Source: Bdellovibrionales bacterium (lineage in GTDB: Bacteria > Bdellovibrionota > Bdellovibrionia > Bdellovibrionales > JAGQZY01). From it: 64,000 nt of DNA. The notes under the pieces are model-generated. The model saw only the letters and a list, made by a program, of their open reading frames with translations, was not told where the DNA came from and did not search any database. The DNA is taken from NCBI GenBank assembly GCA_031426555.1, contig JANPLN010000036.1:1-64000 (forward strand), given 5' to 3'. Below are positions 1 to 64,000 of the stretch, piece by piece; the stretch's first letter is position 1; the number at the start of each line of letters is the position of its first letter. Position numbers and translations under genes: made by a program.

Positions 1-1477
1 CAAAATTTCGAACGATGGCCTTGTCTACCAAATTCCTCTAAAGACGAATATTTCATTTCACCCACACGCTTACTTCAAATCCAATCCGCGAATGTTCTTT
101 GCAGAAGATTTTATATATTCGCTTCGTCGCCTGGCGGACGCGCGCAATAAAAGCCCTTTCTTTTGGATTGTGGAAAATAAAATCGCAGGGCTTGATGAGT
201 GGCGAAAAAAGTTATCCACAGGTCAGGCAGACTATTCCACACCCATCAGCGGCTTGCGCACCCCTTCTCCGCACCTGCTCGAAATTCAATTAACGGCGCC
301 GAACTATCAGTTTTTACAAACACTCACCATGGCGGGAACCTTTGTAGTGCCGCGTGAAGCGGTGGACTCCGCCGGAGCTGATTTTGGCAACCAAGCTATT
401 GGCACTGGCGCTTTTAAACTAGATTCTTGGATTCGCGGATCTCAACTGAGATTTTCTAAAAATCATAATTATCAAACTCTTAAAATGAATAATGAGTCCC
501 TCCCCCATCTTGAGGCTCTTGTTATTTATGAAATCACCGAAGCGCAACCGCAACGCTTGTTATTTTGGACAGGCGCTCTGGACGTTCTTCAACCACTGAA
601 AAGCCAACAGGACCTTCTTATGAAAAGGAATCGTTTGCTCCCGCAATTTGAAAAGTCGGGATATCAATTACTACTTACGCCGAGCCCGGATATCACGTTT
701 ATAGTTTTCAATAACGCAAATCCCTTCCTCAAAAACAAACTCGTGCGCAGAGCACTTTCCATGGTGTTTGACCGGGCTTTTGCCATAGAGCATTTTTATA
801 ACTTTAATGCCGTGGCCGCACACGGTCCCATTCCTCCCACAATTGATGGCTATACTTCCGAGCATAAAGACCTTACTCCCACTTACGATCTCGCGAAGGC
901 TCGTCAACTTTTGGTGCAAGCAGGATATCCTGATGCAAAAGGTCTTCCTGAATTCAATTATGAAATGGCCTCCAGTAATACGACGGCTCGCCAGTTGGCC
1001 GAGTTTGTGAAGAATCAATTTGCGCTCCTCGGTGTTAAAATACGCTTAACAGCAAATACCTGGCCACAGTTTAACGAGAAAATTAAAAAGAAAAAGGCAG
1101 ATTTATTTGATTATGCCTGGAACGCCGACTACCCAGATGCGCAAAATTTTTTGCAGTTGTTTTATAGCAAAAATATTTCTCCAGGACCAAACTCTGCCAA
1201 TTATCAAAACTCTACCTTCGATCGATTCTACGAAAAATCCCTCACCTTACCGCCAGGCAAAGAGAGGACTCAACTTTATGCAGAAATGGAAAAAATACTC
1301 ATTGAAGACTGTCCTTGGATTTTTCAAATACACCGTATCCGTCCCGTGGTTGCACAACCGTGGGTTAGGAACTATAATTTTGATATTATGGTGTTGGATA
1401 CGATGAAGTATATTTCGATGGATACCGCCCTCCGTGGAAAGATGAAAAAACAAGGTTTAAAGCTAGGTAATAATTAA
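1..1477 (+). CDS. ABC transporter substrate-binding protein, family 5 (oligopeptide/OppA-like), 5' truncated by window edge
   Basis: Frame is open from base 2 (KISNDGLVYQIPLK...). Contains AIGTGAFKL and WNADYPDAQNFL motifs typical of SBP_bac_5. Confidence 0.9.
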   Translation, partial: KISNDGLVYQIPLKTNISFHPHAYFKSNPRMFFAEDFIYSLRRLADARNKSPFFWIVENKIAGLDEWRKKLSTGQADYSTPISGLRTPSPHLLEIQLTAPNYQFLQTLTMAGTFVVPREAVDSAGADFGNQAIGTGAFKLDSWIRGSQLRFSKNHNYQTLKMNNESLPHLEALVIYEITEAQPQRLLFWTGALDVLQPLKSQQDLLMKRNRLLPQFEKSGYQLLLTPSPDITFIVFNNANPFLKNKLVRRALSMVFDRAFAIEHFYNFNAVAAHGPIPPTIDGYTSEHKDLTPTYDLAKARQLLVQAGYPDAKGLPEFNYEMASSNTTARQLAEFVKNQFALLGVKIRLTANTWPQFNEKIKKKKADLFDYAWNADYPDAQNFLQLFYSKNISPGPNSANYQNSTFDRFYEKSLTLPPGKERTQLYAEMEKILIEDCPWIFQIHRIRPVVAQPWVRNYNFDIMVLDTMKYISMDTALRGKMKKQGLKLGNN

Positions 1478-3274
1478 ATGAAAACTCTTCTAATTGAACT
1501 TATCACTCTCTCAACTGCTGCTGTTGTCTTTGTTCCACTTTTCCGCAAAGTTGGTTTGGGTGCTATTCTTGCCTACCTATTCTCGGGCATTATTATTGGC
1601 CCCTTCGTGCTTGGATTAATTTCCGATACTCAAGAGATTCTGCATTTCTCTGAACTCGGTATTGTTTTTCTGTTATTTGTAATTGGACTAGAGCTCTCGC
1701 CAAATAAACTCTGGGCTTTGCGCCGTTCAATTTTTGGGTTGGGGCTTCTGCAGGTTCTATTGACAGGAATGTTATTTTATCTCATTGGCGTTTACTTCAT
1801 TGGCCTCACACCAGCCCTTGCATACATTGCCGGTTTTGGTCTTGCACTTTCTTCAACGGCTTTTAGTATTCAAATTCTAGAAGACACTAACCAACTAAAA
1901 ACAGCTCACGGGCAAGATACGTTTTCTGTACTTATGTTTCAAGATTTGGCCGTCGTTCCGATTGTGGCCTCCCTCAGCCTCTTCTCAGCACAATCTACAA
2001 CTACACAAAGCGCTTGGTATCTTTTTGGTAAGGCCATCGTTCTCATTCTGGCTTTTGTTGTTGTTGGTAACTTTTTGATTCGTCATGGTTTACGCTTGAT
2101 TGCCAGTGCAGAAACGCCAGAAGTCTTCACCGCAATGTCTTTGCTCATTGTCATCGGAGCCGCCGTTGTTATGGATTTCGCCGGACTTTCCATGGGAACT
2201 GGTGCCTTTTTTGCTGGGGTGCTTTTAGCAAACTCCGAATACCGGCATGAGCTGGAAACCAATCTTGCACCTTTTAAAGGACTACTTCTTGGTTTATTTT
2301 TTATGGCAGTGGGAATGTCCTTGGACCTTGTTGTCCTTGCTCATAAGACACACTGGATTCTCCTACTCACCGTTGTTTTTATGCTACTTAAGGGACTCAT
2401 AGTTTTTCTTATCGCTCGTTTCTTTGGTCGAGGCAGAGAGTCCGCCCGCAACACGGCTCTCGCTTTATCACTGGGCGGAGAATTTGCGTTTGTTTTATTT
2501 AGCTCTGCTATCGCTCAAGGTTTGATGGACCCCGAAACCTCTTCGCTGCTGAGTGCCGCCGTGACCCTGAGTATGGCTTTGACTCCTTTTCTGTTTTCTT
2601 TTAACCAAAAGTATTTGCGAAAATTTTCGGAAATTTCCGAGCGACCTTACGATGATCAGTTCCCCTCGGACGTTGAAGTCATCGTTGCTGGCTTCGGTCG
2701 GTTTGGACAGATCGTAACCCGTTTTTTAAATGTTGAAGATGTGGTGCATACGATTTTGGATCACGATGCAGCCCAGGTGGAAACAGCGCGGGAGTTTGGC
2801 AATAAGGTTTACTATGGGGACGCCTCCCGACATGATATTCTTGAAGCTGCTGGCGCTAAAAAGGCGAAGTACTTTGTTCTTGCCATTGACGATCCCGACC
2901 AGTCTATCGCCGCGGCAAAAATAGTACGCAAACACTATCCAAATCTCGAGATTATTGCCCGGGCACGCAATCGCCAGCACGCTCTCGACCTCATGGAACT
3001 AGGTATAACTTCTGTTCACCGCGAAACTTACATGACGAGTCTGGATGTGGCCAAAGAAGTCATGCTTAAGCGCGGCAAAACCGAGGCTGCGGTGGAGCGC
3101 GCACTTCGAAATTTTCGTATACATGATGAGAAAATTCTCACGAAGCAACTCGAGCTGCGTGACGATAAAGAGCAAATGTGGAGTTACACTCGCAACGCCA
3201 ATCGCGAACTTGAACGCATCTTAAGAGAAGATGAGGCTTCAGAGGCAGATAAGAACTCTGTGCTCAACGCTTAG
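1478..3274 (+). CDS. CPA2 monovalent cation:proton antiporter, KefB/KefC-like K+ efflux protein
   Basis: Multi-TM N-terminus with FQDLAVVP and YRHELE motifs; C-terminal KTN domain (AGFGRFGQ, YYGDASR). Confidence 0.9.
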   Translation: MKTLLIELITLSTAAVVFVPLFRKVGLGAILAYLFSGIIIGPFVLGLISDTQEILHFSELGIVFLLFVIGLELSPNKLWALRRSIFGLGLLQVLLTGMLFYLIGVYFIGLTPALAYIAGFGLALSSTAFSIQILEDTNQLKTAHGQDTFSVLMFQDLAVVPIVASLSLFSAQSTTTQSAWYLFGKAIVLILAFVVVGNFLIRHGLRLIASAETPEVFTAMSLLIVIGAAVVMDFAGLSMGTGAFFAGVLLANSEYRHELETNLAPFKGLLLGLFFMAVGMSLDLVVLAHKTHWILLLTVVFMLLKGLIVFLIARFFGRGRESARNTALALSLGGEFAFVLFSSAIAQGLMDPETSSLLSAAVTLSMALTPFLFSFNQKYLRKFSEISERPYDDQFPSDVEVIVAGFGRFGQIVTRFLNVEDVVHTILDHDAAQVETAREFGNKVYYGDASRHDILEAAGAKKAKYFVLAIDDPDQSIAAAKIVRKHYPNLEIIARARNRQHALDLMELGITSVHRETYMTSLDVAKEVMLKRGKTEAAVERALRNFRIHDEKILTKQLELRDDKEQMWSYTRNANRELERILREDEASEADKNSVLNA

Positions 3275-3993
3275 TCGTGCTTGGCAAAGTTAAGAACCTC
3301 TTTGTCATTTTCGCAATTAACGGTACCTGGTGATGGCGGGCAGGATAACGAAATATGCATGTGATCATTGTGTAAAGCGTTCGACGGATCATGGGTGTGT
3401 TGATGCCCGATGGAACACGTGCAGTTTTTTCCGTTCACTTCGGCCACGGCGGCATCCCAACAAGTACGAAAGGAATCGTAAAATGGCTGGTTGGAAGTTT
3501 TGTCGGTGAGCTGGATTCGCTGAGTGCTTTCGCGCCCCAACATATCCCTCGTGTGAAGTCGAATTGCAGAGACGTCTAAAGCCATCCCGTGGGAGTGACG
3601 GCTGCGCTTGGTGCTGTTGCGTGCATCTCGGTTTGCGTAACCACCCATTTGCTCTATAGAAACACTCGTCGGCAAACTTATTCCATTTTTTACAGCTGCT
3701 TCTTTCGCGCATTTAGGTATGAAGGCTTTGATAAGTTGCGCAAAGTACGGGTTCAGAAGCATCTCGCACGTCTGCAGCGCTTGGCCATTGCGCGAAATGG
3801 CGTCTCGATCGGCATAGACAGAAAAAGACTGATCTCCATTGCAAAGATTCTGCGACGACATATTGTTGAGTGCTCCATTCGCAATGGCTACTTCGTCCAC
3901 GTTGTACTGCTGAATCTCTCGTCCTCGACTCGTAACCTCGCCGGCTTGAATAAAACTTGTAAACAGCAGAATTCCTAAGGTAAAAATCGTCAT
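3271..3993 (-). CDS. Secreted extensin-family / peptidase M15-like protein
   Basis: Signal peptide; GGYANR...SRHSHGMALD and LHNDHMHI motifs (H-x6-D, H-x-H). Confidence 0.7.
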   Translation of the reverse strand: MTIFTLGILLFTSFIQAGEVTSRGREIQQYNVDEVAIANGALNNMSSQNLCNGDQSFSVYADRDAISRNGQALQTCEMLLNPYFAQLIKAFIPKCAKEAAVKNGISLPTSVSIEQMGGYANRDARNSTKRSRHSHGMALDVSAIRLHTRDMLGRESTQRIQLTDKTSNQPFYDSFRTCWDAAVAEVNGKNCTCSIGHQHTHDPSNALHNDHMHISLSCPPSPGTVNCENDKEVLNFAKHD

Positions 3994-4080
3994 CCCTCTA
4001 GATTAAAGCAGAGACCACTCGCGAACCAACTTGATTTCTACTAACAGCGACTTAAACTAAAAGAACGTCGAGAGGTTGAT

Positions 4081-4452
4081 ATGATCTACGCCATCCTAGT
4101 TTTAAATATTGTTTTTGCTGCCGATAGTACCCCGACGAGAGTCCTGCAAAACAAGCTCCTGCACGCGGAGTTTAAGCGGGTGCAGCGCCCAGAAGCTGAG
4201 CCCGTAAGTAAGCCTTTCGAAATAGCACTAATGGTGACCTGCAAAAATAAAAACCCCACAAAAAAAATAAACATCCCCGTGTGTGACCTCGATGTGATGG
4301 ACAAAGAAAGCACCCTCTCCGACACCACCCTCACCATCGCCCACCACTCTTGGGACGCCCTGAAGAGCAGTAACAACCCAGATGGTCGTAACCACTGCGA
4401 TGGGAAAAACAAACTTTTCTACACCACTAAAATTACTGACCTCTGCAAATAA
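4081..4452 (+). CDS. Small secreted hypothetical protein (4 Cys)
   Basis: GAGG RBS, hydrophobic N-terminal signal, 123 aa. Confidence 0.65.
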   Translation: MIYAILVLNIVFAADSTPTRVLQNKLLHAEFKRVQRPEAEPVSKPFEIALMVTCKNKNPTKKINIPVCDLDVMDKESTLSDTTLTIAHHSWDALKSSNNPDGRNHCDGKNKLFYTTKITDLCK

Positions 4453-4611
4453 TGTAATTTGTTTTGTTTCTTTGAGATTTGAAAAGGCTTCTTTTTAGAA
4501 CACGGACTCGTGTCCTCGCTCGTTTCGGCTGCGCCGATCGCGTCACGCTAACGAGAGGTTCCAAAAGAAGTCTTTTCAAATCTCAAAGAAACAAAACAAA
4601 TTACATTATTT
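4447..4611 (+). repeat. Long hairpin element, copy 1 (49-bp arms around a ~62-nt conserved core)
   Basis: 4447-4495 pairs with 4563-4611 with one G-T mismatch. Core 4499-4560 is nearly identical to the reverse complement of 4771-4833. Confidence 0.9.
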
Positions 4612-4725
4612 AAGAACGCAGAAACCGCTACAGAAAAAAGTTGTCTTTAATCGATGCCACCAGTCCAATCACTTTCACGCTGGTAAATAAAAACGTTTGC
4701 CCGTTACACCTATGCACGCAAACAG

Positions 4726-4878
4726 AACTATTTAATTAATTTGTCGGAACTTCGCGAGGTCTCCTTTTTAAACCTCTCGTTAGCGTGATGCGATCGGCTA
4801 CCGCCGAAACGAGCGAGGACAGGAGTCCGTGTTTAAAAAGGAGACCTCGCGAAGTTCCGACAAATTAATTAAATAGTT
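4726..4878 (-). repeat. Long hairpin element, copy 2 (perfect 48-bp arms around the same core)
   Basis: 4726-4773 is the exact reverse complement of 4831-4878. Confidence 0.9.
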
Positions 4879-4884
4879 TTTTTG

Positions 4885-5763
4885 TTATATATCGAGTGAG
4901 CGTTTTGAGGAGAGGTTCATTTTTTCGCCGGTCTTTGGGTGCTCGAATTGCAAGTTATGTGCGTAGAGCTGAAGGCGCTTGTCGGATTTGATGCCGTAGA
5001 GGCGGTCCCCGACGATGGGATTTTGGCAACTGGCAAGATGAATGCGGATTTGGTGAGTGCGGCCGGTGATGGGCTGACACTCGATCAAGTGATGGTTTTG
5101 ATCGATGGACTTTTGATAGTTAAAAAGGGTCACCGCTTCGTCACCCTTTTTGTGGTCAATTCCAAAGCGAAAATCTTTTGCGCCATGGAGTCGGCGAATT
5201 GGGGCCTCCACCTTCCATTTGTTTTGCGCGGGCTTGTCGCCCTGTACGATAGCTAAATACTTTTTTATGATCTTTCGGTCTTTGAACTGATCTGAGATGG
5301 ATTTATTGGCCGATGATTTTTTAGTCATCAAAACGAGACCAGAGGTATCACGATCCAAGCGATGATGAAGACCCACATAGGCCAACTTCGAAGGCGTCTG
5401 TTCCGTAAGATAGGCAATCACCGCTGCAAAAAGGTGATCCTCACCCGGTTTCTGCGTTGACTGAGTCGACAGTCCCGATGGTTTGTCCAAAACTATAATG
5501 TCACTATCTTCGTAGACAACGTGCCCGGAATTTAGCTGAAAAGGCATTTTTGCATATAAAGAATCAGGGGATAGTATGGAAACCACAGTTCCCTTTTTTA
5601 CAAAAATTTGATGTCTGACGATTTTCTTCTCGCGCAAATAAATATGCGACTCTTCAACCATTTTTTCTGACGTCGCCTTCGTAAGATGGCGAAGGGCATT
5701 TAATGTATTGATTAAAAGTGTTTCCAGTTTAAGACCGTTACTTACAACTTGTATGAGCTTCAT
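4885..5763 (-). CDS. RluA family pseudouridine synthase
   Basis: DKPSGL, HRLDRDTSG and TGRTHQIRIH motifs. Confidence 0.95.
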   Translation of the reverse strand: MKLIQVVSNGLKLETLLINTLNALRHLTKATSEKMVEESHIYLREKKIVRHQIFVKKGTVVSILSPDSLYAKMPFQLNSGHVVYEDSDIIVLDKPSGLSTQSTQKPGEDHLFAAVIAYLTEQTPSKLAYVGLHHRLDRDTSGLVLMTKKSSANKSISDQFKDRKIIKKYLAIVQGDKPAQNKWKVEAPIRRLHGAKDFRFGIDHKKGDEAVTLFNYQKSIDQNHHLIECQPITGRTHQIRIHLASCQNPIVGDRLYGIKSDKRLQLYAHNLQFEHPKTGEKMNLSSKRSLDI

Positions 5764-6746
5764 GGGGCGTACTTAACAACTTTTTGAAAAATTGTACCAA
5801 AAATATTTTTACCCTCAGTGGATTTCATTTCGATCTTGATGGTGTCGCCCTCTTTCATAAACGGGGTTTTGATGGCACCCTCATTGATCTTTTCGATCAT
5901 TCTCTTTTCTGCCAGGCAGCTCGATCCCATGGCGTGATCTTCGTTAGAAACGGTTCCACTCCCAATGATAGTTCCCGGCATAAGGTGGCGTGTTTTTGCC
6001 GCGTGGGAAATTAAATCGCCAAAGTGAAAATGCATAGCTCCGGCATTGGCTTTGCCAAAAAACTCGCCGTTGTATTCTACATGGAGCGGCAAGTGCACGC
6101 GCCCTTCTTTCCACGCCTCTCCCAACTCATCTGCCGTAACGGCGAAGGGAGCGAAGGATGAAGACGGCTTTCCATGAAAAAATCCAAAGCCCGTGACTAA
6201 TTCTTCGGGAATAAGTCCGCGCAACGAAACATCATTGATAACTACAAATAGTAAAATCTTTTCGAGGCACTGTTGTGGTGTGCTTCCCATGGGAACGTAA
6301 TCTGTAATCACGCCCACTTCTCCCTCAAAATCGGTGCCGTGGCAAAAATCAATCTGTGGAATATCTTCTGTGGGAGCTAAAAAGTTATCGCTCCCGCCCT
6401 GATACATCAGTGGAACTTTATAAAGTGAATCTGGCATTTCTGCATTGCGGGCCATGCGAACTAATTTGACGTGATATAAAAAAGCCGAGCCATCCGCCCA
6501 TTGAAAACTGCGCGGCAGTGGTGAATGAAAAAGCTTTTCATCCATCGCTTTTGCATTCTGCAGCGAACCTGCGTTGAGGTCGTCGAACGTTTTAATTAAC
6601 AATGGCTTCGTTATTTGCCAGGACTCTAAGGCCTCTCTAAGACTCTTAGCGATAGTTGGAACTTCGATATACGTTTTATTATCTTTGCTCACGACGACAA
6701 GTTTTCCGTCGCCCCAATTTGCTGTCTTAAGTGATCCTAGTTTCAT
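5760..6746 (-). CDS. Fumarylacetoacetate hydrolase family protein
   Basis: QWADGSAF, DFEGE, NDVSLR and GSGTVSN motifs; divergent from maiA. Confidence 0.9.
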   Translation of the reverse strand: MKLGSLKTANWGDGKLVVVSKDNKTYIEVPTIAKSLREALESWQITKPLLIKTFDDLNAGSLQNAKAMDEKLFHSPLPRSFQWADGSAFLYHVKLVRMARNAEMPDSLYKVPLMYQGGSDNFLAPTEDIPQIDFCHGTDFEGEVGVITDYVPMGSTPQQCLEKILLFVVINDVSLRGLIPEELVTGFGFFHGKPSSSFAPFAVTADELGEAWKEGRVHLPLHVEYNGEFFGKANAGAMHFHFGDLISHAAKTRHLMPGTIIGSGTVSNEDHAMGSSCLAEKRMIEKINEGAIKTPFMKEGDTIKIEMKSTEGKNIFGTIFQKVVKYAP

Positions 6747-6789
6747 GCCTTCTTTGTAGGAGCATTTCTAGGATAAGTCATCTTAGTTG

Positions 6790-6818
6790 TTGCGCCGTCC
6801 CACCATCCTGAATATGAT
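6790..6818 (+). promoter_or_regulatory. sigma70-type promoter, leaderless, for maiA
   Basis: TTGCGC-17nt-TATGAT-6nt-ATG, no Shine-Dalgarno. Confidence 0.6.
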
Positions 6819-6824
6819 GCGGCC

Positions 6825-7481
6825 ATGGCACAACCTAACTTACTTCTTTACTCGTATTTTCGCAGTTCTTGCGCCTATCGTGTCCGTATCGCCCTCAATT
6901 TAAAAGGCACGCCCTACGCTCTGGTGCCAATTCATCTTTTAAAGGACGGCGGCATCCAGCACGGCGAGCGCTACAAAATCGTGAACCCGTCTCGACAGGT
7001 ACCAACTCTGGCCGATGGGGATATGATCATCGGGCAATCCATGGCGATCTTGGAATACATTGAAGAAAAATTTCCTCACCCGCCACTTCTTCCAAAATCT
7101 CCCGCGGAGCGCGCGCTTGTGCGTCAGATGTCTGAGATCGTCAATAGCGGAATTCAGCCATTGCAAAACCTCAGTGTGATGCAATTTCTTGAGCGCGAAA
7201 GCAAAGTCTCTACCGAGGATCGGCAAAAATGGATTCAAGAGTGGGTCGGCCGTGGTTTACAAAGCCTCGAAGATCTTTTACAACTGTATTCAGGCAAATA
7301 CTGCTTTGGTGATCAAATCACCATGGCAGACTGTCTATTGGTGCCCCAAATATTTAGCTCACTTCGTTTTAAAGTTGATATCTCCCCGTTCAAAAAATGT
7401 GTTGAGGTGAATGATCGCTGCTTGAAGCTCACCGACTTTTTAAGGGCATCTCCAGAGCGACAGCCTGATTTTGAACCTTAA
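6825..7481 (+). CDS. maiA: Maleylacetoacetate isomerase (GST zeta)
   Basis: YFRSSCAYRVRIAL and IQPLQNL motifs. Confidence 0.95.
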   Translation: MAQPNLLLYSYFRSSCAYRVRIALNLKGTPYALVPIHLLKDGGIQHGERYKIVNPSRQVPTLADGDMIIGQSMAILEYIEEKFPHPPLLPKSPAERALVRQMSEIVNSGIQPLQNLSVMQFLERESKVSTEDRQKWIQEWVGRGLQSLEDLLQLYSGKYCFGDQITMADCLLVPQIFSSLRFKVDISPFKKCVEVNDRCLKLTDFLRASPERQPDFEP

Positions 7482-7495
7482 ACAGAGGGAGAACG

Positions 7496-8098
7496 GTGAT
7501 GTCTTTTTCGAATCCAAAGTTTGCAAATTTTAATGATGTATTATTGCAACTTTCTCGAAGTCCCATCCTGGACAGCGGCGAGCTTGATGAAACTATTCAT
7601 TTTGTTCTCGAGACCGCAGCTCATTGCCTGAACGTCCAACGCCTCAGTGTTTGGGTTTATAATCTCGACAAAACAAAGCTGAAGTGTCTTAGTCTGTATG
7701 AAAAATCCTCCTCTTCTCACATTAACAACGGAGCAGAAATTTCGACAGAAGACTACCCCATTTATTTTGAAGCCCTTGGATATCAGCGTGTTCTAGCTAT
7801 CCAAGACGTAAAAACGGATCGTCGCACGTCAGAACTTTTACAAACTTACATGATACCGAACTCTATAGTTTCGATGATTGATGCACCCGTTCGCGAGTAT
7901 GGCGAAGTGGTTGGTGTTGTCTGTACGGAGAGTGTTTCCCAAATGCGAAAGTGGGATTCCAATGAAATTTATTTCTCTGGAATTTTGGGGGATCTCATTG
8001 CGCGTGCATTTTTAGCCAAAAAGCGAAAAGATGCCCAAGATCAAATGCTAAAAAAAATTGCCGAACTGGAAAAAAAGTTGAGAGATGCAAAGTCATAA
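7496..8098 (+). CDS. Stand-alone GAF domain protein
   Basis: GAF signature (YPIYFEAL...SMIDAPVR...GVVCTE...RKW) followed by a short coiled coil and no output domain. Confidence 0.8.
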   Translation: MMSFSNPKFANFNDVLLQLSRSPILDSGELDETIHFVLETAAHCLNVQRLSVWVYNLDKTKLKCLSLYEKSSSSHINNGAEISTEDYPIYFEALGYQRVLAIQDVKTDRRTSELLQTYMIPNSIVSMIDAPVREYGEVVGVVCTESVSQMRKWDSNEIYFSGILGDLIARAFLAKKRKDAQDQMLKKIAELEKKLRDAKS

Positions 8099-8113
8099 GA
8101 ATTTAAGTCGTTG

Positions 8114-9001
8114 CTAGGCTTTTTTATTGAAGATGTGTAGCAGGTTCACTCTTAAAATCGTCAAGAGCAAGTACAGCGCCAACCCGAGATGCAAGACCGT
8201 CATCCATGCTGGAATCTGTAGCTGCAGATTTAATACCCCAACAGTCACTTGTGAAAAAACCAGAAGCAAACATTGAAAAGCTGTCTTTTTTTGCACCAAT
8301 GCTATCTGGGCTTTGCTCGCGGCTTTGAGTGCATAGAAAAAATAGACAACAAAAAAGAGCGCCAGAATGTAGGCCGTTAGCCGATGAATCACCTGCGCCC
8401 CGATGGGCCCAGTCCACGCAGGAAACCACTGTCCATTGCAAAGTGGAAAATCAACGCAAGCCATCCCGGCATAATTCGAAGCCACCCAACCGCCTAGAAC
8501 AATTTGTATACAAACAAGCGTCACACCGATCAACGAAAGCTTCTCGAAGGTTGGGTTTTTTAAAACCTGAAATCGCGTTTCTTCCAATTGGTATTGCGCC
8601 ACCACCAACGAAATCAAAAACGCAGTGGCCAGGCTAAGATGGGCCGTCACTATTCCTGGCTCGAGAATTTTAAGGACCGTCAGGCCACCCATGACAATTT
8701 GGGCAAGAAGTAAAAGTAAACCCACGGACAAAGTCCAGCGCAGATGTTTAAAGCGCGGGTAAATAAAAGCCGCTGCATAGGCAACAAAAAAGATGAGGGC
8801 CACAAAACCCGCGATAAATCGGTGTATCACCTCTAAATAAACTTGCAGGTCATATTTGGGCAATACTTTTCCAAAGCACAAAGGCCAGTCAGGGCAAGCA
8901 AGTCCCGCATCAAGAGCCCGTACTGCCGCTCCCAACAACATCAAGTCGAAGGTTAAAAAAATCAAAAAGCCAATAATTTTAGAAAAGTTTTTTTCGATCA
9001 T
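8114..9001 (-). CDS. ctaA: Heme A synthase (COX15/CtaA)
   Basis: GLACPDWPLC and EVIHR motifs; lies in the cox operon. Confidence 0.92.
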   Translation of the reverse strand: MIEKNFSKIIGFLIFLTFDLMLLGAAVRALDAGLACPDWPLCFGKVLPKYDLQVYLEVIHRFIAGFVALIFFVAYAAAFIYPRFKHLRWTLSVGLLLLLAQIVMGGLTVLKILEPGIVTAHLSLATAFLISLVVAQYQLEETRFQVLKNPTFEKLSLIGVTLVCIQIVLGGWVASNYAGMACVDFPLCNGQWFPAWTGPIGAQVIHRLTAYILALFFVVYFFYALKAASKAQIALVQKKTAFQCLLLVFSQVTVGVLNLQLQIPAWMTVLHLGLALYLLLTILRVNLLHIFNKKA

Positions 9002-9864
9002 TTAAACACCATTTCTCCCCACTTATCAAAAACGGGGATAATCACGAACACCAGTACACTGAAGGTGGTCCACAGAAAAAAAGACAACCACCGCTTTTTG
9101 CTGGAGTCCTTGTAGTAAGACCAAAATTCAATAACAACTTTTGCCACAAAAGGAAGAATGACCAAGAGATAACCAATCCAAACGTTGATAAACCAAGGTG
9201 AACATACGGCCCAAGCCGCATAGGCAAAAACGTATAGCCCAATATGGTACAGCGTTCTCTGTTCGCCAATCACCACAGGCAATACGGGAATACCGGCGAG
9301 GGCGTAATCTTCTCGGTAACGAAGTGCAAGAGCCCAAAAGTGCGGCATCTGCCACAAAAACATAAGAACAAACAAATAGAAGCTCTCGCGAGAGAAGGCG
9401 ATGTTATGGGCTCCATAGCCCAACAAAATCGGCATGGCTCCAGGAATGGCTCCAGGTACCGCGCCAAAGGCCCACTTCTTTTTCCAATACATGGTGTACA
9501 ACCCATTGTACAAAACCACAGTCAACGTTCCGTAAATAAGAAACCAAAACGAAACCAGATATCCAAGTCCAAAACCCAACAGTAAGCACACCAGCGCGAC
9601 GATGAGAACCGTGTGGCTTGAAAAAATTCCACTGGGCAATGGACGATTTTGGGTGCGCGGCATTTTTCGATCGATGTCGATTTCTTGCAGTTGATTAAGA
9701 GCAAAACTTCCAGAACTCAAAAAATAAAGGGCGCCGATGAAAATAAAAAAATGGGCGGTGTTGAGTTTTTCGTAGGGATTTAAACCAAGAAAATAAGCTG
9801 CGGCTCCTGTAAATAGGACAAAACAAACAATACCGAACTTGGTGAGGTCAAAAAATGCTTTCAC
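8998..9864 (-). CDS. ctaB: Protoheme IX farnesyltransferase (heme O synthase)
   Basis: DRKMPRTQNRPLPSG and WQMPHFWAL motifs. Confidence 0.95.
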   Translation of the reverse strand: MKAFFDLTKFGIVCFVLFTGAAAYFLGLNPYEKLNTAHFFIFIGALYFLSSGSFALNQLQEIDIDRKMPRTQNRPLPSGIFSSHTVLIVALVCLLLGFGLGYLVSFWFLIYGTLTVVLYNGLYTMYWKKKWAFGAVPGAIPGAMPILLGYGAHNIAFSRESFYLFVLMFLWQMPHFWALALRYREDYALAGIPVLPVVIGEQRTLYHIGLYVFAYAAWAVCSPWFINVWIGYLLVILPFVAKVVIEFWSYYKDSSKKRWLSFFLWTTFSVLVFVIIPVFDKWGEMVFK

Positions 9865-9907
9865 AAGGAACCTATCTCATAAATTATTTGTTCCTGATGT
9901 TATTTTT

Positions 9908-10219
9908 TTACAGCGTGCTAGTTTGTACAATTCTCGTCGCTAAATCGCCAACACAAAAAATAAACAACAAAAAGACAAAAAAGAAGCTCAAGGCAATGAT
10001 CGCTTTGAAAATCTTCTCGTCATATTTAAGATGCATAAAATAAGCCATGACCAAAAAAGCTTTTGCCGTGGCAATAGTAAACGCAACAACCCAGTTGAAG
10101 GAACCGAAATCCATTCCTTTAGCCGTTGCCACCGTGAGCAGGGTGAAGCCAATGAGGGCCGCGAACACTTTTAAGTGAGTGTTTAATGAAATGGCGTGAT
10201 GTTCTCCGTTTTGTCCCAT
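9908..10219 (-). CDS. Cytochrome c oxidase subunit IV family protein
   Basis: Start at MGQNGEHH with AGGAG RBS; KAFLVMAYFMHLKY motif. Confidence 0.9.
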   Translation of the reverse strand: MGQNGEHHAISLNTHLKVFAALIGFTLLTVATAKGMDFGSFNWVVAFTIATAKAFLVMAYFMHLKYDEKIFKAIIALSFFFVFLLFIFCVGDLATRIVQTSTL

Positions 10220-10227
10220 GTGTTCTC

Positions 10228-10869
10228 CTAGCCCACTAAGTAAAGTAAAGGGAATAAAAAGATCCAAATTAAATCCACTAAGTGCCAAAACAAACCGACA
10301 CCCTCAACCGGCGTATAATAGTGAGAGTTAAACTCTCCCTTTTGCGCTCTTAAAAGAACCCAAAGGATAAGTCCCATTCCCGCAAGCACGTGAATCCCGT
10401 GCAGACCCGTCATCATAAAGTAGAAGGAATAATACAACCCGATGTTGCTAATGCCCTCTGGAACTGGGCCATGATACCATTTTCCCGGCAAAAGACCTTC
10501 GTGGATTTTGTGCGTGTACTCAAAGTACTTAACGAGCATAAAAATAGCTCCGCAAAGGATAGTCACTGCCAGATTGAAGACAGCTTTTTTGCGGTCGTTG
10601 TGTTGGCTATAGTGAATTCCTAAAACCATAGTCAGCGAGCTTGTTAAAAGCACAATCGTGTTCAGCGCACCTAATCTCCAATCAAGATGCTTCGCACCTT
10701 CCTGGAAAACTTGCGGATAAATATTGCTATAAATAATGTAACCCACAAAAAGCCCACCGAACATTAAGATCTCGGACGTCAAAAAGAGCCAAATTCCCTC
10801 TTTGCTTGTGGCGTATTCGTGCTCTGCACTGTCGAAATGATGGGAGTGGTGATGGTTATCTGTACTCAT
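10228..10869 (-). CDS. ctaE: Cytochrome c oxidase subunit III
   Basis: [15 protein letters not shown] and FWHLVDLIW motifs. Confidence 0.95.
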
Positions 10870-12454
10870 AAGGACCTGCCGTTACGGTTGGTGTTGTTTC
10901 AAAGTTTTCATGGGGAGGCGGAGACTGTGTAGTCCATTCCAAAGTTTTTGCACCCCAAGGGTTCATTGGCGCCTTGGGACCGTATAAAATAGCCTGGATA
11001 ATGGAGTACGCGGCAATGATGAAACCAATAGCGATCAACCAGGAGCCTGATGTGGAGATTTTATTTAAAGATTCATACCCAGGAAGATAATCGTGGTACC
11101 GACGGGGCATACCCATATTCCCCAATACAAACTGCGGAAAGAACGTCACGTTGAAGCCAATAAAGATAAACACGAAAGACAAGCGAGCTAGCGACTCTTT
11201 ATACATTTTGCCAATCATTTTTGGCAGCCAGTAGTAGGCACCCGCCATGATCGCCATCAATGTTCCACCCACCATCACATAGTGAAAGTGCGCGACCACA
11301 AAATAGGTGTCGTGGAAGTGAATATCTGTGGCAAGCGTCGCAAGATAAATTCCAGTGATCCCGCCGATTGTGAAAATAAACATAAAGCCCAAAACATAAA
11401 GCATGGGGCTAGCAAACTGTATGGAGCCGCCGTACAGGGTGGCAATCCAGTTAAACAATTTGATGGCCGTCGGCACTCCAACAAGCATCGTTAAAACCGA
11501 GAAGGTAATTCCGATTACTTCTGACTGACCACTGGTGAACATGTGATGTCCCCAAACTAAAAAGCTAATGGCTGCAATGGCCACAGAAGAGTACGCAATG
11601 GCGGTGTAACCAAAAATTGTCTTTTTAGAAAAGGCCGTTATAACTTCACTGATAATTCCCATTGCAGGCAGAACCATGATGTAAACCGCAGGGTGCGAGT
11701 AGAACCAGAAAAAGTGTTGGAAGAGCACGGGATCGCCGCCAAGCTCTGGATCAAAAATCCCGATGTTGAAAATATTTTCCATGGCCAACAAAAGAACTGT
11801 GATGCCAAGAATCGGTGTTGCTAGAACTTGTAAAATCGCCGTGGAATAAATCGCCCAAACAAACAGGGGAATGCGATTCATCGTCATACCCGGAGCCCGG
11901 AGACGATGCACAGTTGCTACAAAGTTAACTCCGGTGAGGATCGAAGAGAACCCGGCAACAAACACGGCAAGCGCCATCACAACGGTCGCTGGTTTAAAGC
12001 TAATGCTATAGGGGGTGTAGAAGGTCCACCCACCGTCAACGCCACCAATCCAACCGCCATTGCGACCCATAAGGAGAGTCGAAGCTGCTAAAAAGAAACC
12101 ACCCATTAAGCAGTACCAGCTCATCAAATTGACTCTCGGGAAAGCTACATCCTTGGCCCCGATTTGCAGGGGTAAAAAGAAGTTTCCTAAAATTGCAGGA
12201 ATCCCTGGAATGATCACAAAGAACACCATCATCGCGCCATGATAAGTCATAAACTTGTTGTAAAGATCTGGGGGAAACAAGGCTCCCGACTTAAAAAGCT
12301 CCAAGCGGATAAGAAGTGCAAAGATCCCACCCAGCAAAAAGAAAAACGAAACCGAAAAAAAATAAAGTAGTCCAATGCGTTTGTGATCGAGCGATGTTAA
12401 CCACGACCACAAGCCTTTTCCGTGTTGTAAATAACTTGTTCCTGATCCAGCCAT
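10856..12454 (-). CDS. ctaD: Cytochrome c oxidase subunit I (A2-type)
   Basis: [15 protein letters not shown] and VAHFHY motifs. Confidence 0.97.
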
Positions 12455-12462
12455 AACTTCTC

Positions 12463-13482
12463 CTATTTCACAGTTTTCATGAATTCAATGATCGCCATAA
12501 TTTCTTCTTCACTGACCATGCCCTTAAAAGCAGGCATTTTATTGGGCTCGTAACCCTTAGAAATTCTTTTGTTGGGTTCCCAAATAGATTCGCGGATATA
12601 ATTCTCGTCGGCCGTGGCACTCGTTCCATCGTTGAAATTCCGAGTGGCGCCGTAAAGCCCTTTCCAAGTTGGACCTGTTCCGGCTTTGCCGTCCAAAGTG
12701 TGACAGCCGATGCACGCCCATTTTGCGTAAGCCTGCTTGCCTTTATCAACTAACGTCACTTCCTTGCCGCCGCCCGAGGAGTCGTCGCCAAGGACCCACT
12801 TATCAAAGTCTTCTTTCGACACCACTTTAATGAGCGCCATCATGGTGGAGTGACCGGTACCGCAGAACTCAGTACAGAAAACCTGAAACGTTCCGAGTTT
12901 TGTTGCCGTGAATCCCAAGGCCGAGAAACGACCAGGTACCAAATCTTGTTTGATCCGGAAGGCTGGCACGTAAAAGCTGTGAAGCACGGCTTTGTCTTCT
13001 GGCGTGACCTTGATGGAGGTCATTAAAAGTTTGATCGGGGTATCAATAGGCACAACCATTGTCGAAGGAACTTGTTGCCCTTGATCTCCCACGGTCGGAG
13101 TGATTCTTCGGCCATCTTTGTATTCGAATTCCCAAACCCACTTTTTTCCGTAAACGTGCACTTCGAGAGCGTTCTCTTTGAAATCTCGCATTTCGAGGTA
13201 AATGTAGGCTCCCCAAGCAAAGCAGACTAAAAAAATCACAAAAGGAATAAAACTCCAAATAAACTCGAGAGTGTGATTGTGCGAAATGTACGGCGTCTTA
13301 TCGTTGGCCGTTTTTCGTTTATACTTGTGTAGGAAATAAAGCATCCCGCCGATAAGTATGACAAAAGAAATCACACTCACAATAAGCATGAATCCGTAAA
13401 GATAACTGACTTGCTGAGCAACTTCCGAAGCTGCAGGTGGCATGAAGGTATTCGCTTGTGCCGACGGAACGAACCAAAACAT
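12463..13482 (-). CDS. ctaC: Cytochrome c oxidase subunit II with fused cytochrome c (caa3)
   Basis: CuA ligands HSF...[13 protein letters not shown]-terminal CIGCH heme-c motif. Confidence 0.95.
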
Positions 13483-13487
13483 GTTGC

Positions 13488-14363
13488 TTACTCCTCTTTT
13501 TTCTTACGTGGTTTCCAAAACAGAAACAGCCAAAAAAACAGTACTGCGACCGCAATCGCGCCAGCCACTCTCATTACATTGAACGCATAGAGAGCATACT
13601 GACTCCCGCTTGGATCGTACCTGTAACAGAAAAGCATGATCGAATCGACGACAGACCCCACTTTCCCTTGAGACGCTTCAACAATAGACAGTCGAAACGT
13701 TTTTGGTTCAAAATACACGCCGTGAAGGTAGCGCGAAATTTTCCCATCGGGGGTTAGCAGCACCGCCGCAGACGCGTGCGCCCATTCATTTGCTTTATCA
13801 TCCCATTTATATTTAAAACCGACCGTATCAGCAAGAGTTTTCACGGAGTTTTCATCACCCGTTAGAAAGTGAATTCCCTCGCCGTCGTTTGGGAAATTAT
13901 ATTTTTGCTGATAATTGTACTTTTTGGCCGCCGCCAGATCAGAAGTTTCGCTGGGATCGAAGCTCACAGCCAGCAAATCGTAATCCTTGCCAGCAACCAG
14001 CGATAGTTGTTTTAAAGCATCAAGGACTCCGTTCAAATGGAGGCTGCAAAGACTGGGGCAATTAAAATAGACAAGACTCAAAATGGTAGGACGCTGCGGC
14101 GAGATCCACTGCCCCAAGCTTTGTGATCGTCCTTTTTCATCGACGAACTGGGCTTCTATTTGGCGCAGATCTTTACCGAGTTGTTCGGTGATACCTACGT
14201 CTTTAATTTGTCGTGGCAAATCATTGTTAAGCGAGGCCGATTCCGCAGGATCGTAGGCGCCGGCGTTTGAAATAGATAAAACAAAAAATAAAAACGCGAC
14301 TGCTTTACTGGGCTGGAGCAGCGGGCGTTTCAGCGGTAGGTGGCTCAACTGTAGGTTTTTCAC
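13488..14363 (-). CDS. SCO family copper chaperone
   Basis: YFNCPSLC and WAH motifs; GTG start at 14363 preceded by AAGGAG. Confidence 0.9.
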   Translation of the reverse strand: MKNLQLSHLPLKRPLLQPSKAVAFLFFVLSISNAGAYDPAESASLNNDLPRQIKDVGITEQLGKDLRQIEAQFVDEKGRSQSLGQWISPQRPTILSLVYFNCPSLCSLHLNGVLDALKQLSLVAGKDYDLLAVSFDPSETSDLAAAKKYNYQQKYNFPNDGEGIHFLTGDENSVKTLADTVGFKYKWDDKANEWAHASAAVLLTPDGKISRYLHGVYFEPKTFRLSIVEASQGKVGSVVDSIMLFCYRYDPSGSQYALYAFNVMRVAGAIAVAVLFFWLFLFWKPRKKKEE

Positions 14364-14523
14364 CGACTGTCTCCTTAACGGCATCAGGTAATTTAAGTTC
14401 TTTTAAATCCACGCCTGGATGGAAGAACGCAATGTAGACGAAAAAAGTCATAGTAAACGACATGCAAAACATAAATGAGAGGTATCCTGCACGATTGTAG
14501 TCACCGGGTTGGTATTCCGACAT
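14305..14523 (-). CDS. Small single-TM protein heading the cox operon (72 aa)
   Basis: AAGGAG RBS, then MSEYQPGDYNRAG; one TM helix; Pro/Ala-rich tail. Confidence 0.65.
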   Translation of the reverse strand: MSEYQPGDYNRAGYLSFMFCMSFTMTFFVYIAFFHPGVDLKELKLPDAVKETVGEKPTVEPPTAETPAAPAQ

Positions 14524-14610
14524 GCACATCTCCTTGGGAATCTTATTTATACTCCCCATGGCATTTTGAAACAAGTGGATTTCAGACGAAAATTCCTCTA
14601 TGCTTTTTCC

Positions 14611-14907
14611 ATGAAAAAAGTACTGCTTACGGTGATCTGTTTTGGACTTTGTGCCTGCTCGTCGCCACCCCCTATCGACCTCCAACAAATCTCCATTGGG
14701 GACGAAAAGGGTTCGGTCCTGCATAAACTTGGGAATCCCGACCGTACTTATTTTAAAGAGAGCACGCAACGCTGGGTTTATAAGCTCAAACAACCCAAAG
14801 CAAGTGCTGTGGATAAGGAAATTTGGTTCCAAGATGGCAAAGTTGTTTTTGTAGACGCAGCTCCTCGGGCCAAAAAAGAGCCCATTCCCTACGAACCCGT
14901 AAACTAG
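14611..14907 (+). CDS. BamE/SmpA-like outer-membrane lipoprotein
   Basis: Lipobox LCAC; IGDEKGSVLHKLGNPD...WVY pattern. Confidence 0.75.
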   Translation: MKKVLLTVICFGLCACSSPPPIDLQQISIGDEKGSVLHKLGNPDRTYFKESTQRWVYKLKQPKASAVDKEIWFQDGKVVFVDAAPRAKKEPIPYEPVN

Positions 14908-14919
14908 ATAAAGGCTTTT

Positions 14920-16464
14920 ATGAAAATTGCCCTGAACCAAATTCGATCGATCCGATTCAACTCCAAAGATCTTAGATCCTCTTTTGTTGTTTTTCTGGTG
15001 GCACTTCCTCTCTGCCTAGGCATTGCGTTGGCCTCAGGAGCGCCTGCATCTAGCGGGCTTATCGCTGGAATTGTGGGGGGGTTGCTAGTTGGTCTCTTGA
15101 GCCCCTCGGAAATCTCCGTTTCTGGCCCCGCGGCGGGCCTCACTGTAGTTGTTTTTTCTGGGATCCAAAATGTAGGTTCGTTTGAGATTTTTTGTCTTAT
15201 CACGGCACTTGCTGGCGCCCTACAAATCCTCCTCGGGCTGCTTCGATTTGGAGTCATTGGAGCCCTAATTCCCTCTTCCGTGATTAAGGGTATGCTTGCA
15301 GCCATTGGAATTCTTATTATTCTTAAACAAATTCCTCATGCCATTGGTTTCGACGCTGATTTTTTCGGTGATGAGTCGTTTTCACAGAACGATGGTGACA
15401 ACACATTCAGTGCTCTTTCCCATGCGATTTCGTCTATCACTTACGGAGCTGTGATAATTTCTTTATTTTCTGTTTTTACAATTTTGAGCTGGGACTGGCT
15501 GAGCGCAAGGATTGCAACCTTAAAATTAATACCGGCGGCATTGATAGCTGTCGCCTGTGGGGTTTTTTTAAATGTTATCATTTTACCGGAGATAGGGCTG
15601 CAACTTTCAACAGAACACCTTGTGCAGGTTCCTTCAACAAAATTGTTTTCTGTGGTTTCTCCATCAAAGTTATTTTCCGTCTTCAACTGGGATCACTTTG
15701 TAATCGCAGTAACGCTGTGCCTGATTGGTTCCATAGAAACGATTTTGAGTGTTGATGCCAGTGAAAAAATCGATCCCCTCAAAAGGAATGTAAACACATC
15801 GCGCGAACTTTTCATCCAAGGCTCAGGCAACATTGTCAGTGGTCTGCTTGGCGGCCTACCAATCACCGCCGTCATCGTACGCACAAGCGCTAATGTCTCT
15901 GCTGGCGGAACCTCGAGACTTTCAGGAATCTTACATGCACTTTGGCTTTTTCTATTTGCTGTTTTTGCGCCAAACGTATTGAATCAAATTCCTCTCGCCT
16001 GTTTAGCTGTAATACTGATTTTTGTTGGATTTAAACTCACCACGCCAAAACTCTATAAATCTTTTGCCAAGATGGGTTGGTCGCAGTTTATACCATTTAT
16101 CGTAACTATCCTTGCTATTTTATTTACAGATCTTCTTGTCGGTGTGCTTATCGGATTTTTTGTTGGCCTCTATTATGTGTTTAAAACCAACATTCATGCT
16201 TCTGTTGTGCTTGTGAATGAAGACAACAGTTACCTTTTACGATTTAACAAAGACACTTCATTTCTAAACAAGCCGATTGTAAAAAGACTGCTTTCTTCTG
16301 TACCCCAACAATCTGAACTTTTAATTGATGGGTCACGATCTGTCTTTATCGATGCCGACATCATAGGTATGGTAGAAGATTTTGTAGAGTCAGCAGAGAA
16401 AAAAAATATCAAAGTACGAATTCGAAAATCGAGTCTTGCACTTTCTCCGTACTTCAAGGAGTGA
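14920..16464 (+). CDS. SulP family inorganic anion (probably bicarbonate) transporter
   Basis: VALPLCLGIALASG and SGPAAGL motifs; C-terminal STAS-like region. Confidence 0.92.
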   Translation: MKIALNQIRSIRFNSKDLRSSFVVFLVALPLCLGIALASGAPASSGLIAGIVGGLLVGLLSPSEISVSGPAAGLTVVVFSGIQNVGSFEIFCLITALAGALQILLGLLRFGVIGALIPSSVIKGMLAAIGILIILKQIPHAIGFDADFFGDESFSQNDGDNTFSALSHAISSITYGAVIISLFSVFTILSWDWLSARIATLKLIPAALIAVACGVFLNVIILPEIGLQLSTEHLVQVPSTKLFSVVSPSKLFSVFNWDHFVIAVTLCLIGSIETILSVDASEKIDPLKRNVNTSRELFIQGSGNIVSGLLGGLPITAVIVRTSANVSAGGTSRLSGILHALWLFLFAVFAPNVLNQIPLACLAVILIFVGFKLTTPKLYKSFAKMGWSQFIPFIVTILAILFTDLLVGVLIGFFVGLYYVFKTNIHASVVLVNEDNSYLLRFNKDTSFLNKPIVKRLLSSVPQQSELLIDGSRSVFIDADIIGMVEDFVESAEKKNIKVRIRKSSLALSPYFKE

Positions 16465-16467
16465 CCC

Positions 16468-17055
16468 TTGCCGAACATAAAAGCTATTTTTCTAGAAAAT
16501 AAAGCCTGGGTTCTTGAAAAACTGCAGAGTGATACATCTTACTTTGAGAACAACTCAAGGACTCAAGAACCACAGTATCTTTGGATTGGTTGCTCTGACT
16601 CACGCATTCTACCCAATGAGATAACGGGAACTTCTGTGGGTGAAATGTTTGTACACCGAAACATCGCAAACCTGATTCATGCAGACGATCTGAATCTGAT
16701 GTCAGTTGTCACGTATGCTCTTCGCTACTTGAAAGTTCGCGATGTGATTGTTTGCGGACACTACGGATGCGGCGGAGTTATATCTGCAATGGGTGATCAG
16801 TCTTTTGGACTCATCGACAAATGGTTAAAAAATATCAAAGTCGTGGTCTCCCAAAATAAAGATGAGCTCGAAAATATTACGAACACAACAGATCGCACCG
16901 ATCGTCTGGTTGAACTGAATGTTATCGCACAAGTGAACCATCTCAAGAATAGCGAGGTCTTCAAGGAGCTCATCTCTGAAAATCCTCAAATACGTTTACA
17001 TGGATGGGTTTATGATATGAGCACAGGATATGTAAAGAATCTTATTCGGTTTTGA
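16468..17055 (+). CDS. can: Beta-class carbonic anhydrase
   Basis: WIGCSDSR, FVHRNIAN and GHYGCGG motifs. Confidence 0.95.
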   Translation: MPNIKAIFLENKAWVLEKLQSDTSYFENNSRTQEPQYLWIGCSDSRILPNEITGTSVGEMFVHRNIANLIHADDLNLMSVVTYALRYLKVRDVIVCGHYGCGGVISAMGDQSFGLIDKWLKNIKVVVSQNKDELENITNTTDRTDRLVELNVIAQVNHLKNSEVFKELISENPQIRLHGWVYDMSTGYVKNLIRF

Positions 17056-17587
17056 TTGTTGTTTCTAACTCCTCACGAATATACTTTTTTTTGTTCGCTT
17101 TGTTCACTTTAACTCGCTGATCTTTTAGCTTTTTTCTAACGTCTTCCTCTGTTTGAAGCTCTTTGGAAACCTTAAAGTCCTCACTGAGTGTGCGCACGTA
17201 TTGTCTTTGCACTAAGGTGAGCAACTCATCTAATTTTCTATCCAACATCACGTCTGTCATAGGCTTTTTACTATCTTTTTTGAGTTCTGTTTGTTTAAAG
17301 AAACTCAAATCAGAAAAAGCTTCCTCCGAAGAGTGGCTTTTGCGTAAGTGCTCACGAATGTCTTCACGCTTTTTTTTAATATTCACAAGCTCTTTATGAG
17401 TGTCGGCGATTTCGCTGAGGATTTCCTCCAGATGCTCGCCCTCTTTGACGATCTCTTTGTTCTTTAAAAGCTCTTTAAGCCGCACCTCGTGTTCTAAAAT
17501 CTTTTGATCGTGAACTTGCATTTGGGCTTTATGCACAGCCATCGGCTCGCCAGTGGCAAAGAAAAATACTGCGATTAAAAAAATCAT
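17042..17587 (-). CDS. Hypothetical exported coiled-coil protein
   Basis: Hydrophobic N-terminus, charged helical body; 4-nt overlap with the upstream gene. Confidence 0.7.
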   Translation of the reverse strand: MIFLIAVFFFATGEPMAVHKAQMQVHDQKILEHEVRLKELLKNKEIVKEGEHLEEILSEIADTHKELVNIKKKREDIREHLRKSHSSEEAFSDLSFFKQTELKKDSKKPMTDVMLDRKLDELLTLVQRQYVRTLSEDFKVSKELQTEEDVRKKLKDQRVKVNKANKKKYIREELETTIKTE

Positions 17588-18324
17588 ATCTGCGCCTCAC
17601 TTTTTTTAGCAGCTGCATCTTGGGTAAAGTGTTTTTGTCTCCACTCCACGATCACGTCGAGGCTTTGCAATCGTAGAACAATTAACATGGCTCGCACGGG
17701 ATTCAAATTCCGAACAACGAGTTCGCCTTTTTGAATTTCTTTTTGCAATTCCGATACAATGAGAGAGAATCTTTTTTCGGACAGGGCCATGATAATATCT
17801 TTTTTAAGGTCGGCCGAGTCGATACCAGTAATTATGACTTCGTAAACGTACTCCCCATCGTCCATTTGCGAAGATGCGGATTCATCAAACCGTTGAATGT
17901 CCAGCGGGTCCTTCGCAGAGGGGGGGGCGACGACTTTATTGTCTGACAGATTATCTAGAAAGTTTTCGGAGTACTCGTCTGTTGTCTTAATGTCGTTTTC
18001 GACGTCGTTTTCACTATCATTTTCGCCGTCAAAATCACCGCCATCTTCGACGGCTTCCTCAGGCACTTCTTCCTCGGGTGTTGCAGCAAATGTTTCTACA
18101 AAATCATCACTTTGCGGCTCGTAAGGCTGGAGAGGTGTCGGTTCATCGGATGGCGCACTCGATAGTTCTTCAGCCGCTTCATCGATAGATTCGTCGTAAG
18201 AGGGAGCCTCTGCGCTGTCAACTTGACCGTCGATCCCAATCATAAACACGGCACTGCACTTTGCACATGTGGTCATGCCGAAGTCAGCACTCTGTTCTGT
18301 TTGACACTCTGGACATCGCGCCAT
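17584..18324 (-). CDS. Zinc-ribbon protein with acidic linker
   Basis: CPEC...CAKC at the N-terminus; long D/E-rich linker; GGAGG upstream of MARC. Confidence 0.75.
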   Translation of the reverse strand: MARCPECQTEQSADFGMTTCAKCSAVFMIGIDGQVDSAEAPSYDESIDEAAEELSSAPSDEPTPLQPYEPQSDDFVETFAATPEEEVPEEAVEDGGDFDGENDSENDVENDIKTTDEYSENFLDNLSDNKVVAPPSAKDPLDIQRFDESASSQMDDGEYVYEVIITGIDSADLKKDIIMALSEKRFSLIVSELQKEIQKGELVVRNLNPVRAMLIVLRLQSLDVIVEWRQKHFTQDAAAKKSEAQI

Positions 18325-18345
18325 CCTTGCGCCCTCCATGTTAGT

Positions 18346-20994
18346 TTAAAAGAGTTTCTTTTTCTTTTTGGCGGTTTTCTCTACCTGTCGTCTCTGGTTG
18401 CGATTGGCCCGATCGTCTTCGTCGCTTTGAGAGCCCGAGGATAACGTCATTTTTTGCGGCTGCTTAGGGCGCAAAGCCTCTAAGATCTCGTCGCGAGCCT
18501 CTTCGGTATCCACGGATTCGTCGGGCCGCTGCTGTTCCATTACAACTTTAAGTTTCATAAACTTTTCGACCACGTCCGCGCGAACACGTTGATTCATTTC
18601 TTCAAAAGCCTGAAAGGTTTCCTTGCGGTATTCCATCAACGGATCTTTTTGGGCGTAGGCTTTTAAGTTCACCGATTCGCGGATGCGATCCACACGATAC
18701 AAATGCTCTTTCCAGTAATGATCAATGGCGCCCAGAAGGAGACTTCGCTGAATGTCATCAAACAGTTCGCCCATGATTCGCTTTTGTTCTTCGTACTTTT
18801 GCTGAACGGTGTTTTTTACCTTATTCAGCAAATCTTCGCCGGTGATTTTATCTTCAAAAGAAATCTCAACACCAAACTGCTTTTCAAACGCCACTGCCAA
18901 AGCCGGAAGGTCCCACTGCTGGCGCTTCACGTTTTCGTCGGCGTAAAGGTCGAGAAGATCCGACGTCACTTCGCCCATCATCTCTTTGATTTTTTCTTCA
19001 AACGTGGTGGCCCCAGTGCTATCTTCTTCGAGAAGGGCTCTGCGAACGGCGTAGACCTTAGTTCGTTGCAAGTTCATTACATCATCAAATTCAAGCAAGT
19101 GCTTGCGGATATCAAAGTTATGACCTTCGACTTTTCTTTGAGCACCCTCGATGGAACGAGTCACCATTCGCGCGGTCATGGGCTCGTCGTCTGGAATATT
19201 AAAGAGCGGACTGTCCATAATGCGCTTGATGCGATCGCCATTAAACTTGCGCATAAGATCGTCTTCGAGAGAGAGATAAAATCTGGTTCCGCCTGGATCC
19301 CCTTGGCGTCCCGAGCGACCGCGCAATTGGTTATCGATCCGGCGCGATTCGTGTCTCTCTGTGCCGACGATGTACAGACCACCGGCGCTCAGTACGCTTT
19401 TTTTCTCGGCGTCACACTGGGCTTTAAATTTTTCCACGGTTTGCTGATAGGCTTCGCTTTCGGTATCCACGCCAGCAGCCCGAGCCATAAATTCAGCGTT
19501 TCCGCCCAAAATAATATCTGTTCCACGACCGGCCATATTCGTAGCGATTGTCACCGCACCTGCGCGCCCGGCCTGAGCGATGATTTCCGCTTCTCTCTCG
19601 TGGTATTTCGCATTCAAAACGGTATGGGCCACATTTTTCTTTTTCAATTCCGAACTCAACAGTTCTGATTTTTCAATGCTCACGGTTCCTACCAAAACTG
19701 GTTGGCCCTTTTGTTTTCGCTCAACAACGTCGTTAATAATGGCGGAAAATTTTCCTTTTTCGCTTTTGTAAACAACGTCTTCAACATCTTTCCGAATCAT
19801 TGGCTTGTTGGTTGGGATCGTAGAAACATTGAGCTTATAAATTTTGCGAAATTCTTCGGCCTCAGTGTCGGCTGTTCCCGTCATGCCCGAAATCTTTTTG
19901 TACATTCGGAAATAATTTTGAAATGTGATGGAAGCCAAAGTCTGGCTTTCGTTTTTTATATGCACGCCCTCTTTAGCCTCCACAGCTTGGTGCAAACCAT
20001 CACTCCAGCGACGGCCCTCCATCAAGCGTCCGGTAAACTCATCGACAATGACGATTTCGTCGTCTTTAACCATGTAATCCACATCTCGCTTAAATAAGTG
20101 AATGGCTTTTAGCGACTGGTAGACGTGATGTAGTTTGTCAATGTGTTGTGGGTCGTAAAGATTTTCGATTCCCATCAACTGTTCAAGCTTGGTATTTCCT
20201 TCTTCGGAAATCGCCACGGAGCGGTTTTTTTCTTCGATGGTAAAATGCTCCTCGAGTTTCAAATGCTTCACAAAACCGTGAATCTCTTGGTAGATGCGAG
20301 TGTTGTCTTCAGCCGAGCCAGATATAATCAGTGGCGTGCGCGCCTCATCGATCAAGATAGAGTCGCACTCATCTACAATTGCAAAGTTTAAGTCGCGCTG
20401 GACATAATCAGAAAGTCGAAACTTCATGTTGTCGCGCAAGTAATCAAAACCGAGCTCGTTGTTCGTTGCATAGGTGATATCCGACCCGTAAGCTGCTTGT
20501 CGTTGAGCATCACTCAGATCGTGGACAATGATGCCTGTGCTCATGCCCATATAGCTATACAAACGACCCATCCACTCCGCATCGCGCTTAGCGAGGTAGT
20601 CGTTCACCGTTACAACGTGCACACCTTTTCCGCTCAGGGCATTTAAGTAAACCGGGAGTGTGGCGACGAGTGTTTTTCCTTCACCCGTACGCATTTCCGA
20701 AATGCCGCCCCTATGGAGCACGTGACCGCCGATCAATTGCACATCGTAGTGGCGCATTCCCAAACAGCGGCGACTGCTCTCTCGGCACATAGCAAACGCT
20801 TCGGGTAAAAGGGAATCTAAGCTTTCGCCTTTCGCAACTCGTTCCTTAAACTGGGAGGTCAGGCTTTTAAGCTCAGATTCTGAAAACGCTTTAAAGCGGT
20901 CTTCGAGTTTATTGATTTGATCGATGACCGGCTGAATGGTTTTCATCTCGCGGTCGTGCTTGGTGCCAATGATTTTTGCGATGATTTTTAACAT
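18346..20994 (-). CDS. secA: Preprotein translocase ATPase SecA
   Basis: MRTGEGKTL, VDECDSILIDEARTPL and QLRGRSGRQGDPG motifs. Confidence 0.98.
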   Translation of the reverse strand: MLKIIAKIIGTKHDREMKTIQPVIDQINKLEDRFKAFSESELKSLTSQFKERVAKGESLDSLLPEAFAMCRESSRRCLGMRHYDVQLIGGHVLHRGGISEMRTGEGKTLVATLPVYLNALSGKGVHVVTVNDYLAKRDAEWMGRLYSYMGMSTGIIVHDLSDAQRQAAYGSDITYATNNELGFDYLRDNMKFRLSDYVQRDLNFAIVDECDSILIDEARTPLIISGSAEDNTRIYQEIHGFVKHLKLEEHFTIEEKNRSVAISEEGNTKLEQLMGIENLYDPQHIDKLHHVYQSLKAIHLFKRDVDYMVKDDEIVIVDEFTGRLMEGRRWSDGLHQAVEAKEGVHIKNESQTLASITFQNYFRMYKKISGMTGTADTEAEEFRKIYKLNVSTIPTNKPMIRKDVEDVVYKSEKGKFSAIINDVVERKQKGQPVLVGTVSIEKSELLSSELKKKNVAHTVLNAKYHEREAEIIAQAGRAGAVTIATNMAGRGTDIILGGNAEFMARAAGVDTESEAYQQTVEKFKAQCDAEKKSVLSAGGLYIVGTERHESRRIDNQLRGRSGRQGDPGGTRFYLSLEDDLMRKFNGDRIKRIMDSPLFNIPDDEPMTARMVTRSIEGAQRKVEGHNFDIRKHLLEFDDVMNLQRTKVYAVRRALLEEDSTGATTFEEKIKEMMGEVTSDLLDLYADENVKRQQWDLPALAVAFEKQFGVEISFEDKITGEDLLNKVKNTVQQKYEEQKRIMGELFDDIQRSLLLGAIDHYWKEHLYRVDRIRESVNLKAYAQKDPLMEYRKETFQAFEEMNQRVRADVVEKFMKLKVVMEQQRPDESVDTEEARDEILEALRPKQPQKMTLSSGSQSDEDDRANRNQRRQVEKTAKKKKKLF

Positions 20995-21020
20995 AAGTCC
21001 CCAGTCTACCCATACTATTT

Positions 21021-21500
21021 TCAATAGGGTAGAGATTGTTTCGCTTTTCGATACGCCTCATAAACAGCAATGGCCACAGCGTTGGAAAGATTTAAACTCC
21101 GAACCGATCCGAGCATGGGAATGGTCACCAAGTTCTCTTGATTTTGCTCCAAGACCTCTGCAGAAAGACCGCGAGTTTCTGGACCAAAAACAAGGGCATC
21201 ACCTTGTTGAAAATTCACTTCAAAGAGCGACTTTTCAGTTTTTGTCGTGAAAAAATAACACTTCTTTTGGCTAAATGCATTTTGCCAATCTGGGTAGTTT
21301 TTATACTGAGTCAAGCTGAGGGTTTTCCAATAATCTAAACCCGCTCGTCGCACTTGCTTTTCCTTGAGCGAAAAGCCCAGCGGTTCGACAAGGTGCAAAT
21401 GGCAATTCATGGCCACACAGGTTCTGCCAATATTTCCTGTGTTATGGGGAATTTCGGGTTCCACGAGAACCACATGAAAAAGATCCGTCAAAGAAAACAA
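21021..21500 (-). CDS. trmL: tRNA (cytidine(34)-2'-O)-methyltransferase
   Basis: PEIPHNTGNI, RRAGLDYW, FGPETRGL and RSLNLS motifs. Confidence 0.95.
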   Translation of the reverse strand: MFSLTDLFHVVLVEPEIPHNTGNIGRTCVAMNCHLHLVEPLGFSLKEKQVRRAGLDYWKTLSLTQYKNYPDWQNAFSQKKCYFFTTKTEKSLFEVNFQQGDALVFGPETRGLSAEVLEQNQENLVTIPMLGSVRSLNLSNAVAIAVYEAYRKAKQSLPY

Positions 21501-22084
21501 CTCACTTCGGAGCCGAGATTGGTCAAGGCCAGCCTTCGCCCCTTGTCCACGATGAGCTCTTTCGAAATGAGTTCCCTAGCAATGGCCAAATCTATGGGAA
21601 CCACCTCGCGACCTTTGGTTTTCGATAATTTTTGAATATAAAGTTTTTGTCGATCCGTAAGCCCCGCAACCAATGTTGGCACAACGGCAGACTCGTTCAA
21701 CAGCTCTGGTTGAATCTCACCCGAGGTCATGAGAGTTTTTTCTGGGTTTAGACAGTAAGCATCAACAGACAGCTCCGCAAATTCTTCGTTATTGAGTCGA
21801 ACTCGATCTTTAACCACAAAGCTCTTTGCCGACATTTTTTCCAGACCGCAACCGTTCAGAGCGTCAAATAACGCCCACTGCGTCTCCGGTATATCCAATT
21901 GCACTAAAGTGCCTCGCACTAAGCGCTCCCCTTGATTCAAAATAAGGGAGAACCCACTTTGCAGTTGATAAAGGGAACCCTTGGCCATAGCAGGACGTGA
22001 TTGCCGAATAAAATTTTTAAAGCGGCCAAAGCAGGCTCCGCCTTCGTCGTAAACACCATAAAGAAAAAAGTTAAGTCCCACCAT
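21488..22084 (-). CDS. Gamma-glutamylcyclotransferase-like protein with C-terminal winged-helix-like tail
   Basis: N-terminal FFLYG and GSLYQL GGCT pattern; C-terminal IARELISKELIVDKGRRLALT. Start chosen at MVGLNFF. Confidence 0.65.
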   Translation of the reverse strand: MVGLNFFLYGVYDEGGACFGRFKNFIRQSRPAMAKGSLYQLQSGFSLILNQGERLVRGTLVQLDIPETQWALFDALNGCGLEKMSAKSFVVKDRVRLNNEEFAELSVDAYCLNPEKTLMTSGEIQPELLNESAVVPTLVAGLTDRQKLYIQKLSKTKGREVVPIDLAIARELISKELIVDKGRRLALTNLGSEVSCFL

Positions 22085-22177
22085 AGAGGGGCGTATATAA
22101 CAAAGATCCGATTTTACCGCAAACGACGCAGTCAACGCAGGAGGTGTTGACAATATTTTACCGGACCCGGTCTTCCT

Positions 22178-22556
<379 letters not shown>

Positions 22557-22588
22557 ATTTTTAAACCTTTCGAACCAAGGAGTTCTGA

Positions 22589-24001
22589 ATGACACCGCAA
22601 GAAAGTATTGATTACGCCCACAAGCAAGGCGCCCAAATGGTGGATCTCAAGTTCACCGATATGCTGGGTACATGGCAGCATCTTACAATTCCGCTTCACC
22701 AATTAAAAGATAGTATGTTTGAAGAAGGAATGGGCTTTGATGGCTCCTCTTGTCGTGGCTGGCGTGTGATCAACGAATCCGACATGGTGCTGATGCCTGA
22801 CCCAAGCACCGCAAAAATGGATCCGTTTGCAGAAATCCCAACCGTGTCGTTGTTGTGCGACGTTGTGATGCCCGAGACCTTAACTCCCTACGATCGCGAC
22901 CCCCGCCAGATCGCAAAAAAAGCTCTCGCTTATCTGAGCTCAACAGGTATCGCCGACACAGCTTATTTCGGCCCCGAAGCCGAGTTTTTTATCTTTGATG
23001 ACATTCGTTACAGCCAAACACAGTACGGTGGTTTTTATCAAATTGATTCGGAAGCCGGTGAGTGGAACAGTGGTCGCGAAGAAGGTGGTTCAAACCTTGG
23101 ATTCAAGCCGCGACACAAAGGTGGATATTTTGCAGCCATGCCCATGGACAACCTCCACGACATGCGCACAGAAATTTGCCTAGAGCTCGAAAAACTGGGC
23201 ATGATTGTCGAGCGCCATCACTACGAAGTGGCGTGTGCACAATGCGAAATCAATTATCAGTTTAACGAAATCGTGAAATCTGCCGATGATCTCCAGTGGT
23301 TTAAGTATGTTGTGAAAAACGTAGCTCGCCGTCACAACAAAACAGCAACGTTTATGCCGAAGCCTTTGTACGGTGACAACGGTTCTGGGCAGCACGTTCA
23401 TATGTCTTTGTGGAAAGGTGGAAAAAACTTATTTGCGGGAAATCAGTACGCGGGACTTTCAGAAACTGCCCTTTTCTTTGTTGGCGGAATTTTAAAACAC
23501 GCGCCATCGCTTTGTGGTTTTACCAATCCGATTACAAATTCCTACAAGCGTTTGGTGCCCGGCTTCGAAGCCCCCATTAAACTGGCTTACAGCTTTAAAA
23601 ATCGTTCTGCGGCGGTTCGTATTCCAAACACTGGCGACAATCCAAAATCAAAACGCATTGAATTCCGCACGCCAGATTCTGGTTCCAATCCGTATCTGTC
23701 ATTTGCGGCTTTGTTAATGGCGGGCATTGATGGAATTCAAAACCGAATTCATCCGGGTGATCCTTTAGATAAAGACATCTACGGCCTTCCACCGCAAGAA
23801 GCGGCAAAAGTGCCGTCGATTCCTGGAACTTTGGATCAAACCCTCAACAACCTTTCCCTGAAGCATGACTTCTTGTTAAAAGGCGAAGTGTTTAGCAAAG
23901 ACTTCATCGAAAATTGGATCACTTACAAAATGGAAAAGGAAGTGTTGCCAAATCAAATGCGCCCAACACCCTACGAATTCCACATGTACTACGACCTCTA
24001 A
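22589..24001 (+). CDS. glnA: Glutamine synthetase type I
   Basis: FDGSS, ATFMPKP, NSYKRLVPG and NRSA motifs; adenylylation-site Tyr (DIYGLP). Confidence 0.98.
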   Translation: MTPQESIDYAHKQGAQMVDLKFTDMLGTWQHLTIPLHQLKDSMFEEGMGFDGSSCRGWRVINESDMVLMPDPSTAKMDPFAEIPTVSLLCDVVMPETLTPYDRDPRQIAKKALAYLSSTGIADTAYFGPEAEFFIFDDIRYSQTQYGGFYQIDSEAGEWNSGREEGGSNLGFKPRHKGGYFAAMPMDNLHDMRTEICLELEKLGMIVERHHYEVACAQCEINYQFNEIVKSADDLQWFKYVVKNVARRHNKTATFMPKPLYGDNGSGQHVHMSLWKGGKNLFAGNQYAGLSETALFFVGGILKHAPSLCGFTNPITNSYKRLVPGFEAPIKLAYSFKNRSAAVRIPNTGDNPKSKRIEFRTPDSGSNPYLSFAALLMAGIDGIQNRIHPGDPLDKDIYGLPPQEAAKVPSIPGTLDQTLNNLSLKHDFLLKGEVFSKDFIENWITYKMEKEVLPNQMRPTPYEFHMYYDL

Positions 24002-24037
24002 AAGGTACGCCGTACCTTTTAGTTGAGACTTGCGTCA
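24000..24037. repeat. Dispersed 38-bp palindromic REP-like repeat, copy A
   Basis: AAAAGGTACGCCGTACCTTTT core; 35/38 identical to the reverse complement of 62627-62664. Confidence 0.8.
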
Positions 24038-24065
24038 AAAAGGCTGCTCAGTGAGTGGCCTTTTG
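24036..24065. terminator. Bidirectional intrinsic terminator after glnA
   Basis: AAAAAGGCTGCTCA-GTGAGTGGCCTTTT hairpin between convergent genes. Confidence 0.7.
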
Positions 24066-24404
24066 TTATTGATTGCCTACGTATTTTCGAGAAATCCGCT
24101 TCATAAGAATACGCTGCAGGAAAATACCCACGAAAAAAAGTCCCACGATAAGTGCGCTTAGGTTGAGTCTACTAATCATCCATCGATCCGAAACCAGAAA
24201 GTTTAAAAGTATTAGCGAAAAGATCCAATAGCCTGTCATGTTTCGATGGGATTCCAAAATAATTAACTTTTCGAACTCATCTGGAGACTTGGGTAGTTTA
24301 TGTATTTTATTGGCCGCTATAGTTGTTAAGAAAAAGACTCCGCCGCCTAAAATAAGTGGGATCAATAAAAATAAAAAAATAATCATGTCCTTGTCCGTAA
24401 ACAT
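24066..24404 (-). CDS. Small membrane protein (3 TM)
   Basis: Hydrophobic segments; 1 nt downstream of the XRE gene. Confidence 0.7.
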   Translation of the reverse strand: MFTDKDMIIFLFLLIPLILGGGVFFLTTIAANKIHKLPKSPDEFEKLIILESHRNMTGYWIFSLILLNFLVSDRWMISRLNLSALIVGLFFVGIFLQRILMKRISRKYVGNQ

Positions 24405-24405
24405 T

Positions 24406-24606
24406 TTAATCGCCTTTCTCTAATGCAAAAATATCTTCCACAGAAGTTCCCAATTCTCTCGCAATCTTTAATGCCAGAAGCACGGATGGCTTAAACATCC
24501 CGCTCTCGATGGCGTAGATTGTTTGTCGGCTCACACCACAGGCTTCGGCCAACTGATTTTGGTTGAGATTGAGTTTTTCTCGAAGAACTTTTACTTTTTG
24601 CTTCAC
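24406..24606 (-). CDS. XRE-family HTH transcriptional regulator
   Basis: QNQLAEACGVSRQTIYAIESG...PSVLLALKIA. Confidence 0.92.
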   Translation of the reverse strand: MKQKVKVLREKLNLNQNQLAEACGVSRQTIYAIESGMFKPSVLLALKIARELGTSVEDIFALEKGD

Positions 24607-24610
24607 AAAA

Positions 24611-24652
24611 GTAAAGTATACTTGTCGTTTTATTGGGTCAAGTATACTTTAC
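24611..24652 (-). promoter_or_regulatory. Two palindromic operators overlapping a leaderless promoter
   Basis: GTAAAGTATACTTGTC (24611-24626) and GTCAAGTATACTTTAC (24637-24652). Minus strand reads TTGACC-17-TACTTT-6-GTG. Confidence 0.75.
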
Positions 24653-24669
24653 ATAAAAATGGCAAAAGA

Positions 24670-25815
24670 CTACTTCTTTACAAGAACAGAGACCAATTCA
24701 ACGTGTGGAGTGTTAGGGAATTGATCCACTGGAAGGACTTCGCTGAGACGCCAATCCCTTTGAATCAGACCGCGGATATTCTGCGCCCATTGATAAGGCT
24801 CGCACGACACGTAAATAATTTTTTTAAGGTTCGGAAAGTTTTCCACATACTTTTCCAACAGATTGAATCCCTCACGAGGAGGATCTAGAAACATCAGCTC
24901 TGCAGACTTGACGTGCGAGGGCATGTGGGTCCACTGCGCAGGATTATACAAGTCCAAAGTAAAACCGCGAACGCCTTGCCAGCCCTGCGCTTGCAGATTT
25001 TGCACGGCCTGCTGGTCCATCTCTGCACTGAAAACCGCAGCAAAGTTTTCTTCCACAAAGACACGGGTAAAATTGCCCGAGCCCGCGAACAATTCTACAA
25101 CCGGCGTTTTTTTATTTTCGCTCCGAAGTTTCTGTTGCAACCAGGTTTTCATAAATTGATTTTGCTCGTCGTTGGCCTGACGGAATTCCCGGCGTTGATT
25201 TAAAATCACCGACGTCCCATCAACGTCCTCATCAATATCAATATAATTCCACAAATACGGCGGCTTTGGTTGCCAGTTTTGGTTTGGCAAGGACGTGCGA
25301 AGTTCTTTGAGAGTTTGACGATTTTTCTCTGTGAGAATCACACAGTTTTGCACGTCCGCAATCACTTTACTGCCAGGAGAAACATAACCTAGGCTTTTGC
25401 CATTTGTTTTAACTTGCGCGCGATTGCGATAACCCAACGTTTTGTGAGATCGCTGGATCGGTAAAACTTTTGTAAGCTCACTGAGAAGCTGATTTTTTTC
25501 CAGCAAATACTGGATTCGTTTTTGTTTATAAAAAAGTTGTGACTCGTAGTTGGCAATCATCCAAGAGCAGCCACCACAGAGGCCGTCCTGCCATCCTAGG
25601 TGTGGACATGCTGGCTCCTGCCGATCCGGCGATGGCACAGTTAATTGCGCAAGGCGAGCGGTGCCGTATTTTTTTTGTCGCGCTTCAACAATAAACTCAC
25701 CCTCATCGCCTGGCCACGCACCTCGCACGAAAAATACCATGCCCGAGGGGTGGTCTACAACGCCGTGTCCCTCAGACGAAATGTCGCGAATGCGCCCTTT
25801 GAAAATCTCTTGCAT
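24670..25815 (-). CDS. RlmD/TrmA-family RNA (uracil-5) methyltransferase
   Basis: TRAM domain; CPH...CGGC; ELFAGSGNF; DPPREG; YVSC; DQFPNTPHVE. Confidence 0.9.
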   Translation of the reverse strand: MQEIFKGRIRDISSEGHGVVDHPSGMVFFVRGAWPGDEGEFIVEARQKKYGTARLAQLTVPSPDRQEPACPHLGWQDGLCGGCSWMIANYESQLFYKQKRIQYLLEKNQLLSELTKVLPIQRSHKTLGYRNRAQVKTNGKSLGYVSPGSKVIADVQNCVILTEKNRQTLKELRTSLPNQNWQPKPPYLWNYIDIDEDVDGTSVILNQRREFRQANDEQNQFMKTWLQQKLRSENKKTPVVELFAGSGNFTRVFVEENFAAVFSAEMDQQAVQNLQAQGWQGVRGFTLDLYNPAQWTHMPSHVKSAELMFLDPPREGFNLLEKYVENFPNLKKIIYVSCEPYQWAQNIRGLIQRDWRLSEVLPVDQFPNTPHVELVSVLVKK

Positions 25816-25866
25816 GCCTCTTGTATAGTACGTTACCTCTGATCTGACATCAAAAAAGGGGAGATC

Positions 25867-26880
25867 ATGGAAGCTATTACATTTGACGATATATTATTGG
25901 TGCCTGGCTACAACCATCACATGTCTCGAAGAGACGTGGAAACCAAGGTCACCGACAAATCCAACAAACTCACTCTCGAGCTTCCCGTCATCTCCGCCAA
26001 TATGGATACCATCACCGAAAGTGAAATGGTCAATTTCATGGGAAAAAACGGAGCCATGGGGTCGCTCCATCGCTTTATGGACATCGAAAAAAACGTCGAA
26101 GAATTTAAAAAATGTAAATTTCCAACTTTTGTTTCTGTCGGAGTGAGTGAATATGAACTAAAAAGAGCGGTTGCTCTTGTTGAGGCTGGAGCCGATTATT
26201 TTTTAATCGATGTGGCCCACGCCCATGCCCAGTACGTGGGAAAACAAATTAAACATTTACGCGAAGTGATTAAAGACCGCTGTTTGGTTGCCGGCAACGT
26301 GGCCACCTACGCCGGCGCCGATTATCTCGCCGCTTGCGGTGCAGATATCATTAAAGTGGGAATCGGTGGAGGTTCTGCCTGCACGACCCGTATCAAAACA
26401 GGATTCGGCGTGCCCACATTGCAAAGTATTAAAGAATGTTCTCGAGTGGATCGTTCCATCATAGCTGATGGTGGTTTGCGCACTCCTGGAGATATTGTTA
26501 AAGCTCTCGCTTTCGGCGCTGATTTCGTGATGATCGGTGGAATGCTCTCGGGCACAACTCCAACTCCGGGCGCTGTTGAGACACTTGCAAATGGCGACCA
26601 AGTCAAATCCTACCGTGGAATGGCGTCGCTTGAAGCTGTTGAGGACCAATTTGGCTCCATGCCCGAGTGGAAAACTGCGGAAGGCGTGGCTTTCAAGGTA
26701 CCTTACCGCGACAACCACGAGTCCATCATGGCCGATATCCGTGGAGGTCTTCGCTCTGGGCTTACTTATGCCGGTGCAGTAAATGTGAAAGAGCTTCAAC
26801 GCAAACTCTCATACAATGTGATTACAGCAGCTTCGCAAAAAGAAAGCGGCGCCCACGGCCTCGACCGCGCCAAGCGCTAG
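25867..26880 (+). CDS. IMP dehydrogenase / GMP reductase family protein without CBS domains
   Basis: SANMDT, GIGGGSACTTR, IADGG and YRGMAS motifs. Confidence 0.9.
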   Translation: MEAITFDDILLVPGYNHHMSRRDVETKVTDKSNKLTLELPVISANMDTITESEMVNFMGKNGAMGSLHRFMDIEKNVEEFKKCKFPTFVSVGVSEYELKRAVALVEAGADYFLIDVAHAHAQYVGKQIKHLREVIKDRCLVAGNVATYAGADYLAACGADIIKVGIGGGSACTTRIKTGFGVPTLQSIKECSRVDRSIIADGGLRTPGDIVKALAFGADFVMIGGMLSGTTPTPGAVETLANGDQVKSYRGMASLEAVEDQFGSMPEWKTAEGVAFKVPYRDNHESIMADIRGGLRSGLTYAGAVNVKELQRKLSYNVITAASQKESGAHGLDRAKR

Positions 26881-28349
26881 GCCTGGCTAAAGGCTTTTCC
26901 GTCGAAGGAGACGATGGTGTCTTTGCCATCGAAACTTGTAGAGATATGCACGGGACGCTTCCAGATTTTATGTAAATTGCGAAGTGTTTCTTCCATGTAG
27001 TTCTGCTGCATTTCAACGCCCTCAAACAGGTGGCGTAGGAGTAACTCTCCGCGATTTTTATGATTGGCGTTTTCAACGTGGATAATGGGTTGCCCAAAAT
27101 TTGTTAGCTGAAACAATAACTGCTTTTTCACCGACGGAAACTGTCGAGTGTCCACCTCGTACTGCCCGGTTCTTTGGTTAAAGCGATAAACAAACATTTT
27201 GTTTTGTACACAAAACTCTTCAGTCAAAAATTCATCAATAAATGTTACGTCGTTGTAGTCGCGCCGTACTTGGAATATTTTTTCACGTCCTAAACCTAAT
27301 TTTTTATCCCAATTTTTACGCTCGGCGATATCATTACAATCGTTCCACTCTTTACCAAATTGACCTTTGTTCCAGCGCTCTTCTATGTTGCGAAATAATT
27401 CAATCCCAACTTTGTACGGATTAAAGCTCGTCGGTGACATAGCTAACGTTCCTGCACAAGCGTCTGCGTAATCAATCACTTCGCTATCGGCCAAAATCTT
27501 TTCAGTCATCATTTTGGAATGCCAATAAGAAGCCCAGCCCTCATTCATAATCTTAGTCATCCCTTGCGGCACATAGTAATAGGCTTCCGCGCGAACAATC
27601 GACAACACATCCTGTTGCCAATTTTTTAAGGGGGCATGATTCATCAAAAACAGGAGCACATCTCTCTCGGGACGCTCTGGGAACTTATTTCGTTCGTCCA
27701 CACCCTGTTCGTCGTGGTTCTCAGCACCCGCCCGAAATTTAGCCGCCGAACTAATATATTCGTCCAAAAACTCCTTACCACTCGTGAAAAGTGAAGTTTT
27801 TTGCTGCTCTTCAAGCTCTACAACATTGGATTTAAAAGTTGGCTTATACGGACTATAGCGATCAATTAAATTTTCGATGCTCAGACAATGATCAATAAAT
27901 TTTTCGACCTCGTCCAAACCATAACGATCGATGTAGCGGCGAATCCGCGTGGCATGATTGGCCATGGTGTCCATCATTTTGCGATCGGTGGGTTCGAACC
28001 ATTTGTTATTTTTAAAAAAATCGCAATGGCCATACATGTGCGCCATCACCAATTTTTGATCTACAAGCCGATTGCCTTCCATCAGGTAGGCGTAGCAAGG
28101 ATTGTTGTTAATCACCATTTCGTAAATTTTAGAAAGTCCATATTCGTAGCTTTTAGAGAGTCGCTCGTACTCCATGCCAAAGCGCCAGTGCGGATAACGC
28201 ACAGGAAATCCTCCGTAAGATGCAAACTGGCTCATTTGATCGTAATTAATGAGCTCAAAAATAGTCTCATAACAATCGAGACCAAAGTCCTCAGAAATTT
28301 TAAGAATTTTTAAACGTGCTTTTTCAAGCTCTGGCGTGAGATTGGCCAT
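26877..28349 (-). CDS. SpoVR family protein
   Basis: RYPHWRFG and TKIMNEGWASYWH motifs. Confidence 0.95.
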   Translation of the reverse strand: MANLTPELEKARLKILKISEDFGLDCYETIFELINYDQMSQFASYGGFPVRYPHWRFGMEYERLSKSYEYGLSKIYEMVINNNPCYAYLMEGNRLVDQKLVMAHMYGHCDFFKNNKWFEPTDRKMMDTMANHATRIRRYIDRYGLDEVEKFIDHCLSIENLIDRYSPYKPTFKSNVVELEEQQKTSLFTSGKEFLDEYISSAAKFRAGAENHDEQGVDERNKFPERPERDVLLFLMNHAPLKNWQQDVLSIVRAEAYYYVPQGMTKIMNEGWASYWHSKMMTEKILADSEVIDYADACAGTLAMSPTSFNPYKVGIELFRNIEERWNKGQFGKEWNDCNDIAERKNWDKKLGLGREKIFQVRRDYNDVTFIDEFLTEEFCVQNKMFVYRFNQRTGQYEVDTRQFPSVKKQLLFQLTNFGQPIIHVENANHKNRGELLLRHLFEGVEMQQNYMEETLRNLHKIWKRPVHISTSFDGKDTIVSFDGKAFSQA

Positions 28350-29443
28350 TAGCGTGCCTTTCCCAGAAAGTCTTTGATGGACCCTAAGATGTGTTCTTTG
28401 TTTTTGATGCGACTTAAAACAACCTTTTCTTCAGCCGGGAATTCTTTTTCCAGATCTTTGTAAAACTGTCCACTGCCATATTTACTTTCTACCTGCCCGT
28501 AACCAAAAAAATTAACTTTTGGAAGAATTTGTTCCTGCAAAAAACGCATACACATTTTTGTGTCGTCACTGCTCCAATTGTCACCGTCACTAAAATGAAA
28601 TGGATAAATATTCCACTGGTCGGCTGGGTAATCACGCTCGATCATTTCATAACATAGCTTATAGGCAGAGCTGATCAACGTGCCGCCCGACTCGCTTGTT
28701 TTAAAAAAAGTGTCTTCATCCACTTCTTTTGCTGCAGCGTCGTGTACAATAAAACGAGTTTCCAAACCTTTGTAATGTTTTTTAAGCCAGGTATTAATCC
28801 AAAAGCTTTCAAGGCGAACGATTTCTTTTTGCTCTTCGCCCATGGAACCCGAAACATCCATTATATAAATCACCACAGCATTAGCTTGGGGCTGCTCAAC
28901 TTTCTTAGCAGAACGGTAACGAAAGTCTCCCCGAATTGGAATAACCACTGGATTTTTGGGATCGTAAATTCCGCTGGAAATATACCTTTTGAGTGCCCTC
29001 TTGTAAGACGACTTAAAGTGCTTCAGAGAGTCAGGCCCCGTTGGTGCCATGCCCGTGTAATTATTCTTTTCGCTCTGGATCTTTCCGCCCTTAGGTTCGA
29101 TGCGCGGAAGCTGAAGCTCTTCACCTAAAATGTCTGCAAGTTCATCAAAGGAAATATCTACTTCGAGACTGTGTTCACCGGGATCGCTTCCCGCCTGGCC
29201 TTGACCAGGTTGCGCCTCGCCGCCCACAGGATCACCATCTTTGCCGTCGCCTTGGCCCACGCCACCCTGTTGCTTGGGGCCGTATTTAAAACGCGGAATA
29301 TCGATGTATGGCACCGGGATTTTAACATAGTCTTTTTCGCGTTTTCCAATAAGTTCATCATGCGTGACGTATTTTTTAAAATTCTCACGAATTTTACCAC
29401 GCACGATATCTCGAAAACGTCCCTGATCGCGTCGGATAGACAT
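28349..29443 (-). CDS. DUF444 (YeaH/YhbH) vWA-like protein
   Basis: MDVSGSM, ESGGT and FSDGDNW motifs. Confidence 0.93.
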
Positions 29444-29452
29444 CGACTCTCC

Positions 29453-31525
29453 CTACTTGTTCTCTTTCACATCTCCTCGAGCAAAAATGCTCGCCACATA
29501 CTGCAATACATCTGTTGCCGAGATTTCGTCGTAGCCAAAATCCTTGATCAGACGTCCTTTGACGATGTCGATTTTTTCTTGAGTTTCTTTATCGACTTCG
29601 GAAGTAACAAGGGATGTAAGTTTAATGCTATCTTTTTGATCTTCGAACAATTTAAGTTCCAAAGCTTTGTGCAGACGCTCGTTCATTTTGTAATCGAACT
29701 TTTTACCCTCGAGAGCATTGGCGCCAATGTAATTCATAATTTCGCGTCTAAAATCGTCTTTGCGTGATTCCGGAATATCGATTTTCTCTTCGACAGCGCG
29801 CATGAGTCTTTCATTAGGTTCTTCATCTCGACCGGTGAAAGGATTTTTAACGCGCTCTCGCTGCGTGTAGGCCTTCACGTTGTCGATGTAGTTTCCACAC
29901 AGACGCGCGAGGGCTCCTTCATCGGCACTGATCGCCCGTTGAACTTCCGATTTGATCATCTCTTCGTATTCTTTACGGACAACGTCGATCAGTTCTCGAT
30001 ACTCTTTTTTAAGCTCTTCGTTAGAAAGTAACGAGTGGTGCTTGAGGCCCGATTCGAGCTCGTTGAGAACCATAAACGGATTCACCGAGCCGCGATTGTT
30101 CTGTTGCGACTGAATCAGTGAATTTGAAATCTTATCTTGAATATAGCGTGGAGAAATACCCTCAAGTCCCTCGCGAATTGTATCTTTTCGCAATTCCTTG
30201 ATGTTGTCTTCGGTATAGTTAGGCAACGTTTTACCATCATATAACTTCATTTTTTGTAAACGCGTGAGGTTGGCCTTTTTTGGCTTTTCTAAACGCGTAA
30301 GTACCGCCCACATTGCTGCCACTTCGATGGTGTGCGGAGCAATACTAATTCCACGAATGCGCTTTTTGTTAAAATCTTTCTCGTAGATTTTTACTTCTTC
30401 GCGAAGCTTCGTTATATACGGAATATCAATTTTTACCGTTCTATCGCGAAGGGCTTCCATAAATTCATTGTTTTGCAACTTGCGATATTCGGGTTCGTTC
30501 GTATGACCAATAATCACTTCATCAATGTGCGTTTGTGCGAATTTTTTTGGTTTTACAACGTGCTCTTGCGAAGCGCCGAGAAGGTCGTACAAAAAGGCAA
30601 CATCCAGCTTGAGCACTTCAACGAACTCGATCATCCCGCGGTTTGCAACGTTAAATTCACCGTCAAAGTTAAAGGCGCGTGGATCCGAATCGGATCCGTA
30701 CTCTGCAATTTTTCGGTAATTCAAATCGCCAGTTAACTCGGTACTGTCTTGGTTCTTTTCGTCTTTTGGTTGAAAAGTACCAATTCCGATTCGATCAGAT
30801 TCGCTGAGCACCATGCGCTTAACGCGAACGTGCGATAAGACCTTGGAAAGATCGCCATTGTAGCGCTCCATTAGGCTTCTAAAAATAAAGCGACTTGGTG
30901 GAGATAGCTCTCCTTCGATTTTGATTCTATATTCGCCTTGCATTCCGCGATTGATTTCTTCTTCCACTTTTCCGCGCAATGCCATGGGAATTAATAACAG
31001 TGGCTCCTCATGCATGGGGCTTACGATGCTCTTAACGTTGGCGCCTAACAAGCCATCTAGGGTTCCCGCTTCGTCCACCCATTCAAATGTATAAAGGGCG
31101 CCCGATTCGCTGCGAGAATATTTTTCGAGGCCTTTTTTAAGTCTTCGGCAAATTGTCGACTTTGCACTTCCCACGGGTCCGTGAAGAAGGATGACACGCT
31201 TTTCAGTCCCATAACCTAGGGAAGCTGCCTTAAGCACATTCACAAGTTTCATCAACGGGATATCGAGACCAAAGACGCCGTCTTTGCCGTCGTTTTCTAA
31301 ATCATCAAAAAAGTGATATCGGGAAACTTTCTTTTTTGTATCGACATAATCTGAAGAGCCGTGCTCCACGATCATATCGTACATTCTTTGATAAGCATTT
31401 CGGGTGATCTTCGGCTGCACCTTGATCATTTTTAAATAGTCGTCGAAACTTCCATGCCAAGTGAGGTCTTTGAAGTCTTCACTGCCCTTCCAACCCTTTA
31501 GAATATCCGTTAGGCTGATTGTCAT
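29453..31525 (-). CDS. prkA: PrkA/YeaG AAA+ serine protein kinase
   Basis: GPVGSAKS and [11 protein letters not shown] motifs; AAGGAGG RBS before MTISL. Confidence 0.93.
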
Positions 31526-31756
31526 TGTCCCTCCTTGGTGTAGTTTGGAAGCTTCCGACACAAGCTCTTAGTCTTATTATGCACCATCTGCATTTGAGAC
31601 TCAATTTTAGTCCGTATGTGTCTCGCTTTTCGCTCTATCTTTAGACACTGGTCTAGGCATAAAGAAACATTGAGATTTGTTATGGTCTATAGAAGCAATT
31701 GTTATACGGAGAGACTCAAACCTTCAGTTAACCAATGCCTGAATTGTTTCAAGCTC

Positions 31757-32443
31757 TTAGAGAGTTATTTTTTCGAAACCGTTTGGCGAAAGCCATTCAA
31801 AACTCACTTTTCGTTTTTTATCCACGGTGTATTCCATCGTGATGGACGAGCGCTCACTGTTCACTTTCAGGTACCGCTTGCCTTCATTGCGTTGCAGTTC
31901 CAAAAATAAATCGGCTGTTTCGCAATTCATTTTTTCTGTGTCCATCCCTCGACATTGCCACGGCGGAGGCAGCGGGTAAGTTTCAGAAAATATCGCGATG
32001 ATTTGATGTGGTGTGAGTTTTGTTTTTAACAACCTCTCAAGGGCTCGCGAACCATCGTTGGATCGATAGTCCTTCCCCTCAACAAGATTTACAAACTGCG
32101 CCTCTTCGTTGCGCAAAATCAGTGTGCCCAGTGGAATATTTAACATTCCGAAGTTAACATCAATGCGGAACAGCTCCGGCTGCGAGGTGGCTAGGTAAAA
32201 TCGAATGTGATCCGTTTTATTCTTTTTCTTATCTAGAACTTCGGCTCGCCCCGAAAAAAACTTTGTATTTTCTGGAATTACGACTTTAGGAACTGTGGCG
32301 CAAGCCGGAAGAAATAAAAGAGCAGCTAGCCATCTCGTGGGCCACTTACTGATTCGCAGGAAGCCGACGTTGTTTTTCGATCCGCTTTTCTGTTTGAATG
32401 CGTTGCTCGACGGTATCAATTTTAGCTCGTATTTTTTGCGCAT
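31757..32443 (-). CDS. Lipoprotein, possibly LolB-like; start uncertain
   Basis: Lipobox LPAC; overlaps the 3' end of the TPR gene, echoing the TPR-lolB gene order of Proteobacteria. Confidence 0.55.
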   Translation of the reverse strand: MRKKYELKLIPSSNAFKQKSGSKNNVGFLRISKWPTRWLAALLFLPACATVPKVVIPENTKFFSGRAEVLDKKKNKTDHIRFYLATSQPELFRIDVNFGMLNIPLGTLILRNEEAQFVNLVEGKDYRSNDGSRALERLLKTKLTPHQIIAIFSETYPLPPPWQCRGMDTEKMNCETADLFLELQRNEGKRYLKVNSERSSITMEYTVDKKRKVSFEWLSPNGFEKITL

Positions 32444-34175
32444 TGCTTGCATCTTTTTCGTATTCCGCTGCACGGTTGTACATCTCCCGCGCTTTATGAG
32501 GCATTTCAACTCGGAAATATACATCTCCCAAGTGTTCAGCAATGATGCTCTCTTTGGCTTCGATTTGATATGCCTTCTCGAGAGTTCTCACGGCCTCATC
32601 AAGGCGGTTTTGCTTAAACAAAACCCATCCCAATGTGTCTAAGATAAAACCGTCATTCGGACGCAGAGACAAGGCTCGGCGTGCCAGTTTTTCGGCCACA
32701 TCTAAATTCTTCGTTTTATCGGCGTACAAATAAGCGAGATAGTTAAGTCCTTCGACATGGTTTTTATCGATTTCGAGAAGGCGTTCCATTTTTACCACTG
32801 TCTTATCCGATTGCCCCAGCTGGTCGTAAACTGAACCCAATTGATAAATAATCTGTGTATCGCCTGGAAATTTAGCGAACCCTTTTTCAAGGAGATTTTT
32901 AGCATCATCGAATTGTTTTTGGTTTTCTAAAAACGATCCGTAGAGCGAAAATATCTTCGCATTGTCGTCTAAAAATTCAATGTGGCTTTCAAGAAGTGCA
33001 ATCGCTGCATTGGGATTATCGAGAAGTTTATAAAGATAAGCCATGTGCATCACTGAATCTGCAAAATATTTGCTCGATTTCGGGATTTCTTTAAATTGTT
33101 GAATGGCTGCCGGAAAATCTTTGATTTCTTCGTAAACCGCGCCCAAATAAAATCTCACGCGATCGGACTCAGGCGTTTGATGCAAAATATTTTCCAGAAG
33201 AGGAATGGCCTGTTTAAAGTCTTTTTTATCTACCAAAATAAACGCCATTTTCAATTGAGCATTTAAATTGCCTTGATCCAGCTCGTTGATCGTTTTTAGA
33301 TGCTCAAACGCTTTGTCGTAATCTTCTTTGGTAAGGTAGGCCTGGACTAAACTTTCTGCGATGGATACTTCCGGTCCATGTTGTTTTTGATAGGACTCAT
33401 AAAGTGCAATGGCTTTGTCCATTTGGTTGCGTTTTTCATAAATCGAGCCAAGCTCAACAACACTTTGAACAAAGTCTTGCTCATAACGAAGCGAGGTTTT
33501 AAACGCTGTTTCGGCGTTGGCCATGGCGGCTGGCGTTTTTTTCATCAGGTAGGTTTTGCCCAAGTAGTACCAAACAATGTGCGACTTGTGGTTTTTACGG
33601 GCAAGAACTTCAAAGTATGTCGCCGCTTTGTCGATTTTGTTTTCGTCCAGGTAAGTGGCTCCGAGAAGGATCTGCGCTTCTTGATTTTTAGGATCCAGAG
33701 CAAGAAGGTCCTCGTAACCCTTGCGCGCCTTATCATGAAACCCCAAAACGGAATTTAAGCTGGCTTGAAGAATTCGCGCCTCTGCGAAGTCCTTTTTGAT
33801 TTTTATCGCCTCTTCGCAGTGTTCAAGGGCTTGTCCCACCATCCCGGCACGAACATACTCACTGGCGAGTCTAAAATGACTGCGAAACGAAGTCTTGTCG
33901 TGAACGATGCTTAATTTATAACTTTCGATCGCTTTTGCCCATTCACCTTGCATGCTGTACGATTCAGCAACTGTGAAATGATAGTCGGCATCACTCTGAT
34001 TTTGAACATTTTGCATCTCCTCATGTTTTGTGGGTGGAGACAGACTTTCTGGTGCATCGCCTTTAACATTGTAGGCTTCACTCTTAAACAAACCCGGAGA
34101 CGAAACATCCCATGAGGCACATCCAGAGACCCCCAAAAACAGCAGTGTAATTCTTAGAACTTTATTTAGACGCAT
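32346..34175 (-). CDS. Tetratricopeptide-repeat lipoprotein
   Basis: Lipobox VSGC; many TPRs; LNYLAY...DTLGWV...EHLGD C-terminal pattern; AGGAG RBS. Confidence 0.9.
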   Translation of the reverse strand: MRLNKVLRITLLFLGVSGCASWDVSSPGLFKSEAYNVKGDAPESLSPPTKHEEMQNVQNQSDADYHFTVAESYSMQGEWAKAIESYKLSIVHDKTSFRSHFRLASEYVRAGMVGQALEHCEEAIKIKKDFAEARILQASLNSVLGFHDKARKGYEDLLALDPKNQEAQILLGATYLDENKIDKAATYFEVLARKNHKSHIVWYYLGKTYLMKKTPAAMANAETAFKTSLRYEQDFVQSVVELGSIYEKRNQMDKAIALYESYQKQHGPEVSIAESLVQAYLTKEDYDKAFEHLKTINELDQGNLNAQLKMAFILVDKKDFKQAIPLLENILHQTPESDRVRFYLGAVYEEIKDFPAAIQQFKEIPKSSKYFADSVMHMAYLYKLLDNPNAAIALLESHIEFLDDNAKIFSLYGSFLENQKQFDDAKNLLEKGFAKFPGDTQIIYQLGSVYDQLGQSDKTVVKMERLLEIDKNHVEGLNYLAYLYADKTKNLDVAEKLARRALSLRPNDGFILDTLGWVLFKQNRLDEAVRTLEKAYQIEAKESIIAEHLGDVYFRVEMPHKAREMYNRAAEYEKDASNAQKIRAKIDTVEQRIQTEKRIEKQRRLPANQ

Positions 34176-34194
34176 TACGTCTCCTATGATGTTT

Positions 34195-34222
34195 TTATCG
34201 GAAGACGATGCTTGCAAATTGA
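34195..34222 (-). promoter_or_regulatory. sigma28 (FliA)-like promoter of the TPR gene
   Basis: TCAA-N16-TCCGATAA on the minus strand, 19 nt before the ATG. Confidence 0.45.
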
Positions 34223-34379
34223 GTGATTTTCTAAGATCTAAACTTAGGTACAGTCCTGTTTTTTACAGTAATTACAATAGTTTATGCCTCCTATAAGTTT
34301 TGATGAAGAACTTTTATGGTTCCGTTTTAGGAGCTTAAATTTACGACAAATTGTTAGATTTGCTTGATTATTCGACTGC

Positions 34380-34408
34380 TTGACAACACATGGCGGCAGC
34401 TCTATGTT
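34380..34408 (+). promoter_or_regulatory. sigma70 promoter
   Basis: TTGACA-17nt-TATGTT. Confidence 0.55.
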
Positions 34409-34460
34409 CGCGCTGTGCTATAGATTTTTAACTCGTTTTTAGTCGAGATGGGAGGACCCT

Positions 34461-34985
34461 TTGTTAAATACAACTCAGGATAAAAAAGTGAAGATCATTA
34501 AAAGATATCAAAACCGTAAGCTTTATGACACTCAGCAAAGTTGCTATGTGACGCTGGACGATATCGCCAAAATGATCCGCTCTGATGAAGAAGTTATGGT
34601 TATTGATAACAAAACCAAAAACGACATCACCGCTGCAACATTGACGCAGATCATTTTTGAATCTGAAAAGAAGGCTTCTCAGTATGCTCCTCTTTTCACG
34701 CTTCGCGAAATCATCCAATACGCTAACGGCAGCATTTCTAGCTATCTTGCAAAACTTGGTGCGTTTCCTAAAGAGTACATCGTTAAAGCTGCTCAGCCTT
34801 CAACTTCGAAATCAACTCAACAAGAGTCTGTGATCGATAAAGCTGCTCAGTCTTATGACACTGTGAAACAATCTATCGAAAATAGAATTGCACAGGCAGC
34901 AACCCAAGAAAATACAACTGGCTACACAACTCTTCCAGTTCCTGAAGAAACGCCAAGCTTGCCAAATCCAAACAACAAGTTCTAA
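34461..34985 (+). CDS. PhaR/PhbF-like DNA-binding domain protein
   Basis: IIKRYQNRKLYDTQQSCYVTL; GGAGG RBS before TTG. Confidence 0.88.
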   Translation: MLNTTQDKKVKIIKRYQNRKLYDTQQSCYVTLDDIAKMIRSDEEVMVIDNKTKNDITAATLTQIIFESEKKASQYAPLFTLREIIQYANGSISSYLAKLGAFPKEYIVKAAQPSTSKSTQQESVIDKAAQSYDTVKQSIENRIAQAATQENTTGYTTLPVPEETPSLPNPNNKF

Positions 34986-35010
34986 TCAGCCTAAACCCTG
35001 AGTTAGCTTC

Positions 35011-35040
35011 AAAAAACCCGCACCTTGCGGGTTTTTTTTT
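35011..35040. terminator. Bidirectional intrinsic terminator
   Basis: AAAAAACCCGCA-CCT-TGCGGGTTTTTTTTT. Confidence 0.85.
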
Positions 35041-35050
35041 AGGCTGTGCC

Positions 35051-36286
35051 TTAATAAGCGCGTTGAGTGACGAAGCTTTTTTTATTCGCGGCGATTGTAA
35101 CTTCACCTTCCCAAACAATTTGCGATGAATTGTACGCTTGAACTTTCACTTGGTGCTTACCTGGGGCCAAATACATTCTGGCCACTTGAAAGCTTGAAGG
35201 CAAAGTGGACCACTGTCTGAGATCTGCTGTGTCCATGGCGTCAAAAACAAAGGTCGCAAGGGCCGCAACTTGTAACGCCGAATTGTCGTTTCGGCGCGCG
35301 GACTCACGAACTGCGATGCGGCTGGCTTGGCGGGCCAGAGCTCGAGCCACAAGTTTTCCAAAAATCGCTTCCATTGTTTGAATCGAGACTAAATCCAAAT
35401 CATAAACTTTTTCGGAGTGTGCCGTTTGGCCAGCGATAGTTACGTCGACAGAGCCCACGGATTTTGGCACCGGCACCATCATTGGGAAAGTTCTATTATC
35501 AGGCCGAGTCTGTTTACGCGCAATCCACCCCTGCTGGAAAATAAAGACAAACTCGCCTTTGCCTTTAATATTTTTGGCATCCAAATTTTGTGCGATCTGT
35601 GGCCATTTCTTTTGGAATTTATTAAAATCTGTTTCGCGTCCCGAGCGCTTTGCTGATTGCAAAACATCTCGCTTAATCACGTCGACTTCGGGGGCCATTT
35701 CGTGGGCTTTGGCATACAAAACAAAAGCGTTGTCCCAATCTCCCTGCGCCTCCCAAAGAAGACCTGCAAGATAGGCCGCAAAGGAGGCCTGGCGTTTTTT
35801 GGTGTTTGAATCCATTTCGGTGGCTAATTTATTTAGTTTTTCGTTGAGTCGACGTGCCATAACCTGGGCGTTGTCGTAATCCCCAAGCATCAAGTAATTG
35901 AGAGCGCGATATACCGTGATGAGTACAAATTCAAAAATCTCGGCCTTATATTGAGTGAGACCTTCTTGAACCACCATGGCTCCGGTCTCGCGAGAAACGC
36001 TAGTGTAGTCATTGAGCTCCGCCGCTTTTTCGGCTTCAGCAAAGGCTTTGTTGCTCTCTTCGTAACGACCGGCCTGATGAAGTGCGGTGGCGTACTCAAG
36101 CAAGTAGGCCAACTGATCCCCTTGAGCACTTTCGTATTTTTCTTTAAAAGCTTTGATAGCCTCGTCGTATTGGCCCGACTGCATAGAGTCTCGCGCACTA
36201 GAAACATAGTTCTGGTACGAAGCGCAGCCTAAAATACAAAAGGCGCTTAATAAAAGAAAGCGCCCTAAAACCTTATTTACGGTCAT
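35051..36286 (-). CDS. COG3014-type TPR lipoprotein
   Basis: Lipobox ILGC; ADLRQWSTLP motif; downstream of lpoB. Confidence 0.8.
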   Translation of the reverse strand: MTVNKVLGRFLLLSAFCILGCASYQNYVSSARDSMQSGQYDEAIKAFKEKYESAQGDQLAYLLEYATALHQAGRYEESNKAFAEAEKAAELNDYTSVSRETGAMVVQEGLTQYKAEIFEFVLITVYRALNYLMLGDYDNAQVMARRLNEKLNKLATEMDSNTKKRQASFAAYLAGLLWEAQGDWDNAFVLYAKAHEMAPEVDVIKRDVLQSAKRSGRETDFNKFQKKWPQIAQNLDAKNIKGKGEFVFIFQQGWIARKQTRPDNRTFPMMVPVPKSVGSVDVTIAGQTAHSEKVYDLDLVSIQTMEAIFGKLVARALARQASRIAVRESARRNDNSALQVAALATFVFDAMDTADLRQWSTLPSSFQVARMYLAPGKHQVKVQAYNSSQIVWEGEVTIAANKKSFVTQRAY

Positions 36287-36289
36287 CCA

Positions 36290-36886
36290 TTAAATGCCAA
36301 CGCGGCGTTTTTTGAATTTCTTGCGGATTTCTTTTTGGTCTGCCCACTCATGTTCGCTGGTCTTAAGATTCGTCAGCATCAATGTCAGTTTGTAATAAAC
36401 TGTCTTTTCTTTACCAACCTCTTTAACGATGGAATCCAAACGACCATTGATAATGTAGTCAGCTCCCGATTGGCCACCAGGACCCTTTTTAGTTTCACCA
36501 GATACCATGCCCGAATTTTGATATTCGTACTCGTCGGCGATGTCTTGGCGAGCTTCTTTATCAAGGAAGCGAACTTTGCCCGAAGACATAAGGTCGACCT
36601 TCACCATATCCATAATGTTTTGACCATCGATCACTTCGGCAGTTTTGTTTTGCAATTTGGTCACCATGACGAGTGGTGGACGTTTGGCTTCGCCGATGGT
36701 GCGGTTTTTCAATAAACTCGCAACAAGCTCATTCACAGCCTTCTGCATGTCGGTTTCCGACCATAAATCGTCGAGTAAATTTTCGTTGTTAACGTCGTCG
36801 TAGGAGCCTTTTGTAAATTGGCGTGTGCCGCAACCTTGAACAAACAGCATGCTTGAAACAAGTGCGATCACAAATAAAGATCTCAT
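36290..36886 (-). CDS. lpoB: Penicillin-binding protein activator LpoB-like lipoprotein
   Basis: Lipobox VQGC; NKTAEVID...GADYIING...YYKLTLML. Confidence 0.8.
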   Translation of the reverse strand: MRSLFVIALVSSMLFVQGCGTRQFTKGSYDDVNNENLLDDLWSETDMQKAVNELVASLLKNRTIGEAKRPPLVMVTKLQNKTAEVIDGQNIMDMVKVDLMSSGKVRFLDKEARQDIADEYEYQNSGMVSGETKKGPGGQSGADYIINGRLDSIVKEVGKEKTVYYKLTLMLTNLKTSEHEWADQKEIRKKFKKRRVGI

Positions 36887-37032
36887 TGGAACCTCCATTG
36901 GTTTGACCTAAATTTATCAACTTATTTGGGAAATGCGAACTTATTTTACCGTCGACCCGACGAGTAGAGGCCAGAGTAGATAACAGCGTAGAGAGCGACT
37001 CAGTGGGATCCCTTCCACTCAGTCGTGTTATC

Positions 37033-37088
37033 CTGCAGTTAGTACTCTGCGGCTAGTATTCTGCGGTTAGTATTCTGCTGTTAGTATT
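37033..37088. repeat. 4 x 14-bp tandem repeat
   Basis: CTGCAGTTAGTACT / CTGCGGCTAGTATT / CTGCGGTTAGTATT / CTGCTGTTAGTATT. Confidence 0.85.
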
Positions 37089-37656
37089 CTTCGTCGCCTT
37101 CCATACTGTCGACGTCGATAACGGGATTGGATTTGATGAGCGGTTGCTCGGGTTCGATCTTTTGAACCTTTGTCACCTCCAGCTTATCATTGAGCTCTAC
37201 AGAATAGCCCATGGAAAGTGCCTTCTTTTTATACTCTTCGGCAAATTGCTTTTTTTGCATGGCATTCATTTGTGCGGTTTTCTGTTCGTTTAAAAGTCTT
37301 TGGTTAATCTTGTTTTCAAGACTTTCAACGGCCATACCTCTGAGGTCACTTTCGGCGATGTCTTTTGCAGCAGAACCAACCGACGCCTCTAAACGTAAAC
37401 CTTCTTCCGATGGGTTTGACGCTCCTACAGGCTGATAACCTTCGTTGATTTGCGGTGCTTGTTGATAGTTTTCTACGTGCACTTTTTCGCGCTGGAGTTT
37501 GGATTTTGTTTGCTCTTGTTTACGTATCTTGTCCACTTCGCCGTAGCGGACCGTTGAGGGCTCTTTGGGGTCGGGATTCCCGCCCATAAAAACTACCACG
37601 GTTGCGATCAACAAAACCCCACCACCGACTATATAATTAAGCTTATTCTTTTCCAT
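37081..37656 (-). CDS. Hypothetical membrane-anchored protein
   Basis: N-terminal TM helix; last gene of the mreB-kinase run. Confidence 0.75.
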   Translation of the reverse strand: MEKNKLNYIVGGGVLLIATVVVFMGGNPDPKEPSTVRYGEVDKIRKQEQTKSKLQREKVHVENYQQAPQINEGYQPVGASNPSEEGLRLEASVGSAAKDIAESDLRGMAVESLENKINQRLLNEQKTAQMNAMQKKQFAEEYKKKALSMGYSVELNDKLEVTKVQKIEPEQPLIKSNPVIDVDSMEGDEEY

Positions 37657-37662
37657 CCCTGC

Positions 37663-39579
37663 TTATCGGTTGGTGTTTTCATCTTCTAAAGCAGGAAATA
37701 GGATCTCAAATTGAGTCCCGCGACCAACTTCGGAGTCCACCTTAATTTCACCACCGTGGCTTTTAACGATCCCATAGGAGATGCTCAGCCCCAGACCTGT
37801 TCCCTGGCCCACGTCTTTGGTCGTGTAAAAGGGGTCAAAAATCTTATCAATGTCGGTCTTTTCGATTCCTACCCCGGTGTCGGCTATTTTGATGCTGACC
37901 ATTTCGTCTGCCTGCAAATAGTTTACTTGAATAGAAACGGTACCTTCGCGGGTGAAGATCGCCTGAAAAGCATTCGAAATCACATTCATAAACACTTGGC
38001 TGACCTGATTGGGGTTACCGACAACGAGAGGAATAAAGTCATCGTAGGTTTTCTGGATGGTGATCTTGTCATTTTTAATCGCCCCACGCAAAAGATCCAG
38101 GGTGGAATCGATGCAATCTGTAACGCTGAATTTTTTCTGGTCCTTGTCGCTGGAACGCGAGAAGGTTCGCAGGCCCGTAACGATATCGCGCGTTCGCCGC
38201 GCCCCCTCTTCACAAGAGGCAATGAGCTTTGGAAGATCTTTGGCGATAAATTCGTAGTCGTACTTCTTTTTTACTTTTTCAAAATTATCATTTTTTTTAC
38301 TTAATTCCTGAATCATACCAAGCAGTGAGTTTGTATACTCGCGCAAGTGCTGCATGTTGCTGTAAACAAATCCGATGGGATTATTAAGCTCGTGGGCTAC
38401 GCCGGCCACAAGCTGTCCAAGACCCGCCAATTTCGCCGACTGAATCAGTTGCGTTTGCGTGGCCTGCACCTCTGTGTTGGCTTTTTCGAGATCTATAATT
38501 TTTGCCTCTAAGTCGGAGCGATAGCCGTAAATCGTTTGCGACATTTCGTTAAAGCTTTCGGAAAGTAAGCCGATTTCTGTTTTGCTTTTGATTTCGACTT
38601 GTATGGGCTCACTGTACGTTTTCATCTTTTGTATCGCGTCTACCAGTCGCGCCAAGGGTTGAATAATTTGGTGAGTGAAGAAATAGCTAAAGATAAGTAG
38701 ACACAAAATTAAAAAACCAAAAGCCATGAGCAACAAATACATGACGCGCGAAAAGCTTTTTGTGAGAGCGTTTTTTGAGGCGCCGATAGCAATCAAAAAG
38801 CTTTGCTCTCCCCACTTCACAGCCGTGGAGATAAAACCAAAATTTTGTCCTTTTAATGAAATATCAAAAAAGTGGTTATTACCCCTTAAAAAATCCTGTG
38901 AAAGCTGCTCGCGAGTGAATCTTTCTTCGGGCAGGCTGGTGACGAAGATGTCCCCTTTGGGCCCAAAAAATACAATGTCCATTCCCTGCTGATTCTTGAG
39001 GGTTTTGGTAATTTCGTCTTCGAGCACAATTGATTTTTCGAGATATCCTGTCCAATTGAGTTTTTCGTCTTTAATTTTTTTAATAACACTTAACTGCAGA
39101 TGCACTTTCGCATTGTTTGAAAAATAATAGGCGTGCGAGGTGGTGTCTGTTTCGATCAGTCGGTCCAATAACTTTTCGTCGAGTGTCGACGGCCCCACCG
39201 TAGCAAATTCCCGACTTCCAACTCTAAGAAGGAGAGTTCCATCCTCACTATAAACCGCAAAAGATGAGGGGACTTCCTCTTCGAGTCGTTTTTTAAGAGC
39301 CACTTCGAGTTCTTCGACGGAAGATGTTTTGAGAAGGTAAAGAATTCCATTATCTTCGGAAATCTCGTTGAGTCGGGCTCGTGAAAAGCTTTCGTACTCG
39401 TCGAAAAGGTCTTGGACCTGTTTGGTATAGACAATGAGTCTTTCGAAGATCTCATCTTGCACGGCGGTTTTAAATTGTTGTGCTAGCAGGATCACCACGA
39501 GAACTAATGGCAAAAGCGAAAAAAGCACAATCCAACGGATGAAAAGTGTTCTTAAAGAAATATACTTTTTGTTATTCAC
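37663..39579 (-). CDS. Sensor histidine kinase (periplasmic-HAMP-HisKA-HATPase)
   Basis: AHELNNPI, DTGVGI, FDPFYTTK and GTGLGL motifs. Confidence 0.95.
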   Translation of the reverse strand: MNNKKYISLRTLFIRWIVLFSLLPLVLVVILLAQQFKTAVQDEIFERLIVYTKQVQDLFDEYESFSRARLNEISEDNGILYLLKTSSVEELEVALKKRLEEEVPSSFAVYSEDGTLLLRVGSREFATVGPSTLDEKLLDRLIETDTTSHAYYFSNNAKVHLQLSVIKKIKDEKLNWTGYLEKSIVLEDEITKTLKNQQGMDIVFFGPKGDIFVTSLPEERFTREQLSQDFLRGNNHFFDISLKGQNFGFISTAVKWGEQSFLIAIGASKNALTKSFSRVMYLLLMAFGFLILCLLIFSYFFTHQIIQPLARLVDAIQKMKTYSEPIQVEIKSKTEIGLLSESFNEMSQTIYGYRSDLEAKIIDLEKANTEVQATQTQLIQSAKLAGLGQLVAGVAHELNNPIGFVYSNMQHLREYTNSLLGMIQELSKKNDNFEKVKKKYDYEFIAKDLPKLIASCEEGARRTRDIVTGLRTFSRSSDKDQKKFSVTDCIDSTLDLLRGAIKNDKITIQKTYDDFIPLVVGNPNQVSQVFMNVISNAFQAIFTREGTVSIQVNYLQADEMVSIKIADTGVGIEKTDIDKIFDPFYTTKDVGQGTGLGLSISYGIVKSHGGEIKVDSEVGRGTQFEILFPALEDENTNR

Positions 39580-39583
39580 ATTT

Positions 39584-40687
<1,104 letters not shown>

Positions 40688-40751
40688 TACGTTAGGTTGC
40701 GGCCTTGCGCCTTGCGCGAAAAGTTGGCAGTGCCCCTCAGATGGGATGGCA

Positions 40752-42365
40752 CTACGAGAGTGATTTCAATTCGAACGCAATTGTTTTCTGCAAAAGCTCT
40801 ATCTGCTCCTCGGGAGATTTGGGGGCAAACAAGGGAGCAATTAGAGGAGCCAATGAGCGACCATTATCTTGATGAAACAAAAAAAGCGGACTTCGACGGC
40901 AGTAAAAATCGACGAGATTTAAACACATCTCATTGTGAATACAAAACTGAGCCTCTGCCTGCCACATCCGTTCGAAGTCCTGTCCTGCTTTCATCTGCTT
41001 CATCAGATTCAAAACGGTGATGGCTTCTTCGCCCCGTCGTTTGATTAAATATTCAACAACCTTCTGCGAAAATCCCGACTCCTCCGCAAGGCTCTCCACT
41101 TGAAAACGCAGTCGCTCCGATTTGGCAACGGTGGCTGCTGGATTTAAAGGCTGAGTAGTATCGGCATTTTTTAAGCTCATCCGCTCATCAAACGAGAAAC
41201 TGCGCAAACAAACGTCCACAATCTCTTTAGCCATAGAGCGGTAGGTGGTATATTTGCCGCCAGCAACAAGAGTGAGATGGGGGGTTGGCGTAAAAATCTC
41301 ATGCTCCCGGCTGGTTTTCCCTTCGCTGCCCGAACCATCCTGAACCAGGGGGCGCACACCGCTGTAACAAGAAATCACATGTGATTTTTTAAGATGCAAA
41401 CTTGGAAAGTAATCGTTGGTGGTTTTTAAAAGATAATCAACATCGTCGGCGCTCACCGAAACCTGTGCGGGATCATCTTTAAAATCAGTGTCGGTTGTGC
41501 CAACAATCACTACATCTTCTCGCGGGATCACAAACACGATTCGCTCTTGCACGGCCATGACGATCGCTTGATTCACTGGGATTTTTTCGCGTGGGAATAA
41601 AAGATGAATACCTTTGGTGGGTCGCAAAACCGGTTTCCACTGCGGATTGGTTTTCAATCCAAAAATATCGGTCCACGGACCAACGCAGCCTACGACATGT
41701 CGCGCTTTAATGGAGTACTTTTTAGCTGTCAGATTGTCTGTCGCACGAACCAAATACCCATCAGAGCTTTGATCACAACCTTCGACGGTGACGTAGTTGG
41801 CAATTTGCGCCCCCTCGCGGTGGGCAGAGCGCAAAGTTTCGATAACCAAACGGTCGTCTTCCATGTAGGCGTCGGAATAAACCACCGAACCCGACAAGCC
41901 TTCGTTTTTTAAAGTCGGCTCCCGAAGAAGCGTTGTTCGAGCCCGCAAAAACTCATGAACCTTTGGGGCCTCGAAGAACGAAAGCAGATCATATAATATC
42001 ATGCCCGCTTCCATTTTAAATAAACCTACGCGCGAGGACTTATACACAGGAATCAAAAAGCGCAGCGGATGCACCATGTGCGGTGCCATCTGTAAAAGAT
42101 GGCGACGCTCCATCAAAGCCTCGTGCACAAGACCGAATTCGAAGTTTTCTAAATAACGGATTCCACCGTGAACTAATTTGCTGGAGCGCGAACTTGTTCC
42201 AAAAGCGAAGTCGTTGGCCTCAAGCAAAAGCACGCGAAGGCCGCGCATCGCCGCATCGCGCGCCACGCCCGCGCCATTAATGCCTCCACCAACAATCAGC
42301 AAATCAAATTCGTCTTGCTGAGCACTTTCGAGAGCATCTTTCCTGGCGTGCGCGTTGAACATCAT
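40752..42365 (-). CDS. glpD: FAD-dependent glycerol-3-phosphate dehydrogenase
   Basis: GGGINGAG, GTSSRSSKLVHGGIRYL and GGKYTTYR motifs. Confidence 0.95.
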   Translation of the reverse strand: MMFNAHARKDALESAQQDEFDLLIVGGGINGAGVARDAAMRGLRVLLLEANDFAFGTSSRSSKLVHGGIRYLENFEFGLVHEALMERRHLLQMAPHMVHPLRFLIPVYKSSRVGLFKMEAGMILYDLLSFFEAPKVHEFLRARTTLLREPTLKNEGLSGSVVYSDAYMEDDRLVIETLRSAHREGAQIANYVTVEGCDQSSDGYLVRATDNLTAKKYSIKARHVVGCVGPWTDIFGLKTNPQWKPVLRPTKGIHLLFPREKIPVNQAIVMAVQERIVFVIPREDVVIVGTTDTDFKDDPAQVSVSADDVDYLLKTTNDYFPSLHLKKSHVISCYSGVRPLVQDGSGSEGKTSREHEIFTPTPHLTLVAGGKYTTYRSMAKEIVDVCLRSFSFDERMSLKNADTTQPLNPAATVAKSERLRFQVESLAEESGFSQKVVEYLIKRRGEEAITVLNLMKQMKAGQDFERMWQAEAQFCIHNEMCLNLVDFYCRRSPLFLFHQDNGRSLAPLIAPLFAPKSPEEQIELLQKTIAFELKSLS

Positions 42366-42378
42366 TAATTCCCTGCTG

Positions 42379-42819
42379 CTATGAACCCAACTTAGTACTC
42401 GAGAAACTTCCCACTTCGATGGACGCGAGAATAGGAGCTACGTTTGTTTCTTTTATAAAATCCAATTGTGTATTGAAAAAAACTTTTTGTAAATGTTTGT
42501 CGCGAGCCCAGCGGTAGGCGATATCGATCATTTCTTGCGCATCATCTGCACGCGACGCCGAAACATGTTCGATCCACAGGCTCTGCGTCCACCCTTCAAA
42601 AAACAACAGCGGCTGGCACAGAATATAAGCCACGAGCTCGCCTTTTTCTCGCTTACAAAATGACCACCCGAGAGGGAGATAGTGCTCCAGAGCTTCTCTG
42701 CGCCAGCGAGCATGCCACGAAGCCATCTCGCGATCAAAGTCTTCACCAACCAGTTTGGATTTTTCGAAAGTCAGGATCGATTCCAAATCTTGCGGCGCTA
42801 ATATCTTTACTTCCGTCAT
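42379..42819 (-). CDS. Hypothetical GNAT-like protein
   Basis: ELVAYIL...LWIEHV pattern; promoter directly upstream. Confidence 0.6.
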   Translation of the reverse strand: MTEVKILAPQDLESILTFEKSKLVGEDFDREMASWHARWRREALEHYLPLGWSFCKREKGELVAYILCQPLLFFEGWTQSLWIEHVSASRADDAQEMIDIAYRWARDKHLQKVFFNTQLDFIKETNVAPILASIEVGSFSSTKLGS

Positions 42820-42842
42820 GGGCTGAAGATATCCTCTTGAAT

Positions 42843-43607
42843 ATGACGGTCAAGCCTTTTTCAAAAGAACTCACCGAACAAATACTCTCTCAAATCGACG
42901 CTTTTATTGCCACAAATCAAGGGCCCCACTACGCCGCGTTTGATGCCGATGGAACGCTTTGGAACTCCGATGTGGGTGAGAATTTTTTTCAATACCAAAT
43001 TGACTTTTGCGAGCTCGCTCCGCTGAAGTCATTGGACCCTTGGAAACATTATGAAAGTCTTAAAAAAAATTACCCCCCAGACGCTTATCTCTGGCTTGCA
43101 CAACTTTGTGCGCCGTATCCACTGGAAGAGGTTCGCGAATGGGCCCAGGAGACTTTGACGTCTTTTCCACCCGTGGTTCTTGCCTCGCAAAAAGTGCTTA
43201 TCGCGGAATTACTAAAACGAAAAATTCAGATTTTTGTTGTGAGCGCCTCGACCCACTGGGCTGTGGAAGCGGCGGTCTCGCTTGTTGGCCTTGGACCAGA
43301 GTGTGCTTTGGGAGTGAAAACGAAAGTGGTCAACGGTCTGGTAACTAAAGAGCAAGAGGGTTCCATCACCTGGCGCGAAGGAAAGCGCACGGCACTCCTC
43401 GAAAAAACCCAGGGAGTGGCTCCCATCTTTTGTTCCGGAAACTCTTCGGGAGACTTGCACTTACTCGAGTGCTCGTCGTTGATTCGATTGGCGGTGCAAA
43501 CGCAAACGGCCTCATCCAAACATGCAGGGCTTTTTCAGGATGAACAAAAACTTTTAGGCGTTGCTAATGAGCGTGGATGGCTTACACATAATTTTAATTT
43601 GCGTTAA
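42843..43607 (+). CDS. HAD-superfamily hydrolase
   Basis: FDADGTLW, VVSAS, GK and GNSSGD motifs. Confidence 0.88.
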   Translation: MTVKPFSKELTEQILSQIDAFIATNQGPHYAAFDADGTLWNSDVGENFFQYQIDFCELAPLKSLDPWKHYESLKKNYPPDAYLWLAQLCAPYPLEEVREWAQETLTSFPPVVLASQKVLIAELLKRKIQIFVVSASTHWAVEAAVSLVGLGPECALGVKTKVVNGLVTKEQEGSITWREGKRTALLEKTQGVAPIFCSGNSSGDLHLLECSSLIRLAVQTQTASSKHAGLFQDEQKLLGVANERGWLTHNFNLR

Positions 43608-44985
43608 TAAACGGAATTTTTCCCAAACGCACTTGCATTGATGCATAGGCGCGAAGCACGTCGGCTGTTGTTTCTATAATGCGAAGAGAGGCTTCGGCTG
43701 ACGCCTGTTCTCGCAAATTGACGATGAGCACGTTGGTGTCGCCTTGTCGAAAGCGTGTGCGCTCACCGTTTTCTAAATATTGAGCCAATTCATGCTCCTG
43801 GATGGACAGCTCTCTTCGCTCTATCGAAACCTCTAGATTTTTTTGTAGGGCCGCAAGCTCTGCTTTCCACTGACGTTCTAAAAGCTCTCTCTCAAACTCC
43901 ACCTTCCGTATATTGGCTGAAACCTGATCTCGCTGACCCTTAATGTTTCGATACTGTAGTGGCACCTGGAACTGCAAGCTGACGGTCGTATTATCGTCGG
44001 CCAGTTTGGTTCCCCCAAAGCCGCTGTCCTTGGAATATTCTGCCTTCAAATCCAATCTTGGCAAGAATTGGTTCTGCTGCAGATCTTTGTCGATATTAAG
44101 CTGTGCCAGTTGCGTCGCAATGGCCGCAAACTCCGGACGGTCATTCAGCGCTCTCTTCATCAGTTCATCAACCGGCCTTTTAAATTCAGACGTCTGTTGC
44201 GGCACAAACCAACGAGACTCGATATTTTTGTCTGACAGCGAGGAGGACACCACTTTTTTTTGTAAAAGCTCACTGGATATGAATACCGCCAGTTGTGATT
44301 CGCGCGCCTTTAGCTCTAAGTCAGCTTGCAATAGAGAAGATTGCCTTAATAGCACTGTTCTTAAATTGTCTTTGCGTTCAAAAACTGGGATGTCGCCAGC
44401 TCGAGTGCGTTTTTCCAGCCACTGATCGCGAAGTTTAGCGATATCCAAAAGACTTTTCTGAATTCTCCATCTTCCGAGTGACACTTTCCAATTCCAATAT
44501 GCAAAAAGTGCTTTCTCAATCTCCCGTAGTTCTGTGGCGCGAAGCTGAAGCGTTTGCCTCTCGACTTGCAATTTACTTTTATTGAACGTGGCACGACGAG
44601 AATCGGTTAAAAATCCTCTCAAAAGAGGAAGCTTCGCCCCCAGGTTCCACTCTCCCCGGTCCAGAGTCTCTTGGTCACCGTAATAGATCGGAAGAAGCCC
44701 TCGGCTTTCGCGAAACCCGCCATAGAGATCTAAGCCAAATAGCGACGTTGGTTTTCTGATTTGTGAATCAAAGACAGAATACTCGTAGTCTCCTGTCGTA
44801 TCTTTCCATTCTCCCTCGATCACTATATCAAAAGCCCCTCTTGCTGTCAGCTCCTGAGCTTCTGAAACCTTCACATCTTGTTGACTCATTTGAACGGCAG
44901 GAAACTGTGAAATGACTTCATTAACCATCTCTGACTCTGTGACGTCGGCCCGCGTGATAAGAGCTAAAAGAATAACTGCTAACAT
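43594..44985 (-). CDS. TolC family outer-membrane efflux protein
   Basis: Signal peptide; ARGAFD, LPLLRG, LPRLDL and VNLREQ motifs. Confidence 0.9.
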   Translation of the reverse strand: MLAVILLALITRADVTESEMVNEVISQFPAVQMSQQDVKVSEAQELTARGAFDIVIEGEWKDTTGDYEYSVFDSQIRKPTSLFGLDLYGGFRESRGLLPIYYGDQETLDRGEWNLGAKLPLLRGFLTDSRRATFNKSKLQVERQTLQLRATELREIEKALFAYWNWKVSLGRWRIQKSLLDIAKLRDQWLEKRTRAGDIPVFERKDNLRTVLLRQSSLLQADLELKARESQLAVFISSELLQKKVVSSSLSDKNIESRWFVPQQTSEFKRPVDELMKRALNDRPEFAAIATQLAQLNIDKDLQQNQFLPRLDLKAEYSKDSGFGGTKLADDNTTVSLQFQVPLQYRNIKGQRDQVSANIRKVEFERELLERQWKAELAALQKNLEVSIERRELSIQEHELAQYLENGERTRFRQGDTNVLIVNLREQASAEASLRIIETTADVLRAYASMQVRLGKIPFINAN

Positions 44986-44988
44986 AAT

Positions 44989-46020
44989 TTATTCCTTTTT
45001 ATCGCTTTCATCTTTCAGTTTGGCTTTTTTGTATATCGGCAAATTACTTGGCGGGAAACCGTTAAATTGCCGCCAGATTTCCCACCCGAGCGGGACATCG
45101 CCTAGCAACACCCAGGAGTTTGCGCGAACTCCCTGGCGCAAATAACGTGCGTCAGGCCATTCGTTTTTATCCGGAACCACAATCACTCGAAAATTTCCCT
45201 GCCCGTCATCCAAAGCATCGATCGTTGCCACACGGCCAAAAAACGTACCCACAGATGCATCGGGCACTCCGGAGAAAAATACCGAAGGCCAACCTTCAAA
45301 GTTCAAAGCCACCTTGTGGTCTTCGTAGACCCAGGGCATATCGTTACCAGATACCCATAGTTCGACAGCGCGAGAGGTGGTCTCGGGCACGATAACAGCA
45401 AGGGGTTCTCCAGCTTTTATATACTCAACTCCGCCAGAAGAAGTTTTTAAAATTCGTACTACAGTGCCGTCGATTGGTGCTTCGATCATCTGTTGCTCTT
45501 GTCGAGAAAGCCGGACGTCAAAGCGCGATAAATCTGCAAGGGAGGTGGCTTCATCAGATTCCAGTTTCGCTAGCTCCATTTGCGCTTGTTCTTGCTGTCT
45601 TCGCGAACTAAGTCCTTGTCGAAACAGTTCTTTTTGACGTGTCACATTCAAATAGGCTGTCTTGCGCCCCAGCTCGATGGCCTCGAATTTTTTTTCTAAA
45701 GCATCACGCTCCTTATTCATGCGGTCGATGATCTGTGGATCGTTGTCAGAAAGCTCGACAATGGGTTCGCCTTTTTTTACTTTTTGACCCTCTTGTACAA
45801 ACCATTTTTGAATACGCCCCTCAATGGGGGCCGTTAGCTCTTGGCGACGTTCTTCGGGATTGAGCGCAATAACGCGTCCATACCCTTGCACCGTTTGCAT
45901 CCAGGGCATAAACCCACAGAGGAGCAGAAAAAAGATTCCAGCATAGATCGTGTACTTGGAATATTTGTGCCAGATAGGCCGATCGCTTATAAGAGCCTCT
46001 AGGGAACGGTGGGAATTCAT
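44989..46020 (-). CDS. HlyD family membrane fusion protein
   Basis: TM, biotinyl-lipoyl APIEGRIQKWFVQEG, and FEGWP...WRQFNGFPP motifs. Confidence 0.92.
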   Translation of the reverse strand: MNSHRSLEALISDRPIWHKYSKYTIYAGIFFLLLCGFMPWMQTVQGYGRVIALNPEERRQELTAPIEGRIQKWFVQEGQKVKKGEPIVELSDNDPQIIDRMNKERDALEKKFEAIELGRKTAYLNVTRQKELFRQGLSSRRQQEQAQMELAKLESDEATSLADLSRFDVRLSRQEQQMIEAPIDGTVVRILKTSSGGVEYIKAGEPLAVIVPETTSRAVELWVSGNDMPWVYEDHKVALNFEGWPSVFFSGVPDASVGTFFGRVATIDALDDGQGNFRVIVVPDKNEWPDARYLRQGVRANSWVLLGDVPLGWEIWRQFNGFPPSNLPIYKKAKLKDESDKKE

Positions 46021-46021
46021 T

Positions 46022-46927
46022 TTAGATCCCCATCTCTAACAGCTTTAGTTTTTTGATGGACACGGCGGAATCGTAATAATAGTCGAGGATATTAGAAAAT
46101 TTAAAAAGTGAAATCAATAAACTCGTCACGATAAGTTCGCTGGCAATCAACTGGCCAATCGTCATTTGATTTTGAAACACGAGAACACCACCGACGATAA
46201 GCAATAATGTAGCTGCCAAAATTTTGATAATAAAAAGCCCAATGGATTGCTTCATATAATTCGCATATTTTTGTTCCCGGAGACTAAAATACTCAAGGAC
46301 TTCTGCTTCAACGTCGATGTCTCCTGGTCGCTCGAGAGAGTCGGCTTGCAATTCTTCGATTAACTGGTGTTTTTTATTCGACTCTAAAATCGCAAGGTTT
46401 AAAGTTTTTTTGCCCATAACTATGGTTACCCAATAAAAAGCAGAAACGAGAACAACACAGTAAATAACGAAGAAGGGATGGTATATACTGATGAGAATCA
46501 TTACCAAAGCAGACTGCAATAAGAAGGTAAACCCATCAAAAAAAAGCGGAATTATACTTTTTTGAAGAGAAACCGATTCAAATATGTAATTTAATTTTTT
46601 CTTGCTTATCGATTTTTGTGATTCTTGCGATTTTATCGCGTAGTTTTTTGTATCTTCAATTGCCTTTAAGAAAAGTCTGCGCTGGAGATATTCGGAAAGG
46701 TGCATTTGCAAAATTCGCATAACTGTAATTCCAACCAGAAAAAGTCCAATCGAAAAAACCAAAAAAACTGTTGATTGTTGAAAAACAAGCAAAGTGTATT
46801 GCTGTATCAAGGTTTGAATCAAAAATGGAATAGACAGTATCAAAAAACTACTTGCCGTTGCAAAAATAAGCATTGCACGAATACTTTTTTTGTCTGCCTT
46901 AAAATAGGCAATCATTTCTTGAATCAT
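46022..46927 (-). CDS. ABC transporter transmembrane domain only (no nucleotide-binding domain)
   Basis: ISIYHPFF, ESNKKH and QMTIGQLIASELIV motifs. The ORF ends after the last TM with no Walker A/B. Confidence 0.8.
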   Translation of the reverse strand: MIQEMIAYFKADKKSIRAMLIFATASSFLILSIPFLIQTLIQQYTLLVFQQSTVFLVFSIGLFLVGITVMRILQMHLSEYLQRRLFLKAIEDTKNYAIKSQESQKSISKKKLNYIFESVSLQKSIIPLFFDGFTFLLQSALVMILISIYHPFFVIYCVVLVSAFYWVTIVMGKKTLNLAILESNKKHQLIEELQADSLERPGDIDVEAEVLEYFSLREQKYANYMKQSIGLFIIKILAATLLLIVGGVLVFQNQMTIGQLIASELIVTSLLISLFKFSNILDYYYDSAVSIKKLKLLEMGI

Positions 46928-47122
46928 AGATCCTCCGCAGAATTTTCAGTATCAATGCTTTTTTAACACAGGTAAAGTGAATATTTGTTTCCCTTAATGG
47001 CGGGCTGGTTCGACGTGCTACTCAAACCGGTAGTATCCTCCTAAAATGCACTATCTTACAAATCGATAATAGAATTGACTTGCATCTATTTAAGCAATAC
47101 CAATTTGACTTGAGGAGTATTA

Positions 47123-48007
47123 ATGAATTTTTGGATTAATTACCACCATCTTTTTTACTTTAAAACCATCGCCGAAGAGGGCACGGTTTCCAAGGCCGCC
47201 GAAAAGCTTCGACTGGGGCAGCCAACACTATCGGCCCAACTCAAACAGTTTGAGGAAACTCTCGGCGTTAAACTTTTCGAAAGAGCTCACAAGAAGTTAA
47301 TATTAACGGAGCAGGGCAAAGTAGCCCTAGATTATGCGAAAAATATTTTCAAAATGGGCTCTGAAATGTATGAGGTGCTTCACGACAGGATCAAGCCTCT
47401 AAAACCTTCTCTTCATTTGGGCGCTCTCGACAGTGTTCCAAAACAAATTGTTCTTCAGCTGGTCAAACACGCCTTCAAAATTTCGCTCTGCCAGATCACC
47501 CTGTCCGAGGGCAAGTCAGATGAGCTCATGCGAGAACTTTCGGCCCATCGTATGGACCTAGTGGTGACAAACTTTCTGCCGACGGGCACTGATGCTAAAG
47601 GACTTTATCCTAGATCTATAACCAAGAAAAATGTCGCTTTCTTTGCGGCTCCAAAATTTAAACGGTTGAGGAAAAATTTTCCTCAATCTATTTCCGGCGA
47701 ACCGATGATTTTCCCCACATACGACAGTCGACTCCGTCAAGATCTGGAACATTGGGCAAAAATCAACCATATTGAACTCAACATTATTACTGAAAGCCAG
47801 GATATATCCGTAAAAAAATTGATGGCGATTAATGAGCTCGGACTGATACCCACTGCCACCCACACAGTCACAGGACAAGTATTGCGGGGCGAGTTGATTG
47901 AAATTGGCCAACTCCAGGGAGTTTACGAAGAGCTTTTCTTGGTAAGTGCTCAAAGAAAGATTGAAAACTCAATCGCTTCAAAACTGAGAGACTCTTTTAT
48001 TGTATAG
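47123..48007 (+). CDS. LysR family regulator, NhaR-like
   Basis: WINYHHLFYF...KAAEKLRLGQPTLSAQLK; LDSVPK. Confidence 0.93.
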   Translation: MNFWINYHHLFYFKTIAEEGTVSKAAEKLRLGQPTLSAQLKQFEETLGVKLFERAHKKLILTEQGKVALDYAKNIFKMGSEMYEVLHDRIKPLKPSLHLGALDSVPKQIVLQLVKHAFKISLCQITLSEGKSDELMRELSAHRMDLVVTNFLPTGTDAKGLYPRSITKKNVAFFAAPKFKRLRKNFPQSISGEPMIFPTYDSRLRQDLEHWAKINHIELNIITESQDISVKKLMAINELGLIPTATHTVTGQVLRGELIEIGQLQGVYEELFLVSAQRKIENSIASKLRDSFIV

Positions 48008-48312
48008 CTTTTAGCATTGCAAAGTAGCAGTTTTATCTATTTTAAAATACTTGCATTCTAATTTAAGTTGTCATGTCTTAGCTCTCAACCGCTTGGACTT
48101 TGTTTAAGGCGAACACGAAAGCAAAATCGCCCACTATTCAGATGGTTTTCCCTAGCCTAACCATCTTTTTTGCTTCGTGTTCAGCCTTGCTTTCGAAGTC
48201 CAGCCACTTACCTAGAAAAACTACGTATAGATTAAAGCAATCAACCCTTATGTTTTTATCGAGTTTATTATTTTCAACAAACTCCGTAAGTTAATTACAA
48301 CAGGAGGTTTGG

Positions 48313-49428
48313 ATGACTGCGGATAGTTTAAACATTACTGCTCTAATTAATTCCAAAAAAGGTGTTCACATCTCAATCTACATTCCACGTCCCACCAGTG
48401 ACATTCACTTTAAGAGCCTGGTACAAGCGTCGCTGGCGAAATGTCTAAATCAGATTGGTACCAATCTGACTGCCGAGAAAACTGAGGAACTATTGGGACC
48501 TATTAAAGGACTGATAAACAATCCCAAAATGATATCTGGATTTAACACGAATATTGCAATTTTTAGGACAACTGAATATTTGAGGTTAGTGAGTTTGCCT
48601 ACTGACATTAATTTCTCTGTGCATGTTGCCGACAGCTTTCACGTGAAGCCACTGTTAGCTTATATTAATCAAGACTATAAGTATCTATTTTTTGGATCTG
48701 ACGGCAAAAAAGGATACTTATATCAAGGCTCGAAAAAGTCCTATCATTTAGTTAAGGAGTTTCTGTTTCGTACCGATGATTCTTTCGCCAGTGATGTGAA
48801 ATACAAAAATTTAAAAACTGCCGCTCAGAGAAAAAAATATCTTCTGCGAAAAAACGTAAGCTGGGTTGAAGAAGCTATTTTGGCCATCGACAGGGACCAA
48901 TCGTATTCAATATTTATTTCGGCAAACACAGCGGAGACTAAAACTCTCAGAGATGCTTTAAAAAATAATCAGGTCTACTGGAGAAATGTCTCGAAAAAGT
49001 TTCATCCAGAAAACGAAAAGTCTACCATGCAGACGATTCATACCACTTTAGACTTGGAAAAGGTCATTTCTTTGAATCTATCTCTGAGCGATTTTGAAAA
49101 GCCAAACCTCCCAAGACTTGCTACTACGTATGTTTCTTATGACCTCAACGAAATTTCAAAAGCTGCGAAGCGTGGGCACGTAAAAAAGCTGTTAATCGCT
49201 TCTGATGATAGCGTGTTTGGGAAGCTTGATGACATAAGCGGAGAAGTAAAAGTGCAAGAGGCAGACATGGACCATATCGATGACGACCTCCTTGATGATA
49301 TCGCTCAAAATGTTTTTAAATCTGGCGGTGAGGTTTTGCTTTTGAAGAAAAAATTAATGCCTTTCGGAGAACTTATTGCTGCCACGATAAAAAATACTAA
49401 AAAAGGAGTGCTACAATGCTCAAAATAG
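48313..49428 (+). CDS. Bacterial archaeo-eukaryotic release factor (baeRF3-like, Balon-like) protein 1
   Basis: HISIYIP, DSFHVKPLL, AAKRGHVKKLLI and DDLLDDIAQNVFKSGGEV motifs; no GGQ; AGGAGG RBS. Confidence 0.75.
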   Translation: MTADSLNITALINSKKGVHISIYIPRPTSDIHFKSLVQASLAKCLNQIGTNLTAEKTEELLGPIKGLINNPKMISGFNTNIAIFRTTEYLRLVSLPTDINFSVHVADSFHVKPLLAYINQDYKYLFFGSDGKKGYLYQGSKKSYHLVKEFLFRTDDSFASDVKYKNLKTAAQRKKYLLRKNVSWVEEAILAIDRDQSYSIFISANTAETKTLRDALKNNQVYWRNVSKKFHPENEKSTMQTIHTTLDLEKVISLNLSLSDFEKPNLPRLATTYVSYDLNEISKAAKRGHVKKLLIASDDSVFGKLDDISGEVKVQEADMDHIDDDLLDDIAQNVFKSGGEVLLLKKKLMPFGELIAATIKNTKKGVLQCSK

Positions 49429-49772
49429 CCTTTAAAAACTTAGACAAATCGCAACTTGCTTCCGACATAGTTACGGAAAGATTCGAGTTGCTATTAAAAA
49501 AGTTCCCTGACCTGGAAGACCATAATATCGAAGTTTATTTATCTATGGAAAACTCGCCTTCACAAGTAGGACGTGACTTTTTTGCCGTGAACGTTGTTTT
49601 CACTGGCAAAAAGTACGGCAAACTTGTTGTAGAAAAGAAAAACATAAACCTGTACGTTGCCTTGGACGACTTACTACTTGTCATGCAGGAGACTTTGAAT
49701 CGAAAAGGAGACAAGGTGCGCGTTCGTCGACGAACTTCATCGAGAAAACAAAAATTAACTTATGCTATCTGA
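49416..49772 (+). CDS. HPF/RaiA family ribosome-associated protein
   Basis: MLKIAFKNLDKS...NLYVALD...LNR pattern with a basic C-terminal helix; overlaps the upstream stop, AAGGAG RBS. Confidence 0.75.
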   Translation: MLKIAFKNLDKSQLASDIVTERFELLLKKFPDLEDHNIEVYLSMENSPSQVGRDFFAVNVVFTGKKYGKLVVEKKNINLYVALDDLLLVMQETLNRKGDKVRVRRRTSSRKQKLTYAI

Positions 49773-49791
49773 AAAGGAACTTTGGACGCGA

Positions 49792-50778
49792 TTATATGGT
49801 ACTTTTATATTCGTCCCGTAGAATTCCGAAAATCACCATACTTTCTGGCATATCCGTTTGGGGCACCACAGTCACGGTCCCCTTATGCTTTATTACAAGC
49901 TCCGACAGATCATCTAGAATATCGTCATCGTAGGAATCTACTTGCTTTAAATGGGTTGTGATCTTTTCCCTACTTGGATCTATATAGCCCCAAACTTTTT
50001 TGTCCCCTGCTATGTAAAGACTTTTGATTTCGCCTCGCTTTGCATGGTTAAAAATGTCTTCGATGCGCGAAATAATTTTGCCTTTTATTTTTGCAGCCAG
50101 AAACTGCTCGGAAATTTTCGCCTCTAATTTTCTAAAAACTGGCTCAATATGCTTAAAGATATGTCGCAGTAATTCTCTGGTTTTTAATTTCTGCGAAATA
50201 AGTAGGGGATCTTTGTAGGAATTGTCATAGTTTGATACTGATTTAAATCTATCTATCTGATCGAGGTTACCTGTGAAAACGAGTAAGAGTTTTCTTTTTG
50301 CAAGAATGTTCATTACATAGTGGTCAATTTTTAAGTAATCTACTTGGTTTTGTGGAACTTTGAAAATATCTAAAAGAACTAAGGTCTTCATATTCACTTG
50401 AAAGAATTTTACGTTGCTATCGGCGAAAACGAGCATCGCAATGTCTTTGTTTCGCTGATGCATTTTGATGAGAGGTTTGATGTGAAAACTGGTAGAAACT
50501 ACGAACAGCTCTTCTTCGCATTTAATAAGTGGCACATACATTTTTGCGTGGCTACTCAAAAAAACTGCCGCAGGAAACGTCTCTATAAGGTTTTTCCCAG
50601 CTTCGATGGATCCAAATAGCGCTAGAAACTGTTCTGCATTAAGATCTTGCCGGGCCACTCGTTGAGCTTCCTCAATTAACCTCTCAAGCTCCTTAAAATT
50701 GCTTACGTAAAAGCTCGCACAAAAATCCTGGTTTTGTGTGCCCGCGAAAAGTACGTCTTCGTAAGATACTTTTTTAAT
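49792..50778 (-). CDS. baeRF3-like (Balon-like) protein 2, probable ATT start
   Basis: FHIKPLI, AKRGEIKSLYI and DDILDDLSELVIKHKGTV motifs. Frame stays open 40 codons upstream of the GTG at 50658, to an ATT preceded by GAGAGG. Confidence 0.7.
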   Translation of the reverse strand: MKKVSYEDVLFAGTQNQDFCASFYVSNFKELERLIEEAQRVARQDLNAEQFLALFGSIEAGKNLIETFPAAVFLSSHAKMYVPLIKCEEELFVVSTSFHIKPLIKMHQRNKDIAMLVFADSNVKFFQVNMKTLVLLDIFKVPQNQVDYLKIDHYVMNILAKRKLLLVFTGNLDQIDRFKSVSNYDNSYKDPLLISQKLKTRELLRHIFKHIEPVFRKLEAKISEQFLAAKIKGKIISRIEDIFNHAKRGEIKSLYIAGDKKVWGYIDPSREKITTHLKQVDSYDDDILDDLSELVIKHKGTVTVVPQTDMPESMVIFGILRDEYKSTI

Positions 50779-50796
50779 AGAACACCTCTCTACTTA

Positions 50797-50823
50797 TTAT
50801 CGGCTATTCATCTGCATTGATGA
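50797..50823 (-). promoter_or_regulatory. sigma28-like promoter of baeRF protein 2
   Basis: Perfect GCCGATAA (50804-50797) 18 nt before the ATT; weak -35 TCAT at N15. Confidence 0.45.
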
Positions 50824-50863
50824 AAGTTATAATAAGTATGTTCTGCATCGTTTAAATCGAAGT

Positions 50864-52063
50864 TTAGAAAATGATCTGAAAGGTGCCGTTGCCACCTTCC
50901 CAGCTGGGAGCATCCAGATCTGCTGTCAAATACAGGTGTAAAAAGGAAGTTTCATTAAAGTGAATTGTGTAGCGGAGGTTTCCTCTGTGCTCGACATCTT
51001 TGTTAACATCAGGAGGAATTCGCAGAAACTCAGGCCCAGAAATTGAATAGAGAGACGCCTCGTAGCCAAGGCGTAGCTGATTTACATTTAACTGATTGCC
51101 CATTAAAGTGTACCAAATATGCGGCGAAAGCGTAAGGGAACGAACTGCTTCGGAGTTGACTTCCCAGCGTCTACTGACACTGGCTATCCCGTAGGTCCAA
51201 TATGTATTCTCGTATTGAAGGAGCGCATCAGTGTATTGATTGCGCCAAAGTCCGTAACTACTATCAACCACCCCCTGCTGTTGAATCCCTTCATGGCGAT
51301 ACTTATAGCTGACGTCGAAATGAACTTGCTGGTTATCTCCAGCGAAAACCTTTGTTCCCCGGAGGCCCAGTTTCGCATCCCTATGACTGTAATGTTCTCC
51401 CGTATCTAAATTTCGATTCAGTGGCGACTGAATTCGTCCATAATACTCTAAGAAGGAGCTATCTTCATCGTTTAGAAAACGTCCTACAAATCCGTAAGCC
51501 ATTGCACGACGACGATCCGACTCATTGCGATCAGTTCGCTTGTTGAAGGAGAAATCAATCCAGGTCGTGTAAAATCGTAGTTGATGATTTTTCCCTGCAT
51601 CGATAAGTATGGCAGCACCAAAGTCGTTCCATTTTTTTTCGCTTTTAAGCTCTGTATATGCCACTAAACTTAAGAATGAACTCACTCGATACTGGAGTTC
51701 TAATATGGAGTGATTCACACTTTGCTCTAAATCTTTCTGTTCGGCGTAAGCCAATCGGAAGACGAGATGACTGTTAAGTTGTGTATCGAGCTTTAAACGG
51801 TGTTGTGTGGCGAACCGTGACTGACTCAGACTTCCTATTGATAAATCGTAAACTCGGCTAGATCTCAGGAATGAAGAGTGCATTGAGTTCGGAATACGGT
51901 AAGTTAAAATATCAGAAAAATACTCTGAATCCAGAAGAGAAGGCCTATTTATTTCTGTAATTTCGGATTCAGAAAAATATCCATACTCTTCAAATTGCGC
52001 TGCAGCCGGAAGTGCCGCAATAAACAACAAGATAGAAAGATAACTAGAGCTCTTTGATAACAT
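50864..52063 (-). CDS. Hypothetical outer-membrane beta-barrel protein
   Basis: Signal peptide, alternating beta-strand pattern, C-terminal Phe. Confidence 0.65.
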   Translation of the reverse strand: MLSKSSSYLSILLFIAALPAAAQFEEYGYFSESEITEINRPSLLDSEYFSDILTYRIPNSMHSSFLRSSRVYDLSIGSLSQSRFATQHRLKLDTQLNSHLVFRLAYAEQKDLEQSVNHSILELQYRVSSFLSLVAYTELKSEKKWNDFGAAILIDAGKNHQLRFYTTWIDFSFNKRTDRNESDRRRAMAYGFVGRFLNDEDSSFLEYYGRIQSPLNRNLDTGEHYSHRDAKLGLRGTKVFAGDNQQVHFDVSYKYRHEGIQQQGVVDSSYGLWRNQYTDALLQYENTYWTYGIASVSRRWEVNSEAVRSLTLSPHIWYTLMGNQLNVNQLRLGYEASLYSISGPEFLRIPPDVNKDVEHRGNLRYTIHFNETSFLHLYLTADLDAPSWEGGNGTFQIIF

Positions 52064-52073
52064 TCAGTCCGTC

Positions 52074-52460
52074 TTAAAGCGGCGACTCGACACACTTTTT
52101 TCGGTCGCAGACCGTGGTTGTGGTTATGAGGACTTGGCAAGTTCCCATGGTGTTGCCGCCATTAAGTTGAAGATTCTCTTTGCTAATCGCCTCATGCAGT
52201 CGAGCCCGCTCGATGATTTTGGCGTATTTCGGGTTGTGTGTCGAAACAACGAGGAAGCCCGCAGGACCGCCGCAATGGCGCGCACCCAAGGCCACAGACT
52301 TGCATTCCTCCGTTCTTGTACACGACAGATCGGAGTTGAGATCGAGGATCTCTTGCATCAAATCATCGGCATTTGGCTTGGCTTTCGTTGCAGGAGGGCC
52401 TCCAGCAGCAAAACTTGTAAAAGCAAAATTAAATAACAGACTCATTAAAAATAGACGCAT
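52074..52460 (-). CDS. Secreted Cys-rich hypothetical protein
   Basis: Signal peptide; CTRTEEC...GARHCGGP...C..C..C. Confidence 0.7.
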   Translation of the reverse strand: MRLFLMSLLFNFAFTSFAAGGPPATKAKPNADDLMQEILDLNSDLSCTRTEECKSVALGARHCGGPAGFLVVSTHNPKYAKIIERARLHEAISKENLQLNGGNTMGTCQVLITTTTVCDRKKCVESPL

Positions 52461-53773
52461 TAGGAAAGTCCTTTCTTGGCCATGACGGCTTCGATGTCTA
52501 CTACTTCTTTAGGAGCAAGGCTCGTCATCACTTCGTGCCCGCTAGCTGTGACGAGCACATCATCCTCGATGCGCACACCGATGCCGCGATACTCTTTAGG
52601 TACGGTATCATCATCCACTGGAATGTAAAGACCGGGCTCCACCGTAATCACCATACCGGCCTCGAGCAAGCGTGATTGCCCTTTGATCTTGTACAGACCC
52701 ACGTCATGTACATCCATTCCCAAAAGATGGCCGATGTTGTGCGGATAGTATTTGCGGTAGGCCATGGAGTGAACATTCTGATCCACCGTGCCCTTTAAAA
52801 ATCCCATTTCTATAAGTTCTTTGGTGAGCTGTGTGCGCGCCACCTCTTGCAAATCCTCGTAGCGCAGGCCGGGTTTGACCATGGTGATTAAATGTTTTTG
52901 CACCTTTAGCACGCGGCTATAGACATCTTTTTGTGCAGCTGTGAACTTGCCGTTCAATGGATAGGTTCGAGTGATGTCGGCGGTAAAATAATTTTTTTCG
53001 GCCCCGGCATCAATCAACAAAAGGTCTCCATCTTTGCTCGACGAATTATTATCACGATAATGAAGAATAGTCGCGTTTCCGCCAGCCGCGATGATAGAAA
53101 AATATCCTTCGCGGTGGGCATTGCGCGAAAAAAACTCGTTAAACAGTATGGCTTGAATCTCTTTTTCGTTCATCCCCGCACGGACTTTTTGCATCACGGC
53201 CAGGTGGGACTCGGCACTTAAGCGGCAGGCCTCACGATGCCAGTCGATCTCTTGCGCGCTCTTGACGATACGCATTTCGCCAATGATTTCTTTGGGATCG
53301 TGAATAGGCAGCATGCCGCGTCCTGAGCGACCGAGTGTGGTTACGAACTCTTTGATAGCGCGCAACACCAACCAATCGCGCTCAGAAGATTCAAGCTGAT
53401 AATAAACGCAATCGACACCGGAAAGCAGCGAGGGCAACTTACTGTGAAACTCTTTAATATCAAAAGCTTCATCCGCGCCGAAAACTGATTTTGCGCCTTC
53501 GAGGCCATAGCGATAACCATCCCAAATTTCTTTAGAGGGGTCGCGAGGACGGACAAACAATTTAAAAGGATTATTTTGACCCGGCAAAAAAACACAAATT
53601 GCATCTGGCTCCTCGAAGCCTGTCATGTAAACGAAATCACTTTGCGCTCGAAAGCGCTCCCAACCAGATTCCGCGCCCGAAAATAAAATCAATGCGGAAT
53701 GTGGTGCCTTTTGTGAAAATGCATCTCGCCGGTTTTTAAATTCTTGCAGGCTACTAAAAGTACGATTTTTCAA
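52460..53773 (-). CDS. pepP: Xaa-Pro aminopeptidase
   Basis: DITRT, HNIGHLLGMDVHD, EPGLY and GVRIEDD motifs. Confidence 0.95.
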   Translation of the reverse strand: MKNRTFSSLQEFKNRRDAFSQKAPHSALILFSGAESGWERFRAQSDFVYMTGFEEPDAICVFLPGQNNPFKLFVRPRDPSKEIWDGYRYGLEGAKSVFGADEAFDIKEFHSKLPSLLSGVDCVYYQLESSERDWLVLRAIKEFVTTLGRSGRGMLPIHDPKEIIGEMRIVKSAQEIDWHREACRLSAESHLAVMQKVRAGMNEKEIQAILFNEFFSRNAHREGYFSIIAAGGNATILHYRDNNSSSKDGDLLLIDAGAEKNYFTADITRTYPLNGKFTAAQKDVYSRVLKVQKHLITMVKPGLRYEDLQEVARTQLTKELIEMGFLKGTVDQNVHSMAYRKYYPHNIGHLLGMDVHDVGLYKIKGQSRLLEAGMVITVEPGLYIPVDDDTVPKEYRGIGVRIEDDVLVTASGHEVMTSLAPKEVVDIEAVMAKKGLS

Positions 53774-53786
53774 AAAAACTCCCTAA

Positions 53787-54746
53787 CTAAAAATTGTATT
53801 TCTCGATAATTTGTTTAAGCGGACTTGCCGCACTTTGTCTGCCCAGCTGAATAAGGCGTAGTCTTTGTTCGATGTCGGTGATTTTATAAGCGGAGGTCTC
53901 AACATTGATCACCTCGTGCACGCCCATCATCTTCGCATTTTTTACACTCTGAAGCGAGGCGGCCCACGCCAACCAAATTCCATTGGTGTCATCCCAGTCT
54001 GCAAATTGCTTTTTATCCACACTGTCTAAAACGTTGATCAACACGATCAGTTCCGCACCAGAAGACTTTAAAAACTGAACCGCTTCCTGAAGTGCAAACG
54101 GCGCTGCGAGAACGTCGGAATAACTAAACATCGGCGGAAAGTACCAACAGCCGCGCATGGAATTCTTAAGACTCCCTTTGGTCGCCAGGGACACTCGACC
54201 GGAAGGGGCGCGCAGGTACGTGCAAGCAAATGGAATTTTAGTCTGCTCAATTCGCGATTCGGTAAAAACTTTTCCCAAAAATAGATCGTAGTCCTTGCTG
54301 GCTGCTGGCTTCATTTTTTTTGAAAACAAACCTTTGTCCGAAAAGGTCGACTTTGGCAATTGGGAAATTTTCCAATCCATTTCGTGAATCTGTCCGTTGT
54401 GGGCGTAAAGACCACCGACGAGCGCTCCCCATTCCAATCCCGCCACGGCCGCGATCGGCAATTTATTTTTTTCGATTTCTTGGAGAACTCCAATTTGCGC
54501 CAGAGTTTTTGCTCCACCGGGTCCAAAAATTAAACCAATGCGCGGAGCCCGTTGCCCTACAAATTGTGGGACTGTTACCGATTCGCTGGAAGAATCGACG
54601 ACCGGAGTATTAGAACTCGTTGGCATTTGAATTACGGGATCATGGGGAGCGGATGTCGGTTTGGTTTGGCAAGAAACTGCCAACAATAGCAAAAGAGCGC
54701 CGAAACTAATTCTTTTGCAAATATATAAAATACTCTTGGTTTCCAT
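53787..54746 (-). CDS. Patatin-like lipoprotein with degenerate active site
   Basis: Lipobox VSC; GPGGAKTLAQIG; AGLEWGA in place of G-x-S-x-G. Confidence 0.75.
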   Translation of the reverse strand: METKSILYICKRISFGALLLLLAVSCQTKPTSAPHDPVIQMPTSSNTPVVDSSSESVTVPQFVGQRAPRIGLIFGPGGAKTLAQIGVLQEIEKNKLPIAAVAGLEWGALVGGLYAHNGQIHEMDWKISQLPKSTFSDKGLFSKKMKPAASKDYDLFLGKVFTESRIEQTKIPFACTYLRAPSGRVSLATKGSLKNSMRGCWYFPPMFSYSDVLAAPFALQEAVQFLKSSGAELIVLINVLDSVDKKQFADWDDTNGIWLAWAASLQSVKNAKMMGVHEVINVETSAYKITDIEQRLRLIQLGRQSAASPLKQIIEKYNF

Positions 54747-55479
54747 CTTCTCCCCGAACTTTTGATTTGAGCGTTCCTAGAACTTTTTTTCCTTGCTCTG
54801 AGAGAGTTTTAACTGTTTTTTCGAGAACACGCAAACCTTCCTCATCGGGAATGGTTCCTTTTTTACCGTGCACACCGCGACCCACCTCATATTGTGGCTT
54901 AAAAAGAACAAGCGCTTGCCCGCCGTGTTTGAGAAGTTCCCATTGGGTTAAAAGGACCGTCTGAGCAGATATAAAAGAGACATCGCAAACAATCATGTCG
55001 AAGGGCCACGACTCCATGGAGACTTTGATGGCGTCTAATGTTTCGTCTCCAATCACATTGCGCGCATTGATTTTTTCGATGGATAAAATTTGTGGATGCT
55101 CGCGCAAACGCGGATGGAGTTGGTCTTTTCCCACATCGAGCCCCACCACAAACTCCGCGCCATGACGCAACAAACAGTCTGTAAACCCGCCAGTGGATTG
55201 TCCGATGTCTAGAATATTCAACCCCTTGGGAGAAACCTTCCAAAACTCTAGGGCTTCGTGCAGCTTGGCTCCAGAACGAGAAACATATTCCAGCTCGAGG
55301 TTGGCCTCGATTTTCCATTGATCGCTTGATTGCGGTTCAATCTCTTGCGAAACCTTAAGAATAGAAATGGTTTCGCCGTTTCGAACAAAAGAGACCAACC
55401 CCTTTTCGATGGCGACCTGCGCTTTTTTGCGCGACTCAAAGAGACCCAGTTCTAACAAAACTTTATCTGCTCGCTTCAC
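54706..55479 (-). CDS. tlyA: TlyA family rRNA methyltransferase
   Basis: S4 domain; YVSRSGAKL; DIGQSTGGFTD; DVSFIS; KPQYE. Confidence 0.95.
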   Translation of the reverse strand: MKRADKVLLELGLFESRKKAQVAIEKGLVSFVRNGETISILKVSQEIEPQSSDQWKIEANLELEYVSRSGAKLHEALEFWKVSPKGLNILDIGQSTGGFTDCLLRHGAEFVVGLDVGKDQLHPRLREHPQILSIEKINARNVIGDETLDAIKVSMESWPFDMIVCDVSFISAQTVLLTQWELLKHGGQALVLFKPQYEVGRGVHGKKGTIPDEEGLRVLEKTVKTLSEQGKKVLGTLKSKVRGEDGNQEYFIYLQKN

Positions 55480-55480
55480 G

Positions 55481-56326
55481 CTACTTCGTCCGCTTTAAAT
55501 TGTATTGAAAAAATTGCCGAAGCTCGTGGAAGACGGAAGGAAGTTGTTCGAGCTCACTGAGCCCCTCCTGAGTTTTTAGGTTTAAAAACTCTGTGAGCTT
55601 TTGCTCACTCATGAAGAAAAGCAAACTTTTTGCTGTTTGATCCTGAACGCCATCTAAAAGATCGTCTTTGATTTGAAAACAGAGGCCGAGATTTAAACCC
55701 AATGCACGGAGTTTTCCACACAGTTCTGGCGGTTCCCCCGCAACGATGGCTGCACCTTCGATGGCCGCTGCGATGAGTTCTGCTGTTTTGTTGGTATGAA
55801 CTTTTAAAACCGCGTCCACATTTGCGAGCGGCTGACCCAGCATCATGTCCATGGCTTGTCCACCCACCATTCCACTGGCTCCGGCAGACCGCGCAAGCAG
55901 TGCTGTTAATCTTTGGGCAATGTCGGGACTTTCGGCATAGGCTGTTGCGATGAGCAAAAAACTTTCGGTGAGCAAAGCATCGCCCGCCAAAAGCGCCAAA
56001 GGCTCGCCAAATTTTTTATGATTCGTTGGTAGCCCACGGCGTTCATCATCGTTGTCCATGCACGGCAAATCATCGTGAATTAGGGAATAAGTATGAATCA
56101 TTTCGATGGCCGCCGCCCACGCCGTGGCTTTTTGTGAGACTGCGAGTGCAAGAGTGGGGCGAAAGCGTTTGCCCCCAGAGAACAAGGAGTACTTCATGGC
56201 ATTTAAAAGTTGCGGCGATAACGATTCCACATCGCCCGCGCGCAAGCGAAGATACTCTTCTAAAAAAACCTCAACGGCTTCTGTGGCATTGAGGATTTCG
56301 TGAGTGCCAAAAGAATCTTGGCTCAT
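55481..56326 (-). CDS. ispA: Polyprenyl (farnesyl) diphosphate synthase
   Basis: GGKRFRP, HDDLPCMDND and FQIKDDLLD motifs. Confidence 0.93.
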   Translation of the reverse strand: MSQDSFGTHEILNATEAVEVFLEEYLRLRAGDVESLSPQLLNAMKYSLFSGGKRFRPTLALAVSQKATAWAAAIEMIHTYSLIHDDLPCMDNDDERRGLPTNHKKFGEPLALLAGDALLTESFLLIATAYAESPDIAQRLTALLARSAGASGMVGGQAMDMMLGQPLANVDAVLKVHTNKTAELIAAAIEGAAIVAGEPPELCGKLRALGLNLGLCFQIKDDLLDGVQDQTAKSLLFFMSEQKLTEFLNLKTQEGLSELEQLPSVFHELRQFFQYNLKRTK

Positions 56327-56538
56327 GGTTTGAAGGGTTGTATCACTGCTTGACCTTGAGCATCTTGTCCCAAAAGCAATTCTACTTTTTGTTCCGCTTC
56401 ATCGAGCTCTGTTTGACACGTTCTCGAAAGCTTTACACCCTCTTCGAAAAGTTTGAGTGAATCTTCCAGCGGAATGTCTCCACCTTCCATTTTTGCAACG
56501 ATCTCTTCGAGGCGATTTAATTTTTTTTCAAAATCCAT
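56323..56538 (-). CDS. xseB: Exodeoxyribonuclease VII small subunit
   Basis: FEKKLNRLEEIV...LEDSLKLFEEG. Confidence 0.95.
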   Translation of the reverse strand: MDFEKKLNRLEEIVAKMEGGDIPLEDSLKLFEEGVKLSRTCQTELDEAEQKVELLLGQDAQGQAVIQPFKP

Positions 56539-56563
56539 GACTTCTCCTTTTTAGCTGCGGTTT

Positions 56564-58081
56564 TTAGCTGCAGTTTTTACCTGTGGTTTCGGCAGCAAAT
56601 TTTGATTCTGTTGTGCCCATGACTTTAACGCGAACAGCGCCACTGCTTAGCCGCACATCTAACTCTTGATTTGCTTTTACCTGGCTTGCTTCTTTGATAA
56701 TATTTTCTCCACTAAAGACTAAGGCATAACCGCGGCCCATTACCTTGAGCGGGCTAAGGGAATCCAACATGGAGACGATACCCGAAAGCTTTCGCTTTTG
56801 GTTTTGCAAAAGAAAACCCACATCTTTTTGCAGCGTTTGTTGCAGATAAGACAGCCGCTGACGACGAGCGTTCAGAATCACGCGTGGACTTTTCATTCGC
56901 TCCCGTAAAAGGCGAACTTGCATCCGCTGGTCTCGCGCGTATCTTTGCCAGCTTAAAATCATTCGCTGATGAAGATCGTCACAGCGAATCGCAAGATCCT
57001 GCAAACGCCTCTTCGGATCAACCAGCTGTCCCTGAAGACGGTGCAAGCGGCCTTGTTGCTGGCTTAACGAAAATTGAATTCGTTGATACATGTTTTTTCG
57101 CAAGCTGCGGATGCGTTCAGACAACTCCCCAGCGCTTTTTGCAACAATCTCGGCGGCAGCCGAGGGTGTGGGCGCACGCACATCCGCGACAAAGTCGGCA
57201 ATGGTAAAATCAATTTCGTGGCCGACGGCTGAGATGATGGGAATTTTTGAGGCGAAGATAGCGCGAGCAACCCGCTCTTCGTTAAAACACCACATGTCCT
57301 CGATAGATCCACCGCCGCGACCCACAATCAAAACATCAAAGCCACCAATCGCGTTTGCAAGTTGGATTCCGCGCACCACTTCGTCCGCAGCACCTTCACC
57401 CTGCACACGCGCAGGAATCACCGTAACTTTACCACTGCGATAACGCCGACTGAGTACATTTAAGATATCTTGAATGGCCGCGCCCGTTGGCGAGGTGACC
57501 ACACCAATGCTTTTAGGTAGCAACGGAAGACTTTGTTTGTGTTCTTGGTCAAACAATCCCTCTTGCTGCAATTTATTTTTAAGTTGTTCGTAGGCGCGCT
57601 GCAAAGCACCCGCGCCCACCGGCTCCATGGTCTCGCAAAATATTTGATAATTTCCGCGCGGCTCATACACCGTCACTCGTCCGCGAACGATGACTTCCAT
57701 GCCGTTGTCAGGACGGAATTTTAATCGGCCGTTAAACCCTTTAAACATCACCGCACTAATTTGTGATTTATCATCCTTCAAGCTAAAATAATAATGTCCC
57801 GAAGTGTGCGCTTTAAAATTCGAAATTTCGCCCTGAAGCCAAATCGATTTGAATTCGCCTTCGATCTGTTCTTTGATCAATTGATTTAAATTCGAAACAG
57901 AAAGCACAGTGGGCTCGGGCGGTGTTGCGGCCTCGGGCGTGGATTCTGGCGTGAGCACAACTGGGGAAGGCTCGGGCGTTTTTTTACGCACGCTGTCTGG
58001 GCCCGGCTCTAGAAGAGTGTTCCACTTAGTAAAACTCATTTGGTCGTCTGATTGATGACTCGAGGACGTGCTATTTTTCAC
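56564..58081 (-). CDS. xseA: Exodeoxyribonuclease VII large subunit
   Basis: GEISN...SGHYYFSLKD, RGGGSIED, VGHEIDF and RAPTPSAAAE motifs; TTGACC-17-TAATCT-6-GTG supports this start. Confidence 0.96.
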   Translation of the reverse strand: MKNSTSSSHQSDDQMSFTKWNTLLEPGPDSVRKKTPEPSPVVLTPESTPEAATPPEPTVLSVSNLNQLIKEQIEGEFKSIWLQGEISNFKAHTSGHYYFSLKDDKSQISAVMFKGFNGRLKFRPDNGMEVIVRGRVTVYEPRGNYQIFCETMEPVGAGALQRAYEQLKNKLQQEGLFDQEHKQSLPLLPKSIGVVTSPTGAAIQDILNVLSRRYRSGKVTVIPARVQGEGAADEVVRGIQLANAIGGFDVLIVGRGGGSIEDMWCFNEERVARAIFASKIPIISAVGHEIDFTIADFVADVRAPTPSAAAEIVAKSAGELSERIRSLRKNMYQRIQFSLSQQQGRLHRLQGQLVDPKRRLQDLAIRCDDLHQRMILSWQRYARDQRMQVRLLRERMKSPRVILNARRQRLSYLQQTLQKDVGFLLQNQKRKLSGIVSMLDSLSPLKVMGRGYALVFSGENIIKEASQVKANQELDVRLSSGAVRVKVMGTTESKFAAETTGKNCS

Positions 58082-58124
58082 GGAGGTAGATTAGAGGTGG
58101 GTTTGTCCAGGGTCAATAGGAGAA

Positions 58125-58303
58125 AAAAAGAAATTCTGTGGCAGCTAGGAGAAACAATGAAATCCCAAAAATCAGCAGGTGGGTGGCCATATAACAACTT
58201 TAGGCTTCCCAGCTTAAACTGGGCCTGCACACCATTGTCAGGGACAGCCCCCTTAGTATGCTTGTAGGATTTCTGTATTCTCAGCTTTACGCCACAGAAC
58301 CCA
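58125..58303 (-). ncRNA. ssrS: Probable 6S RNA
   Basis: ~180 nt; ends pair (TTCTGTGGC/GCCACAGAA plus AGCT, GAGAA, GAAATCC blocks); internal GTGTGCAGGCCCAG..CTGGGAAGCCT and CCCACCTG; extended -10 TGCTAGTAT upstream; U-tract downstream. Confidence 0.7.
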
Positions 58304-58423
58304 GATTCAATACTAGCAAAGTTTCGTTGAGAGAGTACAAAAATTTTCGATTTGCGCCAAAAGTCGATGTTTTTTGCTCAAACTTGACTTTGGTTTTTGG
58401 CATGCAGTTCCGATACCAATTTT

Positions 58424-58636
58424 ATGAGTTTTGAATCCTTGGATTTTTTAACAATGTGGTTGGCATTTATTTACGGCGCGGTTCTTTTTTTCGTTCTCGA
58501 ACTCCCGCAGTTAAAAAAACTCGAGGAAACCCATGCCAACTATTTTCTCATTTTGCGACAGCATCGTCCTATCGCGCTGTTTTGCCTTTGGTTTGGCGGT
58601 CTTTGGATCCTTCAGGATGTTCTGACAAAGGTCTAA
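58424..58636 (+). CDS. Small 2-TM hypothetical protein
   Basis: Two hydrophobic helices, 70 aa. Confidence 0.55.
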   Translation: MSFESLDFLTMWLAFIYGAVLFFVLELPQLKKLEETHANYFLILRQHRPIALFCLWFGGLWILQDVLTKV

Positions 58637-58661
58637 AGTTGAGACACTTTTCTGCCGATAA
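58634..58661 (+). promoter_or_regulatory. sigma28 (FliA)-like promoter
   Basis: TAAA-N16-GCCGATAA, 25 nt before the ATG at 58687. Confidence 0.55.
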
Positions 58662-58686
58662 TATGATTGAGCAACAAGGGGGCCTG

Positions 58687-59823
58687 ATGCGCTTTTTCCT
58701 TTTTCTATTTTTATCTGTTTTTTCGTTGAACGCGTTTTGCGCCGAGGAAACATCACAAGCAGACCGCGATGCCGCTTGTTCGAATGCCATCGACTCTGTA
58801 AGAGCCACTTTAGATAACGATATCAAACGCCATCAAAACACAATTGCCGCCAATCCGCCTCACGCGGTGGATGGCGCCAGCAATCAACCGGTCACCACAG
58901 GCAATCCCGTGACCGACGCCTTTGCAAGCTTGAATAAAGCGCAGAGTGATCTCGCGCAAGCGCAGCAACAAAAAATCCAGGCGCAGTCGCAAGTTGAAAA
59001 CGAGTGTTTCCAGCAATTTGAAGATCTCAGTGATAAATGCCACGACATTCGCCAAAAAGAATACGACCGCCTCCGCCAAATTAATATGGCCGAGGGCGAA
59101 AAAATGAAACAGGAAGCGGAAATACGCCAGGGCTGCTGGAAAGAGGCTTCGGCGCTTTTTCAAGCTGAAATTGGACGGTTGGCAGAATATGTAAATCGCA
59201 CCGTGGGCTCTGTGAATGGCGCCACTCGCAGTAAAAAAGACATCGAAGGCTTGCGCTCAAATTTTTATAATCAGTGTATTAACAGCCCGGCCACTCAAGA
59301 AGCCATCCGCTCCTGCAAAGGAGATTTAGATATTAAAATGCGAAACTTTAGTTTGATGGCGACAGAATTCGCCTCCGACTTGGAATATCATGAAAATACA
59401 AAAATGACTCGTATGAACGATCACTGTAAACTTCGCCAGGAACAAATCGACGCGCAATACGCGCCGATGCGAAACCAAGCGATACAAAACATCGCCATGA
59501 GCGGCGTGGCCATGATGATGGCAAGTTCAACCGCATCAGCTAGCGCCGAGGGCCAGCAACAAGTGCGTGATAGTTACAACAGTTTAAACACGATTCTAAA
59601 TAATTGGGCTCGCATCACGCAAAACTGTACAGGGCTCGATACAGCTACGAGCTCAGCTCCCAATATCGACTCAGTTCCATCCGATGCTTACTCGGCGATG
59701 CAACCCATTCATGAAGCCTGCCGCCCAGCCAATATGCCTGCGAGCGTTCAGTGCTTTAAAAATTCAGGGGCTGCGAGCACTGAGCTGCAAAATGCAAATC
59801 GCGCAACGTCTAGTCAGCGGTAG
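58687..59823 (+). CDS. Secreted Cys-containing helical/coiled-coil hypothetical protein
   Basis: Signal peptide MRFFLFLFLSVFSLNAFC; Gln/Ala-rich helices; 10 Cys after the signal. Confidence 0.8.
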   Translation: MRFFLFLFLSVFSLNAFCAEETSQADRDAACSNAIDSVRATLDNDIKRHQNTIAANPPHAVDGASNQPVTTGNPVTDAFASLNKAQSDLAQAQQQKIQAQSQVENECFQQFEDLSDKCHDIRQKEYDRLRQINMAEGEKMKQEAEIRQGCWKEASALFQAEIGRLAEYVNRTVGSVNGATRSKKDIEGLRSNFYNQCINSPATQEAIRSCKGDLDIKMRNFSLMATEFASDLEYHENTKMTRMNDHCKLRQEQIDAQYAPMRNQAIQNIAMSGVAMMMASSTASASAEGQQQVRDSYNSLNTILNNWARITQNCTGLDTATSSAPNIDSVPSDAYSAMQPIHEACRPANMPASVQCFKNSGAASTELQNANRATSSQR

Positions 59824-59896
59824 CTCAAGGCCCTACTTTACGACTGAATATAGAATATCAGTTGCCTGAAAATCGCCAGTCTATTACTCTCGAGAA

Positions 59897-62620
59897 ATGT
59901 CACGATTTCTCATGCGCCTGTTTCTAATCAATCTTGCTCTCGCGTTTATTGTTTTTCTCTCTGGCCTTGGGTATTTGTATTACACGTACTCGACACTCCC
60001 TCAGCTGATTACGGTGGCAGATTACAAGCCCCTCCTTTCCAGCGATGTTTATGCGCGTGGTGGAGAAAAAATAGGCGAACTGTACAGCAGCAAACAAGGG
60101 GTTCGTATTCTCACACCTTACGAGGATATTCCGCCGCTTCTTTCAAAGGCCTTTCTCGCCGCCGAAGACGATTCATTTTTTGAGCACAAAGGTTTTAATA
60201 TTATGGCTATTTTGCGAGCCGTTTGGATTAACACGATTTCTGGAAAAAGGAGCCAAGGGGCTTCAACGATTACGCAACAAACGGCGAGAACGCTTTTTTT
60301 AAGCTCCGAAAAAACCTATTTGCGAAAAATCAAAGAGGCTCTCCTCACTTACAAGATGGAAAACAATCTTCGTAAAGAGGACATTCTTTATCTTTACTTA
60401 AACCAAATTTACCTTGGACAGGGCGCCTACGGAATCGCGGCCGCCGCTGAAACGTATTATCGTAAAGAACTCAAAGATCTGACGCTGGCTGAAATGGCTC
60501 TCCTTGCGGGAGTGCCCACTTCCCCCAGCCGCTTTAATCCTGTGGTGAATCCAAAGCGCGCTAAAGAGCGTCAGCTGTATGTTCTTAACCGAATGGCCAC
60601 CGAGGGTTTTGCAAGTGTTGAAGAAACTAAAAAAGCCGGCGAAGAAGTTTTAAAAATTCAGGCAAAAAAAATCTATAAAGACACTGGCCCTTACTTTGTG
60701 GAAACGATTCGCCAACTGTTGGTCAAAGAGCTTGGCGAGGAAATGCTGCTTGAGCAAGGCCTCAAAATTTACACGTCTTTGGATCTGAAGGCGCAGGTGA
60801 AGGCCATTGAAACGGTGAACGCCGGATTGCGTGCTATTGATAAGAAGCGCGGCTACCGCGGTGCTAAATCGCAAATCAAACTCGAGGACGCTGAAGCTGT
60901 TGAAAAGTTTTTATCTGAGTCTCGCGAAAAATTGATCAAGGAAAAAAACTCCACGCTTTATTTAAAGGCTGACGGCACACTGGTTGTTTTTGAACCTTTC
61001 GCTGAGATTAAAAAGAATAGTAAGGACGTCAAAAACATTCCACCTTACATTCAGGTGAACGAAGTTGTCGAGGGACTCGTTACCAAGGTGGACGACCCCG
61101 CAGGTTTGGTTTATGTGCGCTTCGCGGAGTCCCAGGGAATTCTGCCTCTGGGAGAGATGCTTTGGGCGCGCCCCTTTAACCCTGACCTCCACCCCGGAGA
61201 GCATCTCAATATTAAGCGCCCATCTCAGGCACTCAAGCCCGGTGATGTTATCGACATTAAAGTTTTGGCAAATATTTATGCGCCGGCAAAGACCACTGCG
61301 AAAAGTAAAACACCGCCGCCTGCCTTTAAAGATTACGCCTCATTAGCTCTCGAGCAATTACCCGAAGTTCAGGGCGCGCTTCTTTCCTTTGACCTGGAGT
61401 CGGGCGACATCACGGCGATGATCGGTGGTCTTGACTACACAAAAAATAAATTCAACCGAACGTATCAGTCTCTTCGCCAAACAGGTTCGGCCTTCAAACC
61501 CATCGTGTATGCCGCAGGTCTTGAGCAAGGCCTTACCGTGGCTACGCCGATCATGGGCGCGCCCATCGTTTACGGTGCGAAAACCGAAGAAGAAAAAAAG
61601 GCCGCAAAGACTGTTTCCGAGCAAGAAAGCGACGAAGCATGGAAGCCCGAAAATTACGACGGGAAGTTTACGGGTGATGTGCTGATGCGTACGGCACTGA
61701 AACGCTCCCTCAATACACCGACAATTCGTGTTCTCGAAAAAGCAACCATCCCTTACGCTGCCTCCTATGCGCGGCGCTTAGGAATTTTTAGCCCGCTGAA
61801 CATGGATATGTCCTTGGCACTTGGCTCCAGCGGCGTTTCACTTTACGAAATGAACAAAGTGATGGCTATTTTTGCACGCAACGGAAAGCGCTTTTCTCCG
61901 ATCATCGTGCGCGAAGTGAAAAATAAAGATGGCGAAGTGATCATCAAAGACTTCTCTTTGGATCAACGTTTTAAGGAAAAGCTCGATGCCCTCGAGAACG
62001 AATTTGACGAACGCCGAGGAGAGTATAAAAAAGCCCTCACCGCTTTCCACCAAAAAGGCTCGTCTACACAAACCAACAGCGACGGTGATGAAAGTACAAA
62101 AGAAAAACCGCCAGTGAATGGATTCTTTTACGACAATCCCAATCAAATTATTTCTCCACAGACAGCGTATCTTGTGACCAACATGTTGCAAGGCGTGGCC
62201 ACTGAATCCGATGGCACCGGTGGACGTGCCGCCGCTTTGGGTCGCCCCGTCGCTGGTAAAACGGGAACCACAAACGGATATTACGACGCTTGGTTTCTGG
62301 GTTACACTCCGCAGATAGCTACAAGTGTTTGGGTGGGACTTGATACCGAAAAAACCTTGGGTAAGGGTCAAACCGGCGGTGATTCAGCACTCCCAATTTG
62401 GCTTCCTTATATGCAATATGTACATGAATCTCTACCGGTTAAACAGTTTGAGATGCCAGTTAACATTTCCTTCTTTATGGTCGACAAAGATACGGGCAAA
62501 CCCGCAACGTCGGGCGGGATCATGTTGCCCTTTGTGCATGGCACAGAGCCCAGCGCCTCCGCACGCACGTATGAAGAAAAACAAGTTGAAGAAAAAGACT
62601 TCCTCCGCGAGAGCTTCTAA
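59897..62620 (+). CDS. mrcA: Penicillin-binding protein 1A (bifunctional transglycosylase/transpeptidase)
   Basis: AEDDSF, GASTITQQ, RKIKE, SAFK, SLN and KTG motifs. Confidence 0.95.
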   Translation: MSRFLMRLFLINLALAFIVFLSGLGYLYYTYSTLPQLITVADYKPLLSSDVYARGGEKIGELYSSKQGVRILTPYEDIPPLLSKAFLAAEDDSFFEHKGFNIMAILRAVWINTISGKRSQGASTITQQTARTLFLSSEKTYLRKIKEALLTYKMENNLRKEDILYLYLNQIYLGQGAYGIAAAAETYYRKELKDLTLAEMALLAGVPTSPSRFNPVVNPKRAKERQLYVLNRMATEGFASVEETKKAGEEVLKIQAKKIYKDTGPYFVETIRQLLVKELGEEMLLEQGLKIYTSLDLKAQVKAIETVNAGLRAIDKKRGYRGAKSQIKLEDAEAVEKFLSESREKLIKEKNSTLYLKADGTLVVFEPFAEIKKNSKDVKNIPPYIQVNEVVEGLVTKVDDPAGLVYVRFAESQGILPLGEMLWARPFNPDLHPGEHLNIKRPSQALKPGDVIDIKVLANIYAPAKTTAKSKTPPPAFKDYASLALEQLPEVQGALLSFDLESGDITAMIGGLDYTKNKFNRTYQSLRQTGSAFKPIVYAAGLEQGLTVATPIMGAPIVYGAKTEEEKKAAKTVSEQESDEAWKPENYDGKFTGDVLMRTALKRSLNTPTIRVLEKATIPYAASYARRLGIFSPLNMDMSLALGSSGVSLYEMNKVMAIFARNGKRFSPIIVREVKNKDGEVIIKDFSLDQRFKEKLDALENEFDERRGEYKKALTAFHQKGSSTQTNSDGDESTKEKPPVNGFFYDNPNQIISPQTAYLVTNMLQGVATESDGTGGRAAALGRPVAGKTGTTNGYYDAWFLGYTPQIATSVWVGLDTEKTLGKGQTGGDSALPIWLPYMQYVHESLPVKQFEMPVNISFFMVDKDTGKPATSGGIMLPFVHGTEPSASARTYEEKQVEEKDFLRESF

Positions 62621-62626
62621 GGGAAA

Positions 62627-62664
62627 TGACGCGATTCTCAACTAAACGGTACGGCGTACCTTTT
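62627..62664. repeat. Dispersed 38-bp palindromic REP-like repeat, copy B
   Basis: Reverse complement matches 24000-24037 at 35/38. Confidence 0.8.
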
Positions 62665-62694
62665 TTGACGTAAACACGTTATTCCTTTGGGGCT

Positions 62695-64000
62695 GTGGAA
62701 AATATCACTCTAAAAAACATTACACAAAACAATCTCAAGGGTGTGGATCTCGAAATCCCGGTGGGATCTTTTACGGTTGTTTGTGGTCCCAGCGGCTCTG
62801 GCAAAAGCTCACTGGCTTTTGAAACTTTATATGCTGAAGGACAACGCCGCTACATCGAGAGTTTAAACAGTTATGCACGGCAGTTTTTAAATAAGGCGCC
62901 TAAGCCCCATGTGGAATTCATCAACAATATTCCTCCTGCCATTGCTTTGGAACAAAAAAATTCTGTGCGCAACTCGCGCTCATCGGTGGGAACAAGCTCC
63001 GATGTGTTGGATTATTTTCGTTTGTTTTTTGCAAAGATCGCGCATTCCTATTGCCCTGAGGGACATGGTCTCATCGAAAAACACACTCCCGGTGCCATCT
63101 CAGAGATCGCCCTCAGCACGCTTGCAGACCGTCGAATTTATATTCTTGCGCCAGTTGATAAAGCTGCACAACTTTTACCGGATGCGAAATTTGTAAAGCT
63201 ACTTCTGGCGGAGGGACTGACCCGTCTTTATATTCCCGGCGCAAAAAATAAAATAGGCGAATTTTTGGAAGTTTCGGCAAAAACGAAAGGCACAGAACTT
63301 CCCAACAAAAGCTATTATGTCGTCGTCGACCGACTCGCTGTGAAAAAAGAAGACACCGGTCGCATGATCGATTCCTTTTCCCAGGCCTACAAAACCTACG
63401 TGCACCTTAACAAAGGTGCTACTGCTTCGCGCTTAAAGATTCTCACTGTCGAGGGCGAAATGTCATCCTACAGTGACTCCCTCAGCTGCGCGGTTTGCAA
63501 CTATCAGTTTCCACCTCTTTCTCCCCAGCTGTTTAGTTTTAATTCTCCCGTGGGTGCTTGTTCCACTTGTGCCGGCTTTGGAAATATTCTCACTCTCGAC
63601 GAGGAGAAAGTAGTTCCCAATCCCAATTTGTCTATTTACTCGGGCGCCTTGCACCCGTTTACCATGCCCAGTGCCGCTCAAGATAAAAAAGAACTTTTAA
63701 AATTTTGTCGCGACAAAAAAATCGATGTTACTCTCCCCTGGAATCAGTTGACCAAAAAACAACAGAGTTCCATTTGGAACGGCGATACTAAGTTTTGGGG
63801 TGTTGTTGGACTTTTTGAATACTTGGAAACCAAAAAATATAAAATGCATGTGCGAGTATTTTTATCGCGCTTTAAAAGTTCGTTTCCCTGCAAAGAGTGC
63901 GAAGGCGGACGACTGAAAAAGTTTATTCAGAATATTAAAGTACAAGATCAATCTTTGCAAAAAATATCAAAGATGACTCTTTCCGCAGCACTCGAGTGGC
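62695..64000 (+). CDS. uvrA: Excinuclease ABC subunit A (UvrA family), 3' truncated by window edge; absent from the ORF track
   Basis: Hand translation from GTG: MENITLKNITQNNLKGVDLEIP...GPSGSGKSSLAFETLYAEGQRRYIESL; later FSFNSPVGACSTCAGFG. Confidence 0.93.
   Translation, partial: MENITLKNITQNNLKGVDLEIPVGSFTVVCGPSGSGKSSLAFETLYAEGQRRYIESLNSYARQFLNKAPKPHVEFINNIPPAIALEQKNSVRNSRSSVGTSSDVLDYFRLFFAKIAHSYCPEGHGLIEKHTPGAISEIALSTLADRRIYILAPVDKAAQLLPDAKFVKLLLAEGLTRLYIPGAKNKIGEFLEVSAKTKGTELPNKSYYVVVDRLAVKKEDTGRMIDSFSQAYKTYVHLNKGATASRLKILTVEGEMSSYSDSLSCAVCNYQFPPLSPQLFSFNSPVGACSTCAGFGNILTLDEEKVVPNPNLSIYSGALHPFTMPSAAQDKKELLKFCRDKKIDVTLPWNQLTKKQQSSIWNGDTKFWGVVGLFEYLETKKYKMHVRVFLSRFKSSFPCKECEGGRLKKFIQNIKVQDQSLQKISKMTLSAALEW

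Follow-up and report, generated by a model that had tools for sequence, protein, structure and literature searches.

Balon (AOC03_06830; PDB 8RD8, 8RDV and 8RDW) has been described together with RaiA in Psychrobacter urativorans; Msmeg1130 and Rv2629 (8V9J-L) are further known members, and more than one Balon copy per genome is reported for 603 species (38%) (PMC10901736). Given that earlier work covers the pairing of Balon with RaiA as well as multiple copies, the cassette reported in the initial annotation, two GGQ-less Balon-like genes around an HPF-family gene, is unsurprising. Less familiar than the protein pairing are the shared switch and the absent ribosome-gripping loops. A search of largely open-access literature, covering the main texts of PMC10901736 and PMC6514570, found no publication linking Balon or RaiA with NhaR, TerC or SbtA, and none linking Bdellovibrio with ribosome hibernation factors.

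An accessory cassette with two Balon-fold genes around an HPF-family gene

The window analyzed here is a 64,000-nt stretch of a Bdellovibrionales genome (Table 1). The gene arrangement was borne out: gene A and the HPF-like gene lie on the forward strand and overlap by exactly 13 nt, and gene B, on the reverse strand, converges on the HPF-like gene with 19 nt between both stop codons. The LysR-A-HPF-B cassette is accessory, because it forms a 5.1-kb indel relative to the closest relative and was not found in five of five genus mates. Alignment with that relative (G003) shows collinear flanks at 86% identity, the first ending at 46986 and the second starting at 52073, separated in G003 by 81 nt; in G001 and G002, a different LysR occupies the cassette site. 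A search for baeRF returned none in the 5 genus mates and matches at an E value of ≤1e-12 in 68 of 401 phylum genomes. One DNA sequencing run showed 0 differences over 46800-52200, including the ATT start codon of B, although this run is possibly the source of this DNA and so is not independent. A generic promoter/terminator scan gave results at chance level.

Table 1. Coordinates of the cassette and its predicted elements
Feature	Position	Strand	Basis
Accessory cassette (LysR, hairpin, A, HPF, B, outer-membrane protein)	46987..52072	.	5,086-nt indel relative to same-genus G003
Predicted LysR operator facing away from lysR	47053..47100	-	best genome-wide PWM match, 33.7 bits
NhaR-like LysR-type regulator, 294 aa	47123..48007	+	HTH_1 and LysR_substrate
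Predicted operator/promoter 1	48002..48069	+	30.7 bits, second-best in genome
Long hairpin flanked by operators, putative small RNA or leader	48095..48201	+	folding energy
Predicted operator/promoter 2, 88 nt upstream of A	48225..48292	+	24.4 bits, third-best in genome
A, baeRF3/Balon-fold protein, 371 aa	48313..49428	+	NF052287, AF2 model, Foldseek, loop lengths
Short atypical HPF/RaiA-family protein, 118 aa	49416..49772	+	PF02482, homologs, family profile
B, second baeRF3/Balon-fold protein, 328 aa, ATT start	50778-49792	-	PF18845, AF2, Balon match
Predicted operator/promoter of B	50796..50863	-	16.1 bits, fourth-best in genome; next match 13.7
Outer-membrane beta-barrel-like protein, 399 aa	50864..52063	-	inside indel

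The 399-aa outer-membrane-like gene is absent from the related locus L035, and no operator was found for it. The protein matched no Pfam or NCBIfam family; Atlas led to porin-like clusters with a recognition score below threshold, and homologs lie near baeRF in L024 and L030. The hairpin between the two operators has a folding energy of -44.4 kcal/mol (z -7.85; 0 of 200 shuffles), and L035 carries a hairpin of the same shape and different sequence (z -3.0). Its identification as a riboswitch or other known RNA was rejected, with no Rfam match and a poor consensus fold from the two-sequence MAFFT alignment; nhmmer found no third copy among 191 loci or in the rest of this genome.

Fold and kinship of A, B, and the HPF-like protein

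A motif search confirmed that neither A nor B contains GGQ, and NIKS is missing from both translations on reading. The proposed Balon-like baeRF3 three-domain fold also held, with Balon at the top of both Foldseek lists. The model of A (AF2 pLDDT 87) matched Balon 8RDW with an E value of 1e-19 and a TM score of 0.64, and that of B (pLDDT 90) matched Balon with TM scores of 0.77-0.78; for B, VIA gave Z 25.2 and an rmsd of 3.5 A over 316 residues against Balon and Z 12.3 against aRF1. Against NF052287 (Balon), A scored 65.1 bits (E 7e-18) and B 54.6 bits, below the equivalog cut-off of 330; the canonical baeRF3 homologs that were tested (172-197 bits) likewise fall under it. B lies at the PF18845 gathering score of 31.5 (30.9 in one search, 31.7 in another). 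A has no direct PF18845 match, and many of its homologs of 25-32% identity carry the domain.

A and B are 23% identical (E 3e-5), and profile-profile comparison related them with a probability of 99.2% (E 2.8e-19, 301 columns). Their description as paralogs stands in a deep sense only, since an A+B clade was rejected in a tree of 43 rows (AU p=6.1e-5). Together with two further trees, this rules out a recent local duplication; A and B are ancient out-paralogs. A common ancestry for B and the second copies found at L024 and L064 was not adopted: support was only moderate (93/86, 85/83), with a long-branch warning, and another tree left it unresolved. In the trees, the Bdellovibrionota-rich branch is separate from canonical PTHRxHP members with support of 98-100.

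The middle gene had been assigned to the HPF/RaiA family, and this was upheld by PF02482 (24.8 bits against a gathering score of 23.7, with matches at E 0.01 in 42 of 45 homologs) and by a family profile whose best solved structures are PSRP1 and P. urativorans RaiA (8RD8_D). The protein scored 18.8 bits against TIGR00741 (canonical HPF/YfiA; cut-off 40.9). No HPF above that cut-off was found in this genome or the 5 genus mates; 31 of 61 genomes overall encode one.

A predicted LysR operator heads both A-HPF and B

Among 56 NCBIfam families, the best match of the cassette LysR was NhaR (NF008284), at 133.2 bits against a cut-off of 219. We learned an operator PWM from other genomes, with the window and L035 excluded from training. 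The predicted operator consists of two T-N11-A boxes with a fixed 12-nt spacer, and the best 4 of 6,278,798 genome positions all fall at the cassette locus: one facing away from lysR, two before A-HPF, and one before B. These four sites span 47053-47100, 48002-48049, 48225-48272 and 50816-50863. The same two boxes precede the starts of A and B at a distance of 85-88 nt, which argues against the earlier view that the two genes are under different control. In operator/promoter 1, the palindrome overlaps the lysR stop codon and is followed by box 2 and a -10 element, TAAGTT, at 48064-48069; operator/promoter 2, conserved in L035, has TAAGTT at 48287-48292; and the B promoter has GATAAT at 50801-50796. 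The operator facing away from lysR occupies the position of TerC in relatives (TerC in L035); here it points toward ABC-membrane/HlyD/TolC genes, and its -10 element looks degenerate. Across 45+32 promoters, -11A and -7T are kept in 91-100%. The B operator scores below the weakest training site (22.0 bits); the L035 B site lies at the same 85-nt distance with 11.5 bits, and scores for the B positions of L035, L024 and L064 are low throughout (9.4-12.5).

The usual cassette in the phylum reads TerC/HtpX <- NhaR-like LysR -> baeRF3 -> HPF -> SbtA, with carbonic anhydrase or NhaA added at some loci. Among the best 80 of 243 genome loci, the neighbors were HPF (60), LysR (56), TerC (40), HtpX (17), SbtA (15), carbonic anhydrases (3+4), and NhaA (3). 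Where the flanks sufficed, LysR was directly upstream in 50/74 and HPF downstream in 57/71. In relatives, the predicted operator heads baeRF3-HPF, TerC/Alx, NhaA, HtpX, and carbonic anhydrases, and outside the training spacers the PWM also matched before two beta-carbonic anhydrase genes and one ion-transport gene. TerC is missing at the present locus and SbtA from the whole genome. At L180, a loop-less baeRF alone heads a c4-HPF-SbtA operon; six loci in other phylum lineages (L182, L183, L187, and L189-L191) have a stand-alone baeRF without LysR, TerC, HPF, or operator. On an Azonexus plasmid, an annotated nhaR and an HPF/RaiA gene are divergently arranged.

The presence of TerC, SbtA, carbonic anhydrase, and NhaA among the neighbors points to alkaline/Na+/carbonate stress, to which we infer that the cassette is tied. 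When the PWM was applied to the E. coli nhaA, pgaA, and osmC regions, the best two-box scores were negative; given this and the sub-cut-off NhaR score, the neighboring genes are what point to the inducing signal. We consider it fairly probable that this is an accessory LysR-activated stress cassette coupling ion, pH, and inorganic-carbon homeostasis to ribosome protection. The NhaR-like LysR would sense a signal, most likely alkaline/Na+/carbonate stress, and would activate the sigma70-type promoters of the cassette. The translationally coupled A and HPF would go on to bind 70S ribosomes in the manner of Balon and RaiA, with HPF occupying the mRNA/tRNA sites of the 30S subunit and A filling the A site with EF-Tu(GDP) on its C-terminal hairpin, so that ribosomes are paused and shielded. 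B would be an older, separately derived family member of the same regulon, and a weaker or auxiliary A-site occupant that is being turned down or lost in this genome; the weaker role is suggested by a fold that is kept with neither rRNA-gripping loop. Little is known of how Balon genes are induced; here the inducing condition can be predicted from a specific regulator, an operator resolved to single bases, and the co-regulated genes.

Loss of ribosome-contacting loops

In A, the catalytic-centre loop of the middle domain has 62 residues between anchors against ~84 in canonical members (~22 shorter), with a range of 32-66 across the A clade. The HP motif is absent from A; literal HP occurs in 1 of 116 A-clade proteins against 21 of 36 canonical ones, a contrast that is partly circular because a motif adjoining the loop was used to pick the canonical group. 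The decoding loop is missing from B (N-domain of 75 residues against 87-90). The shortened middle domain that had been noted in B is real (39 residues between anchors), yet 28 of 116 A-clade proteins also have ≤47; in the model of B, the strand runs nearly straight into the helix, so the bL27 trap is absent. None of 8 B proteins has HP. Also missing from B are the basic residues opening the post-loop helix, which PMC6514570 links to rRNA binding. The C-terminal domain of B is intact. Models of A and B contain the strands of the C-terminal beta-hairpin, which has 24 residues (mostly 23 in canonical members) and aligns to Balon without gaps. The EF-Tu-binding hairpin therefore appears to be retained in both proteins, EF-Tu binding itself being predicted. 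The divergence from Balon, missed in the initial annotation, goes beyond GGQ, which no Balon has: HP is gone, and B is without both rRNA-contacting loops.

A bolder reading, which we regard as possible but doubtful, is that an HP-less Balon-fold branch, phylum-wide and with B lacking both loops, relies on a long-loop HPF and EF-Tu(GDP) and is induced by a ligand-sensing LysR, together with carbonate/Na+/pH transport genes, rather than by starvation. It would produce a reversible alkaline-shock pause in translation. B would serve in it as a second A-site factor, minimal or damping, and a small RNA might be induced as well.

The same losses could mean that the Bdellovibrionota proteins, and B in particular, have ceased to be A-site hibernation factors. 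They would then act through the conserved C-terminal domain, for instance by tethering EF-Tu(GDP), by antagonizing RelA, or by aiding splitting or rescue in a Pelota-like way, or B would compete with A and damp it. The clade-wide loss of HP, the short middle loops, the reduced N-domain and missing basic residues of B, and the position of the best-conserved blocks (FHxKP and the C-terminal G-K/Y-x-D...DDxLDD region) are consistent with this. We nevertheless think it unlikely: the full three-domain fold is kept, linkage to HPF is tight, PMC6514570 already describes unconstrained loop length for inactive baeRF families, and Rv2629, the mycobacterial Balon, is an A-site-binding translation inhibitor (PMC10901736) despite showing no literal HP in the aligned stretch.

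B appears to be eroding in this genome

The proposed ATT start of B proved sound, in that the start column holds M in 7/7 full-length orthologs and, in L035, an identical AGAGAGGTG ribosome-binding site is followed by ATG. A GTG start at 50658 (288 aa) was rejected; it would cut the first strand and helix found in all orthologs. The tail of B is 10-15 residues shorter than in orthologs, and B has accumulated 22 derived changes against 7 in its sister ortholog (p=0.008; for A, 13 against 14). From the ATT start, the short tail, and these changes, B appears to be eroding here. L035 was the sole match in a metagenome scan with the B profile.

Taken further, these data would make B a decaying relic without function, with LysR-A-HPF as the only working unit, and the B operator is the weakest of the four. 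This we judge improbable. The frame of B is intact over 328 codons, a strong ribosome-binding site and promoter are kept, most of its derived changes are conservative, and the lost tail lies outside the modelled fold. Against L035, A, HPF, and B have pN values of 0.22-0.27 (B, 0.27) and pS values of 0.81-0.83 (B, 0.83), indicating purifying selection (LysR, 0.073 and 0.88); pN and pS replace dN/dS because synonymous sites are saturated.

A FliA-like element in the B promoter

In the initial annotation, A was placed under LysR and B under FliA (sigma28), the three parts together forming a storage system for a non-growing attack phase. The sigma28-like box is present: GCCGATAA lies at 50804-50797, giving, against TTAAG-N16-CCGATA (FliA consensus; PMC3627812), a perfect -10 CCGATA (6/6) and, at the correct spacing, only 3/5 at -35. 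The genome encodes a FliA above cut-off, the conserved CG before -10 in all cassette promoters is FliA-like, and FliA drives 66% of the attack-phase promoters mapped in B. bacteriovorus (PMC3627812). Against control specific to B, its GCCGATAA is in register with the -10 element of the TerC-direction promoters of the cassette. These average nearly as FliA-like (3.4/5, 4.75/6); they keep the sigma70 -11A/-7T at 97-100%, and only 28% have the initial C of CCGATA. Moreover, GCCGATAA is common (181 occurrences in the genome), and the L035 B promoter carries GACGATAC, with FliA boxes of 5/6 (-10) and 3/5 (-35). A second FliA input on B may exist. As an account of the cassette, hunting-phase storage is very improbable, given the shared LysR operator, the absence of the cassette from the nearest relative, the patchy occurrence of baeRF, and neighbors that are pH/Na+/carbonate stress genes.

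Comparison with known systems

The LysR-activated stress cassette that we favor resembles the E. coli NhaR regulon (nhaA, osmC, pgaA; PMC6307784) in that NhaR is the best family of its LysR and some loci have NhaA in a target position; it differs in the low NhaR score and in an operator unlike the E. coli targets. The HPF-like protein is like the long-loop HPF/RaiA types (chloroplast PSRP1, P. urativorans RaiA) in its beta2-beta3 loop, whose length equals that of PSRP1, which rules out a novel HPF loop. Its own conserved MxNSPxQxGPD loop and LNRxGD tail, the lack of a C-terminal dimerization domain, and the sub-cut-off TIGR00741 score set it apart. With family 3 of the baeRF-1 clade (PF18845; Burroughs and Aravind 2019), as described in the available part of PMC6514570, A and B share the C-terminal beta-hairpin insert, the lack of the catalytic glutamine, variable catalytic-loop length, an HPF neighborhood, and patchy spread; the LysR/TerC context does not appear in that part of the description.

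Balon is alike in its three-domain aeRF1-type fold without GGQ or NIKS, a C-terminal hairpin of equal length, an adjoining HPF/RaiA gene, more than one copy per genome, and a stress-operon setting. In contrast to Balon, to which they are ~15% identical and whose NCBIfam cut-off is far above their scores, A and B lack HP; the catalytic-centre loop is shortened in A and absent in B, which also lacks the decoding loop. Here, two copies share one locus under one predicted LysR operator, and the neighbors are TerC/SbtA/carbonic anhydrase/NhaA/HtpX, whereas those of Balon are Hsp20, OsmY, HdeD, or RtcB (PMC10901736). The HP motif, the bL27 trap, and the EF-Tu hairpin have been named as the defining elements of Balon; A and B, as natural deletion mutants, would keep only the hairpin and so offer a test of which contacts hibernation needs.

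Genes and folds of the cassette

The cassette encodes a 371-aa (A) and a 328-aa (B) baeRF3/Balon-fold protein, with a short HPF/RaiA-like protein (HPF) between them. The initial annotation of these genes was confirmed in its coordinates, in the overlap of A with HPF and in the convergence of B on HPF, and GGQ, which it had reported as missing, occurs in neither A nor B. Its ATT start for B is also supported: a methionine occupies the same column in 7/7 full-length B orthologs, and ATG stands behind the same ribosome-binding site in L035, the one other locus with DNA examined for both A and B. The gene order of L035 is that of the window, and three further A/B ortholog pairs, on contigs equal in size within each pair (185437, 12256, and 5459), suggest co-location.

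Positions of the cassette features and of related features (window coordinates unless a locus is named)
Feature	Position	Strand	Remarks
TolC-HlyD-ABC-membrane export genes	43594-46927	-	
Cassette	46987-52072		
Operator match 1	47100	-	33.7 bits
Operator match 2	48002	+	30.7 bits
Last lysR codon and stop	48002-48007		
Hairpin	48095-48201	+	
Hairpin, L035	3505-3615	-	
Operator match 3	48225	+	24.4 bits; 88 nt upstream of A (A's nearer site)
A	48313-49428	+	371 aa
HPF-like gene	49416-49772	+	118 aa; 13-nt overlap with A
B	50778-49792	-	328 aa; convergent on HPF, 19 nt separating the stops
Operator match 4	50863	-	16.1 bits; 85 nt upstream of B
Porin-like protein gene	50864-52063	-	399 aa
Full FliA-type promoter match	58633	+	
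140-aa protein gene, L078 (example)	9116-9547	+	
Reduced cassette, L145	8269-9629		
Second HPF-like gene, L002	1477-1860	+	

Both proteins match the Balon model NF052287 (A, 65 bits; B, 55 bits) under its cut-off of 330, and B lies on the edge of the baeRF_family3 cut-off of 31.5 (30.9 and 31.7 bits in two runs). The AlphaFold2 models (pLDDT, 87 for A and 90 for B) both had Balon as the top Foldseek match (A to 8RDW, TM 0.64; B, TM 0.77 to 0.78), and VIA-align of B gave a Z of 25.2 versus Balon and 12.3 versus aRF1. HPF belongs to the family proposed for it: it passes the PF02482 cut-off (24.8 versus 23.7 bits), as a match shared by 42/45 of its homologs, whose profile retrieves PSRP1 and P. 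urativorans RaiA.

A common putative operator precedes A and B

The spacers flanking lysR on both sides share a palindrome, gtATnG-N7-CnATac, of the T-N11-A type, a form of LysR sites (PMC11495319). The putative operator comprises this palindrome and, after a constant gap of 12 nt, a second box, tTTATCtATTTtA (present in 45/49 eligible downstream and 33/52 eligible upstream spacers), followed by a -10 element. In most loci, the palindrome overlaps the last lysR codon and stop. A scan of the window's genome (6,278,798 positions), using a training set without the window and L035, gave 8 matches above 9 bits; the top four all lie at the cassette, and the fifth (13.7 bits) has a negative palindrome score.

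The view that A and B are under different control (LysR versus a sigma28-like promoter) was not borne out, since a LysR-type operator precedes both and B's GCCGATAA lines up with the -10 elements of the TerC-direction promoters. Those elements conserve -11A (100%) and -7T (97%), and the first C of FliA's CCGATA at 28%. The score of B's operator is below that of the weakest training site (22.0), and L035 B has an operator-like site at the same distance (11.5 bits). A second FliA input on B is possible, because its promoter matches the Bdellovibrio FliA consensus TTAAG-N16-CCGATA (PMC3627812) at 3/5 and 6/6 positions and FliA is present in the genome. A full FliA-type match in the window, TAAAG...GCCGATAA, is a usable control for B's partial match.

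Between two tandem operators lies a long hairpin with C-rich loops and its own -10 element upstream, a candidate LysR-induced small RNA or leader. Its z is -7.85 in the window and -3.0 in L035, with stem sequences that differ between the two genomes; it had no Rfam match and no third copy among 191 loci.

Gene neighborhood across Bdellovibrionota

Among the best 80 of 243 relatives from the genome scan (nearly all named Bdellovibrionota; counts are flank-limited), the neighbors were HPF (60), LysR (56), TerC/Alx (40), an unnamed 140-aa protein (36), HtpX (17), SbtA (15), metal-independent carbonic anhydrase (4), beta-carbonic anhydrase (3), and NhaA (3). Where the flank was long enough, and with L111 left out, LysR was immediately upstream in 50/74 and HPF immediately downstream in 57/71 of these loci. 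The commonest order is HtpX <- TerC <-, divergent from LysR -> baeRF3 -> (140 aa) -> HPF -> SbtA. TerC has been lost at the window's cassette site and is present in L035; two TerC genes elsewhere in the window's genome are without the operator, and SbtA was not found in that genome. The 140-aa protein, with a hydrophobic stretch, is absent from the window and had no Pfam or NCBIfam match.

Further genes headed by the operator at other loci encode beta-carbonic anhydrase (2), NhaA (2), CBS (2), HtpX, metal-independent carbonic anhydrase, and HPF; baeRF, TerC, and some other operator-preceded genes are training positions. We infer the inducer from neighbors only, because the operator is unlike E. 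coli NhaR targets (no match in the nhaA, pgaA, or osmC regions) and the cassette LysR scores under the NhaR cut-off. The association with a NhaR-type regulator was confirmed only within Bdellovibrionota and, in the case of HPF, on a single Azonexus plasmid. Six other-lineage loci with a stand-alone baeRF, lacking LysR, TerC, HPF, and operator (L182, L183, L187, and L189-L191), weaken the generality of the link. The baeRFs of all these loci but L189 form a separate baeRF3 lineage, in which the middle loop is long and basic and the HP motif is missing, and each lies close to a sigma54-type activator-like gene; a role in the life cycle is more plausible for them than for the copies in the cassette.

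The reading that we favor as the probable one is that the cassette LysR would activate its genes under alkaline, Na+, or carbonate stress, that A and HPF would bind the 70S ribosome in the manner of Balon and RaiA, and that B would act as a weaker auxiliary factor.

Departures from Balon

Three elements define Balon: an HP motif, which lies at the decoding centre; a lasso loop and bL27 trap, both at the catalytic centre; and an EF-Tu(GDP) hairpin. In an alignment of 179 nonredundant proteins of at least 320 aa (two N-truncated rows dropped from counts), the literal HP occurs in 21/36 canonical (PTHRxHP-type) baeRF3 proteins, 1/116 of the LysR-linked A clade, 0/8 B, and 0/17 other proteins, a contrast that is partly circular, as the canonical group was picked by a motif adjoining the loop; trees separate the same groups (support, 98 to 100). 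Canonical proteins have an N-domain anchor distance of 90, the A clade one of 87, and B one of 75; in the same order, middle-domain distances are 84, 60.5 (range, 32 to 66; A itself, 62), and 39. The middle domain of B is thus short, as had been noted, but not uniquely so, since 28/116 A-clade proteins have 47 or less; the rarer trait of B is the missing decoding loop, common to one other protein, in L180. All groups retain the hairpin of the C-terminal domain, as well as the acidic DDxLDD stretch.

That these loop-less proteins have another ribosome or EF-Tu role, or that B is a decoy, appears unlikely. HP loss lowers Balon membership and not necessarily function, because Rv2629, a Balon whose literal HP is also absent from the alignment, nonetheless occupies the A site (PMC10901736).

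Ancestry and state of B

A and B had been called paralogs; they are homologous (23% identity, E 3e-5; profile-profile, 99.2%), but they are old out-paralogs. The large LysR-linked clade includes A and excludes B (support, 100/94, and 99/96 under a mixture model), and uniting the A and B groups in one clade was rejected (91 log-likelihood units worse, p-AU 6.1e-5; 43 of 179 rows). Paired baeRFs around one LysR or HPF also occur in L024, L064, and L181.

Comparison with L035 shows purifying selection on A, HPF, and B (pN, 0.225, 0.219, and 0.266; pS, 0.81 to 0.83), all of which change about 3 times faster than LysR (pN, 0.073). An ATT start is weak and IF3 sensitive, as in infC and pcnB. In the window's lineage, B seems to be turned down or subject to relaxed selection, as it has this start, a tail 10 to 15 residues short, and 22 derived changes to 7 in its sister ortholog (p=0.008; for A, 13 to 14). 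That B is a relic altogether is somewhat less likely again than a different role, its purifying selection being set beside these changes; a weaker auxiliary factor is still the reading we prefer.

The cassette is accessory

The cassette is accessory, not core. G003, of the same genus (86% identical flanks), has 81 nt in its place; G001 and G002 carry a different LysR at this site, along with a related, weak operator, facing the same TolC-HlyD-ABC-membrane genes. In the window, these export genes, including a 301-aa ABC-membrane gene without an ATPase domain, lie directly behind the strongest operator since the loss of TerC. A baeRF was found in 0/5 genus mates and 13/61 genomes overall. B-profile matches at E 1e-12 or better occur in 68/401 phylum genomes (8 with two), and among those 68 only the window's has a true B ortholog. 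FliA-controlled storage for a non-growing hunting phase, as first proposed, is the least probable reading, given the indel versus G003 and the lack of baeRF in genus mates.

No HPF over the TIGR00741 cut-off was found in the window's genome or its genus mates (31/61 genomes have one), which fits a proposal that lineages with fewer hibernation factors acquire others (bioRxiv 10.1101/2025.11.04.686544). The genus mate G005 has, at another site (L145), a reduced cassette of LysR, operator, and HPF without baeRF. A second HPF-like protein, acidic (net charge, -8), is encoded without an operator in G000 C62 (L002), a genome with no canonical HPF. The 399-aa porin-like protein within the indel is of no known family; it has homologs near baeRF in L024 and L030 and is absent from L035.

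Relation to known systems

RaiA is the commonest neighbor of Balon genes, 603 species (38%) have 2 to 4 Balon copies, and GGQ is absent from all (PMC10901736); Burroughs and Aravind had already described baeRF-HPF linkage and unconstrained loop length (PMC6514570). Literature searches found no paper on a LysR-baeRF-HPF regulon, which the supplements of both papers may list. Because Balon-RaiA adjacency, multicopy genomes, GGQ absence, and the baeRF-HPF link are published, the cassette as first framed, a three-part ribosome-storage system, is of a kind already known.
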